Shown here piece after piece: positions 1 to 64,000 of a DNA stretch of 64,000 nucleotides. Origin of the DNA: Octopus vulgaris (Eukaryota); assembly GCA_951406725.2 (NCBI GenBank), contig OX597840.1, forward strand, positions 5,766,001 through 5,830,000. Reading direction: 5' to 3'. The translations under genes were made by a program, and so were the position numbers. Positions within the stretch are counted from its first letter, which is position 1. The number at the start of each line of letters is the position of its first letter. The notes beneath the pieces are model-generated. The model did no database searches. It was given only the letters and a program-made list of their open reading frames with translations, and had not been told where the DNA came from.

Positions 1-484
1 CCGATCCCTCACGGTCGAGATCCTTAACGACTGGTTCAGGAGCATCCGATGGTGCAGATGTCTCCCTTCGGGTGATAAATATAATTTTCGTATCTTTCAT
101 CTTGCGTCTCTCATTAACCAAATACATAGCGAACACTGTGAAAGTGACCGTGCTTTACCAGTAAGCTACCAGGAATAAACCAGCATGGGCCGACCCGTTA
201 CCTCATGGGTCTGTTTCCGTTAACTTACGGGTCGGACCACGTCGTTGTATTTACCCGGTGCATATCGCCACAGACTCCCGGCGACTGACGGGATCGGACG
301 CGGCTACATCCACGTGTACGTGGCGATACCGCGAGCTTAGGTTCATTCTTTCGTGATCGGGCACGGTAGCGCGGCGGAGCTCCAGGCGACTGGCGTAGGC
401 CTGCCACTGGCGGCCCCAACCTATACTAGCCACAGTTGTCATCTTTCGGGAATTTTATTATCTAATGATGATGATGATGATGAT

Positions 485-880
485 CCTTTCTACTGAAGGC
501 ACAAAAGCTTGAAATTTTGGGGGAGGGATATAGTCGATTGCATCAATCCCACTACTTTACTGGTACTTAATTCATTGACCCCGAAAGGATGAGAGGCGAA
601 ATCGACCTCAGCGGAATTTGAACTCATAATGTAACGGCAGACAAAATACCTATTTCTTTACTACCCACAAGGGGCTACACACAGAGAGAACAAACAAGGA
701 CAGACAAACGAATTAAGTCGATTATATCGACACCAGTGCATAACTGGTATTTATTTAATCGACCACGAAAGGATGAAAGGCAAAGTCGACCTCAGTAGAA
801 TTTGAACTCAGAACGTAGTGGCAGACAAAATACCGCTGAGCATTTCGCCCGGCATGCTAACAGTTCTGCCAGCTCACCGA
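485..880 (-). mobile_element. tRNA-related SINE family B with tandemly repeated ~180-bp body (2 units)
   Basis: Reverse complement of GAGCTGGCAGAA...GAGTTCAAATTC...GTCGACTTTGCCTTTCATCCTTTCG...GTACCAG seen at 44780, 50615 and 53407. Confidence 0.75.
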
Positions 881-923
881 CTCAATAATGATAATGATGG
901 TAATAATAATAGTAATAATAATG

Positions 924-971
<48 letters not shown>

Positions 972-977
972 TCTAAT

Positions 978-1475
978 CTTAACTGATTGGAAGTGTTATC
1001 ATGTACAGTGTTTTGTCTTGGTATAAAAGACGGGCTACTGCAAATATTCTGCTCAATACCACATATTTGCTTGTCAGTTGTTTGACCTTAACCAGTTGAG
1101 CATGTCCCTTAGTGGCTGACGATATGTGCATCTCTGACCACAAGCAGAAGTAGTGGGGGAGCATCATAGTCATGTGTTGAGAGGGATTCTTTGCGGTTTG
1201 AATAATTCACCTCTGTTTCATTCAACATGCGTAAACAACCCTTATTCAGGAACCTTTTGAGCGGAATGGGTTACTCGACCTGAAGAAAATTCTAGCTGGG
1301 CCCCACCTGCAAGGTCATGTGCTGTTTATCTTGATATGAAATCACCATGTCGTGCACATATGGTTGTGATGCATGTGCCTAGTGTACCCTTATCAGATAA
1401 GTATACTGGGCTTCGTATATTTTACCCTAGTGTCACTTTGATGGTATGCACTGCTCTCTCACTCAATAATAATAA
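978..1475 (+). mobile_element. Non-coding retroposon tail family ending in CTCTCACTC(AAT)n
   Basis: The same ~490-bp sequence recurs at 8230-8790(-), 9320-9480(-), 26480-26700(+), 26881-27370(+) and 32720-33060(-). The complete copies share a fixed 3' end at (AAT)n and have variable 5' truncation. Confidence 0.7.
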
Positions 1476-1568
1476 TAATGATAATGATAACAACAACAAC
1501 AACAATTATAATAATAATAATATCGGCCAAGAAAAGAGAGAGGCCGTGGACTTTTACAACTGGCAATA

Positions 1569-2600
1569 ATAATGAAGATTGCTACAATTGGCCTAGACAC
1601 CTACCTGAAAAACTCTGAGGACTGGATGTTAAAACTTGTCTCAAAACATGAAAACAAGAAAGCATCATACTCAGTAACAAAACAGGCAAAGGAATATCTA
1701 AGTGAATTCCGAATACAACAAATTCCGGAATTAGACATACTATAAACAAGCACAGAAAAAGCTAAACACATGAAAACTCGTGCTAAAACTGCGGCCTTAG
1801 ATATTCTGAATGATAAATGGCCAGAAAAACCTCTCAATGGCAAATATCCAAAGAGAGCGAATAATGCAGATGTTGACAAAGCCCTGACCCATCAATGGCT
1901 AATGGCCTCTGGCTTAAAATCTGAAACAAGGGTTTATCATAGCAGCTCAAGATCAATGCCTACCAACAAGGAACTACCAGGCCAACATATTAAAGAACGG
2001 CAGTAGCCCAACGTGTTGTGTATGCCAACAACAAAATGAAACCATTAATCATGTTGTATCCAAGTGCAGTCTTCTAGCGCCTACAGAGTACCTCAACAGG
2101 CATGATAGAGCTGCACAATATATTCACTGGGTAATTTGCAAAAACCTGGACTTGCCCCATGATAAAAACTGGTGGGAACACAATCCACCTCCAGTGCTTG
2201 AAAATGACCACATCTCACTCCTCTGGAACTTCACCATTCAAACTGACAGGAAGATAGATGCAAATAGGCCAGACATTATATTGAAAGACTTCAGACAAAG
2301 AACATGCCTCCTCATTGATATGACTGTCCCAATAGATATAAACGTGTCTGTCAAGACCTACCAAAAACTGAGCAAATATAAAGATCTTAAAATAGAAATC
2401 AGCAAAATGTGGAACCTGAAGACTAAAACAATACCTGTTGTCATAGGTGCCCTGGGAATGATAGCAAAAGTGGCTGATTGCTACCTAACTCAGATACCAC
2501 GAAACCCAAAAATGGCAGAAATTCAAAAGATAGTGCTCATGGGAACTGCTCATATCCCACGCAAAATACTTTCTATGTAATCTCAAGGTTTAAAACAAAC
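1569..2600 (+). mobile_element. 5'-truncated R4/Dong-like non-LTR retrotransposon (CCHC knuckle + restriction-like endonuclease), frameshifted
   Basis: WLMASGLKSET..AAQDQCLPT, C..C...ET..H...C, RHD, LLWNFTIQTD...RPDII...LIDMTVP...K.SKY.DL...IPVVIGALG are typical REL-domain motifs. Confidence 0.85.
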
Positions 2601-2609
2601 ATAATTTGC

Positions 2610-2790
2610 TGAAAAGTTCCTTGTTTTTGGTAAAAGAAAATATATGAGGATCAGTTAATTATGACTTTATTCAACATATTCCCCTCCCAGATTCACACAC
2701 TTATTGCATCGGTCTGTCAGGTTTTCTAAGCCCTGTAACAGAACTCGGAAGGTTGGGTCTTCAACCTGGCCTTTCGCGACAACATATTTA
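2610..2790 (-). mobile_element. mariner transposon 3' end fragment
   Basis: Minus strand encodes ...KCVNLGGEYVE* (mariner C-terminus); a related fragment lies at 29135-29240. Confidence 0.55.
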
Positions 2791-2929
2791 TGATTTTATC
2801 AACTCTCCATAGAAGGTCAAATAGGAACTGGTTTTCTGTTCTTTTTTTTCAGCTCAAAACTAAATTAGCCGGAAAATGGAAAATGTGCAAATTTTGTTTC
2901 TTCATAGCTCTTTCCTAATTTACTAAATA

Positions 2930-3262
2930 CCATCGATGCCAGCGCCGCCTCGACTGGCTTCCGTGTCGGTGGCACGTAAAAAGCACCATCCGAAGCCAGT
3001 GTGGCCTCGACTGGCTTCCATAAAATGCACCAATCCGACCGTGGCCGATGCCAGCCTCGCCTGGCACCAGTGCAGGTGGCACGTAAAAAGCACCCACTAC
3101 ACTCATGGAGTGGTTGGCGTTAGGAAGGGCATCCAGCTGTAGAAACGTTGCCAGATAAGCCCGGAGCCTGGTGCAGCCTTCTGGCTTCCCAGATCCCCGG
3201 TCGAACCGTCCAACCCATGACAGCATGGAGAACGGACGTTAAACGATGATGATGATGATGAT
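2930..3262 (+). mobile_element. Retroposon 3' tail ending in (GAT)n (RTE-type tail/SINE)
   Basis: Ends GGACGTTAAACGATGATGATG; internal repeat GGTGGCACGTAAAAAGCACC; related copy at 13561-13686(-). Confidence 0.55.
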
Positions 3263-3559
3263 CAATATAGTATATTATATTATTGTTTTTACGTATTTTT
3301 GTATTTTTCTTCATGTAACATCGTCCGTTTTTCCGTCCTTGTTTTGTATACATTCGAGGCTTTCTTCCAAGGAATCTAATGTGCTTGGCTTAGATTTTCC
3401 TTTGGGGCTGGCCAGATCGGAGCAATCTCAAGATTAATCAGCCGAAATTGCGAAGATGATCCAGTTCTTGACTGAAGATTGAAGGCTTTGAATGTCCCGT
3501 CCGTGTTTTTTGTATCGTCTTCTAAATGTTTTGCGTTCTTGTTCCAGTTTGTATTTTTT

Positions 3560-3610
<51 letters not shown>

Positions 3611-3697
3611 AGAGTTTACGAAAAAAACCAAAGACGAAGACAGGTGGTGTACAAAACAAACAGATGTATTAGTATAACGCTCAGGAATAGAAAAAGT

Positions 3698-3733
3698 CTT
3701 TTACGTTTCGAGCCTACGCTCTTCTACAGGAAG
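3698..3733 (-). ncRNA. Degenerate minimal hammerhead-like motif (core CTGTAGA)
   Basis: Minus: cttc CTGTAGA a gagc gtag gctc GAAA c GTA aaag; A6 is altered; same family as 32076, 48573 and 49254. Confidence 0.5.
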
Positions 3734-3798
3734 GGACACAGAAAAAACAAGGAGAGAAAAAAAAGTGTGTGTAGTGGCTAACGATCTACCATGGCGAC

Positions 3799-3842
<44 letters not shown>

Positions 3843-3938
3843 TCCATGTAACACAGCGCCTTCAGTTTGAAAGGACTTATACAGCTTGTCGGTGATCAAA
3901 AACATTCTTACTTCACTTTGGAAAACTTTTGTTAAGTG

Positions 3939-3989
<51 letters not shown>

Positions 3990-4004
3990 TATATATATAT
4001 ATAT

Positions 4005-4075
4005 ATTGCTATGACGAGTTGCGGACATCTACGTAAGTGATTACGTAAGTGGTAGCAACGAAACTGGTTTGTGAT
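4005..4075 (+). ncRNA. Hammerhead-like motif with long helix II, core ATGACGA (3:8 mismatch)
   Basis: attgct ATGACGA gttgc...tacgtaa gtga ttacgta...gcaac GAAA ctg GTT t gtgat. Confidence 0.55.
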
Positions 4076-4223
4076 TAATCTGTATATTTTGTATCTTTTC
4101 ATTTGTCTTGCTAGCTTACATTCTGGTGTTTGCTGAATTTTCTCAAGAACATTTCTTTCTTAGTAGTAAGACCATAAGGGATCCACTTCTAGCGTAATGG
4201 ATGTCCACTTAGTGGTCATCCCT

Positions 4224-4273
<50 letters not shown>

Positions 4274-4318
4274 CATATATAGATACATATATATACATAT
4301 ATTCATACACACACGCAG

Positions 4319-4370
<52 letters not shown>

Positions 4371-4436
4371 TGAAGGCGCGTGGCCTAGTGGTTAGGCTGT
4401 CGCATTCATGATCAGGGAGTGTGGTGGGGTATGCCC

Positions 4437-4915
4437 GTACGGTAATCACCGGTTTACGACAAAAGGAAGCTGGAGACGATGATCTCCTGGGGCTATAAGC
4501 TACAGTAACACCCACCCTTAGTGGTTAGCCATATTGATATGGCTAGTATACTTCACGTTGTCGATTCAGAGATTTATTATTATTTTCGAAATCAGTGACA
4601 AATGTCACTAGGAAAACCTGTAAGTATTTGCAAACAGGTCTTCCTTTTGTCGTAAACCGGTGATTACTGTACGTTGACAAGAGGCAAATTACCTCGAAAC
4701 TGCAGTCCGTGCATATCGCTTAGGTTTACGAGAGAGGGATGACCTCCCTTTGCAAATACCATAAGGGCACAGAAAGTGTGCCTAAAGCCAGCTGGAGACG
4801 ATGATCTCCTGGGGCTACAAGCTACAGTAACACCCACCCTTAGTGGTTAGCCATATTGAGATGGCAAGTATACCTCACAGTTACTGTTTACATCTCGTTC
4901 AGAGATTTATTATTG
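4437..4915 (+). mobile_element. Non-autonomous Penelope-like/retrozyme element: 322-bp monomer, ~115-bp direct repeat, inverted 5' piece
   Basis: 4469-4583 repeats at 4791-4913; 4437-4469 is the reverse complement of 4640-4672; HHR inside; homolog at ~51710-52000(-). Confidence 0.7.
4669..4712 (+). ncRNA. Minimal type-I hammerhead ribozyme, U3-A8 core variant
   Basis: gtacg TTGACAA gagg caaatta cctc GAAA ctgca GTC cgtgc: helix I gtacg/cgtgc, helix II gagg/cctc, palindromic helix III ACTGCAGT, GUC cleavage triplet. Confidence 0.8.
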
Positions 4916-5148
4916 CTATATATATATATATAATACAAAGTAAGATAGGGGTTATGGGTGTAACCCACTATGGGATATCAATAATTTATAATATGACTTT
5001 TAAAATCTGTATTTGTATTATTATCTTATCTATTGATTTATATAATATTTTGTATGCTTCTGATGTTCTCACTTGTAAAATGAATAAATAATTTAACATT
5101 ATAATATCCGTAAGTTGATGAACAAATTATATATATATATCACTTTCC

Positions 5149-5354
5149 CTCTTTTACTTGTTTCAGTCATTTGACTGCGGCCATGCTGGAGCACCGTCTT
5201 TAATCGAGCAAATCGACCCTGGGACTTATTCTTTGTAAGCCCAGTACTTATTCATCGGTCTCTTTTGCCGAACCGCTAAGTGACAGGGACGTGAACACAC
5301 CAGCATCGGTTGTCAAGCAATGCTAGGGGGACAAACACAGACACACAAACATAT

Positions 5355-5385
<31 letters not shown>

Positions 5386-5555
5386 CATATATACGACAGG
5401 CTTCTTTCAGTTTCCGTCTACCAAATCCACTCACAAGGCATTGGTCGGCCCGGGGCTATAGCAGAAGACACTTGCCCAAGATGCCACGCAGTGGGACTGA
5501 ACCCGGAACCATGTGTTGGTAAGCAAGCTACTTACCACATAGCCACTCCTGTGCC
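5149..5555 (-). mobile_element. tRNA-derived SINE family A (~400 bp, internal TA/TG microsatellite)
   Basis: Head GGC(G/A)CAGGAGTGGCT(G/A)TGTGGTAAG (A box) and GGTTCAGTCCC (B box), body CTTGGGCAAGTGTCTTCT, tail GAAACAAGTAAAAGAG; about 20 copies or fragments in the window. Confidence 0.85.
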
Positions 5556-5621
<66 letters not shown>

Positions 5622-6112
5622 ACATGCAGAAAGAGTCAACCAATTCGTCTGTATAGACAATATGTACCTAATGTGTTTGCGGACAGAAAAAAAAGGACAG
5701 TTGTCCATAGTGTTGCTATTATGTTAAACTGTTGCATGTCCAAATTTGGCCAAATGTGTTGTTTTTCAATATTTAATTTTGCTTGCAATAGCCAGTTCTT
5801 TTGGTCAAACTATCTTCAGATAGTCCCAGCTGCTTCAGATGCCAAGATATGAAAAATTGTCAGAGTGTAGTAGAACAGTTTAGGATTTTTCAAAAATGTA
5901 GTAAGTCCCAAATACGACAGTTTTGCAAAAACATTTCTGACTGAAAATATCATACATGCATGGAGTTACGATTTTATGCACCCAACAACGTATTATTGCT
6001 AAGCTGAAACTGTTGCTAATGTAAAAAACGAAATGGAATGGAGAGACTTTGTTTTCCGAAAAAGCAACGTTTTAGATTTACGACACTTTTGCATAATAGC
6101 AACTATATATAT

Positions 6113-6680
6113 ACTCTTTTTACTCTTTTACTTGTTTCAGTCATCTGACTGCGGCCATGCTGGAGCACCGCCTTTAGTCGAGCAAATCGACCCTGGGACT
6201 TATTCTTTGTAAGCCCAGTACTTATTCTATCGGTCTCTTTTGCCGAACCGCTAAGTGACGGGGACGTAAACACACCAGCATCGGTTGTCAAGCAATGCTA
6301 GGGGGACAAACACAGACACACAAACACACACATACATATATATACATATACATATATACGACAGGCTTCTTTCAGTTTCCGTCTACCAAATCCACTCACA
6401 AGGCATTGGTTGGCCCGGGGCTATAGCAGAAGACACTTGCCCAAGATGCCACGCAGTGGGACTGAACCCGGAACCATGTGGTTGGTTAGCAAGCTACTTA
6501 CCACACAGCCACTCCTGCGCCTATATATATACTCTTTTTACTCTTTTACTTGTTTCAGTCATTTGACTGCGGCCATGCTGGAGCACCGCCTTTAGTCGAG
6601 CAAATCGACCCCGGGACTTATTCTTTGTAAGCCCAGTACTTATTCTATCGGTCTCTTTTGCCGAACTGCTAAGTTACGGG
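6113..6680 (-). mobile_element. SINE A full copy (6113-6521) plus tandem partial copy (6531-6680)
   Basis: Near identity to the 5149-5555 copy. Confidence 0.85.
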
Positions 6681-6877
6681 CTTCTTTCAGTTTCTGTTGA
6701 TCAAATTCACTATAGTTGAAGACACTTGTCCGAGATGCCGCAGAATCGGACAGAAACCGCGGCCGTAAGGTTGAGAAGCAAGCTTCTTATTCACACGACT
6801 ACAACTGCACCAAAGCGGTAAAAGAACACAATCACAGCAGCAGCAATAGCACCAACAACAACAGCAACAACAATAGT

Positions 6878-7070
6878 GGAGGCGCAATGGCCTAGTGGTT
6901 AGGGCAGCGTACTTACCGTCGTAAGAACGCGGTTTCGATTCCCAGACCGGGCATTGTGAGTGTTTATTGAAAACAAAAAAACACCCAAGCTCCATGAGGC
7001 TCCGACGGGGAAGGGTTGAATCCCGCTGTACTCTTTCACCACAACTTTCTCTCACTCTTTCTTCCTACTT
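6878..7070 (+). mobile_element. tRNA-derived SINE family C, 5' part
   Basis: GGAGGCGCAATGGCCTAGTGGTTAGGGCAGCG...GGTTTCGATTCCC head as in 56959-57341. Confidence 0.75.
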
Positions 7071-7352
7071 CTGCCACAAAGCAGAAGAACCATAGTGTAA
7101 TCTGGTGTTGTAAATTTTCAGACCCTACTCTAGATTGCGAATCCTCTGTACCCCAGGATGGTTCAGTTCTCTACCCGTTAAAACCCACCGTTTATGGAAT
7201 GAGGATAGCAACGTAGCTTTCACGCCCGTGCAACCACCAGTCTATCGCGTGTGGTGGGTGGATCTTCAAGTTGCCACACACATTCTTAGTAGCTTAGAGT
7301 AGGCTCGAATTAGAGATTATTCTTTGTGGTTAATGGCATGAGTCCTGATTGT

Positions 7353-7590
7353 AAGAAGAAGAAGAAGAAGAAGAAAGGAGAAGAAAGAAGAAGAAGAAAG
7401 AAGAGAGAAGAGAGAAGAAGAAGAAAGAAGAAAGAAGAAGAAAGAAGGAAGAAGGAAGAATGAAGAAGAAAGAAGAAGAAGAGAGGAGGAGGAGGAGGGG
7501 GAGGAAGGAGAAGAAGTCGAAAAAGAAGAAGAAGACGAAGAAGAAGAAGAAGAAGAAGAAGAAGAAGAAGAAGAAGAAGAAGGAGAAGAA
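7353..7590 (+). repeat. (GAA)n/(GGA)n purine-rich microsatellite
   Basis: Directly visible; source of the poly-L/S ORFs. Confidence 0.95.
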
Positions 7591-7646
7591 GCAACAACGA
7601 TATTAAAAAGAAGAAGAAATACAATAAGAATAACAATAACACTTAC

Positions 7647-8156
7647 GTATGAGATCCGGGGAGCCATTGGCATAAAACACCTCGATATTCCTGGAATGGA
7701 AACCGTTGCGACGCAACATATTGTAGATACTTCGGAGGTTGGTCTTGTGTTCCATCTTCAAAGCAAACCGGTTCCATCCACCAGAGAGCAGTACTGCCCA
7801 GTCACAAATCTCCATGGGTCGGCAGCGCGATGTTGTAAGGTGACGCCGTTTTTGACCCAAACTTGTAGTCAGGTCACATCGCTTTGTATTGATTTTCAAC
7901 GGGTCGCACGTTAACCCGGACGTCTCCTTGTCAGGGAGGAAACGTGGACAGGAAGCAGAAAACCCTGGAATGTCTGTATAACAGTACAGTTGTGCTTCCT
8001 TGCTGTTGGCATGGGAACGTCTCTCGTGGAACACCGTCCGCTCGACAGTTGGTATAAAACTGATCTCGCATCGGCGAACCAAATCTGTGTGAGCAGATTT
8101 CGGCCCCAGTTCATTCCTGCACCGACGTCTAATTGCTAGTGATACGCAATCTCCAT
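7647..8156 (-). CDS. Coding exon 2 of the same gene: Cys-rich segment followed by the start of a peptidase C13 (legumain/GPI8)-like domain
   Basis: Pyrimidine-rich acceptor ttttctattccag|AT at 8156 and donor C|GTAAGT at 7646. The phase-1 join with exon 1 reads ...HGYVT-D-GDCVSLAIRRRCRNE... with no stop. It contains WAVLLSGGWN...H..N...IYNML..NGF...NIEVFYANG, matching the pattern of the first strand/helix of C13 proteases. Confidence 0.85.
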
Positions 8157-8229
8157 CTGGAATAGAAAATAATAAAATAATAAATTTTAAAACGTAAATA
8201 ACCTATTGTTATTATTGATATTATCATTA

Positions 8230-8790
8230 TTGAATGAGAGGGCAGTGTATGCCATCAAAGTAACACTGGGGTAAAATATACGAAACTCAAATATACCCAT
8301 CATGACTACCCGTCTGATAAAGGTGCACCAGGCACATTCATCACAACCATATGTGTGCGACATGGTGATCTCATATCGAGATAGACCGAACATGACCTTG
8401 CAAGTGGGGCCCAGTTAGAATATTCTTCAGGTCGAGTATCCTATCCCGCTCAAAAGGTCCCTGAATAAGAGTTGTTTAAGGATGTTGAACGAAACACTCA
8501 TGTTTCTAAAGTGAATTATCCAAACCCCAAAGAATTCCTCTCAACAAATGGCTATGATGCTCCCCCACTACTTCTGCTTGTGATCAGAGATATACATATC
8601 GTCAGCCACTAATGGACATGCTCAACTGGTTAATGTCAAACAACTGACAAGCAAATCTGTGGTATTGAGCAGAATATTTGCTGTAGCCCATCTTTTATAC
8701 CAAGACAAAACAATGTACACGATAACACTTCCAATCAGTTAAAAACAGAAGCCATGAGAGCCACTGTCTGGTACTGCATCAGGGCATTTT
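8230..8790 (-). mobile_element. (AAT)n-terminated retroposon tail family, longest copy
   Basis: Reverse complement of 978-1475, extended at the 5' end. Confidence 0.7.
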
Positions 8791-8817
8791 ATGTACTGCA
8801 TCAGGACATTTGTACTG

Positions 8818-8853
<36 letters not shown>

Positions 8854-9485
8854 CATCATCATCGATAAAAAAGATACCAGTTGGACACTGGAGTCTCCGA
8901 ATTTGCTGGCTATATGCCGAAATTTGAAACTACTACTACTACTACATATATGTGAGTGCGTGCGCACGTATGTGTATCTTTGTGATAATTTGTGTCACCG
9001 CCAAACTGCGTGACAACCAGTATTGGTTTGTTTACGTCCCAGTAAATTAGCGGCTCGACAGGCTTAAAAGATAGGTACGGGGATGCGGTTTGTGTGACTA
9101 AAAGCCGTTAAGGTAGTGCCCCAACATGGCTGCAGCCCGATGAATAAAACAAAGGATAAAAGATGACACTCATATGAATGGATGGTTATGGCTGGAACGC
9201 CTTTAATAACACTGTGTAACACGATTTTTGTACTTTCATAGCTGCTGTTATTTCCTATATGCTGACCCCTAGAAAGTACGAAAAACGGTTAGTATTTCCT
9301 TCAAACTTTGCTTTTCATACATTTATTCAAACCCCAAAGAATCCCTCTCAACATAGGGCTATGATGCTCCCCCAACTACTCCTGCTCATCATCACAGACA
9401 CACATATTGTCAGCCACTAAGGGACACGCTCAAATGGTCAAGGTGAAGCACCTGTGGTATTTGAGCAAAATATTTGCTATAACGA

Positions 9486-9893
9486 GGAGTGGCTGTGTGG
9501 TAAGTAGCTTGTTTACCAACCACATGGTTCCGGGTTCAGTCCCACTGCATGGCATCTTGGGCAAGTGTCTTCTACTATAGCCTCGGGCAGAACAAAGCCT
9601 TGTGAGTGGATTTGGTAGACGGAAACTGAAAGAAGCCCGTTGTATATATATATATATATATATGTGCGTGTGTGTGTTTGTGCGTCTGTGTATGTCCCCC
9701 TAGCATTGCTTGACAACTGATGCTGGTGTGTTTATGTCCCCATTACTTAGCGGTTTGGCAAAAGAGACCGATAGAATAAGTACTGGGCTTACAAAAGAAT
9801 AAGTACTGGGGTCGAGTTGCTCGACTAAAGGCGGTGCTCCAGCATGGCCGCAGTCAGATGACTGAAACAAGTAAAAGAGTAGAGTAAAAGAGT
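9486..9893 (+). mobile_element. SINE A
   Basis: Full head, body and tail; TAACGA occurs on both sides (possible TSD). Confidence 0.85.
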
Positions 9894-10035
9894 AACGATA
9901 TTTCTGCTTCAGTACCTCAGCGCTGAATCTCTCTGAAATGTAATGGAAAATAGGTCAATTTCGAAACGTTGATGTCCAGCTCAGAGAAGCAAAGTTTGAA
10001 GGGAATAGTAGTCATTTCCATTGATTTCTAAATAT

Positions 10036-10230
10036 TAGGCTGTCCGGAAAGTTCACGCCGATTTTTAAAGGAAAGAAAAAGGTCAATAAATACTTGCCAT
10101 TACATTTTTAATCAACCAAATATGAATCATTTTCTTGCACAATGCATCTCCATCTTTCCTTTACCTTGAAAATACCCTCTTTCCAGAATCGAGGTGGTTT
10201 CATGCAAAGAATTCATCAAGGTATCTTTTT
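10036..10230 (-). mobile_element. mariner 3' end with TIR
   Basis: Minus strand YLDEFFA*KPPRFWKEGIFKVKERWRCIVQENDSYLVD; TA-TTAGGCTGTCCGGAAAG terminus. Confidence 0.65.
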
Positions 10231-10277
10231 ACGTACGTACGTATGTATGTATGTACTATGTATGTATGTATGTATAA

Positions 10278-10610
10278 GCTGGACTCATGAGTCATCTTCG
10301 TAGTCATAAAACGAGACAGATGAGTGACAACCTGGCCACTGGTGGTGGTGTAACACACCATACTAATCATATCTGTCGGGCATGTGGAAGAGAGTGTAAT
10401 TCGGCAGGAGGACTTAAACGACATGCAAAGGTACATGAAGCCCAGTTACAACTACAGCCGGCTATTGCTGGTAAAGGTTTTAGTTGCCAATTCTGTACAA
10501 GACATTGTAGATCTTTAGCTGGGCTAAAAAGTCACATTCCATCACAGCAGCAATAACAGTTAAGCTTCGTGCAATGGCCATACTCGATAACGAGGGGGCA
10601 GCCATCATCA
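10278..10610 (+). mobile_element. RTE-type LINE 3' end encoding C2H2 zinc fingers
   Basis: GLMSHLRSH, C..C...C....GL..H...H twice, then a short 3' UTR ending in CATCAT; no splice context. Confidence 0.6.
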
Positions 10611-10969
10611 TGTATGTATGTATGTATGTACGTACGTATGTATGTATGTATGTATGTATAAACTCCTATACAGACATGTGTATAAACAAACATGTACGTG
10701 TGTATAATACATCTCAATCTCTATACGTATATATAAAGGTATATATACACACACATACATACACACAGACACGTACACACACACATATATACATATGTAT
10801 ATGCACATGTATATATATTCCAACTTTTATATATCTATGTATAATGTATGCATTTATATATGTATATATAAATGTAATTACACACACGCGTGCGCACATA
10901 CGACACACACACACTCACACACAAACATATATGTTGTAGAGAGAGAGAGGGGAAGAGAGATAGAGAAGT

Positions 10970-11345
<376 letters not shown>

Positions 11346-11662
11346 TTCAGGCATATTCCTCCATGCGTATATAACGTATTCATACACACACACACACACA
11401 CACACACACCTGTGCAAGAAAGAATTCAAGATAAAAACAAAATGGAAGTAAGTATAGAAAATGCTGAAGAACCAATGAAATAAAACTTAAGCTATGATGA
11501 AGCCGCAAAACGACTGAAGGATCAACCAATCAGAACGCAGCAGCAGTTAAGTATGCATAATTAATTAGTCTCCCTGAGTGCGTGTGTTTATTTATATACC
11601 AATATGAATGAAGGTTTCATTAGATTATTAATATTTGCAGGCGAAAATATTTTCAGTATGTA

Positions 11663-11694
<32 letters not shown>

Positions 11695-12161
11695 TGTGTG
11701 TGTATGTGTGTGTGTATGTGTGTGTATGTGTGTGTGTGTAGGTATGTATGTGTGTATGTGTGTGTGTGTGTGTGTATGTGTGTGTGTGTGTATGTATGTA
11801 TGTGTGTGTGTATGTATGTGTGTATGTATGTATGTGTGTGTATGTATGTATGTGTTTGTGTGTATGTGTGTGTGTGTATGTATGCATGTACGTATGTATT
11901 TTTTTATTTATTTATTTATTTATTTTTATCTAGTTTCAGCTCACGAACTGTGGCCATGTTGGGGCGTGTGTGTGTGTGTGTGTGTGTGTAAGTGTTTGTG
12001 TTTGTGTGGGTATTTTGTGGTACGAAGCTTGCTTTCCAACCTCATGTGGCACATTGGCCAATTGTCTTCTACTCTGGCCTCAAGTCAACCGAAGAGCCAT
12101 GACAGTGGTTTCAGCTGATAGAAACTGAAAGAAGGCTAGGGTGGGTGTCTCTATCTATCTA

Positions 12162-12201
<40 letters not shown>

Positions 12202-12307
12202 TATTTATATAGATAGATAAATAGATACAGACGTACATACATACGTATATATATACATATATATATACATATGTATATATATATACATATGTATATATGT
12301 ATACATA

Positions 12308-12345
<38 letters not shown>

Positions 12346-12817
12346 TATGTATACATCTGTGTGTGGGTATGTGTGCTTGCCTTTATGTATGTGTTTGTAT
12401 CCTATCTCTCCTATCTTTCCTCTTATCACAGAAAATATTTCTCCCACCGTTCGCAATTTTACCCTCGTTCTGGTTGAACAACCTTCCATGTTTGTTTTCG
12501 TTCGGTTTCCATGCACGCCTCCACTGTCCTGTTTTCGATCCCAACTTTAACCCTCCTTAAATCCCATGGGAGCAACTGTCTTCGAAGACTCATACTGTCG
12601 TTCAGTGCTCGAAATGAGGAGTAGATAGACAGACGACAACTGATGAAGGGTCGTTCTTTATGTTACTTGTCCAGTTACCCATTTGTTTCTCTCCTTCTTT
12701 GCATCATGAACTCATTTGTTTTCGTATTTCATGTTGTTTACTGTTGATGCCGTCCTGAACCCATATGCATATATATGTATATATATAATGTACTCATGTA
12801 CATGTATATATACTCAT

Positions 12818-13225
12818 TTACTCATTTACTTGTTTCAATCATTTGACTGTGGCCATGCTGGAGCACCGCCTTTAGTCGAGCAAATCGACCCCGGGACTTA
12901 TTCTTTGTAAGCCCAGTACTTATCCTATCGGTCTCTTTTGCCGAACCGCTAAGTGACGGGGACGTAAACACACCAGCATCGGTTGTCAAGCAATGCTATG
13001 GGGACAAACACAGACACACAAACACACACACACACATACACTTATATGTATATACATATACACGACAGGCTTCTTTCAGTTTCTGCCTACCAAATCCACT
13101 CACAAGGCATTGGTTGACCCGGGGCTATAGCAGAAGATACTTGCCCAAGATGCCACGCAGTGGGACTGAACCCGGAACCATGTGGTTGGTAAGCAAGCTA
13201 CTTACCACACAGCCACTCCTGCGCC
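12818..13225 (-). mobile_element. SINE A
   Basis: Full-length match to the family. Confidence 0.85.
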
Positions 13226-13309
13226 TGTATATATATAATGTACTCATGTTTTTTGCTTCGGCTTTTTCCATGGGCGCATGTAAGTATCTTATTTATATCC
13301 TTTCATAAG

Positions 13310-13369
13310 TTCTACTGAGGAGGAATGAGTCTTTTATGAGATTAATTCCGAAATTGATTCAATATAGAA
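13310..13369 (+). ncRNA. Diverged hammerhead motif (same family as 47708/48206)
   Basis: CTGAGGA ggaat gagtctt ttat gagatt a attcc GAAA ttga TTC; flanks (ttccatggg...taagta...ttattt; aaattatatg...gcatat.tggc...gccctta) align with the 47.7-kb monomer. Confidence 0.6.
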
Positions 13370-13741
13370 ATAACGAATTTAAAAAAGAATTCTAACGGCC
13401 AGCTTGCCCGACTTCAGTTCTTCGTTTTTTTCTGTAGCAAGTAAATTATATGTGGAAATTGACGATTTATTAGTCTGTTATCAGCATATTGGCTTTGAAA
13501 TAATTTTCTTTAGCCCTTACTTATAAGTTATGTATGTATATATATATATATATATATATATCATCATCATCATCATCATCATCATTTAGCGTCCGCTTTC
13601 CATGCTAGCATGGGTTGGACGGTTCAACTGGGGTCTGTGAAGCCAGAAGGCTGCATCAGGCCCAGTCTGATCTGGCAGTGTTTCTACTGAAACGTGTAAA
13701 TATCGGAAAGATATATATATACATACATATAATATAATATA

Positions 13742-13786
<45 letters not shown>

Positions 13787-13788
13787 TA

Positions 13789-14308
13789 TTAGAAATATTA
13801 AAATTACTAAGTCTCTCTAAAAGAGATTACGGCAGTGTTATTGGAAATTAATTGTTATCGCCATATTAATATGGCAATCTTATAGATATAAGACTAAAAG
13901 CTGTCGCTGATTAGCTCCGTGAGGCCACCGCCTCTAGCTAGCTATTTGACACACAACCTGCGTCCATTATAAACTTCGAACAAGGGAGGTTAGCCGCTTC
14001 ATCCTGCCAGTCAGACAGCTACAGACGCGTTTCAGGGTATTTGCCCCTTGTCAATGTAGCGTAGTCGACCCAGCAGGTGTCGCCACTGATCGTCTCTGTT
14101 CGAAGGTTCTATTTACCTATTTTCGGTGGAATACATCCACTTGTTTTCAATAATAGAAATATTAAAATTACTAAGTCTCTCTAAAGGAGATTACGGCAGC
14201 GTTACTGGAAATTAATTGTTATCGCCATATTAATATGGCAATCTTATGGAGCTTTTAGTCTTATATCTATAAGATTGCCATATTAATATGGCGATAACAA
14301 TTAATTTA
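13789..14308 (-). mobile_element. Penelope-like/retrozyme element: 365-bp monomer, ~95-bp direct repeat, inverted end
   Basis: 13789-13885 repeats at 14154-14247; 14250-14307 is the reverse complement of ~13846-13902; HHR inside; (TA)n flanks. Confidence 0.7.
14018..14060 (-). ncRNA. Minimal type-I hammerhead ribozyme, U3-A8 core variant
   Basis: Minus: gctaca TTGACAA ggggcaaataccct GAAA cgc GTC tgtagc; perfect 6-bp helix I and palindromic ACGCGT helix III. Confidence 0.8.
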
Positions 14309-14341
14309 CATATATATTATTTATATTATATTATATGTATG

Positions 14342-14372
<31 letters not shown>

Positions 14373-14389
14373 CTTTCCGACGTTTACAC

Positions 14390-14735
14390 GTTTCAGTCAT
14401 TTTGACTGTGGCCATGCTGGAGCATCGCCTTAAAGGGTTTTAGTCGAAGAAATCGATCCCAGGACTTATTCTTTCTAAGCTTAGTACTTATTCTATCGAT
14501 CTCTTCGCCGAACCGCTAGTTTAAGAGGAGATAAATACGCCAACACCGGTTGTCAAGCGGTGGTGGGGATGGGGGACAAACACACACACACACAAATATA
14601 TACTTCGTGCTTCTTTCAGTTTCCGCCTACCAAATCCACTCACATGGTTTGGTCGGGCCAAGACTATAGTAGAAGACACAGTGTCCAAGGACCCACGCAG
14701 TGGGACTGAACCTGCAACCATGTAGTTGGGAGGTA
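14390..14735 (-). mobile_element. SINE A (diverged)
   Basis: Family motifs present. Confidence 0.75.
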
Positions 14736-14739
14736 AGCT

Positions 14740-14783
<44 letters not shown>

Positions 14784-14890
14784 GAAATATATAAAATTAT
14801 ACATTGATAAAACTTAATATATTATCATATGCATCAGGTATGAGTGCATGTGTGTGTGTGTGTGTGCGCGTGTGTGTGTGTGTGTGCGTA

Positions 14891-15146
14891 CAGGGTGCGG
14901 TGAATAAGTTATCGTATAACTTACGCAAAGTGGAAAATAACACTATATATCTTTATAACAGATAGATATTTACCAAAATTACGTAAAAATATCTTGAAAT
15001 ATTAAAGAGTAAATTTATTCAATAAAATCGCCAGTGGCTTTCAACCACGGCCTCCAGGCAACTTCGGAATCTCCTGCAACTCTTCTGGACGGTCTCCTTG
15101 TTTAAGTTGGTGAATGCTGCCATAATCCTTGCCTTCAGTTCATCCT
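14891..15146 (-). mobile_element. Tc1/mariner (maT-like) transposon 3' end
   Basis: TA-CAGGGTG terminus; minus strand DELKARIMAAFTNLNKETVQKSCRRFRSCLEAVVE. Confidence 0.6.
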
Positions 15147-15313
15147 ATGTATGTATGTATGTAGGTATAAAGTGTATCATGTATATGCGATTGTATGTAC
15201 ATATGTATGATTGAATGCATATATTTATGTTCATGCTTACCAATATACAAATAGTCACAAATATATATATAGGTATCTATCTATATACATATATATATAG
15301 AGAGAGAAATATA

Positions 15314-15685
15314 TCTTTATATATAAAACTGTAGTTGTGTGAGTGTCTGTCCCCTTCGATTTAGATTCCTAACTACTCCCACATTTTGCGGTGCAGTTTA
15401 ACCAAAACCGGGTATCTTATAGTCGTGATTCATATCGAGCCCTTCTGGGTATTAGCGCGTGTCTACGATGAGTCTACGATTTTAAAAATAATTTACCATC
15501 ATTTTTTTCCATTTTAAGGCATATTTTTTTAAAGGGAAGTAACACTCTAAAAATGTCTACGATTTAAAAAAAAATTTACCATCATATTTTTTCCATTTTT
15601 AATGCATTTTTTGGCTATAACTCTCTAAAAATGCTTTATAGTTATTTCCCTTACAAACCCGAGCAACACCGGGCGATACTGCTAG
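15314..15685 (+). mobile_element. Non-autonomous Helitron
   Basis: Starts TCTTTATATATAAAA after A; ends with hairpin CCCGAGCAACACCGGG and CTAG followed by T (A|T target, no TSD). Confidence 0.75.
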
Positions 15686-16229
15686 TATATATATATATAT
15701 CTGCTACTGTCTTTCTGACTTTCTTGAAGTGTGGACGGCATTTTCTGTTGCTCCTTCGACGTTCTCAAAAATAGGGCTCGTAACACCTTATCTCCTTGGG
15801 CTTAATAGCCCTTCTTGTCTTATTCTCCTTGTCCTGTCTTTTACTGTTTATATTTTGTACTGTCGTTACTGTCCTGTTTTTGTTACCATTTTTACCCCTC
15901 CATAAAAAAGATCTCAAATTTTATTTAATTTGCTTTTCGAGGGAAGGAAAGTTTCTATCGAAGATGCGTATCACCTTCACCTTCGAAACGCAGAGTAGAT
16001 GAAACCATGGCGACTGAAGAAGGGGGGTTTCATTGTGTTAATTGTCCAGTACTCTATTTTTTTTTTTGTTTAAGAAAAATGTCCAGTTCCTTGGTTTTGT
16101 GTTTATGTTTTCGTTTCTCATTGTATTCGACGTTTTTTTGGTGTCCTGTACTCATATATACATGTATATATACATGTAGAGGTAGGTACGTACATATATG
16201 TATGTATATATGCATATGTTTTATTTATT

Positions 16230-16270
<41 letters not shown>

Positions 16271-16775
16271 GTATATATATTATATATATATAAATTTCTA
16301 GCGAAGTGAATTGCATCATGGTGCTGTTTTTCTCACAGACTGTGCCCAACTGACCCTACTATACTGTGTAGTCGACAAAATCAAAAACAAACAATGCGCA
16401 TGCCTAAAATTAAAAACATAAAATGGCGACAATTTACCCATCGTAGCCTGTGTATATATGTTTGTGTGTGTGTTTGTATATGCTTATATATACATATGTA
16501 TGTATGTATATATGTATGTATACATATATATCTATATACATAGATGGTAAATGTTTTTCATTTCCAAATTTATTCCTGTTGAATTTTATCCGTTATTTTT
16601 CTGGTTTACAGAACCTAGCTGTTCTTTCTAATGTGTTGAATTTCACGTAAAGTGGATTCCTTATGTGTATAAATATACACTATATCGTATGACTATATAC
16701 ATATATATATTTTTCTCTCTATATATATATATGTATATAGATAGATACCTATATATATATATATATATATACATA

Positions 16776-18370
16776 CAGTTGCGGCCAAAATGTTCAGAAC
16801 GGCATTGTTTTCGTCAGAAAAGTAAGTATAAGTTTTTATCAAAGTAGTTTTATATTCTATAATTTTCACAGACAATAAATACAACATTAATTGTTATTGT
16901 CTGAGATTTTGGTGTAATTTGAGAGGATAGTACAAAAGTTATGGATGATTTAGTGATTTACTGCAAATCCCATGGCGGCCAAAATGATCAGAACGGTTGA
17001 AAAAATAACAAAATGACAGAGAATACTGGAATTATTTAATATTTAGTGTGAAGCCCTTTAGCTTCAATCACACTCTGACATCTTCGACTGCACGAGGAAA
17101 TTAAATTTTCAATTTCTTGCTGGGTGATCTTATTCCATTCATCCTGAAGGGCATTCCATAATTGCTCGGTTGTTTTAGGATTTCTGGCTTTCGAACGTTC
17201 TCCTAGAATATTCAATACATTTTCAATAGGATTGAGATCTGGGCTTTGAGCAGGCCAATCCATAACAATAACCTTTTCAGCCTTGAGGAAGTTCATGACC
17301 ACCTTAGCCTTGTGACATGGGGCATTGTCCTGCATGAATATGGGTGGTCGCTTAGTTGAATTTCTCAGCACAGGCAAGACATGATCTTTTACAAGTTGTT
17401 TATAAACTCCTGCATTTACCTTTCCATGTAATCGCACCATACGGCCCACACCATCTCCAGATATCATCCCCTAAGCTATGACACTTCCTCCACCGAATTT
17501 AACACTAGTCTTAAGGCACTTAGGCAACAATTTTTCACCTACTTTTCTACGAACGTACCTTTTCCCATCTGAGCCAAATAACATAAACTTAGATTCATCA
17601 CTGAAATGCGCCGTTTGCCATTTTTCTTGAGACCACAACACATGTTCGGTTGCAAAGGTAAGACGACACTTTTTATTCTTGGAGCTGATCAGTGGCTTCA
17701 CTGCAGGTGCTCTTGCTTGTAGGTCATGTTCAACTAAATGACGAGACACAGTTTTTCAAGATAAAGTTTTATTCAATACAATGCTCATTTTCCGAGAAAC
17801 AGCAACTTTAACCAATTTTACCATAGAACGATCTTCTCTCTTGGTCGTTTTTCTTGGCCTACCTGTAAACTTCCTTGCTTCACACGAACCACAATCATCG
17901 TAGACCTTAAGAATACCGTGTACAACACTTTTTGGCTTGTTAACAATCTTTGCAATAGATCCAATACTTAAATTATCCTTCCTTCGAAGCTTAATAATCT
18001 GCTGACGAATTGGTAACGGAGTAAGTGGCATTATATTAACAAAGTACACTGCAAATATTCTTACTAATGTTTAGTAAACGAACCGCCACGTAAACAAATT
18101 CAAAACATTAGAGTTCGTCGGTTAAATATACTAAAACACGGAGTAAAAGCAACCGTTCTGATCATTTTGGCCGCCACGGGTTTTGCAGTAAATCACTAAA
18201 TTATCTATAACTTTTGTATTATCCTCTCAAATTACACCAAAATCTCAGGCAATAACAAATAATATCGTATTTATTGTCTGTGAAAATTATAGAATATAAA
18301 ACCACTTTGATAAAAAGTTATATCTACTTTTCTGACGAAAACAATGCCGTTCTGAACATTTTGGCCGCCA

Positions 18371-18373
<3 letters not shown>
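16776..18373 (-). mobile_element. Tc1-family DD34E transposon, IR/DR type, ~1.6 kb
   Basis: TA-CAGT...ACTG-TA ends; ~220-bp TIRs, each with outer and inner GCGGCCAAAATG(T/A)TCAGAACGG repeats. Confidence 0.95.
17036..18031 (-). pseudogene. Tc1 transposase pseudogene
   Basis: HTH N-terminus with GRPR, FSDESKF, FMQDNAPCH-x-SPDLNPIE (34 residues between D and E); broken by a frameshift near 17756 and a stop at 17471. Confidence 0.92.
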
Positions 18374-18410
<37 letters not shown>

Positions 18411-18629
18411 GAATATTTGTATATTGAACATAGATATTTGCATTCAATCATACATGATGCATTTTATACCTACATACATACATACATACACACGGACAAA
18501 CACTCACAATACACACGTACTCTTATGCATATACACACATGAACGCACGCACTCACACGCACGCACACACACACACACACGCAGAGTCAAGGTTACATAT
18601 TCCCAGCAGCTAACCTTAAGTACAACATC

Positions 18630-18744
18630 CACCCGAGTTATTTACTATCGAACACCCCGGGTGTCTCCGGGTACAACTCACATAGCAAACAAGTCCGGTT
18701 GAAAACCGAGCCGATGTGTTTATAGTGAACCATAACACCGGGTG
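18630..18744. repeat. Small imperfect inverted-repeat element (MITE-like)
   Basis: CACCCGAGTTATTTACTATCGAACAC at the left is a near reverse complement of GTGTTTATAGTGAACCATAACACCGGGTG at the right. Confidence 0.45.
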
Positions 18745-18888
18745 TATATATATATACATATATATATATATACACACACATATATATATGTATATATATG
18801 TATATATACACATATATATATATATATATATATGTATGTATATATATATATATATACATACATACATATATATACATATATATATGTG

Positions 18889-18922
<34 letters not shown>

Positions 18923-19154
18923 CATACATATATATATACATATACATATATACACACAAACACATATATATACGAGTGAACGTGTGTGTTTTTATGTATA
19001 TATGTATATGCATGTATGTTCGTATGTATGTATGTATATATGTATGTATGTATGCGTGTATATATGTATGTATGCGTGTATATATGTATCTGTGTAAGGG
19101 TGGTTGTACATTGAAATATGTATGTATTTATGTACGCGTATATCTATATTTCTC

Positions 19155-19231
<77 letters not shown>

Positions 19232-19572
19232 CGAGCGAGAAAGAGAGAGATAGCTATACATACATAAAGACCGTGTTGGCCCGCGTAAGCGCACGTGCAG
19301 TTTGGCTTTTGATATTTTCAACTCAACAATAAACATGTAATGTCTTTATATTACAAATTATACGCACGCACATACACGCACTATACCACACGCAAACACA
19401 TATTTGTAGGCATGAATGTAGGTACGTGTGTGCGTGTGTGTGTGTAAATATATATATGCGTGTGTGTGTATATATATGTATATATATATATATATATAAG
19501 TGCATAATACACATATACAGACATACATATATACATATATAAATATATATTCATATATACATTCATACATAG

Positions 19573-19605
<33 letters not shown>

Positions 19606-19627
19606 TACATATACGTATATATCTATA

Positions 19628-19666
<39 letters not shown>

Positions 19667-20301
19667 TACATTACACATACACGCACACACATACACACAA
19701 ACATGTATGTATATGTATATATATACATATATGCATATAATACACGCACACATGCATAAAAATTGCTGTGGAAATGTAGAGAGAGAGAGAGGAAGAGAGA
19801 GAGGGAGAATGAGACATTTATTTTTCTATTTTTTTCTGTCAATTTAATTGTTTTTAAGTACAAAATCGGTTCCGTGCGGCTTTGATTGTCAATTGTGAAG
19901 TTTTCGCTTTGATCTCTTACCGCCGTTCTACGGGTAGGTCTGTCTGTCATTCTATCTGTCTGTCAGTCTGTCTCTCTCTGTGTATTTAACACTTGGCATT
20001 CGCGTGTGTACGCAAGTGCGCGCGTATGGCTATGTACGTATGTTAATGCAGTTTAATTTCTTTCTCTGGTTTGTATTTGCCTATCTTTAAGAAAATTTGC
20101 CGATGTAGATATTCGACGCTAGCACAGCCTCCCCACCCACTGCCAGACAGATACATATACACATAGAACTATGTATGCATATATATACCCGTGTACGTGT
20201 TGGTATATATTGTGTATATATCTGTCTGTCAGTCTGTATGTATGCATATATATATATATATATATATTGATATGCGTATATAAATATGCGCGTGAATATA
20301 C

Positions 20302-20342
<41 letters not shown>

Positions 20343-20411
20343 GCGGTGCTCCAGCATGGCCAGTCAAATGACTGAAACAAGTAAAAGAGTATATATATAT
20401 ATATATATATA

Positions 20412-20784
20412 TACTCTTTTACTTGTTTCAGTCATTTGACTGCGGCCATGCTGGAGTACCGTCTTTTAATCGAACAAATAGACCACAGGACTTATTCTTT
20501 GTAAGTCTAGTACTTACTCTATCGGTCTGTTTTGCCGAACCGCTAAGTGACGGGGACGTAAGCACACCAGTATCGGTTGTCAAGCAATGCTAGGGGGACA
20601 AAAACACACGCATACACACATACATATATACCACGGGCTTCTTTCAGTTTCCGTCTACCAAATCCACCGACAAGGCTTTAGTCGGCCCGAGGCTATAGTA
20701 GAAGACACTTGCCCAAGGTGCCACGCAGTGGGATGAACCCGGAACCATGTGGTTGGTAAGCAAGCTACTTACCACACAGCCACT

Positions 20785-20849
<65 letters not shown>

Positions 20850-21009
20850 CGTAGGAGTAGCTGTGTGGTAAGTAGTTTGCTTACCAACCACATGGTTCCG
20901 GGTTCAGTCCTACAGCATGGCACCTTGGCCAAGAGTCTTCTATTATAGTCCCGGGACGACCAAAGTCTTGTGAGTGGATTTGGTAGACGGAAACTGAAAG
21001 AAGAATGTC

Positions 21010-21068
<59 letters not shown>

Positions 21069-21306
21069 GTGTGTGTGTGTGTGTATGTTGTGTGTGTGTG
21101 TGTGTGTGTGTGTGCGCGTTTGTGTGTCCATGTTTGTCCCCACATCATCGCTTGACAACCGATGCTGGTGTGTTTACGTTCCCGGCAGAAGGGACCGATA
21201 GAATAAGTATTAGGCTTATAAAGACTAAGTTCTGGGGTCGATGTGTTCGACTAAAGGCGTTACTCCAGCATGGCCGCAGTCAAATGAATGAAACAAATAA
21301 AGGAAT
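20412..21306. mobile_element. Two head-to-head SINE A copies (20412-20786 -, 20848-21306 +) separated by (TA)n
   Basis: Family motifs on opposite strands. Confidence 0.8.
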
Positions 21307-21592
21307 AAAAAATATATATACAAATATTATACGTTAGTAAATGAATGTATACATATATATATACACACATTAACATATCTATGCAAATACATGTGTTTAG
21401 ATATTACAGGTATTATACACACGGACATAGACATAGAAACACACATACACACACATTTACAAATACATACACAAAATATCCAGTTGTTTATAATTGTATA
21501 TGTGTGTGTGTGTGTGTGTGTTGAGTGCTTATAAAGCTATTCTTACCACATATTTGTCACACACACACATATGTATATATGTATATATACAT

Positions 21593-21651
<59 letters not shown>

Positions 21652-21978
21652 TGTGTATATATATATATATGTATGTATGTGCGTGTTGATCTATGCACGT
21701 ACGCAGTACACACGTACACACAAACACAATCACACTTCAAAATCCCTAATAAAAAATCATCGATATAATACATCTTTATAACAAAAAAATCTTAATTAAT
21801 TTTCTGTAACTATATAGGTGCGTGTGTGAGTGTGAGTGTGTGTGAGTGTGCGTATGTGCGTATGTGTGTGTGTAAACGTGTGTGTATGTGTATATACATA
21901 CATATACACTCATGTGTGTGTATATATATATATATATTTACATATACATACATATGCACATATATTTATATACATATA

Positions 21979-22117
<139 letters not shown>

Positions 22118-22834
22118 CACACACACATACACTCGTGTATATGTGTACACACATCAACTTTGTTTCCTCATGTCATCGCTTCTGTGTGTGTGTGTGTGTG
22201 TGTGTTTTCTTTATCTTCTTCCTTCATTCTTTGTAAATTCTTTCCTCTTCGCCTTCCTTCCTTCCTTCCTTCCTTTCTTCTCTCCTTTCTTTGCATCATC
22301 TTATTTGTTTATTTATCTATTTATCTATTTATTTATTTGCTTTTTATACACCACTATCAACTGCACCACCACCGCCACCACCACCACCACCACCACCACC
22401 ATCGCCACCACCACCAACAACAACAACATTTCACCCCCCACCCACCACACACACTATTCCTGTCATAACTCACTCTGCATACTCGACAATCAACACACAC
22501 ACACACACACATACATACCCACACACACACGCGCGCACGCATACGCACGCGCACGCTGACAAGAGATCAAAGACAAGATGAAAGGATGCCGACAGCATTA
22601 AAACAACAACTCTCCCCATTACTCTTGCTACCACCGCTACTTTCTTCTCGCTCTTTCTTTATTTCTTTCAATTTTTTTTTTGCAGACGATGTGCAAAATA
22701 AAGGAATGTATATATATGCATATATGTGTGTATAAAGCTTGAGTGTGTGTTGTGTAATATTATGCATATATATATATATATATACATGCACACGCACACA
22801 TATATGCATACAAATTTGCATGCATACATACATG

Positions 22835-22915
<81 letters not shown>

Positions 22916-23364
22916 TCATATATATATATAATGTGTGTGTGTGTAAAGTATATATACATAAACATATATGTACGTGAGTGTATATATATGTATGTTAATT
23001 TTTTCCTTTCTGTTAGTTGAATATTACACTCAGTGTTATTTGCATTTCTTTACAAAGTTTATAATGATATATATATATATGTGTGTGTGTGTGTATGTAT
23101 GTATAGATGTATATAAAAATATATTTATAATTTTTATATATGTAATATATTCTGTAATTTATCCATATTACATAACCTCTTTATATACACACATACTTAC
23201 ATATATACATACGTATACATACATAAATACATAGACACATATATAAGAATATACGTATGTTTAAATATATATGCACATAGTATATACTGTTTATATGTTA
23301 TATAATGTACATAGCATATATCACATATATTACATATATGCTATAAATATATATATAAAGCTTG

Positions 23365-23431
<67 letters not shown>

Positions 23432-23598
23432 CTTCTTTTTGCCTATGTAAATTACGAGTATTACTGTCTGTGGAGATATATTGTAGTAGAAGAGTTAGTT
23501 TGACTGCTATTTCTAAATTTCGGTATGTGGTGAAGTAAAATTTGCTGATCCCTCAATTATATTTCTATATAAATCTTGTATGTATATAATACATATAT

Positions 23599-24015
23599 GG
23601 CGCAGGAGTGGCTGTGTGGTAAGTACCTTGCTAACTATCCACATGGTTCCGGGTTCAGTTCCACTGCATGGCATCTTGGGCAAGTGTCTTCTGCTATAGC
23701 CCCGGGCCGACCAATGCCATGTGAGTGGATTTGGTAGACGGAAACTGAAAGATGCCTGTCGTATATATGTATATATATATATATGCATGTGTGTGTGTGT
23801 CTGTGTGTGTGTGTGTCTGTGTTTGTCCCCCTAGCATTGCTTGACAACCGATGATGGTGTTTACGTCCCCGTCACTTAGCTGTTCGGCAAAAGAGACCGA
23901 TAGAATAGGTACTAGACTTACAAAGAATAAGTCCTGGGGTCGAGTTGCTAGACCAAAGGCGGTGCTCCAGCATGGTCGCAGTCAAATTACTGAAACAAGT
24001 AAAAGAGTAAAAGAG
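23599..24015 (+). mobile_element. SINE A
   Basis: Full-length match. Confidence 0.85.
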
Positions 24016-24711
24016 TATATGTATACATTCTATTTGTATATTTATGTAATATTGTATATTATATATGATGCACACATTCGCAAAATATGTTCACAAAACA
24101 AAGCATGCTGCTGCCTTTTCAATGCCTTTTTCCATCTCCTAGACTCCTTCTCCTTTATTTTCTCTACGTACATCACTAATTATCAGTGCTGACAACGAGT
24201 ATGTCTGTGTCGTCCAGCACCCCTTTAAACTCTGTATCATATTTCTCCTTACTTTCAGAACGCTACCCCTCTCACAATTCCCATACCACTGAACCTTCCA
24301 CATTAGGGTCTCTTTCTATAGCACCTTCCCCAACCTTATATATAAGCTCCCGTGTGGTTTCCCTCAATGATTCGATCTACGTCGTGTAAATTGCTTGCCA
24401 ACTGCCTCACAAGTTGGCAGAGCACGTTAGACACATCCACGGTTCAGCTGTCTCTCGACGCTTTGCTCCGCTGACCACTGAACCATACAACCCCCTGATT
24501 GCGGCGTGGCTTCCTAAACAAGATCTCCCACTACTCGCTTCCAACTGGAACAAGAGCACATCGTCTGTCTAAAAACTTACACGACTTATGGTTTAAAATT
24601 ATCTGTTGATGTTTATTTTCTGATGTTTATTTCTCTCCACCTGTTCCAGAATTACATATTTTATTCGTCTATCTACTCACTTCCCTTTTTCTCTTCCTCC
24701 GCAGCCATGGA

Positions 24712-25090
24712 TGGAAGCACTCCGTCGGTTACGACGACGAGGGTTCCGGTTGATCCGAATCAACGGAACAGCCTGCTCGTGAAATTAACGTGTAAGTGGC
24801 TGAGCACTCCACAGACACGTGTACCCTTAACGTAGTTCTCAGGGATATTCAGCGTGACACAGAGTGACAAGGCCGGCCCTTTGAAATACAAGGTACAACA
24901 GAAACAGAAAGTAAGAGTGAGAGAAAGTTGTGGTGAAAGAGTACAGCAGGGATCACCACCATCCCTGCCGGAGCCTCGTGGAGCTTTTAGGTGTTTTCGC
25001 TCAATAAACACTCACAACGTCCGGTCTGGGAATCGAAACCGTGATCCTACGACCGCGAGTCCGCTGCCCTAACCACTGGGCCATTGCGCC
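24712..25090 (-). mobile_element. SINE C full length
   Basis: Reverse complement of 56959-57341. Confidence 0.85.
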
Positions 25091-25999
25091 ATACCTGAAC
25101 CTCCACTCAACCCATCCATACTATCTTCTTCTTTCTACTATCCACACTTTAAGTCTCCCCGCGCCACATTTACAAGCGCCCTCCAGCGAAAAAAAAAAGC
25201 ATCCGCGAGTTCAGTCACATGATAGGTGAATCTAGATTTCGGTTCTTTCTTGAACTTTTCGTTTGTGTTCTCGCCGAAACCGATTGCATGATCCGTGTCT
25301 ATTTTATACAAGCCATACAGGCATCTCAATTTGTTGCATTACAAATCGAAGTCAAGTAACGATCCTATGTTAATCTAATCTTGGATATCTTTTGACTTTT
25401 ACCTTCTATTTCTTTCAGTCATTAAACTGCGGCTATGCTGGAGCACCGCCTTTGAAGAATTTTAATTTTAGTCGAATGAATCAACCTCAGTACTTACTCA
25501 GTACTTACGGGGACGTAAACACACGAACAACGGTTGTCAAGCAAATGTGGGAGACAAGCATAGAAATGACGACACACACACAATACACACACACATACAC
25601 ATATGCACACACGTATATACGAGGGACTTCTTTTAGTTTCCGTCTGCCAAATATAGTCACAATGTTTTGGTAGTCCCGAGGCTATAGTAGAAGACACTCT
25701 CCCAAGGTGCCACACAGAGATACTGAATCCGGAACCATGGAGTTGAGAAACAAGCTTTTTATCATACAACCAAGCATGGCCACAGTCAAATGACTGAAAC
25801 AAATCAAAGAATTAAAGGAAAGACCTATATTTAAACCAAATTGTAATCGACTCTTATCACACAATAATGATTTCGAATTTTGACACAAGGCCAGGAATTT
25901 CAATTCTGCACTTTCTTGTTGAACGGTCTGAACAAATGATTTGTTTATACCAAGGGTTCTCAATCGGGTATGAAATGTGAATTACTGCCTTGTATAGCG

Positions 26000-26289
26000 T
26001 GTAGTAGTAGTGGTGGTGGTGGTGGTGGTAGTAGTAGTAGTAGCAGCAGCAGTAGTAGCTGTAGCAACAGTATTATTATTATTATTATTAGTAGTAGTAG
26101 TGGTGGTAGTAGTAGCAGCAGCAACAGTATTATTATTATTATTAGTAGTAGTAGTTGTAGTAATAGTAGCAGTAGTAGTAGTAGTAGCTGTAGCAACAGT
26201 ATTATTATTATTATTATTATTAGTAGTAGTAGTAGTAGTAGTAGTGGTAGTAGTAGCAGCAGCAGCAACAGTATTATTATTATTATTAT

Positions 26290-26324
<35 letters not shown>

Positions 26325-26325
26325 T
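26000..26325 (+). repeat. Compound minisatellite (AGT)n-(AGC)-AACAGT-(ATT)n, 4 units
   Basis: GCAACAGTATTATT junction repeated four times. Confidence 0.9.
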
Positions 26326-26792
26326 TTTCTTTTACTCGATTCAGTCATTGGATTGCGACCACGCTGTTGTATCGTCTTAAAGGGGTCCTAGTCGAACAAA
26401 TCGACTGCAGTACTTAATTTTCTTTCTTTTTTTAAGTCTAGAACTTATTTTCTCGGTCTCTTCTTTTGAAACCGCTTTTGTCTTCGTATAAAAGATGGGC
26501 TACATCAAATATTCTGCCCAAGAGCACAGAAGTAGTGGGGGGGGGGGTGTTTCGTAGCCATGTTTTGAGAGGAATTCTTTGGGGTTTAAATAATTCACAT
26601 CTGGAAACATGGGTGTTTCGTTCATCATCCTTAAACAACCCTTATTCAGGGACCTTTTGAGATGTATGGGTTACTCGACCTGAAGAAAATTCTAACTGGG
26701 ACACCATCTTTGGGGGGATCCATATGGCCCTGTATGGCCCATATAAGATTTTGTTGCTACTACTACTACTACTACTACTACTACTAATACTT

Positions 26793-26841
<49 letters not shown>

Positions 26842-26880
26842 AACACGCTATGCAAGGCAGTAATTCACATAGTTTTTGGT

Positions 26881-27371
26881 CTTAACTGATTGGAAGTGTT
26901 ATCATGTACATTGTTTTGTCTTGGTATAAAAGATGGGCTACAGCAAATATTCTGCTCAATACCACAGATTTGCTTGTCAGTTGTTTGACCTTAACCAGTT
27001 GAGCATGTCCCTTAGTGGCTGTCGATATGTGCATCTCTGATCACGAGCAGAAGTAGTGGGGGAGCATCATAGCCATGTGTTGAGAGGGATTGTTTGGGGT
27101 TTGAATAATTCACCTCTGGAAACATGGGTGTTTCGTTCATCATCCTTAAACCACCCTTATTCAGAGACCATTTGAGCGGTATAGGCTACTCGACCTGAAG
27201 AAAATTCTAACTGGGCTCCACCTGCAAGGTTATGTGCTGTTTATTTCGATATGAAATCACCATGTCGCGCACACATGGTTGTGATGGATGAGCCTAATGC
27301 ATTCTTATCAAATGGGCTTCGTAAATGTGTAGCCCAACATAACTTTGAATGCATGCGCTGCTTTCTCACTC

Positions 27372-27375
<4 letters not shown>
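26881..27375 (+). mobile_element. (AAT)n-terminated retroposon tail family
   Basis: Matches 978-1475. Confidence 0.7.
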
Positions 27376-27448
<73 letters not shown>

Positions 27449-27543
27449 TAATAATAATGATAATGATAATAATAATAATAACAACAACAACAACATCGAA
27501 AAATACTTTAGGAATGAGAACCCAGGTTCGAAATTTCCCCCAA

Positions 27544-27589
27544 GACACCTGATGAAGGCTGGAGGGTATATCAGCCGAAACGTTGTGTT
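27544..27589 (+). ncRNA. Minimal type-I hammerhead ribozyme, canonical core
   Basis: gacac CTGATGA a ggctg gagggtatat cagcc GAAA c GTT gtgtt; palindromic AACGTT helix III. Confidence 0.8.
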
Positions 27590-27822
27590 AACAACAAACA
27601 AGATGAGGACAAATATCCGTCGAATGTAAATAATGTAAATAATGTACATAATTCCTCAACACTTAAATATAGAACTGCATTATCAACCCCAGCGTTTCAT
27701 TGGTACTTTATTTATCGATCCCGAAAGGAGGAAAGGCAAAGTCGACCTCGGCGGAATTCAAACTCAGAACGTAAAGACGGACGAAATGTCGCTAACGATT
27801 CTACCAGCTCGCCGGACGAATG

Positions 27823-27887
<65 letters not shown>

Positions 27888-27989
27888 AAGAAGAAGGAGG
27901 AGGAAGGAGAAGGAGAAGAAGAAGAAGAAGAAGAAGAAGAAGAAGAAGGAGGAGGAGGAGGAGGAGGAGGAGGAGGAGGAGAAGGTAAT

Positions 27990-28270
27990 TCTAATGTGGA
28001 GTCTGAAAACAGAAACAATTCCCATCATAGTAGGCGTGTTAGGTGTGATAAAAATTATTCAGACAAATACATAACAAAAACACCAGGACCTAACAAGTAT
28101 TTATAACATACAGAAAATAGCACTACTAGGCACTGCACACATCCTACGTAAAACACTTTCAATACAATAACAGTAAGAGCATCATAGCAAACCTTAGCAC
28201 ATACCCAAGGCACACAGAGCTGCGCTCGGTAGTGAAGTGAAAGCATGCTACAAAAATAAAATTACTGAAT
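27990..28270 (+). mobile_element. R4/Dong-like LINE extreme 3' end (second subfamily)
   Basis: MWSLKTETIPIIVGVLG ... IQKIALLGTAHILRKTLS*, short UTR, then (GAT)n(AAT)n. Confidence 0.7.
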
Positions 28271-30043
28271 GATGATGATGATAATAATAATAATAATAAT
28301 AATAATAAAAGAAGAAGAAGAAGAAGAAGAAGAAGAAGAAGAAGAAGAAGAAGAAGAAGAAGAAGAAAAAGAAAAGAAGAAGAAAGAAGAAGAAGAAAAA
28401 GAAGAAGCAGAAGAAGAAGAAGGCAGAAGAAGGAGAAGAAGAAGAAGAAGAAGAAGAAGAAGAAGAAGAAGAAGAAGAAGAAGAAGAAGAAAGTGTAAAT
28501 ATTGGATGATGCAGAATTAGTGAAACCAGAAAGGAATTCGGTTCATTGGAATCTTCAAAATTTCCTCTGGAATCCCGTGTGTACTTTCTGCTCGGGGTGA
28601 AACATTTCTCCAACGGTAACAATTGCGGATATAGGAAATAAAATCTCGTTGCAGATCGCCCATTTCGCCCTGTGCATAGAACGTTTTTATATGACACCTG
28701 CTGGGCACTAACATACTTCATGTAATTATCTAATATATGATAATTAATAAATATTACACGCGAAGTAGGGGAGAAAAAAAGATCACTAACCGTTTTCGCC
28801 GGCACGCAGATGGTTTTTATGACACCTGCCTATGCTAAATAATTAGTTTAATGAGTACTATCATACTTCGTGTTATGGAGGTGCGTGGCTTAGTGGTTAG
28901 GATGTTGTCCTCGCGATTACAAGATTACACAGACACACAAACACATATATATACATATACATATATACGACGGGTTTCTTTCAGTTTCTGCCTACCAAAT
29001 CCACTCACAAGGCTTTGGTCGGCCCGAGGCTATAGTAGATGACACTTGTCCAAGGTGCCACACAGTGGGACTGAACCCGGAACCATGTGGTTGGTAAGCA
29101 AACTACTTACCACACAGCCACTCCTGCGCCTATAATTATGATTTTATTCAACATATTCCCCTCTCAGATTCACACACTTATTGGAGTGATCCTTCAAGTT
29201 TTTAAGCCCTGTAAAAGAACTCAGTAAGTTGAGCCTTTCACAATACCAAGAACTTTTTCTGCTCTCCCTTTTTTCAACCACCAGAATAACTTGTGAGTTA
29301 TGTAAGGAAAACTTTATAGTACTTAAAACATATGCAACACGGGTTAAATAAAATTCTGAAAGGAAGCATGGATGTTCAGGACAAACTTATGAAAATATTT
29401 TATACGGGTAAAAGGTCAGTCACTAGGCCTCACTGAAAGGTTAAAAATAAATCAATAAAACAGCCAGAGAGGATAAAAATAATTTGACGCTGAGTACTTG
29501 ACAATAAGTAACCGAGAGAAATCATACAATATTTTATGCAGCGTAGAGGGGAACTTGGCTATGCACAAGATGTGGCCCAGGTACTCAACTGTTGCAGAGA
29601 AGTTCTTTCAAGGTTAAGCGAAGGTGGGATTTTTAAATTTTAAATCAAAAAGTAAAGAAGGTTTTCAGAATGTATATATTAATGGTTCTTGTTCTCCCAC
29701 TTTATGAAGAATTTAAATTTTCGTGTTATATGTATCTATGTATAGCGCCATTTCATCCTTATTTCATAACGTCAGCATGGCATAACTTCAGGTAAATACA
29801 TTCGGCTAAAGTAAACATTTTACGAAGTTAAACAATTCTTAGAGAGAGAGAAAATAGTTTACAGTTTAAAAAGTATTCATTTAAAAGGCATGGATTTGTT
29901 CCACAGGAGGAAATAAGCATTCCTACCATGACCACTCCACCTTTTCGGAGAAATATCTTGGACTACCTTAAATCCTTAAAATCCTTTAAAACGTTTTAGC
30001 CCGAAGGCCGCGGCCATGCTGAGGCACCACCGCTGTGCGCTAT

Positions 30044-30161
30044 GCTTACTGCACCTAGGTTTCCCAAGCGGTCACCCATCTAAGTACTCACTAGGCTCGA
30101 CGTTGCTTAACTTCGGTGATCAGACGAGAACCGGTGCTTTCAACGTGATATGGCCGTGAGC
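30044..30161 (-). rRNA. Dispersed 5S rRNA copy (gene or pseudogene)
   Basis: Minus: GCTCACGGCCATATCACGTTGAAAGCACCGGTTCTCGTCTGATCACCGAAGTTAAGCAACGTCGAGCCTAGTGAGTACTTAGATGGGTGACCGCTTGGGAAACCTAGGTGCAGTAAGC (118 nt); no oligo-T terminator. Confidence 0.85.
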
Positions 30162-31057
30162 ATTATTAGATGAGTTGTAATTTTTAATTTCATTTCAGAC
30201 GGTAGGGTACACGTTAAGTGAGATTTAGCTGATGTTTTTTGCAAGTCAAGCGATGATGTAGAGACGCCCTTGTTCATCTGGCAATTTGGGGGATAAAGAG
30301 AACTTCTGAATCTCATTGGTTACCGATGTTATTAAAAGGAATTTGATACAATTGATAACAAAAACAAAGTTTTCGGTAGCATGACTGTGCTAATAATAAT
30401 ATTTATCATTGTGATGAGTCAGGGCCGCAATATTTACATATCTCAAAGACACCACACACAAAACACACACACACAAAAACAAACCACATCATACATACAC
30501 ATACACCATACATACATAGACACCATACACATACACGCACACTACTCACACACACCGTATACACATAAACCGCACCATACATAAACACACACGCAAACAC
30601 ACAAACATACATATATACACATACGATACATACATACATACACACCATACTCATACACACACACCACACACACATCATACACACACACCACACATACCAT
30701 ATCATACATTCACACACCCAAACATAAACACCATACTCACGAGGACACACGTGTAGATGCAGTATGACTGAATGGCCGAACAAGTTCACTTCGCGAATAA
30801 GAGGTCACAATGCCTCACACGACCCCTCAGCCCTATTGACATGATCCAGAGACAAGTGAAGGAAACATACCCTATGCCCATAAGGGTCGCAGACTCAGAA
30901 ATGTGGAAGTACCATGATCAAAAGCGCAAGCAAAATATCCTCAAAATGTTCAATCCCATTCCCTGCATATCAGATTTTATATCTGAATGACGTCTTCTCC
31001 AGGAGAAATGCTTTAACAAAAGGGTCTCCCAGCACGCCTGACACCAGCCTGTGTGTG

Positions 31058-31089
<32 letters not shown>

Positions 31090-31295
31090 TGTATATATGT
31101 ATGTATGTGTGTGTGAGTGTGTGTGTGTTTGTATGTACGTATGTGTGTGTGTATGTATGTATGATGTATGTATGTATGTGTGTGTATGTATGTATGTATG
31201 TACGTATGTGTGTGTATATGTATGTATGTATGTATGTATGTATGATGTATGTATGTATGTGTGTGTATGTATGTATGTATGTACGTATGTGTGTG

Positions 31296-31327
<32 letters not shown>

Positions 31328-31797
31328 TGTGTGTGTGTGTGTATGTATGTGTGTATGTATGTATGTATGTACGTATGTGTGTGTATATGTATGTATGTAT
31401 GTATGTGTGTATGTATGTGTGTGTATGTATGTATGTATGTACGTACGTATGTATGGATAGATGGATGAATATATGTATGTTTATATATATATATATATAT
31501 AAACCTGTATGTTTCTCTCTTTGCGTATGTGTGTACGTGTGCGCGCGCACTCGCACACTCGCACACACACACACACGCACTCACATACACACAGATAATA
31601 TTTACACATCTGTAGAATCACGTTTATGGTACTATATTCCTTAGTTACGCGCGTTTCGACACTACATCGTAGGTATACACTTTTCATGAATATATAAACG
31701 AATATAAAGACGAATATTACAACGCAATACACATGATCCATGTACATTGCATCAAACAAGATAAAATAGAAATATACACATGCATACATACATATAT

Positions 31798-31851
<54 letters not shown>

Positions 31852-32075
31852 GGAACAAAAACGCAATAGAGGACATTAAAACATTCAGACAGATAGACAA
31901 GACAAAGGAGGACAAGAGAAACAAAAATTAGAAGGACAGGCAAAAAAAGACGGGTCATTCGTGGCTTTCTTTCCTCAGTCAAGTTCCAGAAGTCACGGCC
32001 ATTTCGGGCAGTTACATAGACAACAGAGAACGTGCACAAGGAATGTAATGGTTTGATGTTTAGTAAAAAGAGAGA

Positions 32076-32110
32076 GTTTGACGTTTCGAGCATTGCTCTT
32101 CGTCGGAAGG
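32076..32110 (-). ncRNA. Minimal hammerhead-like motif, core CCGACGA
   Basis: Minus: cctt CCGACGA a gagc aat gctc GAAA c GTC aaac. The sister copy at 48573 has gttt before the core, which would pair with aaac. Confidence 0.55.
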
Positions 32111-32248
32111 GAGAAAGGAAAAAATCCGAAGGAGAGAAAAAAATCGCCAACAGTACGTGTATGTAGTTATATTGCTGAAGTGACCGGAAGTATAAAGAGG
32201 TACAGAAAGTGGGTTTGGGGGACAGGAGAGTGTAGATACATCCATACA

Positions 32249-32337
<89 letters not shown>

Positions 32338-32662
32338 GTATATAGGTGCATACATATGTATGTATCTATATATATGTCTATTGTATGTATATATATGTGT
32401 GTGTGTGTATACTTGTTTGTTATATATCACGTTTCTTTTGGACCCATATAATACCTTTATACTAATGCATATATAAATGAACGGATGATGTATAAAATTG
32501 CTTCCTATCCTTTGTAATGAGTTTCCAAATTAATTAAATGACATTATACACAATCAAATGATGACGTCCTAATTAAATCAACTATACACATCAAGTAAAT
32601 GAAGCCGGAGATTTTAATCACAAATCTCTACCTTAATAATAATAATAATAATAATAATAATA

Positions 32663-32696
<34 letters not shown>

Positions 32697-32719
32697 GTTA
32701 TTGTTATTATTATTATTAT

Positions 32720-33060
32720 TATTGAGTGAGAGAACAGTTCATGCCATCAAAGTGACACTGGGGTAAAATATATGAAGCCCAATATACCCATCATGACTAT
32801 CCGTCTGATAAGGGTACACCGGCACATGCATCACAACCATATGTGCGCGACATGGTGATCTCATATAACGATAAACAGCACATGACTTTGCAGGTGGGGC
32901 CCGATTAGAATTTTCTTCAGGTTGAGTAGCCCATCCAGCTCAAAAGGTCCCTGAATAAGGGTTGTTTAAGGATGTTGAAAGGACCACCCATGTTTCCAGA
33001 GGTGAACTATTCAAACCCCAAAGAACCCCTTTCAACACATGGCTATGATGCTCCCCCACT
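32720..33060 (-). mobile_element. (AAT)n-terminated retroposon tail family, 5'-truncated
   Basis: Matches the 3' part of 978-1475. Confidence 0.7.
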
Positions 33061-33087
33061 ATTATTATTATTATTATTATTATTATT

Positions 33088-33434
33088 ACAGGGTTTGTTG
33101 GAGTTCCTGGAGTCTTACATGCGTAGCGGGCTTGCTACCTGCAGCCTACGTTACCATGCTATCCATTCTTTTCAGCTATCTATTACTTTGCTGATTATTC
33201 TGGCCGTGCCAAGGAGGCAAACCTTTTGTAACAGTTCTACTGGCCATTCTACACCAAGTTCCTTCATATTCTCCTTGATGCTTTCTGATATGGTTCCCAA
33301 GGACCCAACAATAATTGGCACCATCTTCACCTTCTTCATTTTCCATAGCCGAACTATTACGTACTTAACATACATACAATGCCTTGTGAGTGGATTTGGT
33401 AGACGGAAACTGAAAGAAGCTTGTCGTATATATG

Positions 33435-33465
<31 letters not shown>

Positions 33466-33770
33466 GTGTGTTTGTGTGTCTGTGTTTGTCTCCTTAGCAT
33501 TGGTTGACAACCGATGCTGATGTGTTTACGTCCCCGTAACTTAGCGGTTCGGCAAAAGAGACCGATAGAATAAGTACTAGGCTTACAAAGAATAAGTCCC
33601 GGGGTCTTTATGTTTTCGCCTTCCTCCTTGACTATTCGTGGGTCAAAGGGGCATGTACCATCAACTATATAGCATATATGATGCATCTTGTCCACATGCT
33701 CTAGCACCCGATCTGTTTGGATTGGGAAATCCCAGAGGATTTTGCTAGTTTCCGACTCCATCACTCTCCA
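33088..33770 (-). mobile_element. R4/Dong-like LINE 3' fragment (third subfamily) interrupted by a SINE A piece (33378-33606)
   Basis: KILWDFPIQTD...CYIVDGTCPFD and VPIIVGSLG...LQKVCLLGTARII; ends in (TAA)n. Confidence 0.75.
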
Positions 33771-33789
33771 CCATTATCGTTATTGTAAT

Positions 33790-34745
33790 TATTATTACAT
33801 GTTTGACTTTTGCTTTGTATTTGTACAAGTTGGCTCCAAGTTTCACCCAGAGACCTCAAGAGACAACAAGTTAGAAGTTCATGTTGGTGTTATGCTAGGG
33901 TGTCATATATTTGATTTTGTACAAAGTCTTCTTCTAAGAAATGCTTAAGAAAACATAAGAAAATTATGAGTTTGTTTCAAAATTTGAGATTACATAGACA
34001 GTATTTTACGTCGGATATGGGCAGTTCCCATGAGCATTATCTTTCGAATTTCTGACATTTTGGGGTTTTCTGGTATCTAAGATAGGTAGCAATCAGCCAC
34101 TTTTGTTATCATTCCCAGGGCACCTATGACAACAGATATTGTTTTAGTCTTCAGGTCCCACATTTTGCCAATTTCTATTTCAAGATCTTTATTACTTGCT
34201 CAGTTTTTGGTAGGTCTTAACAGATACATTTACGTCGATTGGGACAGTCATATCAATGAGGAGGTATGATTTTTGTCTGAAGTCTTTCAATATGTCTGAC
34301 CTATTCGTATCTATCTTTCTGACAGTTTGAACGGTGAAGTTCCAGAGGAGTGAGATGTGATCATTTTCAAGCACTGGAGGTGGTTTGTGTTCCCACCAGT
34401 TTTTATCATGGGGCAGGTCCAGGTTTTTGCAAATTACCCAGTGAATATACTGTGCTGCTCTATCATGCCTGTTGAGATAATCTGTAGGTGCAAGAAGACT
34501 GCACATGGAGACAACATGATCAATAGTTTCATTTTGTTGTTGACATACACTACATGTTGGGCTACTGCCATTCTTTAATATGTTGACCTGGTGGTTTCTT
34601 GTAGGTAGGCATTGATCTTGGGCTGCTGTGATAAACCCTTCTGTTTCTGATTTTAAGCCAGAAGCCATTAACCATTAATGGGTAAGGGCTTTGTCAACAT
34701 CGGCATTATTAACTCTCTTTGGGTTTTTTTTTTTTGCCATTTATT
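33790..34745 (-). mobile_element. R4/Dong-like LINE 3' fragment with 3' UTR
   Basis: Homologous to 1569-2600; CCHC + REL motifs; UTR ends in TAATAATAAT. Confidence 0.85.
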
Positions 34746-34813
34746 AGTAAGAATATCTAAGGCAGTAAGAATATCTAAGTATATACACATGTGTGTGTGT
34801 GAGTGTGTGTGTG

Positions 34814-34890
<77 letters not shown>

Positions 34891-35096
34891 CTGTGTTTGT
34901 CCCCCACCATTTCTTGACAACTAGTGTTGATGAGTTTACTTCCCTGTAACTTAGCGATTCGGTAAGGGAGACAGCTAGAATATGTATTAGGCTTCACAAA
35001 ATCTGTACTGAGTTCGATTCGTCCTACAACAGATTCTTCAAAGCGGCGCCAGAGCATGGCCACAATCTAAAGACTGAAACAATTAAAAAATAAATA

Positions 35097-35503
35097 GGCA
35101 CAGGAATGGCTGTGTGGTAAGTAGCTTGCTAACCAACCACATGGTTCCGGGTTCAGTCCCACTGCGTGGTACCTTGGGCAAGTGTCTTCTACTATAGCCC
35201 CGGGCCGACCAATGCCTTGTGAGTGGATTTGGTAGACGGAAACTGAAAGAAGCCTGTCGTATATATGTATATATATATATATGTATGTGTGTGCGTGTGT
35301 TTGTGTGTCTGTGTTTGTCCCCCTAGCATTGCTTGACAACCGATGCTGGTGTGTTTACGTCCCCGTCACTTAGCGGTTCGGCAAAAGAGACCGATAGAAT
35401 AAGTACTGGGCTTACAAAGAATAAGTCCCGGGGTCGATTTGCTCGACTAAAGGCGGTGCTCCAGCATGGCCGCAGTCAAATGACTGAAACAAGTAAAAGA
35501 GTA
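35097..35503 (+). mobile_element. SINE A
   Basis: Full-length match. Confidence 0.85.
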
Positions 35504-35557
35504 AAAAAAAAAAAATTCTTTGTAATTTTCTCCATAGTTTCAACAGTGACCCGGATA

Positions 35558-35652
35558 TTGAAAGCAACGGTTCTCGTCCGATCACCGAAGTTAAACAACG
35601 TCGACCCTAGTGAGTACTTGGGTGACCGCTTGGGAAACCTGGGTGTTGTAAG
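35558..35652 (+). pseudogene. 5S rRNA pseudogene (5'-damaged, internal deletion)
   Basis: TTGAAAGCAACGGTTCTCGTCCGATCACCGAAGTTAAACAACGTCG...AGTACTTGGGTGACCGCTTGGGAAACC...GTAAGC. Confidence 0.8.
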
Positions 35653-35702
35653 CCTCTCACACTATTGACCTTTATGGTTAATAAAGAGTTAAAACAATAC
35701 CA

Positions 35703-35755
<53 letters not shown>

Positions 35756-36092
35756 GCCTATCTATCTATCTATCTGCCTATCTATCTATCTATCTATCTA
35801 TCATCTATCTATCTATCTATCTATCGGTATGTCTGTCTTTGTAATTTGTCCCCTCTGTGTTCAGCCCTGTGTGGCTAATAAAGAAACATATCTATATATA
35901 TCTGTCAGTCGGTCTGTCTGTTTGTCTATCTGTCTATATGTATGCACACATATAAATATGTATCTATGCATACATATATAAGATATAGATACATATATAT
36001 TCTTATACTTCTATATATATACAGACATAAGTGTATACATCATACATTCGTACACAGACACATACGCGCACACTTTATCTGTCTCTCTCTTT

Positions 36093-36183
<91 letters not shown>

Positions 36184-36447
36184 TATGTATAAAAATATAT
36201 ATATAAATACAAAATGGGACAAGAACGCAAAACACTCAAATAGAAGACACAAAAAACGGACGGGTCATTCGAAGCCTCTAATCTTCAGTCAAAAACCGGA
36301 TCATCCTCGCAATTTCGGCTGATTAATCTTGAGATCGCTCCGGTCCGGCCAGCCCCAAGGAAAAACTAAGCTACGAGCATTAGATTTCTAGGAAAAAGAA
36401 TCGAATGTATACGGAACAAGGACAGAAAAACGGACGATGCCACACGA

Positions 36448-36514
<67 letters not shown>

Positions 36515-36842
36515 TACATATATATATATACGTACATACACATGCCTGCGTATATGGACACATATACATATATATTTGTTATTTATTTGCACATTTACGT
36601 CTATACATATGGTTGTGCATATCTGTAATTACGTACGTAAATGCCGAACGACGAGAATGAGTGCTCAAAACCGCATGTAAATATGTGTATATGTACGTAT
36701 ATGTATGATTATATCCGTATACATCTGTATACGCTCGCACACACACACAACTAACTAGTCTACCTTAGCATGAACCTCAAACTCATAAAATAATTACACA
36801 GCAAAAATATCAGCAAAAATAACAACAATACTGTTAGATTAA

Positions 36843-37362
36843 TCATAAATCCTCGAGTATAGTCCACCCTTGAGTATAATACACAGAGGATTTTTAGGGG
36901 ACTATCACTGAAAAACCTAAACCTTGTGTATAATACGCACTCCTTCTCTAACTTGAGTCGTGCGTAATTAAGCCAGCAGCACCTAGTCGAACAAACACTT
37001 CGGCGCATGCGTAATACAATAATGGTGATGTTCTTAACTGTTATATGGGAATGTAAATATGTTTGCAAATTGTTTTTGTTACATGTTATTCTGTGTTCTG
37101 AATACTTTTATTCTAATAAATGTTGTTTACTGCAAGTTATGGATTATTCTTTTATGACTTCATTGCTTTCAGGCTTAGGTTAAGGTATTTTCGCGCCCGA
37201 CATCACAAAATGCGTCTGAATAAACATTGCCGGACAGCAAATAGAGACTCGGACATTGATTAGAAAATAATTTCCATTTTTAACCTCGTATATAGTACGC
37301 ACTAGGGATTTTGACCTTTGAAGTTTTGGGGGAAAATGCGGATTATACTCGAGGATTTACGG
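36843..37362. mobile_element. Tc1/pogo-superfamily MITE
   Basis: Terminal inverted repeats TAAATCCTCGAGTATA / TATACTCGAGGATTTACGG-TA, no coding capacity. Confidence 0.7.
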
Positions 37363-37925
37363 TAATTATTTTGATGCGTTCAGTAAAGGAGATAACTCTG
37401 AATATAGTTCAGTCTTATTGGTCGTTGTCAGCAAGACACGGACACATCGAGGAGGTTTTCCTCCCCAAAACTTCAACGTTGCTATTGCAAACAAATCAGC
37501 AGAAGACCTTCGAATAGAATTGGTTTCAGGTTTGAAATTTCTGAAGCAGGAAACTTGGTCATGGAAATTGGGCTTAATCTTGTCTTGCTTCGTTATTCTT
37601 TTGTTTTGTCATGTCTTGTCTTGTCCCGACTTGCCTGAGACATCCACTTCAAATGGGGTTGAAGAAGCGCCCATTGTGAGTGAGGTACTAGCGAGTCTTG
37701 GGCTTCGATTCTCTACTTTGCGTATGCCTTACTGCAGTAGGACTGAATAGAGCAGATATATAGACAGTCAGACTGATAGACTAACATATAGACAGCAAAT
37801 AGATAGATAGTTAGATAGATAGAGAGAGAAAGTAAGAGAGAGAGAGAGAGAGAGACAGGTAGGTAGATAGACAAATAGGTAGGTAGGTAAGTAGGTAGGT
37901 AGGTAGGTCGATAGATAGGTAGACA

Positions 37926-37999
<74 letters not shown>

Positions 38000-38045
38000 A
38001 AATGAAAGAATGGAGTCGAACGAAGATGTTAACAAAATTCCTTTA

Positions 38046-38127
38046 CTCTCGACACATGTTTCGAAGACAGCATGTTTTCATTCCAAAGGAATAAAGGGTG
38101 CATTATGCAATCTTCTCATCAGGAAAG
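38046..38127 (-). ncRNA. Type-I hammerhead ribozyme, canonical core, long helix II
   Basis: Minus: ctttc CTGATGA gaaga ... tcttc GAAA catgt GTC gagag; sister copy at 50174-50255. Confidence 0.78.
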
Positions 38128-38157
38128 ATATATGTATATATATATATTTATATATAC

Positions 38158-38201
<44 letters not shown>

Positions 38202-38598
38202 AAGAGATAATTAGATAGGTAAATAGATAGATGGGTCAATAGAGAGATAGACAGGTAGATAAAGAAAGAGAGAGAAAGAGAGAAATGGATAGACAGATAA
38301 ACTGATAGCTAGTCAGACGTATAGACAGGAAGAGGGTGAGAAAAAGAAGAATCTTGAGGGTTGTATCTCGGTGGTAAGTTTGGTCGTAAAATATGATGCA
38401 GAAGGAATATGACTCCACGTGGAAAAAGACTGTTCGATTGAAAACCTCAACACATATAAAACAATGTTTTTCTGCCATGATTTTTGTTACTTGAAGAAGA
38501 GGGGGAAGAGAGTGGTGTTCAGGTAAGTAAAAGTACTAGGATGTATACACACACACACACACACGCATATTTATATGTGTATATATGTATGTATACAT

Positions 38599-38685
<87 letters not shown>

Positions 38686-38766
38686 CATATATATATGTAT
38701 ATATATATATGTATATACTATATATGTATATATATCTATGTATGCATATATATAAGTATATGTATG

Positions 38767-38799
<33 letters not shown>

Positions 38800-39119
38800 A
38801 TGGCGGTACCCCAGCATGGCCATAGCTTGTGAGCTGAAACTAGATAAAAAATAAAATATATATACATATATATGTATATATATCTATGTATGTATGTATA
38901 TATATATAAATATATATATATATACATATAAATGTATATCGATACACACTCACGCACACTCACACGTAAATGGCTATAGGTCTTACTGTATATTCGCATG
39001 TATATATATATATATATATATATGTAAATAAACAGCAATCATATTTATAAACTGGTATTAATACATCAATATATATATTTAGCCACACACGCACGCAAAC
39101 CCACAAACACAAAACATAG

Positions 39120-39176
39120 ATCTATCTATCTGTCTGTCAGTCTATAAGTCTATCTATCTATCTGTCTGTCTATCTA

Positions 39177-39227
<51 letters not shown>

Positions 39228-39230
39228 GTC

Positions 39231-39297
<67 letters not shown>

Positions 39298-39441
39298 GTC
39301 TGTCAGTCTATCTATCTATCTGTCTGTCAGTCTATCTATCTATCTGTCTGTCTATCTATCTGTCTATCTATCTATCTATCTATCTATGTCTGTCTGTCAG
39401 TCTATAAGTCTATCTATCTATCTATCTATCTACCTCTGTCA

Positions 39442-39525
<84 letters not shown>

Positions 39526-39532
39526 GTCTGTC

Positions 39533-39630
<98 letters not shown>

Positions 39631-39678
39631 GTCTGTCTGTCAGTCTATAAGTCTATCTATCTATCTACCTGTCTGTCA

Positions 39679-39746
<68 letters not shown>

Positions 39747-39780
39747 GTCTCTCAATCTATATATCCATCTATCTATCTAT
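39120..39780 (+). repeat. (TCTA/TCTG)n microsatellite
   Basis: Directly visible. Confidence 0.95.
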
Positions 39781-40096
39781 ACATACATATACACACACAC
39801 ACACACAAACATATATATATATACATTTGTATGTATTAAGGTATGTACATATATATATTTCTTTAATGTATATACATATATAAATAAATAAATAAATATT
39901 CACATACAGACACAAACACATTCATATAGTTATACATGAATATATGTACACGTACATATTTACATACATACATGCATACAAGTAATGCCGTTATACGCAA
40001 TCTATCTCACCACACGCGCGCACTCACCCTCCGCTCATACACGCATACATGCACACAACACTCTCTCTCTCTCTCTCTGCAATATTTGTCCCTTAC

Positions 40097-40625
40097 CTGT
40101 GACATAGCCGTGGTTTCGTTCGCAGTGGGCCTTCCCGACTGTTTGGTCAATAAAATACACCAGTACCAAATGTCCAAAACTAGCCGTAGGATACGGGTCG
40201 AGGACTAACACACCCGCATGAGTCCGTCCTTTGTCGATGGCTCGATCAGGAAGTAAAGCCCTATATTTTCCATGGGGCATTGGCTCAGCCACGTAGATGT
40301 TAAACTCAGATTTAGGGAGGCGCAAAACCCTCTCGCATTCAACTGGGCTCGTTATAAACGGTTGACGGCTGCAGTTCCGACCCCGGAGCAGTTCAAATGC
40401 CGTGTTCGCCCAGCGCTCACGGCGCTTTCGGCGCGCGGCCTCCGACGAGAATCTAGCCGAAGATGCTGATGCCGATGATGAAAACGATGATGATGATGAT
40501 GAGAAAGACGACGACGACGACGATGACTTGGTCGCGGGTTCGCGTAGCCGGTGCAGCACAACAGATCCGCTGTGGTGGACGTGGAGCAAGGTAAATGCCG
40601 TTAAACACAACACGAACGTCTTCAT
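40097..40625 (-). CDS. Coding exon 1 of an uncharacterised secreted protein (signal peptide, Ser-rich linker, furin-type RRKRR site, globular N-terminal domain)
   Basis: ATG at 40625 gives [24 protein letters not shown] (hydrophobic signal-like), poly-Ser, ARRKRR, then complex sequence (...[23 protein letters not shown]...CERNHGYVT). It ends at donor ACAG|GTAAGG (intron starts 40096). 529 nt, phase 1. Confidence 0.85.
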
Positions 40626-40821
40626 GTTCAATTGAAATGTGTGAATATTTGTATGTATGTATATGTATATATATATATGTATATATGTATGTATTTATGT
40701 ATATATGTATGTATGTATATATATATATATGTATGTATGTATGTATGTATATATATGTATATATGTATGTATTTATGTATATATGTATATATATGTATGT
40801 ATTTATGTATATATGTATATA

Positions 40822-40857
<36 letters not shown>

Positions 40858-41107
40858 TGTATGTATGTATGTATGTATGTATGCAAGTATGTATGTATAT
40901 ATATATATGTATATATATGTATGTATGTATATATTTATGTATGTATGTTTGCTGTATGGGTGTATATATATATGTATATATATGTAATTAGGAAAATATG
41001 TAATTATATATGTATGTATATATATGTAATTATATATATGAATGTCTATATATATTTGTATATATACATGCGTATGGGATGTACATAAAATTGTATATCT
41101 ATAGGTA

Positions 41108-41143
<36 letters not shown>

Positions 41144-41296
41144 ATCTATATGAATCTTTATATACACATGTATGTATGCGCCTGTGTGTATATAAGTATG
41201 CGCATGTTATATGTATATATTTGTATACAAGTGAATATATTTGTATATATATTTATATCTATTTATGTCTGAATTTGCATACAACCACCCATGTAT

Positions 41297-41332
<36 letters not shown>

Positions 41333-42447
41333 TAGGAGGCAGAAATCAGATAGATGTATGTGTGTGTATATATGTGTACGTATATATATATACACACACT
41401 ATATATACGTATATACTTATATATATATAAATACTATGATTGTTGTTTTGTATATAGTTATTTTTGTATATAGATATTCATATGCGCGTGTGAGTGCTTA
41501 TGACTGTATGGATGCAATTCTTCTGCGATGTATATATATATATATATATATATGTGTGTATATATATTTGTGTGTGTGTGTGTGTGTACGTATATATGTA
41601 TGTATGTATATCTGCTATTATTCCGATGTGGCTGTTATTGTCCTTCGCGTTGTCGCTACGGTTTTTTTTTCCCAGCTGATTATCGCGCCAACGGTGATAT
41701 TGATAATGTTGATGATAATGATGACGACGTTGTTGATGATGATGATGATGATGATGATGATGAGGATGCAAGTTTTTAAAGTGTTTACTTCACTACTGTT
41801 GTTGTTTTTTCGTGGTTGTTATAGTTATTGTTTTGGTTGTTGTTGTTGATGTCGTTTTTTTGCTTTCGTTAATTCTACTATTGTTGATATTGTTATTGTG
41901 CCATTGTCGCAGTAATCGTTGTTGTTGTTCTTCTTCTTGTCGCAGTCGGTGATGTCCTTCCTTGCGCTATTGTCCTTTCTGTCGTGGTTACTGCGGCTGT
42001 TGTTCTTGCTTTTACTATTTGTTGTTGTAGCTGTTGATATTGTCTCTCCCGAAATCTCTGTTCTTGTAACTATTGCTGAAGTGGTTGTTACTATTGTTGT
42101 TGTCTTTCCTGCTGCTACCGAGGCTCCTGCTTCTCCTATTGCTCACGTTTGTTTTTGTACTTGTTGCTGTCTCTGTTAGGAGTGAAAACCAATCTGATTG
42201 GTTAATTAATTATATAACAGTTTAACAGCAACATGCATACATATATTCCACCACCCACACACACACATACACACACGCACATACGCAGGCTACATGTATA
42301 CACTCCTCAATATGCACATGTGCATTGCATACATTTGTACGACAAGCATATGTCATACAGAGTTAGATAGTTAAACAAATGGACAAAAATTTATATAGAT
42401 GAATATAAGTATTTATATATATATATACTCACACACACATACACAGA

Positions 42448-42548
<101 letters not shown>

Positions 42549-42700
42549 TATATACACACAAAAATATATATACATATAGATTTGCATATATGTATGTTTA
42601 TATAGATATACATATATATATATATACACACACACATACATACATACATACATACATATGTATGTATGTGTATATACGTATTTATGTATGTGCATATATA

Positions 42701-42809
<109 letters not shown>

Positions 42810-42844
42810 ATCTGTCTATGAAACCTTTTAGCTATTTATGTTAT

Positions 42845-42885
<41 letters not shown>

Positions 42886-42947
42886 ATTTCTTCATATACA
42901 TAAATAGCTAGAAGGCTATATATAGACAGATACATATATGTATGTAT

Positions 42948-43000
<53 letters not shown>

Positions 43001-43176
43001 TAAACACATATATACACATGCATATATATATATATATATACGTGTGTGTTGATACGTAGATAAATAGTTACATACACAGATAGAGAAACAGATAGCCAGA
43101 CATCGATAAAGAGACTAATAAGCATAATAATGGATTGGACATAACGACAATTGGAGTAATAGACACACACGCACAC

Positions 43177-43211
<35 letters not shown>

Positions 43212-43367
43212 TATGTGTATACACACACACACATACCCATCCATATATATGAATCAAAACAAGGAGATAGATTGTAAAATAAATATATACCTGAACTAGA
43301 AGCACAAAGGTGCCGACAACCTATTATCTCTCTCTCTCTCTCTCTCTCTCTCTTCCTTCGCTTTGTC

Positions 43368-43401
<34 letters not shown>

Positions 43402-43860
43402 CCTTTCTGTCTCACTATATACTGCTTAACTTATTGATATGTAACATACATACATATATACATTCATACATACATACATACATACATACAAACATACATA
43501 GATACATACATACATACATATATACACACACATATACATACATCCATACATACATACATTCATTCATACATACATATATATCTATACACAAAAATATATT
43601 AATATATACATACGTACATTCATACAAACACAGATACGTACACACATTCATGCTATATACACATACATATTATACATACTATACTGCATACACACACACA
43701 TATATTTATATGTACATACATACATACATACATATATATATATATATATCTATATACATATATAAGTACACATTTTACTATATATATATATATATATACA
43801 CACATATATAATATATATATATGAATATCTGTATATCTATCTATCTATCTATCCATCTAC

Positions 43861-43893
<33 letters not shown>

Positions 43894-44779
43894 AATCATC
43901 CATCTATCTATCTATCTATCTGTCTCTCTCTCTATCTATCCATCTATCTATCTATCCACCTATCTATCTATCCATCTATCTATCTATCTAAACATATTCA
44001 TTACATATACATACGTACACGCTGCCATGCATGTGTGTGTGTGCACGCAAAACCTACAAGAAACTCACACACTAACTTTCCTGTTCGGCTTTTAGCTGGG
44101 CTGTTTTAGCCTCTGTTTTTCTCTCCTTCCTTCCTTCATCCTTTCTTTCTCTCTTTCTTTCTTTATCTTGTCCCTTATTCTCTCTCTCTCTCTCTCTCAC
44201 CTTCTTGTCCCCCCTTTTCTTCTTCTCTCTCTTAACTCTTTGTTGACCCAACACAACTTTCTCCGTCGAAACAACGTCGAGAAGACTTGTTTAGAACCTT
44301 CGCCGAAGCACGCACGTGCCTTACAGAGGGATAGAGGCGGAGGCGGCGGCGATGGCTGGGTGATGATGTTGGTGGTGGTGTCGTCGGTGGCAGCGTTGGT
44401 GGTGGTGGTGGTGTCGTCGGTGGTGGTGGTGGTGGTGGTGTCGTCGGTGGCAGCGTTGGTGGTGGTGGTGGTGTCGTTGGTGGTGTCGTCGGTGGTGGTG
44501 GTGGTGATGTTGTCGGCGGTGGTGGTGGTGGTGGTGGCGGCGTTGGTGGTGGGGATGGTGGTAGCGAGATGGAAGATGTACCGCATTAACGGTGGCGTTT
44601 ATGAGGGAGACTCAGGTGCTTCCGAATCGGGTGTATATATTCGCGCATGGGTGTGTGAGCATACATGTATGTCTGTGTGTCAGTGTGTGAGCGTGTGTTT
44701 ATATCACAAGTGTGCATATACATTTCTTTGTGTATGTGTATGCGTGTGTGTATAGACATGCCTACGAAACACATACTGA

Positions 44780-45320
44780 GAGGCGAGCTGGCAGAAACGT
44801 TAGCACGCCGGGCGAAATGCGTGGCCGTATTTCGTCTGCCGCTACGTTCTGAGTTCAAATTCCGCCGAGGTCCACTTTGCCTTTCATCCTTTCGGGGTCG
44901 ATAAATTAAGTACCAGTTACGCACTGGGGTCGATGTAATCGACTTAATACCATTGTCTGTCCCCTCTATGTTTAGCCCCTTGTGGGTAGTAAAGAAATAG
45001 GTATTTCGTCTGCTGTTACGTTCTGAGTTCAAATCCCGCCGAGGTCGACTTTGCCTTTTACGCACTGGGGTCGATATAATCGACTTAATCTGTTTGTCTA
45101 TCCTTGTTTGTCCTCTCTGTGTTTAGCCCCTGGTGGGTAGTAAAGAAATAAGTATTTCGTCTGCCGCTATGTTCTGAGTTCAAATTCCGCCGAGGTCGAC
45201 TTTGCCTTTCATCCTTTCGGGGGTAGAACCAGTTATGCACTGAGGTCGATGTAATCGACTTAGTCCCTTTGCTTGTCCCTTCTACGTTTAGCCCTTTGTG
45301 GGCAACAAAGAAATAAGAAA
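44780..45320 (+). mobile_element. SINE B with 3 tandem body units
   Basis: Single head GGCGAGCTGGCAGAAACGTTAGC, then repeated GTATTTCGTCTG...AAAGAAATA units. Confidence 0.8.
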
Positions 45321-45495
45321 CATAGTGAGGGAGAATTCACAAAAAAAACCATATATGTGTGTGTGAGTGTGTGTGTGTCTGTGTGTGTGAGTGTGGTAAG
45401 TATTGTTCCGGGTTCAGTCCTTAGGCAAGTGTCTTCTGCTATAGCCATGGCTCGACCAAAGTGGATTTGGTTGCCGGAAACTGAAAGAAGCCCTC

Positions 45496-45539
<44 letters not shown>

Positions 45540-45561
45540 GTATATGTATATATATATGCAC

Positions 45562-45635
<74 letters not shown>

Positions 45636-45675
45636 ATATATATATATATATGCATATATATATATATATATATGC

Positions 45676-45728
<53 letters not shown>

Positions 45729-46559
45729 GATGTATACGTACATATATGTTTGTATGTATGCATATATTTTATTTATTACACTATATATATATATATACAA
45801 AATTTAAAGGACTGACCACTTCGGATTTTTTTAATATGCTACGTCACTGGTTTTAATTGATTAATATCAATTTCTACCTTTATTAAATTTTGTATATATA
45901 TTGGAGAAGTGGCACCTTGGGCAAGTGTCTTCTACTATAGCCTCGGGCCGACCAAAGCCTTGTGAGTGGATTTGGTAGATAGAAACTGAAAAGTAGCCTC
46001 TCGTATATATGTATATTTATATGTATGTGTGTGTTTGTGGTTGTCCCCCTAGCATTGCTTGACAACCGATGCTGGTGTGTTTATGTCCCCGTTACCTAGC
46101 GGTTCGGCAAAAGTGACCGATAGAATAAGTACTGGGCTTACAAGAGAATAAGTCCCGGGGTCGATTTGCTCGATTAAAGGCGGTGCTCCAGCATGGCCGC
46201 AGTCAAATGACTGAAACAAGTAAAAGAGTATATATATATATATATGTCTGTGTGTGTTTGCGTACACACACACTCACACAAACACACACGCGCTCGCGTG
46301 TACATGCACACACATATATATATATATATATATGCTCAACATATATAAATAAATGTATGTATGTATGAATGAAAGACTCAATGTTGACAATGTTGACAAG
46401 TGGGTGTGATATTGATAAGTGGTGGCGACGGCGGTGGCGGTGGGAGCCATGTTTACGGCGGTGGAGTAGCGTGAGAGGGGGAGGAGGAGGAAGAGATTAG
46501 AGGTGTGGGGCGCGGAGGCTATTATTGTTTGTGTTGCTGTTGTTGTGGATATATACTTC

Positions 46560-46785
46560 TTTATTGCCCACGAGGGGCTAAACACAGAGGGGACAAACAA
46601 GGACAGACATAGGTATTAAGTCGATTACATCGACCCCAGTGCGTAACTGGTACTTAAGTAATCGACCCCCGAAAGGATGAAAGGAAAAGTCGACCTCGGC
46701 GGAATTTGAACTCAGAACGTAACAGCAGACGAAATACCGCTAAGCATTTCGCCCGGCGCGCTAACGTGTCTGCCAGCTCGCCGAG
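46560..46785 (-). mobile_element. SINE B monomer
   Basis: Head plus one unit. Confidence 0.8.
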
Positions 46786-47470
46786 AGGAGTTAAGACGTG
46801 TGTATGTATGGTTGTGTGTATGTGTCTGTGTCTCGGGGTTCGCACCCTGTAGGGGTAAATGTTCACAGCCTTAAAATTTACAAACACAATCGTAGTTTAA
46901 ACGTGTGTGTGTATACTCTTTTACTCTTGTTTCAGTCATTTGCCCGCGGCTATGCTGGAGCACCGACTTTAGTCGAAGAAGTCGACCCCAGAGCCTAGTC
47001 TTTGTAAGCCTAGTACTTATTCATCAGTCTTTTGCCGAACCGCTAGATTTCAGGGACATAAACACACTAACATCAGTTGTCAAGTGATGGTGAAGGGGGA
47101 TAAACACAGGCGCAAAGACACAAGACACACACACATAAATATATATACATGACGGGCTTCTTTCAGTTTCCGTCTACCAAATCCACTCTCAATGCTTTGG
47201 TCGGCCCGAGGCTATTGCAGGAGACACTTGCCCAAGGTGCCACGCAGTGGGACTGAGCCCGGAACCGTGTGGTTGGAAGTAAGGTAACCACGCAACTAAT
47301 GCTTAAATATACCTATGGGTATATATGCGTCTATACATATATATATATATGTGTGTGACCGACAGAATAAGTACCAGGCGTACAAAGAATAAGTCCTGGG
47401 TTGGATTTCTTCAACTAAAAAGCGGTAGTCCAGCATGGCCACACTAAAATGACTGAAACAAATAAAAGAA

Positions 47471-47547
<77 letters not shown>

Positions 47548-47707
47548 TGAAGGATAACATTTTTTTCGAAAAAAATTCTTTTCCAAAAAAAAATTTTATC
47601 AATGGCCAGCATATCAAAAATACCTTTAAAGGTTAAATCTATAAACAATTCATAAATAAGGGCAAACGAAAAAATTTCTAATGCCAGATATGCCGATATT
47701 GCCACAT

Positions 47708-47762
47708 GTATCACTGACGAAGGGAGGGCTGTTAGAAGCTAACCCTGAAATCGGTCCGATAT
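47708..47762 (+). ncRNA. Type-I hammerhead ribozyme copy 1
   Basis: gtatca CTGACGA aggg agggct gttaga agct aa ccct GAAA tcg GTC cgatat. Confidence 0.75.
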
Positions 47763-48205
47763 TGTAATAATGGAATGTTTTAGAAATTTCTGTCGACCTT
47801 TTTTTCCAGTAGCGTGCGTATTGTGAAAAAATTATATGGTTAATGGACAATATGTCCAATTTTTCGGCATATCTGGCATTAGAAATTTTTTCGTTTGCCC
47901 TTATTTATGAATTGTTTATAGATTTAACCTTTAATGGTATTTTTTGATATGCTGGCCATTGATAAAATTTTTTTTGGAAAATAATTTTTTTCGAAAAAAA
48001 TTTTATCCTTCATCAGATATAAATTTAAGTGTTCACTTCCGGACTCTTTCACTCTGTGAGAGCATCAGTTCAAATCGTACGTGTCTCGAATGGGCTAGAG
48101 TATTTCTATTTTGGATATATTTGGGGTACTTAATTGTGCTCATGACTTAGTGATTGCTTCTTCCATGGGTATGAGTAAGTAACTCATTTATTTCTTTTGC
48201 CACAT

Positions 48206-48260
48206 GTATCACTGACGAAGAGAGGGCTCTTAGTAGCTAACTCTGAAATCGGTCCGATAT
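48206..48260 (+). ncRNA. Type-I hammerhead ribozyme copy 2
   Basis: gtatca CTGACGA agag agggct cttagt agct aa ctct GAAA tcg GTC cgatat. Confidence 0.75.
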
Positions 48261-48412
48261 GGTAATAATGGAATGTTTTAGAAATTTCTGTCGAGCTTTT
48301 TTCGAGTAGTGTGCATATTGTGAAAAAATTATATGGCTAATGGACAATATGTCCAATTTTTCGGCATATCTGGCATTAGAAATTTTTTCGTTTGCCCTTA
48401 TTTATGAAATTG

Positions 48413-48525
<113 letters not shown>

Positions 48526-48605
48526 ATTTTTTTCCCTCTGTCTTCCCTTCTCGGGATCTTTCCTTCTCCTATGTTTCCGACGAAGAGCGCCGCTCGAACT
48601 TTTCA

Positions 48606-48662
<57 letters not shown>

Positions 48663-48876
48663 TATTCTTTTTATTTGTTTCAGTCATTTTAGTGTGGCCA
48701 TGCTGGACTACCGCTTTTTAGTTGAAGAAATCCAACCTAGGACTTATTCTTTGTACGTCTGGTACTTATTCTATCGGTCACCGCCTAGTTATAGGACGTA
48801 AACGCACCAACATCGGTTGTCAAGCGATGCTGGAGGGGGACAAATAAATACACACACATATATATAAACACGGAAT

Positions 48877-48927
48877 TTTGTCACTGAACAGGACGCGGTT
48901 TCAAAGCGACGAAAATATTTTGGTAAA
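48877..48927 (+). ncRNA. Degenerate hammerhead motif
   Basis: tttgtca CTGAACA ggacgc ggtttcaaa gcgac GAAA ata TTT tggtaaa; 7-bp helix I, palindromic AAATATTT, G8 mutated. Confidence 0.55.
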
Positions 48928-49065
48928 TTAAATTTAAATGTTGAAGTGAATCTAACGGTTTTTGTGTGTTTCTTAAATGGCTTACAAACACCTTCCACGC
49001 TGCAATTGTTTTCGTTCCTGCACACGATCTCAGATCAGATCACATGCTATGCAAGTACATCTCCG

Positions 49066-49121
<56 letters not shown>

Positions 49122-49253
49122 GAAAGGGGTATGTTACGCCGCAATAATATATCCAAAAAGCAAACACAAAAGAAGAAGAACAAACACAAAAATGTAACAA
49201 CACGAGGATGTGGTACATGTAAAATATTAGCAGACCCTCAGAGAAAGAAAGGT

Positions 49254-49290
49254 GGTTTTATTTTTCGAGCAAAGCTCTTCTTCAGCAAAG
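49254..49290 (-). ncRNA. Degenerate hammerhead motif (gagc/gctc family)
   Basis: Minus: CTGAAGA a gagc ttt gctc GAAA aata aaacc. Confidence 0.45.
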
Positions 49291-50133
49291 GAAGTTGGAG
49301 GAAAAAGAAAAATCGCCAACGATTCACATGTGGTTACATTTATCAAAAAACTGAAACAAGAACGGAACAGATGACAATAAAACATCCGGACAAATAGACG
49401 ATTCGAAGACGGACAGGAAAAAACAAGGACGGGTCATTCGCAGCTTCCTCTCATGAGTTAAGTTACCAAATTATCCTTACACTTTCGGGCAGTTACACTT
49501 GTGACTGATCAAATCTGGCTGCCCACCAAAAATCTAAGCTAAGAGCATTAAATTCTTTGGGAGAAAGCAAGTGAATGTGTACGACAATAAAGACAAAAAA
49601 AAAAACGGAGAACATGTTGCACAATTACCAATACAAACCAAAAGAAAATAACAACAGGTGTCTTTCGACTAATAAAGACGAATCAAGTTGAGCTGGTATG
49701 TATAAAGTGAAAGCCTCGAGGCAGGAACACAGGAGTTGAACATAAGAGATGAAAGTCAGAGACAGGAATATATATCACTAGCGTGATATACATTAAAAGT
49801 ATCACCGGTTGGCACTTTTAATGGGGCACTACTTCGTTGTCTAATGTGGGCAATATTTGATTTTTGTGGAGTCCGGGGGCAGCAAATGAAAGGGGCGCCC
49901 CAGGCGCGGTACACACTAGTTACTCTAGTGATATCGCTGTGTGTGTATGTATGTATATATGTATATTTCGATAGGTGAATGAATTACCCTATATTTACCG
50001 GCAACATGGAAAATTCGATGAACCGATACCAAGGTAGCAAATTCACGTCAGAAACACGGTTGAAGCGACCTGCCCAAGGGTAGAAACTCCGGGTTCATGT
50101 GCAGAAATTTGTGTGTTATATATGAATAAGTAA

Positions 50134-50331
50134 ATAAATGGAGTTGAACGAAGATGTTAACAAAATTCCTTTACTCTCGACATATGCTTCGAAGACAACA
50201 TGGTTTTATTCCAAAGGAATAAACGGTGCAAGATGCAATCTTCTCATCAGGAAAGAAAGGGAGCCTCTCTCAACAACAAGACAAGCAATAAGAGTAAAGG
50301 AATTTTGTTAACATCTTCGTTCAACTCCATT

Positions 50332-50334
<3 letters not shown>
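50134..50334 (-). mobile_element. HHR-bearing Penelope-like fragment with a 44-bp inverted repeat; HHR at 50174-50255
   Basis: 50134-50177 is the reverse complement of 50291-50334; minus: ctttc CTGATGA gaaga...tcttc GAAG catat GTC gagag. Confidence 0.7.
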
Positions 50335-50363
<29 letters not shown>

Positions 50364-50614
50364 AACACACCGGGCTTCTTTCAGTTTCTGTCTACCAAAT
50401 CCACTCTTAAGGCTTTGGTCAGCATGAGGCTATAGTAGAAGAAACTTGTCCAAGGTGTCACGCAATGGGACTGAACCCAGAACCATGTGATGGGAAAACA
50501 ACCTTCTTACCACTCAGCCACGTCTACCATTATATTGATATTTGTATAACAATTCTAATATCATTGCAATACAATAGTATCGCTTTCCAGCCATATAAGG
50601 CACCGTACACCGAA

Positions 50615-51400
50615 GGCGGCGAGCTGGCAGAAACGTTAGCACGCCGGGCGAAATGCTTAGCGGTATTTCGTCTGCCGGTACGTTCTTAGTTCAAATTCCG
50701 CCGAGGTCGACTTTGCCTTTCATCCTTTCGGGGTCGATTAAATAAGTACCAGTTACGCACTGGGGTCGATATAATCGACTTAATACTTATGTCTGTCCTT
50801 GTTTGTCCCTTCTGTGTTTAGCCCCTTGCGGGTAGTAAAGAAATAGGTATTTCATCTGCCGCTACGTTCTGAGTTGAAATTACGCCGAAGTCGACTTTGC
50901 CTTTCATCCTTTCGGGGTCGATTAAATAAGTACCAGTTACGCACTGGGGTCGATATAATCGACTTAATCCGTTTGTCTGTCCTTGTTTGTCCCTTCTGTG
51001 TTTAGCCCTTGTGGGTAGTAAAGAAATAGGTATTTCATCTGCCGCTACGTTCTGAGTTCAAATTACGCCGAAGTCGACTTTGCCTTTCATCCTTTAGGGG
51101 TCGATTAAATAAGTACCAGTTACGCACTGGGGTCGATATAATCGACTTAATCCGTTTGTCTGTCCTTGTTTGTCCCTTCTGTGTTTAGCCCCTTGTGGGT
51201 AGTAAAGAAATAGGTATTTCATCTGCCGCTACGTTCTGAGTTGAAATTACGCCGAAGTCGACTTTGCCTTTCATCCTTTAGGGGTCGATTAAATAAGTAC
51301 CAGTTATGTACTGGGGTCGACACAATCTACTTAATCCGTTTATCTGTCCTTGTTTGTCCCCTCTGTGTGTAGCTTCTTGTGGGCAGTAAAGAAATAAGAA
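50615..51400 (+). mobile_element. SINE B with 4 tandem ~184-bp units
   Basis: Units start near 50663, 50847, 51030 and 51214; ATAAGGCACCGTAC occurs on both sides (TSD-like). Confidence 0.85.
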
Positions 51401-51868
51401 AATAAGGCACCGTACAGGTAAAATTATGAATAAGAAGTAGTGGTGCAACAAGGCACCAATGTTTGCTGGAAATAGCAGTCGATAACGATACGACGCTATG
51501 TAGAGCTTCACTGAAATATATACTGGCGAAGCTATATGCGGGCAGCGCACTTAAAAATTTGTCATCTTACCTCTAGGCAGAACATCGTAAAAATGAACAA
51601 CCCAAAATAGATAATCTAGGACCCGAATTTCGGACCTTCCAAAATACGATTGCATAATTAAATCTCAGAATGAGATTGAAACAGTAATCGCTCGATAATG
51701 TAAAGTATAGAAGCCATCTTATCATGGCTAACCACATTAGGGAGGGGGTGTTACTGTAGCTTTATAGCCCCAAGAGATCTTCGTCTCTGGCTGGCTTTAG
51801 ACACAATATCTGTGTCCTTGGAGTATTTGCAAAGGGAGGCCATCCCCTCCTCGCAAGCCTGAGTGATA

Positions 51869-51911
51869 CGCTCGAACTAGTTTCGGGATTTTTGTCCCTC
51901 GTCAACGGGCG
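51869..51911 (-). ncRNA. Minimal hammerhead, U3.G8 core variant, in a homolog of the 4.4-4.9 kb element
   Basis: Minus: cgcccg TTGACGA gggac aaaa atccc GAAA cta GTT cgagcg; palindromic AACTAGTT. Confidence 0.72.
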
Positions 51912-52254
51912 GTAACCACCAGGTAGCGATGAAAGAGAAGGCTCCTTTGCAAATAGATATAAGTTTTTCTAATGGCATCTGCCACTGATGTCGAAAAACG
52001 AACAGTAAGCATTGTTATCGTAAAACGAACAGTAAGATTGTTATCGTAAATTTGATTAGTCCTCATCAGCTAGATTCACCTGTGACGAAAATTTAAAATA
52101 TTGTTACATCTTGCCAGTATATTCGGCTGAACTCCTGGCCATTAACGACCGAGATCGGGGGAAAAGTCTTCTATAAAAATTTCAAATATCATTGCAATAC
52201 AATAGTATCCCTTTCTAACCAAAGAAAGCACCGTATTGGTAGAATTATGATATT

Positions 52255-52315
<61 letters not shown>

Positions 52316-52350
52316 GCATGCATGCAGACGCCCTCACACACACACACATA

Positions 52351-52386
<36 letters not shown>

Positions 52387-52439
52387 CACACACATACACA
52401 CATATACATATATATATATGTATGTATATATGTATATGT

Positions 52440-52690
52440 GGAAGCGCGTGGCTTAGTGGTTAGGGTGTCAGCATCATGATCGTAAGATTGTGGTTTCGAC
52501 TCCTGGAGCGGGCGACGCGTTGTGTTCTTGAGCAAAACACTTCATTTCACGTTGCTCCAGTCCACTCAGCTGGCGAAAATGAGTAACGCTGCGATGGACT
52601 AGCGTCCTGCCCAGCTGGGGAACACATACGCCATAGAAACCGGGAAACCGGGCCCATGAGCCTGGCTAGGCTTTAAAAGGGCGCATTTAT
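52440..52690 (+). mobile_element. tRNA-derived SINE (related head, different tail)
   Basis: GCGCGTGGCTTAGTGGTTAGGG...GGTTTCGACTCC...GTGTTCTTGAGCAAAACACTT; a related element at 56142-56480 is nested in SINE A. Confidence 0.65.
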
Positions 52691-52759
52691 TATTTATTTT
52701 ATATATGTATATATGTATGTGTATGCGTGTGTGTGTGCGTGTGTGTGTGTGTAACTGCA

Positions 52760-53010
52760 GAGTATCGAAAGCTTGAAGTTCCACTGGGCGGGCATGTCTC
52801 AAATGTCGCAGACGAGAGGTGGGACCGTTGCAGATGCCATGTCGTATCAAAGAGATCGGAGTGGGACCCTTGGAAGGCCTCGTATACAATGAGAAAACGA
52901 TTTAGTTAAGCTATTTGGGTCAAGATGGAAATGAATGGCGCAATGAAGACGAAATTGGAAGTGCATAGTGGCCAGCGGTGTATAACAGCACGTGATCATC
53001 TGATCGATGA
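52760..53010 (+). mobile_element. RTE-type LINE 3' fragment, degenerate
   Basis: KFHWAGHVSNVADERW ... GRPRIQ*ENDL ... RRNW, ending in GATGATGA. Confidence 0.6.
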
Positions 53011-53406
53011 TGAGATACTGTAATAAGAAGTTTGCTTCCCACCACAGCGTTCTGGGTTCAGTCCCACAGCGTGAAACCTTGACCAAATGTCTTCAAACTA
53101 TAGCCTTGCGCCTTGTGAGTGGATTTGGTAAAAGGAAACTGAAAGAAGCCCGTCGGGTATATATGTGTGTATGTGTGTGTCTTTGCGCGCGCGCATTTCT
53201 ATTTGCATTTGTCCCTTACCACCAGTTAGCAACGGTGTTGTGTTTACGTTGCCGTAACTTAGCGTTTCGGTCAAATAGATCGACAGAATATTAAAAAGAA
53301 AATGAGCAATATTGTCAATTAGTTCGACTAAAATGCCTCAATGTGGCGCCCCAGCATGGCCACAGCCTAATGACTGAAACAAGTAAAAGGTATTATACAT
53401 ACAAAA

Positions 53407-54001
53407 GGCGGCGAGCTGGCAGACACGTTAGCGCGCCAGGCGAAATGCTTAGCGGTATTTCGTCTGTCGTTACGTTCTGAGTTCAAATTCCGCCGAGGTT
53501 GACTTTGCCTTTCATCCTTTCGGGGTCGATAAATAAAGTAACAGTTACGCACTGGGGTCGATATAATCGACTTAATCGGTTTGTCAGTCCTTGTTTGTCC
53601 CCTCTTTGGCCCCTTGTGGGTAGTAAAGAAATAGGTATTTCGTCTGTCGTTACGTTCTGAGTTCAAATTCCGCCGAGGTTGACTTTGCCTTTCATCCTTT
53701 CGGGGTCGATAAATAAAGTAACAGTTACGCACTGGGGTCGATATAATCGACTTAATCGGTTTGTCAGTCCTTGTTTGTCCCCTCTTTGGCCCCTTGTGGG
53801 TAGTAAAGAAATAGGTATTTCGTCTGTCGTTACGTTCTGAGTTCAAATTCCGCCGAGGTTGACTTTGCCTTTCATCCTTTCGGGGTCGATAAATAAAGTA
53901 CCAGTTTCGCACTGGGGTTGATGTAATCGACTTAATACCTATGTCTGTCCTTGTTTGTCCCCTCTATGTTTAGCCCCTTGTGGGTAATAAAGAAATAGGT
54001 A
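53407..54001 (+). mobile_element. SINE B with 3 tandem 180-bp units (first two essentially identical)
   Basis: 53455-53634 and 53635-53814 match; GGTATTATACATACA occurs on both sides. Confidence 0.88.
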
Positions 54002-54699
54002 TTATACATACACATATACACACACGCACACAGACACACACACACACACACATACATTTCGCTTAAGAAGTGCGAGATTAACATCCAGGTTTAGAACTCA
54101 GTATACACGTGCTTCCATACGAAGCGTAAGTCGAGTACAGAGAGGTAATAAGAAAATGGAATGACAAAGGAACAATCGATTATCTTAAGAACTTCAATTC
54201 CTTACAGCTGTTTCCAATATAATATGCTCTGGACACATCGCTGAGTCCCGAGTTCTCCGCATCTTTACAGCGGAAACAGCTGTAAGCTGATGAAGATCAC
54301 AAAATATCGCTATACATCCATATACATACATATATACATATATATATATATCACCGTGATCACCGTGACCGACATATTATGGCTATCAGATGTTGCTACA
54401 AATCGCTGGTCACAATGCGCTTCGCATTGTTTTACCCTTCAAATGACGCCACCCCGCTGGCTAAGCGAGTTGGCCATATATATATATACTCTTTTACTCT
54501 TTTACTTGTTTCAGTAATTTGACTGCGGCCATGCTGGAGCACCGCCTTTAGTCGAGCAAATCGACCGCAGGAGCACCACTTTGGAGAATTTACTAATCGT
54601 AAGAAACGACCGCAGGATTTTTTTTTGTTTTTTTTTGTTTTTGTCTTTTTTTGCCGAACCGCTAACTTACAAGGACGTAAACACACCAGCACCGGTTGT

Positions 54700-55063
54700 C
54701 CAAATACAACAAATTCTAGAATCAGACGTACTGCAAACAAGCACAGAAAAAGTTAAGCGTATGAAAACCCGTGCTAAAACTGCTGCCTTAGATATTCTTA
54801 CTGATAAATGGCAAGAAAAACCTCTCAATGGCAAATACCCAAAGAGAGCTAATAATGCCGATGTTGACAAAGCCCTTACCCATCGAAGGTTAAAGGCTTC
54901 TGGCTAAAAATCAGAAACAGAAGGGTTTATCACAGCAGCCCAAGATCAATGCCTAACTACAACAAAATCCACCTAGCCAACATATTAAAGAATGGCAGTA
55001 GCCCAACATGTAGTGTATGTCAACAACAAAATGAAACCATTGATCATGTTGTCTCCATGTGCA
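54700..55063 (+). mobile_element. R4/Dong-like LINE internal fragment
   Basis: Homologous to ~1715-2065. Confidence 0.8.
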
Positions 55064-55115
55064 CCTTAAGCATTTCGCCCGACGTGCTAACAACTCTGCC
55101 AGCTCGCCGCCTTAA

Positions 55116-55194
<79 letters not shown>

Positions 55195-55548
55195 CCTTTC
55201 TACTAAGGCCTGAAATTTTGGTGGGAGGAGGCTAGTCGATTACATCGACCCCGGTACGCAACTAGCACTTGATTTATCGACCCCCAAAAGATGAAAGTCA
55301 AGGTCAACATAGACAGAATTTGAACTCAGAACGTAAAGACGGATGAAATGCCGCTAAGCATTTTGTCCGGCTCTTTAACAATTCTGTGTGTGAAAATGAA
55401 CGAAGAAATACGAAATGAATAACGTTGCAAGACAGAATGAAAGAATAAAAGAATGACTGATTGAAAACAGTGTATGAATGAAAGAATTTGTGAGCGAAAG
55501 AATGTGCGTTTGAATGAATGAATGAATGAAAAGAAAATGAGGTTGAGT

Positions 55549-55576
55549 TTAGGGTTAGGGTTAGGGTTAGGGTTAG
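55549..55576 (+). repeat. Short interstitial (TTAGGG)4
   Basis: Directly visible. Confidence 0.8.
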
Positions 55577-55825
55577 TTGTATGATTAGATAAAGGGGGAA
55601 GAAATGTGGGTAGTGGATAACAGGAACCAGAATTGATTAGACGTCGAAGTGGTGGTGGTGGTGGTGGTGGTGGTGGTGGTGATGGTGGTGGTAGTGGTGG
55701 TGGTTGTGGTGGTTGCTGTGATAATGAAGCTAGTCTTTTTAACACACACTCACACACACACACACACACTCATACACACACACACATTCATACGCACACA
55801 ACGCACAAACTATACACATACACAT

Positions 55826-56772
<947 letters not shown>

Positions 56773-56958
56773 ATACATACGCGCATACGCACGCATACAA
56801 ATCACCGTTAATCTAATGTTACTTGTCCCTCTGAATATGGTGAGCGTGAGTTCAATCACTGCTTTAGTCACTTTCTCTCTGTATAAGTACCCTGATTCAA
56901 TCTGAACGAGCGGGTCCTATCTAACGGTTACTAGTAGCAGATGGATTAATACGAGGAT

Positions 56959-57341
56959 GGAGACGCAATGGCCCAGTGGTTAGGGCAGCGGACTCGCGGT
57001 CATAGGATCGCGGTTTCGATTCCCATACCGGGCGTTGTGAGTGTTTATTGAGCGAAAACACCTAAAAGCTCCACGAGGCTCCGGCAGGGGATGGTGGTGA
57101 TCCCTGCTGTACTCTTTCACCACATCTTTCTCTCACTCTTACTTCCTGTTTCTGTTGTACCTGTATTTCAAGGGACCGGCCTTGTCACTCTCTGTGTCAC
57201 GCTGAATATCCCCGAGAACTACGTTAAGGGTGCACGTGTCTGTGGAGTGCTCAGCCACTTACACGTTAATTTCACGAGCAGGCTGTTCCGTTGATTCGGA
57301 TCAACCGGAACCCTTGTCGTCGTAACCGACGGAGTGCTTCC
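56959..57341 (+). mobile_element. SINE C full length with 11-bp TSD AATACGAGGAT
   Basis: tRNA-like head with A/B boxes; identical 11-mer at 56948-56958 and 57342-57352. Confidence 0.9.
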
Positions 57342-57640
57342 AATACGAGGATATTCCTGAATTGAAGACTACGATTTGAGAACAATCAACTTCTATGGAT
57401 TTTACTTTTTCAGCCGCTGATGGTCGATTGCACAAATCGCAGATCGTCCGGTTTGGATGGTCTATGTATTCATGCCGCATTTATCTGGCAAACTCTTGGC
57501 AGACCTCTACTGCAACTGGCAACAGAACGGGAGAATTCCTAGGACATATTCTCTGATGTCCATGCACCATAAATATGTATTCCTAATTTTCTCTTAACTG
57601 CCAGTATAATTTGGGACTTATAAAGCAGTGAGATCTTGAC

Positions 57641-58240
57641 TGATTAAAGGGTTGGATGGGTGCTGATGAACCAGCAAAAACTCCCGGAATATGGCACATT
57701 TTTTACCCATTACCCATTTTTCATCTTCAAGCTCATTATTGTTCACATCTGTCATCTCGGATACAAAATGTCATAACAAAATCAGAAAACCTTAACAAGC
57801 GATGTAAAGCACAGCTAACACAGTAGTACACGTTATTGACGTATAAAAACGTTTAATATGCTTTATGGTTGCATAACGAAATATTGTGTCGCTAATGTTT
57901 ATGTACACAGCTGCCAGGAGTGTGTTTAATATGTAAACTGGTAAATCCAATAGTGTTCATCATCATCGTTTAACATCCATCTTTCATGCATGCATGGGTA
58001 CGCCGTAATATTTAGTGTCTATTTAAGCGATGAGTTTGTGGATGATTAAGGATTGGATGGGTACTGACGAAGCAGCAAGAACTCCTGAAATATGTATATA
58101 CAACCATTGCCCTTTTTTCATCTTCGATCTCATTGTTGTTTACATTAGGTATAGTCGGATACGAAACATCGTAACAAATCAGTGCTGGCTCTAGTTTCTA
58201 TAGAGAATCTGTACAGATGACCTTAACAAGGGATGTAAAG
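57641..58240 (+). mobile_element. Old HHR-bearing element with ~402-bp period direct repeats
   Basis: 57641-57810 resembles 58043-58240; the second copy has gta CTGACGA agcag caagaa ctcct GAAA tat GTA tat, the first CTGATGA...GGAA. Confidence 0.55.
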
Positions 58241-58250
58241 TGCATATATT

Positions 58251-58778
58251 GGCGTAGGAGTGGCTGTGTGGTAAGTAGCTTGCTTACCAACCACATGGTT
58301 CCAGGTTCAGTCCTACTGCATGGCACCTTGGGCAAGTGTCTTCTACTATAGCTTCGGGCCGACCAAAGCCTTGTGACAGGATTTGGTAGACGGAAACTGA
58401 AAGAAGCCCGTCGTATGTATGTATATATATATATGTATGTGTGTGTGTATATATTTGTGTGTTTGTGTTTGTCCCCCCAACATCGCTTGACAACCGATGG
58501 TGGTGTGTTTACGCCCCCGAAACTTAGCGGTTCGGCAAAAGGAGACCGATAGAATAAGTACTAGGCATCCAAAGAATTAGTCCTGGAGTTTGAATCTCAG
58601 ACCGGGCGATGTGTGTGGTTATGAGCGAAACACCTAAGCTCCACGCGGCTCCGGCAGAACATAATGGCGAACTTCTGCTGACTCTTTCGCCACAACTTTT
58701 CTCTCACTCTTTCCTCCTGCTCGACTAAAGGTGGTGCTCCAGCATGGCCTCAGTCAAATGACTGAAACAGAAGAGTAA
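58251..58778 (+). mobile_element. SINE A with a nested SINE C-like fragment (~58590-58720)
   Basis: Family motifs. Confidence 0.75.
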
Positions 58779-59379
58779 AGGAAACATTGAATCCGATGCG
58801 ATCCTCCGTAAAATCTAGTGACGTATAATTCCATTTCTCTAAGGCGTTGCCAAAGTTAAAAATGCACTGTATGCGGCAAAAATACCGCCCATATTTTACA
58901 CAGTCATTCCTGTGGCTCTAATAAAGTTGAGCTAAAAATATAGGTAACTTCATAAAGGTAATGCTTTGCCGTTTTCTGTTATAGTTAATATTTTAGTTTA
59001 AAAGGATGAACACTGTGCATTTGCTGTATGAACGTATATAAATTGTGGTGAATTAGATGGTATTTTGTCGCACCCTTTGTAACATCTGTGTTCGAGTTCT
59101 CTGCTCAAACATTTAAAATGTCATCTGAGTGGTGTAGTGTAGAAGCTGTGCTAAACAGTTTCTACTACCTCGTAAACCCAGCTGGCGGGTATGTTTTACG
59201 GGTACACATAATGCACAGAGAATGAGAGAGAGAGGGAGAGAGAGAGAGAGAGAGAGCGAGAGAGCCAGAAAAATAGAAAGGCAAACAGATAGATAAATAG
59301 ATGGATATGTGTTTGGGTAGTTGGGTAGGTAGGTAGGTAGGTAGGTAGGTAGGTAAGTAGATGGGTAGGTTGATAGATG

Positions 59380-59810
<431 letters not shown>

Positions 59811-60062
59811 CAGAACAATAGAAAAACACCGTAATGAGAGTAGGACTAGAAAGGTACGTTGAGTGGACTGTCGAGGGTGGGTGGGTGAGTGAGTTAGGTG
59901 GTGGTGATGGTAGCGGTGGTGGTGGCGTAGCTGCGGGGTGGTGACGGTGGGGACAGCAGCGATAATGGTGGTAATGGGTAAATGATGGAATTGACGAAGG
60001 GTTGTTAAACGGTGGGTGGGACACAAGAAATGTACATACATACATACATCTTTTGAATATGT

Positions 60063-60174
<112 letters not shown>

Positions 60175-60195
60175 GTACATATATATATATGTATG

Positions 60196-60255
<60 letters not shown>

Positions 60256-60486
60256 GTATGTATATATATATATGTATATATATATGTTGGTGAAGAGGGG
60301 TGGGGTCGAATGTGTTTGTTTATAAGAATGTGTGTGTTGTGTTTGCGGGGTGGGGCGCAGCAGATGAGGTTCGGGTAGGAGAAGCGTAGGTGAATGGCTT
60401 AGCGTGGGACCTCTTTAACGCGTACAGACATGTGAGAAGTTGTAACTACGCTTGTATGTATGTATGTATATATATATGTATGTATA

Positions 60487-60544
<58 letters not shown>

Positions 60545-60658
60545 ATGTATGTATATATGTATGTATATATGTATGTATATATATGTATATATATATATAT
60601 ATTCTTCTTGCTTCCAAGCAAGTATATATATATGTATATATATATGTATAAATACACA

Positions 60659-60737
<79 letters not shown>

Positions 60738-60815
60738 ATATATATACCCCCACACGATCGTGTATGAGTTTTTGTTTATATGACCGTAAATACGTTCGGA
60801 TGGGCGCGTAGTTAC

Positions 60816-60927
<112 letters not shown>

Positions 60928-61334
60928 GTGTAGGTATGTGCGTGCGAGTATGTATGCGCATGAAAATATGTGCTGTGTTTGTGTGTCCTTACATGTGTGG
61001 AACGTAGGATAAATCCGAAAATAAACGCTTCTCTCTCTTTGCGCCTCTCTCTCACTCTTTTTCGCTTTCTCTTTCCTCCACCGACCCTACCCCCACCTGT
61101 TTCCCCCCACTGCTAAAGCAACGAGTCAAGTCATTAATCTATATTGTATTACACCACATACCCTTATCACACCCCATCCATAGAACACTGAACTGAACGA
61201 CGACGGAGGTGGATGTACATGTGTGTGTGTGAGTGTGGAGGTGGTGAAGGTATGGAAGACGGGACGTGACGGAATAGTAGTATATGTATGCCTGTGTGTG
61301 TATGTTTTAGTGTGTGTGTGTGAGAGAGAGAGAG

Positions 61335-61377
<43 letters not shown>

Positions 61378-61412
61378 TGTTGGGTGAGTGTGTGTTCGCT
61401 TGTTTATCTTCG

Positions 61413-61682
<270 letters not shown>

Positions 61683-61733
61683 TCTGTCTCTGCCTATTTT
61701 TATCTAGTTAGCTATGTGTTTGACCCTCTCTTC

Positions 61734-61769
<36 letters not shown>

Positions 61770-62003
61770 GTATTTATCTATAATATATGCATATATATGT
61801 ATTTTCATATATATACGCATGTATGTATATAACTACACAGACATACGCACATATATGCCCGTATATTTATTATTTCTTCTTCAAGCACAAGGCCCTGAGT
61901 AGAAATAATAAATATATGGGTATATATTATTTACGTCGGGCTCCAGTATGACCGCAGCCGCATGGCTCAAGCGAGTAAAAGAATAAAAGAGAATATATGT
62001 ACG

Positions 62004-62053
<50 letters not shown>

Positions 62054-62122
62054 AAATTAAAGAAGGAAAATGCACTCACTACATAGTTTTAATATATTTT
62101 TTTATATATCTTGTATTGTGTT

Positions 62123-62155
62123 TGTCGACCGGTTTCGCTTTCGCTATTCATGACA
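62123..62155 (-). ncRNA. 33-nt ultra-minimal hammerhead-like motif, A3-U8 core
   Basis: Minus: tgtc ATGAATA gc gaaa gc GAAA ccg GTC gaca; identical to 63329-63361. Confidence 0.65.
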
Positions 62156-62641
62156 TTAAAATTTATTTAAATACATATTTTCTTAAAAAGAAATTTTTTG
62201 ATCCATGTTGTGTGTGAAATTTATGACTAGGAAGATACATTGAGTTGACTGGCGAAGAGAAGCGGGTTTAGGTTGTGGTGATGGTAGCGGTGGTGTATAC
62301 ATATGTATATATTCATATGTGTGTGTGTGTGCGTGTATGTGTGTGGGGGGGAGGCACAATGGCACAGTGGTTAGGGCAACGGACTCGCGGTCGTAGGATC
62401 GCGGTTTCGATTCCCAGACCGGGCGTTGTGAGTGTTTATTGAGCAAAAACACCTAAAAGCTCCACGAGCTCCGGCGATCCCTGCTGTAAACTTTCCCAAC
62501 AACTTTCTCTCACTCTTTCTTCTGTTGGTCCGCTCGCTTAGCCAGCGTGGTGGCGTCATTTGAAGGCTAAAACAATGCGAAGCGCATTGTGACCAGCGAT
62601 GTGTAGCAATATCTGTTAGCCTGGTCGGTCACGGTGATCAT

Positions 62642-62685
<44 letters not shown>

Positions 62686-62879
62686 TATTTATATTATTAT
62701 ACACATATATATTATGTTGTTTCACATGAAATGTCGCATTTTTAATTACTTGTTATTTCAGTCAAATAAAAAACCCAATTATGTATACCTTGCATTTAAT
62801 CTTGACTTTTTTTCTTTCCCAAAAATACTGGTATACAAAATTCGTACCCACAGACCTTATGGAAATGATAACACCCAAA

Positions 62880-63835
62880 CCATGTTGAGTGATTTTCTCC
62901 TATGAGTACAAACCGGGTCACTCTGCCGCAGAAACTCTACGGAATATCAAGCGGTCATTTGGTAATGGTTTTGTTGTCATCAGAACTGTTCAGAGATGAT
63001 TCCAAAGCTCTCGTTCAAGAGATGATAGCCTTAAAAATAAACCAAAGGTTAGGCCCAAATCAGTTATTTGGCGTGATGGATTAAATGCTTTGATTGAACA
63101 AACCCCGAGAAAGGTTCGAAAACTTTCATCAGAACTCCAGACAACACGCACAACTGTTTTTGGACACCTGTAAAAATTTGGAAAAGTCAAGAAAACGGAT
63201 AGCTTTGTTCCACATCAACTGAACGAGACCCAAAAATATAGACGCCTCGAAGTGTGCTCCCTATTGCTTTTTCGACTTCAAAAAGACCAAATCATTTTTA
63301 AGAAAATATGTATTTAAATAAATTTTAATGTCATGAATAGCGAAAGCGAAACCGGTCGACAAACACATATATATATATATATAAAAATACATACATACAT
63401 ACATACATACATTGTGATGAGAAATGGACACTCTTCGACAACAGCAAGAGAACAGGACAGCGATTAGATTACCCAAACCCACCATTGCACTCTAAAAAGT
63501 TAGTGGTCACTGTATGGTGGTCTGTGAAGGGAGTTATTCATTTTTCATTTTTGCAACTAAGAAAAACGGTAACAGCAACATAATATTGCCAGGAAACTGG
63601 CAATACGATGTTGCTGTTACCGTATACATGATAATTTGAAAAAGAAGCAACCTAGACTAGTGACTAGAGATGGCCCAATTTTTCTCCACGACAATGCAGG
63701 TCCTTACACTCCTCAAGCTAAGGTCCAAAAGTTGAAAAGCCTGAATTATGAAAGTTTGCAACATCCTACATATTCCCCTGATATCCTTCTCACTGATCAT
63801 CACTTAGTTAAGCATTTTGAGCTTTTTATAAGCAA
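62880..63835 (+). pseudogene. mariner (DD34D-type) transposase pseudogene, interrupted by an HHR-bearing insert
   Basis: FVPHQL, CDEKW, VTVWWS.KGVIH, FLHDNA, HPTYSPD...D motifs; multiple stops and frameshifts. Confidence 0.85.
63329..63361 (+). ncRNA. 33-nt ultra-minimal hammerhead-like motif, A3-U8 core
   Basis: tgtc ATGAATA gc gaaa gc GAAA ccg GTC gaca: helix I tgtc/gaca, 2-bp helix II with GAAA tetraloop, palindromic ACCGGT, GUC triplet. Confidence 0.65.
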
Positions 63836-63843
63836 TTTTTTGG

Positions 63844-64000
63844 GGAAGCACTCCGTCGGTTACGACGACGAGGGTTCCGGTTGATCCGATCAACGGAACA
63901 GCCTGCTCGTGAAATTAACGTGTAAGTGGCTGAGCACTCCACAGACACGTGTACCCTTAACGTAGTTCTCGGGGATATTCAGCGTGACACAGAGCGTGAC
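63844..64000 (-). mobile_element. SINE C 3' part (runs off the window)
   Basis: Matches 24712-24870. Confidence 0.8.

Follow-up and report, generated by a model that had tools for sequence, protein, structure and literature searches.

Two hammerhead ribozymes lying one unit apart raise the question of what kind of element occupies this locus, where its ribozymes would cut and whether a unit-length RNA could be released from it. The first-pass annotation had placed two CTGACGA...GAAA cores within direct repeats of the window (the whole stretch of 64,000 nucleotides analysed here), and both were recovered at 47714-47750 and 48212-48248, exactly 498 bp apart. It had also pointed to a diverged relative, which we confirmed, with its core at 13315-13353 and a helix II reading GGAAT/ATTCC. 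Judged from its sequence, the locus is probably a non-autonomous, ORF-less retroelement of 498 nt (a non-LTR retrozyme or PLE derivative) that was inserted in a (TA)n microsatellite. The hammerhead-bearing features are as follows:

47709..47766, + strand: type I hammerhead of copy 1, with its core at 47714-47750 and helix III at 47750-47760; cleavage predicted after A47761 (AUA).
48207..48264, + strand: type I hammerhead copy 2; core 48212-48248, helix II of 4+4 bp, helix III 48248-48258, predicted cut after A48259.
13238..13528, + strand: diverged solo relative, flanked by (TA)n tracts on either side; core at 13315-13353, cleavage predicted after A13364, 3' end shared with direct repeat 2.

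All three sequences contain the type I core CUGAnGA ... GAAA ... UH, with helix I open and AUA as the triplet. A monomer-type hammerhead descriptor found three sites in the window (13315, 47714 and 48212) and, of 100 block-wise dinucleotide shuffles, matched a single one. Three sites (27549, 47714 and 48212) were also found by a dimer-type descriptor, which matched none of 100 shuffles. Both descriptors were composed post hoc, with the sites already known. The three hammerhead sites are not due to chance. No Rfam hammerhead model reached its gathering score over the window, and none was among the 11 matches at E ≤10 in 47600-48420. No further copy of the element was found within the window by nhmmer, and a covariance model built from the three sequences recovered its 3 training sites, the 6 other window matches having E >1. 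Metagenome scans with the hammerhead pattern and with a downstream pattern yielded 0 loci each. A viral scan gave 25 loci, which were taken as chance, none of the 25 passing either descriptor. A minus-strand core-like string at 48016-47989 was rejected as well; it fails both descriptors and sits in an A/U hairpin.

Parts of the stretch were present in 20 of the 24 listed runs (four organism codes), and no run contained half of its words. Four of the 24 runs were taken for contig alignment. The contigs aligned to one unit (47912-48412) numbered 4831 in DNA run X1 and 4065 in DNA run X3, which represent two organism codes, and 98 in X9 and 13 in X13, two runs whose RNA status is guessed, with none on record. 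Head-to-tail joints (48404-48408 to 47913-47942) were found in both X1 and X3, and the listed contigs bridge 47947-48061, 48028-48209, 48154-48263 and 48276-48405, none of those listed spanning the whole unit. The joints and the bridging contigs indicate that other copies form a closed unit without an ORF. On this evidence the element is a member of a high-copy, protein-free 498-bp repeat family. Pfam gave no match in any of the seven stop-free stretches scanned (7 of the 23 ORFs listed), and 38 variant positions were spread 13/12/13 over the three frames. A coding fragment of an autonomous PLE was therefore rejected as an explanation, on the lack of a Pfam match, the absence of frame bias and the ORF-less unit of the other copies. 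The RT and GIY-YIG ORF of an autonomous PLE is absent from the locus and from the bridged copies of the unit.

The reported difference in helix II, AGGG/CCCT in copy 1 against AGAG/CTCT in copy 2, was verified (pair 48221/48242). This helix consists of 4 bp, a 2x2 internal loop, 4 further bp and a 6-nt loop. Helix I of the element's hammerhead may have a distal part that includes an internal loop. The earlier statement that the loop differs freely was overstated: the copies are distinguished at no more than 2 of the 18 loop positions, at either end of the 6-nt terminal loop, and the remaining loop nucleotides form the second 4-bp helix, which covaries also in the 13.3-kb relative. The family carries both helix II alleles at high frequency (48221 A>G at 39% and 55% of depth and 48242 T>C at 36% and 60%, in X1 and X3, respectively). 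Thus, the change between copies 1 and 2 provides no local evidence for selection, as had been proposed, and represents a family-wide dimorphism rather than a local event. The frequencies fit an old two-allele pair, the data being unphased; the change favours selection on the structure, but is counted here as one event.

Selection on the structure is nevertheless supported at the family level. When the AUA register discussed below is combined with the inner part of helix II and a dimer-only pair, 53 of 54 cells are paired and 9 of the 18 pairs are double-changed, against 26-43% in slid controls; the comparison involves three sequences only, from which the structure itself was derived, 8 of the 9 double-changed pairs stem from the single comparison with the relative, and the shuffle count of this comparison is not to be read as a probability. 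The pairing of the relative is kept at only ∼69% sequence likeness. It retains all 13 pairs in the AUA register, for which simulation gave P 0.0006 when the columns were random and 0.04 when they were the same, and 8 of 11 in the GUC register (P 0.21 and 0.47).

These two registers differ in the cut site. The GUC cut chosen by the first-pass annotation is probably five bases too early, cleavage being predicted after an AUA triplet, at 47761 and 48259. The NUH rule includes the AUA triplet (PMC3884650). In the AUA register, which sequence comparison makes likely to be the correct one, helix III reads AUCG-GUC-CGAU and helix I UAUCA/UGGUA, and 38 of 39 cells are paired over the three sequences, with six double-changed pairs, versus 28 of 33 cells in the GUC register. 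The previously noted A.C mismatch beside the cleavage site and the ATCGGT helix III do exist, but only in the GUC register, which the relative does not fit. Among the X1 variants that change an A at a frequency of at least 5%, none falls at 48211 or 48259 (31 variants listed of 45 places, all A-changes among those listed), so that the mismatch would be the norm of the family in that register.

The competing explanation retains the same element and makes it an obligate dimer through AUCGGU, cut after GUC at 47756 and 48254 with the A.C at 1.1/2.1 tolerated, or else has the RNA switch between registers. Its palindrome is complete (6/6, with two G.U pairs) in both copies and the relative, and metazoan hammerheads usually have a helix III of this short, palindromic kind (PMC4209133). 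The five or six helix I pairs that follow the mismatch dominate local folding: when folded alone, the window copies prefer the GUC-type helix I (0.74-0.93, five pairs), and the AUA helices score 0.0. The copy 1 homodimer is better by 1.6 kcal/mol in this register (-13.3 versus -11.7 for AUA), copy 2 paired with itself adopts another fold, and the whole-locus transcript gives a probability of 0.0 for the long-range duplex. A diverged subfamily, seen only in loose ends that do not extend into its 3' half, has a G at 2.1 that would pair with C1.1, giving a perfect GUC helix I, and forms a G.U pair in the AUA register. On the other hand, pair 1.1/2.1 is unformed in all three sequences, and helix I is only 72% paired. 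The relative drops two more pairs, would cut at AUU and has a GUC dimer energy of +9.8 kcal/mol. The family variant 48206 G>T (22% in X1 and 17% in X3) gains an AUA helix I pair at the cost of a GUC one. The 6-mer duplex, moreover, is worth just -3.1 kcal/mol. We consider this alternative improbable.

A dimeric ribozyme, as suggested earlier, is plausible; the dimer would, however, form not through the 6-nt ATCGGT with a GUC cut but through an 11-nt near-palindrome (48248-48258) with the AUA cut. The duplex energy of the near-palindrome is -13.9 kcal/mol, compared with the value for the 6-mer given above. It is self-complementary at 10 of 11 positions in all three sequences, with a central U.U, despite two double changes in the relative, and can form either helix III of a monomer (4 bp, triloop) or a 10-bp duplex in a dimer. 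A family variant with an additional G after 48250 (5% in X1 and 4% in X3) makes the palindrome 12/12; for this variant and for 48206 G>T, pairing was read by hand, and the family variants are unphased and were taken from those listed. Unconstrained co-folding gave the AUA dimer for two copies of the relative, and also for copy 1 with copy 2, minus one helix I: only the helix I serving the site of copy 2 was formed.

With cuts in the AUA register, the spacing of the two ribozymes predicts a monomer of 498 nt (47762-48259), as the first-pass annotation had proposed. All 13 core pairs of copy 2 are intact, and copy 1 has a U.C mismatch at pair 1.2/2.2 (T47763 against C47712), one pair from its predicted cut. 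Because of this mismatch beside the cut, release of the monomer from this particular locus by double cleavage is doubtful; the upstream ribozyme is probably impaired, as judged from the model of its helix I. Family members with an intact ribozyme should exist.

The arrangement of the insertion also bears on the nature of the element. Its parts, and the flanks read from the sequence, are the following:

47477..47546: (TA)n, then (GATA)n microsatellite; left flank.
47547..47696, - strand: inverted segment, truncated on its 5' side, that matches 47864-48013 in reverse complement; the outer end corresponds to the second family 3' terminus (∼48016).
47697..47698: 2 nt (TA) that join the inverted segment to direct repeat 1.
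47699..47911, + strand: direct repeat 1, resembling a pseudo-LTR; its 5' truncation lies immediately upstream of the hammerhead.
47762..48259, + strand: predicted 498-nt monomer, from AUA cut to AUA cut; GC 32.7%.
47836..48007, + strand: predicted structured 3' domain; multibranch closed by 47865-47873/47946-47954, and a 21-bp A/U hairpin at 47961-48007.
47912..48016, + strand: tail-like stretch of ∼100 nt between the two 3' termini, at which loose contig ends lie against (TA)n.
48017..48196, + strand: 5' part of the unit, bridged by contigs; conserved CCATGGG and GTAAGT upstream of the hammerhead.
48197..48414, + strand: direct repeat 2; stops at the first 3' terminus of the family, and the relative ends identically.
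48415..48521: (TA)n microsatellite; right flank.

The locus thus holds 1.4 tandem units and an adjoining inverted 150-bp segment. The direct repeats (47699-47911 versus 48197-48408) are 94.8% identical over 213 nt, and the inverted segment, which the first-pass annotation had left unnoted, matches 47864-48013 at 96.7% over 151 columns. The difference in divergence between the direct repeats (11/213) and the inverted segment (3/149) is not significant (P 0.17), and this copy appears to have decayed by ∼2-5%. The (TA)n tracts adjoining the element at both ends had also been overlooked; both insertions of the family in the window sit in (TA)n, and a target-site duplication is unreadable because the flanks are microsatellites. 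No ORF was found in the 5' part of the unit (48017..48196).

Loose contig ends enter (TA)n at ∼48412 and ∼48016, which defines two alternative 3' ends of the family ∼100 nt apart. One terminus is used at each end of the locus: repeat 2 stops at the first, and the inverted segment reaches the second with its outer end. The sequence TATA(A/G)ATTTAA follows each terminus (47917 and 48018), as was noticed post hoc; TATAAATTTAA is not enriched across the window (6 matches versus 7.8 expected), only its location at both termini being notable.

The layout is that of PLE insertions, with partial tandem pseudo-LTRs and an adjoining inverted 5'-truncated copy, as described by Craig et al. 2021 (PMC8557442). 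The same paper describes a PLE tail of 30-40 bp that is often present at one end only, and a bias for microsatellites that hides target-site duplications. For a PLE from Anolis, the tail in vitro was found to correspond to the spacing of two internal sites at which the RT starts, and AT-rich DNA is cut by the enzyme (PMC11167929). By analogy, the ∼100-nt gap between the two termini may correspond to such a pair of start sites.

Two observations were made on inverted repeats around the insertion. Transcription through the locus would give a 150-bp RNA duplex from the inverted segment (47547-48013) with a hammerhead in the loop, a possible substrate for editing or small-RNA production. In the flanking DNA, a SINE fragment is duplicated in inverted orientation (47355-47472 versus 48662-48781); over 119 columns the two copies differ by 3 substitutions and 1 gap (BLAST identity 97.3%), and other near-full-length SINE matches in the window reach only 78-86%. 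This duplication is about as old as the element's own inverted segment. It may have arisen in the same event, by a template switch onto downstream target DNA, or by (TA)n fold-back.

This second inverted duplication of similar age, which involves flanking DNA and not the element, together with the self-complementarity of (TA)n tracts, would favour a different history, in which a satellite-like or dispersed repeat with a fossil hammerhead was amplified at the DNA level (by unequal crossover or (TA)n fold-back) and the inverted segment was produced, like the SINE duplication, by DNA repair. However, two precise 3' termini against (TA)n recur among independent copies, one of these termini coincides with the outer end of the inverted segment, and pairing has been maintained between sequences that are only ∼69% alike. 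Amplification at the DNA level is therefore quite unlikely, and we retain the interpretation as a retroelement.

RNA folding beyond the ribozyme predicted pairing of 66% of the 498-nt monomer when taken as a circle, with z -4.4 relative to 60 shuffles. The region 47836-48020 has z -5.8, none of 200 shuffles being equally stable. The closing stem pair 47873/47946 is C-G at this locus and U-A or U.G in the family. In the 21-bp hairpin, all three listed stem variants stay paired, and the most variable site lies in the loop. At the listed positions with a pair probability >0.6, pairing is kept at seven of seven (47946 jointly with its partner); several variants at weaker predicted pairs (0.3-0.55) disrupt pairing. 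The inverted segment starts at the 5' edge of the closing stem of this 3' domain, which, according to the folding model, may be an RT-recognition domain.

These features can be combined into the following putative cycle. The + strand of tandem copies would be transcribed. Folding of the hammerhead would be weak in the monomer, with a helix III of 4 bp closed by a triloop, and better in the dimer, in which two 11-nt palindromes would make a 10-bp duplex. As suggested by the structure, cutting after AUA would yield 498-nt units, which may then be ligated to circles, perhaps by a host ligase; monomers of the axolotl and mussel retrozymes were circularised by host ligase in vitro (PMC7229834). The anatomy of the insertion suggests that an autonomous PLE would supply the RT/GIY-YIG protein to nick (TA)n, that cDNA synthesis would begin at one or the other of two internal sites with TATA, spaced by ∼100 nt and adjacent to the 3' domain, and that the RT would read through the ribozyme site on a circular or uncut multimeric template. 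A subsequent template switch would create the partial tandem and the inverted 5' piece. The match between the anatomy and the PLE pattern described in PMC8557442 argues for this mechanism by analogy.

Whether a 498-nt circle is an intermediate at all can be questioned. The element could be a PLE derivative copied from uncut linear multimers, with the hammerhead kept for another or an occasional role. Both ribozyme sites at the locus were read through, and insertion by the purified PLE system (PAc) in vitro does without hammerhead cleavage (PMC11167929). In addition, copies 1 and 2 carry different family alleles at the compensatory helix II pair; since the chance of such compensation arising after insertion is ∼0.02 by our estimate, separate template units, and not two rounds on one circle, are the probable source of the two repeats. 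This point is countered in part by the alleles that both repeats share and that are rare in the runs examined (48275 G and 48370 C), with the window possibly coming from another species than the runs; unequal repeats would also be expected from a heterodimeric circle or from template switching. The double changes in all three helices, by contrast, imply that the catalytic fold is under selection, a stable circular fold is predicted for the entire unit, and related metazoan repeats accumulate as circRNA (PMC7229834). Copying from uncut multimers is a tentative alternative that deserves serious attention.

As to expression, the contigs of X9 and X13 reveal neither RNA ends nor circles. One X13 contig (48164-48388) shows 8 differences from the window, all of which are explained by listed variants outside the ribozyme, and it is therefore identical to copy 2 across the ribozyme. 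It crosses the cut site in an uncut or re-ligated state and bears 11 loose 5' letters, which we take to resemble a cDNA template-switch oligo. This single contig gives a weak hint of + strand cDNA, its 5' end probably reflecting strand invasion and not a start site.

The CCATGGG and splice-donor-like GTAAGTA upstream of the hammerhead are conserved at 48164-48182 and 13261-13279, in sequences ∼69% alike. PLEs often carry an intron in the region upstream of the hammerhead. No GT..AG intron around the hammerhead (GTAAGT at ∼48175, also in the relative) was seen among the 15 of 20 joints listed, and one X13 contig retains the GTAAGT site; contigs show presence only.

The window as a whole is microsatellite-rich animal DNA with 204 tandem-repeat rows. 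One SINE-like repeat occurs in many copies (28 matches); these repeats presumably resemble octopus SINEs. A minimal PLE hammerhead of another family is located at 27544-27589 (+), with an extra A after position 9, an ACGU palindrome and a 5-bp helix I; this hammerhead (27549) sits in a 180-bp fragment beside (AAT)n and has a single copy in the window. Degenerate hammerhead-like remnants were noted at 48577 (+), 49285 (-), 32106 (-), 3729 (-) and 58064 (+), four of the five belonging to one GAAGAGC..GCTCGAAA type and the fifth differing. Judged from these sequences, several PLE-type families seem to be scattered through the window.

Other elements include dispersed 5S rRNA at 30043-30161 (-) (104.9 bits), with a decayed copy at 35536-35654 (+) (54.8 bits), and a LINE C-terminal fragment at 1918-2580 (+) (zf-RVT, E 3.5e-05) that recurs in similar form near 33-34 kb and near 55 kb. 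A fragment of a Tc1-like transposase (DDE_3) lies at 17036-17470 (-). Two likely host-gene exons lie on the minus strand (40625-40096 and 8156-7645), with a signal-peptide-like start, cysteine-rich sequence and visible splice sites. Pfam gave no convincing match on either exon; the second ends in what resembles a stretch of peptidase C13 type. Between the two exons, antisense to the gene, lie the 13.3-kb relative and the 27.5-kb hammerhead; the main element is ∼6.9 kb upstream.

The class of element is unsurprising, hammerheads in PLE repeats and tandem retrozymes being well described. A search for octopus or cephalopod hammerhead or Penelope elements yielded no description of this family in the literature covered, most subscription papers lying outside that coverage, and the family thus looks undescribed for the cephalopod group within this literature. 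For the giant squid genome, 235 hammerhead loci have been counted (PMC6962438), and Penelope expansions have been noted in octopus (PMC8967140). Animal retrozymes of 51-972 bp were proposed to be non-autonomous PLE derivatives by Li, Clavereau and Pollet 2026 (10.64898/2026.07.22.740005), who argue for PLE dependence from homology and co-occurrence; of their Xenopus retrozyme dimers, 1 of 9 was cleaved. The inverted 5' segment, the twin termini and the (TA)n target described here constitute insertion-level evidence for that proposed dependence. The corrected cut site also alters any bench test.

According to the study of axolotl and mussel retrozymes, a blocking mechanism must exist in metazoan retrozyme circles (PMC7229834), and the competing GUC fold is a candidate for the mechanism needed. 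This leads to a speculative and rather unlikely extension, in which insertions of this very abundant family would be a direct record of the PLE mechanism and the hammerhead is bistable: the GUC-type fold would stop the monomer circle from cutting, AUA dimers of tandem transcripts would cut, and the separate, covarying 3' domain of a circular 498-nt RNA would position a PLE RT at two start sites ∼100 nt apart, each TATA(A/G)ATTTAA priming on nicked (TA)n. If true, this reading would answer, in a testable way, two questions of the retrozyme literature, namely which RT moves animal retrozymes and how their circles escape self-cleavage.

Among known systems, the pattern of one hammerhead per unit extends to satellite DNA. 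The pDo500 satellite has, as its name implies, a unit near 500 bp. Found in Dolichopoda cave crickets, it likewise carries a hammerhead per unit with compensatory stem changes (PMC2837043); it is described as satellite DNA, unlike the present element, and the likeness is by description only. The ribozyme resembles the repeat-type hammerhead of Aedes aegypti (PMC3088659, Fig. S8) and the dimeric newt and ASBVd hammerheads in its palindromic stem III/loop III and 10-bp dimer stem, and differs from them in an 11-nt palindrome with a central U.U, an AUA triplet and an overlapping GUC register. In the minimal PLE hammerhead, helix III is absent or 1-2 bp, an extra nucleotide lies between 9 and 10.1, and the pair G10.1-C11.1 is present (PMC4209133), whereas both window copies have a 4-bp helix III, no extra nucleotide after 9 and A10.1-U11.1.

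Compared with PLEs (PMC4209133; PMC8557442; PMC11167929), the element lacks an RT/GIY-YIG ORF and has an extension of ∼100 nt rather than 30-40 bp; it shares with them the pseudo-LTRs, the inverted copy, two alternative ends, the microsatellite target and the hammerhead in the repeat. Its unit of 498 nt exceeds the 170-400 nt of the retrozymes of Cervera and de la Pena 2020 (PMC7229834) and lies within the range of the 2026 preprint, and the locus consists of 1.4 units and an inverted segment with no long array, unlike those of metazoan retrozymes. With metazoan non-LTR retrozymes (PMC7229834; Li et al. 2026) it has in common a non-coding unit, a type I hammerhead per unit, a GC content below 50%, a self-paired predicted circle, hammerheads one unit apart, high copy number and a proposed PLE dependence. 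At the sequence level, the element thus has the characters of a non-LTR retrozyme and appears to be of a known kind.

Follow-up and report, generated by a model that had tools for sequence, protein, structure and literature searches.

We suggest that a 33-nt motif, which occurs twice in the window (the whole stretch of 64,000 nucleotides of Octopus vulgaris DNA analysed here), is probably a minimal type I hammerhead of a Penelope-like (PLE) family. By the same reading, both copies are fragments of the terminal repeat of an element, 5′-truncated and retaining its 3′ end, and the second of them (copy B) was made from the same template as the first (copy A).

The duplicated segment is identical at 73 of 73 bases when the window is compared with itself, 62117-62189 on the minus strand matching 63295-63367 on the plus strand. 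This agrees with the preliminary description of two identical inverted 73-bp copies, each with a 33-nt A3-U8 motif, and our parse of the motif is the same. A weaker likeness extends to 63393, the equivalent of 62093 (99 columns, 94%). Copy A outreaches copy B on both sides and has a length of ~180 bp. Between the identical segments lie 1,105 bp of host DNA, and a tandem arrangement is absent at this locus. As a type I motif, it has a helix I of 4 bp (UGUC/GACA) and a core of A3 U4 G5 A6 A7 U8 A9 followed by G12 A13 A14, in which the Watson-Crick pair at 3-8 is A3-U8. In vitro assays are reported to have covered every one of the four Watson-Crick pairs at 3-8. Helix II is GC-GAAA-GC, i.e., two G-C pairs capped by a GAAA loop of the GNRA type. 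The G10.1-C11.1 pair is present (63340 G and 63347 C in copy B), and there is no extra unpaired base between A9 and 10.1. The helix III side consists of the palindrome A15.1-CCGG-U16.1, after which C17 follows. When the central 25-mer is searched at up to 3 mismatches, it has two matches in the window and 0 in 100 shuffles.

Table 1. Positions of the two copies, of the host sequence around them and of other features in the window.
Feature	Positions	Strand	Basis or remark
(TA)n microsatellite at the 3′ end of copy A, likely target	62006..62051	.	sequence
Copy A, 5′-truncated end (pLTR-like fragment) of the dispersed repeat family	about 62052..62230	-	contig depth far above the neighbouring unique stretch; 5′ limit approximate (62226-62232)
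~41-bp 3′ extension found in copy A only (inferred PLE-type 'tail')	62052..62092	-	homology of copy B stops at the equivalent of 62093; depth step
Hammerhead-like motif, copy A	62123..62155	-	sequence, descriptor, cofold; predicted cut after C17 at 62127
Low-copy spacer	62233..62352	.	depth 15.8 (X1) and 16 (X3) at 62233-62292
SINE-like repeat of very high copy number between the copies, with (TA)n at its end	62353..62640	+	summed contig depth 0.9-5.7 million (X1); SINE label inferred
Mariner fossil, 5′ half, from the HTH region up to the residues immediately ahead of the first catalytic D; stops present	62707..63296	+	Pfam HTH_48; 849 relatives at E<=0.001 (full HMMER search); tblastn
Copy B, inserted in the mariner	63295..63393	+	sequence; exact over 63295-63367, weaker to 63393
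Hammerhead-like motif, copy B	63329..63361	+	sequence, descriptor, cofold; predicted cut after C17 at 63357
(TA)n/(TACA)n at the 3′ junction of copy B	63368..63409	.	sequence; first ~25 bases partly like copy A
Mariner fossil, 3′ half from (T)CDEKW	63408..63833	+	Pfam Transposase_1; tblastn; right limit approximate, cut off by another repeat
28-nt direct repeat, low-complexity, GGT-rich	59894..59921 and 62268..62295	+	96%; 2.4 kb apart; one copy in the spacer beside copy A
PLE-type unit with U3-A8 hammerhead at 4674	4436..4917	+	partial tandem 4462-4581/4784-4914; 5′ end with an inverted piece of 34 bp, 3′ end with (TA)n; ACUGCAGU as helix III palindrome
Relative of the unit at 4436-4917	51654..51997	-	75%
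PLE-type unit with U3-A8 hammerhead at 14054	13786..14310	-	flanked by (TA)n; partial tandem 13786-13886/14150-14250; inverted piece as far as 14310; ACGCGU as palindrome
Unit with C3-G8 motifs at 47713 and 48212	47547..48424	+	partial tandem (93%); 151-bp inverted copy
Unit with C3-G8 motif at 13315	13261..13530	+	68% like 47547-48424
Minimal hammerhead equal to the published PLE consensus	27549	+	C3-G8; helix II of 6 bp; A9 followed by an extra A; helix III absent
Dispersed 5S rRNA copy	30043..30161	-	104.9 bits
Dispersed 5S rRNA copy, decayed	35536..35654	+	54.8 bits
Tc1-type transposase fossil	17036..18070	-	Pfam DDE_3
Non-LTR retrotransposon 3′ end	1918..2580	+	weak zf-RVT, below cut-off
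Non-LTR retrotransposon 3′ end	34192..34674	-	weak zf-RVT, below cut-off
Non-LTR retrotransposon 3′ end	54868..55206	-	
Exon-like open frame	40035..40694	-	no Pfam match; signal-peptide-like start, serine run
Exon-like open frame	7603..8202	-	no Pfam match

The motif belongs to a dispersed repeat family. Four public sequencing runs were aligned to 62053-63852, i.e., X1 (apparently DNA, organism A), X3 (apparently DNA, organism B), X16 (apparently RNA) and X22 (raw reads). Summed contig depth over 62113-62172 is 17,464 in X1 and 54,968 in X3, whereas the adjacent low-copy stretch gives the depths in Table 1 and single listed contigs give 14-32 (X1) and 44-59 (X3). Summed contig depth is not equal to copy number and can be used as an order of magnitude only; at this resolution the motif is covered by ~600-1,400 copies and the AT-rich part on its 5′ side by 50-130, and the family has roughly 100-1,000 copies. 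The family depth covers the span of copy A and has its peak over the motif. In X1 it goes from ~17,000 at the motif to 1,727 at 62175, 642 at 62201 and 16 at 62233-62292. At 62175 a letter other than that of the window is found in 47 (X1) and 49 (X3) distinct contigs and accounts for 75% (X1), 92% (X3) and 100% (X16) of the depth. The letter of the window is thus a minority letter, and it is common to both copies. In view of these contigs and the high summed depth, the case of a mere local duplication with no other genomic copies, which the preliminary description had considered, falls away. Relative to copy A, the two longest of the listed family contigs have 15 changed sites in 120 and 12 in ~102 (~12%). 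The family contigs in X16 reach 62216 and 62226, and they show neither expression of the locus nor RNA ends. No listed contig bridges the junctions of the copies. The raw reads of X22 hold 8 alignments in 1,934 million letters and give no confirmation of a high copy number. Since the SINE between the copies, which is far more abundant, is nearly empty in these reads as well, we read their scarcity as the result of filtering and not of a low copy number.

Copy B lies within a mariner fossil. Pfam identifies HTH_48 (E 6e-7) and the CDEKW part of Transposase_1 (E 6e-13) in the halves that flank it, and (TA)n and (TACA)n are found downstream, which bears out the earlier claim that the plus-strand copy interrupts the mariner just before CDEKW and is followed by (TA)n. 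The insertion of copy B leaves the two domains colinear. The 1.1 kb that separates the copies is therefore host DNA that has stayed where it was, and we rejected the idea that it is the cargo of a single inserted unit. Unlike the full HMMER search, a word-based protein search with the fossil gave no match. The xDExW motif is present in 51 of the best 150 mariner relatives, where the residues before it are mostly PFLDRIVT. We also considered the first 13 bases of the 73-mer as mariner coding sequence ('IFKKI') and rejected this. Relatives have PFLDRIVT before CDEKW, which makes the 'IFKKI' read over the left junction a coincidence; the frameshifted relative P0005 has ...NHCM at its end, and in that frame the window gives NH at 63290-63295, directly to the left of copy B. 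It seems from these alignments that the left part of the mariner stretches to about 63296 and the right part begins at about 63408, hardly any of its sequence having been lost through the insertion. At the left junction some two T's appear to be common to both sides, and a separate loss of 15 nt of mariner probably lies immediately upstream (to the left) of the insertion.

The ends of the copies resemble those of PLEs. In the portions of the literature drawn on here, PLE insertions are 5′-truncated, often have an inverted copy, carry a 30-40-bp tail at one end and show a (TA)n bias (Craig et al. 2021, PMC8557442). The tail is the sequence between two reverse-transcription start sites, and cutting and extension take place on both strands (Frangieh et al. 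2024, PMC11167929). In the same source, the hammerhead of PAc cleaves only with protein and is dispensable for insertion in vitro. At the present locus the 3′ end of copy A abuts (TA)n and has ~41 extra 3′ bases relative to copy B. The 3′ ends of both copies adjoin (TA)n, but this is a weak criterion because the window has 298 such runs on both strands. An A run after (TA)n, as at copy B, is found at only 3 of the 298, copy B's included. In X1 the depth at 62078 is 835, while its bin averages 7,006, and there is a step near 62090 in X1 and 62079 in X3. This family-level step in the tail region is suggestive only, as an indel at 62078-62079 and the AT-rich sequence distort depth. PLE units known from the literature have their inverted truncated copy right beside them, at the 5′ end, whereas such a neighbouring copy, or a partial tandem, is absent here. 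No RT/GIY-YIG ORF was found near the two copies in the window. Taken as sequence features, the ends suggest a PLE parentage of the motif family. Of the 'recently mobile element' proposed earlier, the mobile PLE-type repeat stands on its copies, tail and (TA)n; 'recently' is less well supported, given the ~12% divergence of the two longest contigs listed, and a coupled local event is the likelier account of the identity.

Copy B is best seen as coupled to copy A rather than independent of it. At a divergence of 10-12.5%, identity at 73 of 73 bases has a probability of 5e-4 to 6e-5. If a genome of 2.5 Gb is assumed with 300-3,000 copies, two of them would lie within 1.3 kb of each other with a probability of 0.0003-0.003. 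Thus the 73/73 identity and the 1.1-kb spacing, set against the ~12% divergence of the two longest family contigs listed, argue for a local coupled event rather than a young family. That the same RNA, or a nascent transcript, gave rise to copy B by a second insertion has in our estimate a little less than an even chance. Alternatively, and this is a real but lesser possibility, copy B could be the product of DNA repair. A break in the mariner would have been healed by fold-back synthesis on copy A (a microhomology-mediated template switch) with microsatellite filler, and no retrotransposition would have taken place. Such an origin is favoured by the perfect identity including the minority letter, the inverted orientation and the 1.1-kb distance. 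Copy B is also wholly contained within copy A, ~2 T's stand at its left junction with almost no mariner lost, and the mariner ORF offers no native (TA)n target. However, copy B ends ~41 bp before the end of copy A, near the depth step, as would be expected for an alternative start of reverse transcription and not for a repair tract with an arbitrary end, and its 3′ side adjoins (TA)n/(TACA)n like the other PLE-type ends in the window.

Folding predictions were made for the isolated motif and for longer pieces. The monomer hammerhead fold of the 33-mer lies at +2.7 kcal/mol and its MFE at -3.4 kcal/mol, and when two isolated 33-mers are cofolded the MFE structure is a double hammerhead at -14.9 kcal/mol. 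Among random sequences matching the descriptor, the double hammerhead is the MFE in 2 of 1,500 (0 of 500 in an initial set). The same test gives 47 of 1,500 when the GAAA loop is fixed, and 350 when the loop, second pair, palindrome and A3 are all fixed. With natural flanks the double hammerhead is not the MFE: in copy B pieces of 71 and 101 nt the pairing is by way of (TA)n, and in the cofold of the 178-nt copy A the palindrome is paired and helix I is not. The earlier proposal that dimerisation through ACCGGT is needed is thus upheld as a prediction for isolated 33-mers, where the fold needs a partner, and it does not carry over to the MFE with flanks. We rejected A3-U8 as a folding advantage, as the C3-G8 and U3-A8 versions cofold equally well and only G3-C8 fails. 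Since the copies face opposite ways, one transcript holds one sense and one antisense copy, and the duplex of a sense and an antisense 73-mer is predicted at -111.6 kcal/mol. The opposed copies cannot be mutual dimer partners in one transcript, where a 73-bp duplex would form instead, and the predicted partner must be a copy in the same orientation (a tandem parent) or another molecule. The locus itself, with single opposed motifs and no ORF, is most likely inert.

We consider it quite probable that A3-U8 is family-wide. This rests on the rows listed without a variant in the motif and on the improbability of two compensating transversions. Inside 62123-62155 there is no substitution among the 40 of 157 rows listed, apparently those with a share near 100% in some run, and no indel among the 12 of 15 indel rows listed, though these include rows with shares of 9-18%. 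Instead, the family could once have had an ordinary PLE hammerhead (C3-G8 or U3-A8, with a longer helix II), the odd features being private decay in copy A that was then duplicated to copy B in a dead motif. The distance of the longest listed family contigs from copy A would fit such decay, as would the count of 40 of 157 for the substitution rows listed and the absence of A3 from all 56 motifs of one published PLE set (PMC4209133, its Fig. S3 rows). Yet private decay demands two compensating transversions and a clean shortening to a GNRA-capped G-C stem. The rows listed hold no indel in helix II despite those at 9-18% share, the depth peaks over the motif, and the fold is far better than in random descriptor matches. 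We therefore think it unlikely.

In line with the recently mobile element of the preliminary description, the two copies could also be independent insertions from a very young subfamily. The window letter at 62175 makes up about a quarter of the X1 depth, and at 2% divergence the probability of 73/73 identity would be 0.23. The letter sharing is weakened as an argument by the nature of the change, which is of the CpG-decay type and can recur. Moreover, proximity alone has a probability of the order of 0.001, and identity at a divergence of 10-12.5% has the low probability given above, which makes independent insertion improbable in our estimate.

A chance look-alike in an AT-rich non-PLE repeat, such as the end of a SINE or MITE, is very unlikely. 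Rfam covariance models report no hammerhead at the gathering score in the whole window, nor among the 24 matches at E<=10 in 62000-63500, and the hammerhead descriptor, which accepts any Watson-Crick pair at 3-8, is post hoc, having been composed once the motif was known. A 19-letter piece of the motif has 2 matches in metagenome and 5 in genome contigs; all seven are without hammerhead helices, and such strings arise by chance in large collections. The 23-letter motif pattern has 0 matches in viral and metagenome contigs. A3-U8 with the GC-GAAA-GC helix II gives 3 matches in viral contigs, none of them a hammerhead. Against coincidence, the core, G10.1-C11.1, GNRA loop, palindrome, NUH and helix I all occur together, and the ends are PLE-like. 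The descriptor finds 5 sites in the window, two of which are the A3-U8 motif copies, and 0 in 30 block-wise dinucleotide shuffles. Furthermore, viral hammerheads use the same helix II: with a C3-G8 core it has 9 matches in viral contigs, of which 7 have helices I and III and 6 have at least 3 pairs in each. As for the identity of the two copies, an assembly fault is a highly improbable source.

In the Penelope-like reading that we favour, the parent element would be transcribed as tandem or partial-tandem copies, and ACCGGU would serve to pair two motifs that face the same way. The paired motifs would build a common 6-bp helix III, swap their helix I strands and cut after GUC. By analogy with relatives, cleavage would probably be slow and possibly occur only with the protein of the element bound. 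At the present locus the motifs, being single, opposed and without an ORF, would be passengers. Copy A would have inserted at a (TA)n run with its optional 3′ tail kept, and copy B would be a tail-less second copy of the same template, placed in a dead mariner 1.1 kb away. The same machinery, acting on the same RNA or on the nascent transcript of copy A, most likely made it.

Judged by sequence, at least four other hammerhead-bearing repeat families of PLE type are present in the window. Their motifs have U3-A8 at 4674 and 14054 and C3-G8 at 27549, 47713/48212 and 13315 (Table 1). Three of the other hammerhead-bearing units have partial tandems with an inverted copy and (TA)n ends. Rfam gives no match for any hammerhead motif of the window. 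Entire families of hammerheads in genomes of this kind thus escape Rfam as well as descriptors that call for C3-G8.

The class of hammerheads is well described already, and the locus itself is probably inert. If the A3-U8 motif is family-wide and active, an animal retroelement would supply the fourth Watson-Crick option for core pair 3-8, and the motif would give a lower size bound for natural dimeric hammerheads. The motif would also be a cheap system in which selection on PLE ribozymes for cleavage can be set against selection for shape only. Potentially, a family of about a thousand copies has fixed A3-U8 together with a helix II of 2 bp under a GNRA cap, and its motif can cleave only as a dimer. 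It would then be a natural A3-U8 hammerhead kept by selection in an animal and about the smallest natural double hammerhead, while the opposed pair records a PLE re-copying nascent RNA nearby from an alternative start. We offer this fuller account tentatively, and it is rather doubtful in all its parts together.

The comparison with known systems is based on portions of the cited papers. The closest relatives are the minimal hammerheads in the pLTRs of metazoan PLEs (Cervera and de la Pena 2014, PMC4209133), which number thousands per genome, include a U3-A8 variant, have low dimeric activity and a palindromic helix III, and occur in opposite-strand pairs 100-700 bp apart. They share with the present motif type I topology, a 4-bp helix I that lies within the ~3-5 bp of the class, G10.1-C11.1 and a palindromic helix III that needs a dimer. 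Dispersed single copies of truncated elements, opposite-strand pairs and a length near that of the smallest motifs (34-38 nt) are also common to both; by our own count of Fig. S3, the Caenorhabditis motifs total 34-35 nt. The differences lie in the 3-8 pair, where A3 is found in 0 and U3 in 3 of the 56 rows of Fig. S3 (own count), and in helix II, which has 2 bp here whereas the shortest in these rows has 3 bp and the consensus about 6 bp. In addition, the extra base after A9 of the consensus CUGANGAH is absent here, as it is in a few of theirs, e.g., Marsupenaeus, and no ORF is linked at the present locus.

In the portion of Perreault et al. (2011, PMC3088659) compared, prokaryotic and phage hammerheads often have a stem II of two pairs and show natural U3-A8 covariation, and bases covarying at 3-8 were shown to be active. 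The 2-bp stem II and a Watson-Crick exchange at 3-8 are thus shared, but their natural covariant is U3-A8, not A3-U8. Seven viral-contig loci (L008, L009, L012-L016) have the identical GC-GAAA-GC helix II. Like the prokaryotic and phage examples, they differ from ours in that their core is C3-G8 and their helix III, which has 3-4 bp beyond A15.1-U16.1, is self-contained. These seven loci (match at 61-79) have longer shared flanks that look structured and fall into two groups, and the 139-nt sequences are without an Rfam match at E<=0.1; the hammerhead is possibly nested in another RNA motif. In view of this shared helix II, the common 2-bp stem II and the published PLE hammerheads of 34-35 nt, the term 'ultra-minimal' used in the preliminary description is overstated.

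Small PLE-associated variants with a short palindromic stem III and dimeric cleavage (Lunse, Weinberg and Breaker 2017, PMC5785218; via PMC6765202, PMC6466107 and PMC6155905) likewise share with our motif the stem III, the dimer and the PLE link. A natural A3-U8 hammerhead was not found in the literature searched; Lunse et al. (2017, PMC5785218) lies outside this part of the comparison and may list A3-U8 or 2-bp stem II variants. The PAc Poseidon element of Anolis (PMC11167929) is similar in its model, with two starts of reverse transcription, an optional 30-40-bp tail, AT-rich targets, cutting and extension of both strands and a protein-assisted hammerhead. It differs in having a full ORF and a C3-G8 core, and there is no sign in the compared portion that the present family is Poseidon-type. 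Retrozymes of the non-LTR type (Cervera and de la Pena 2020, PMC7229834; preprint of Li et al. 2026, 10.64898/2026.07.22.740005) are also non-coding, hammerhead-bearing and PLE-derived, with many solo copies, but they form head-to-tail tandems with mostly canonical hammerheads, whereas two single opposed fragments are found in the window. Thus the only distinctive trait of the present motif is the combination of A3-U8 with a 2-bp helix II, and its other parts are mostly precedented.
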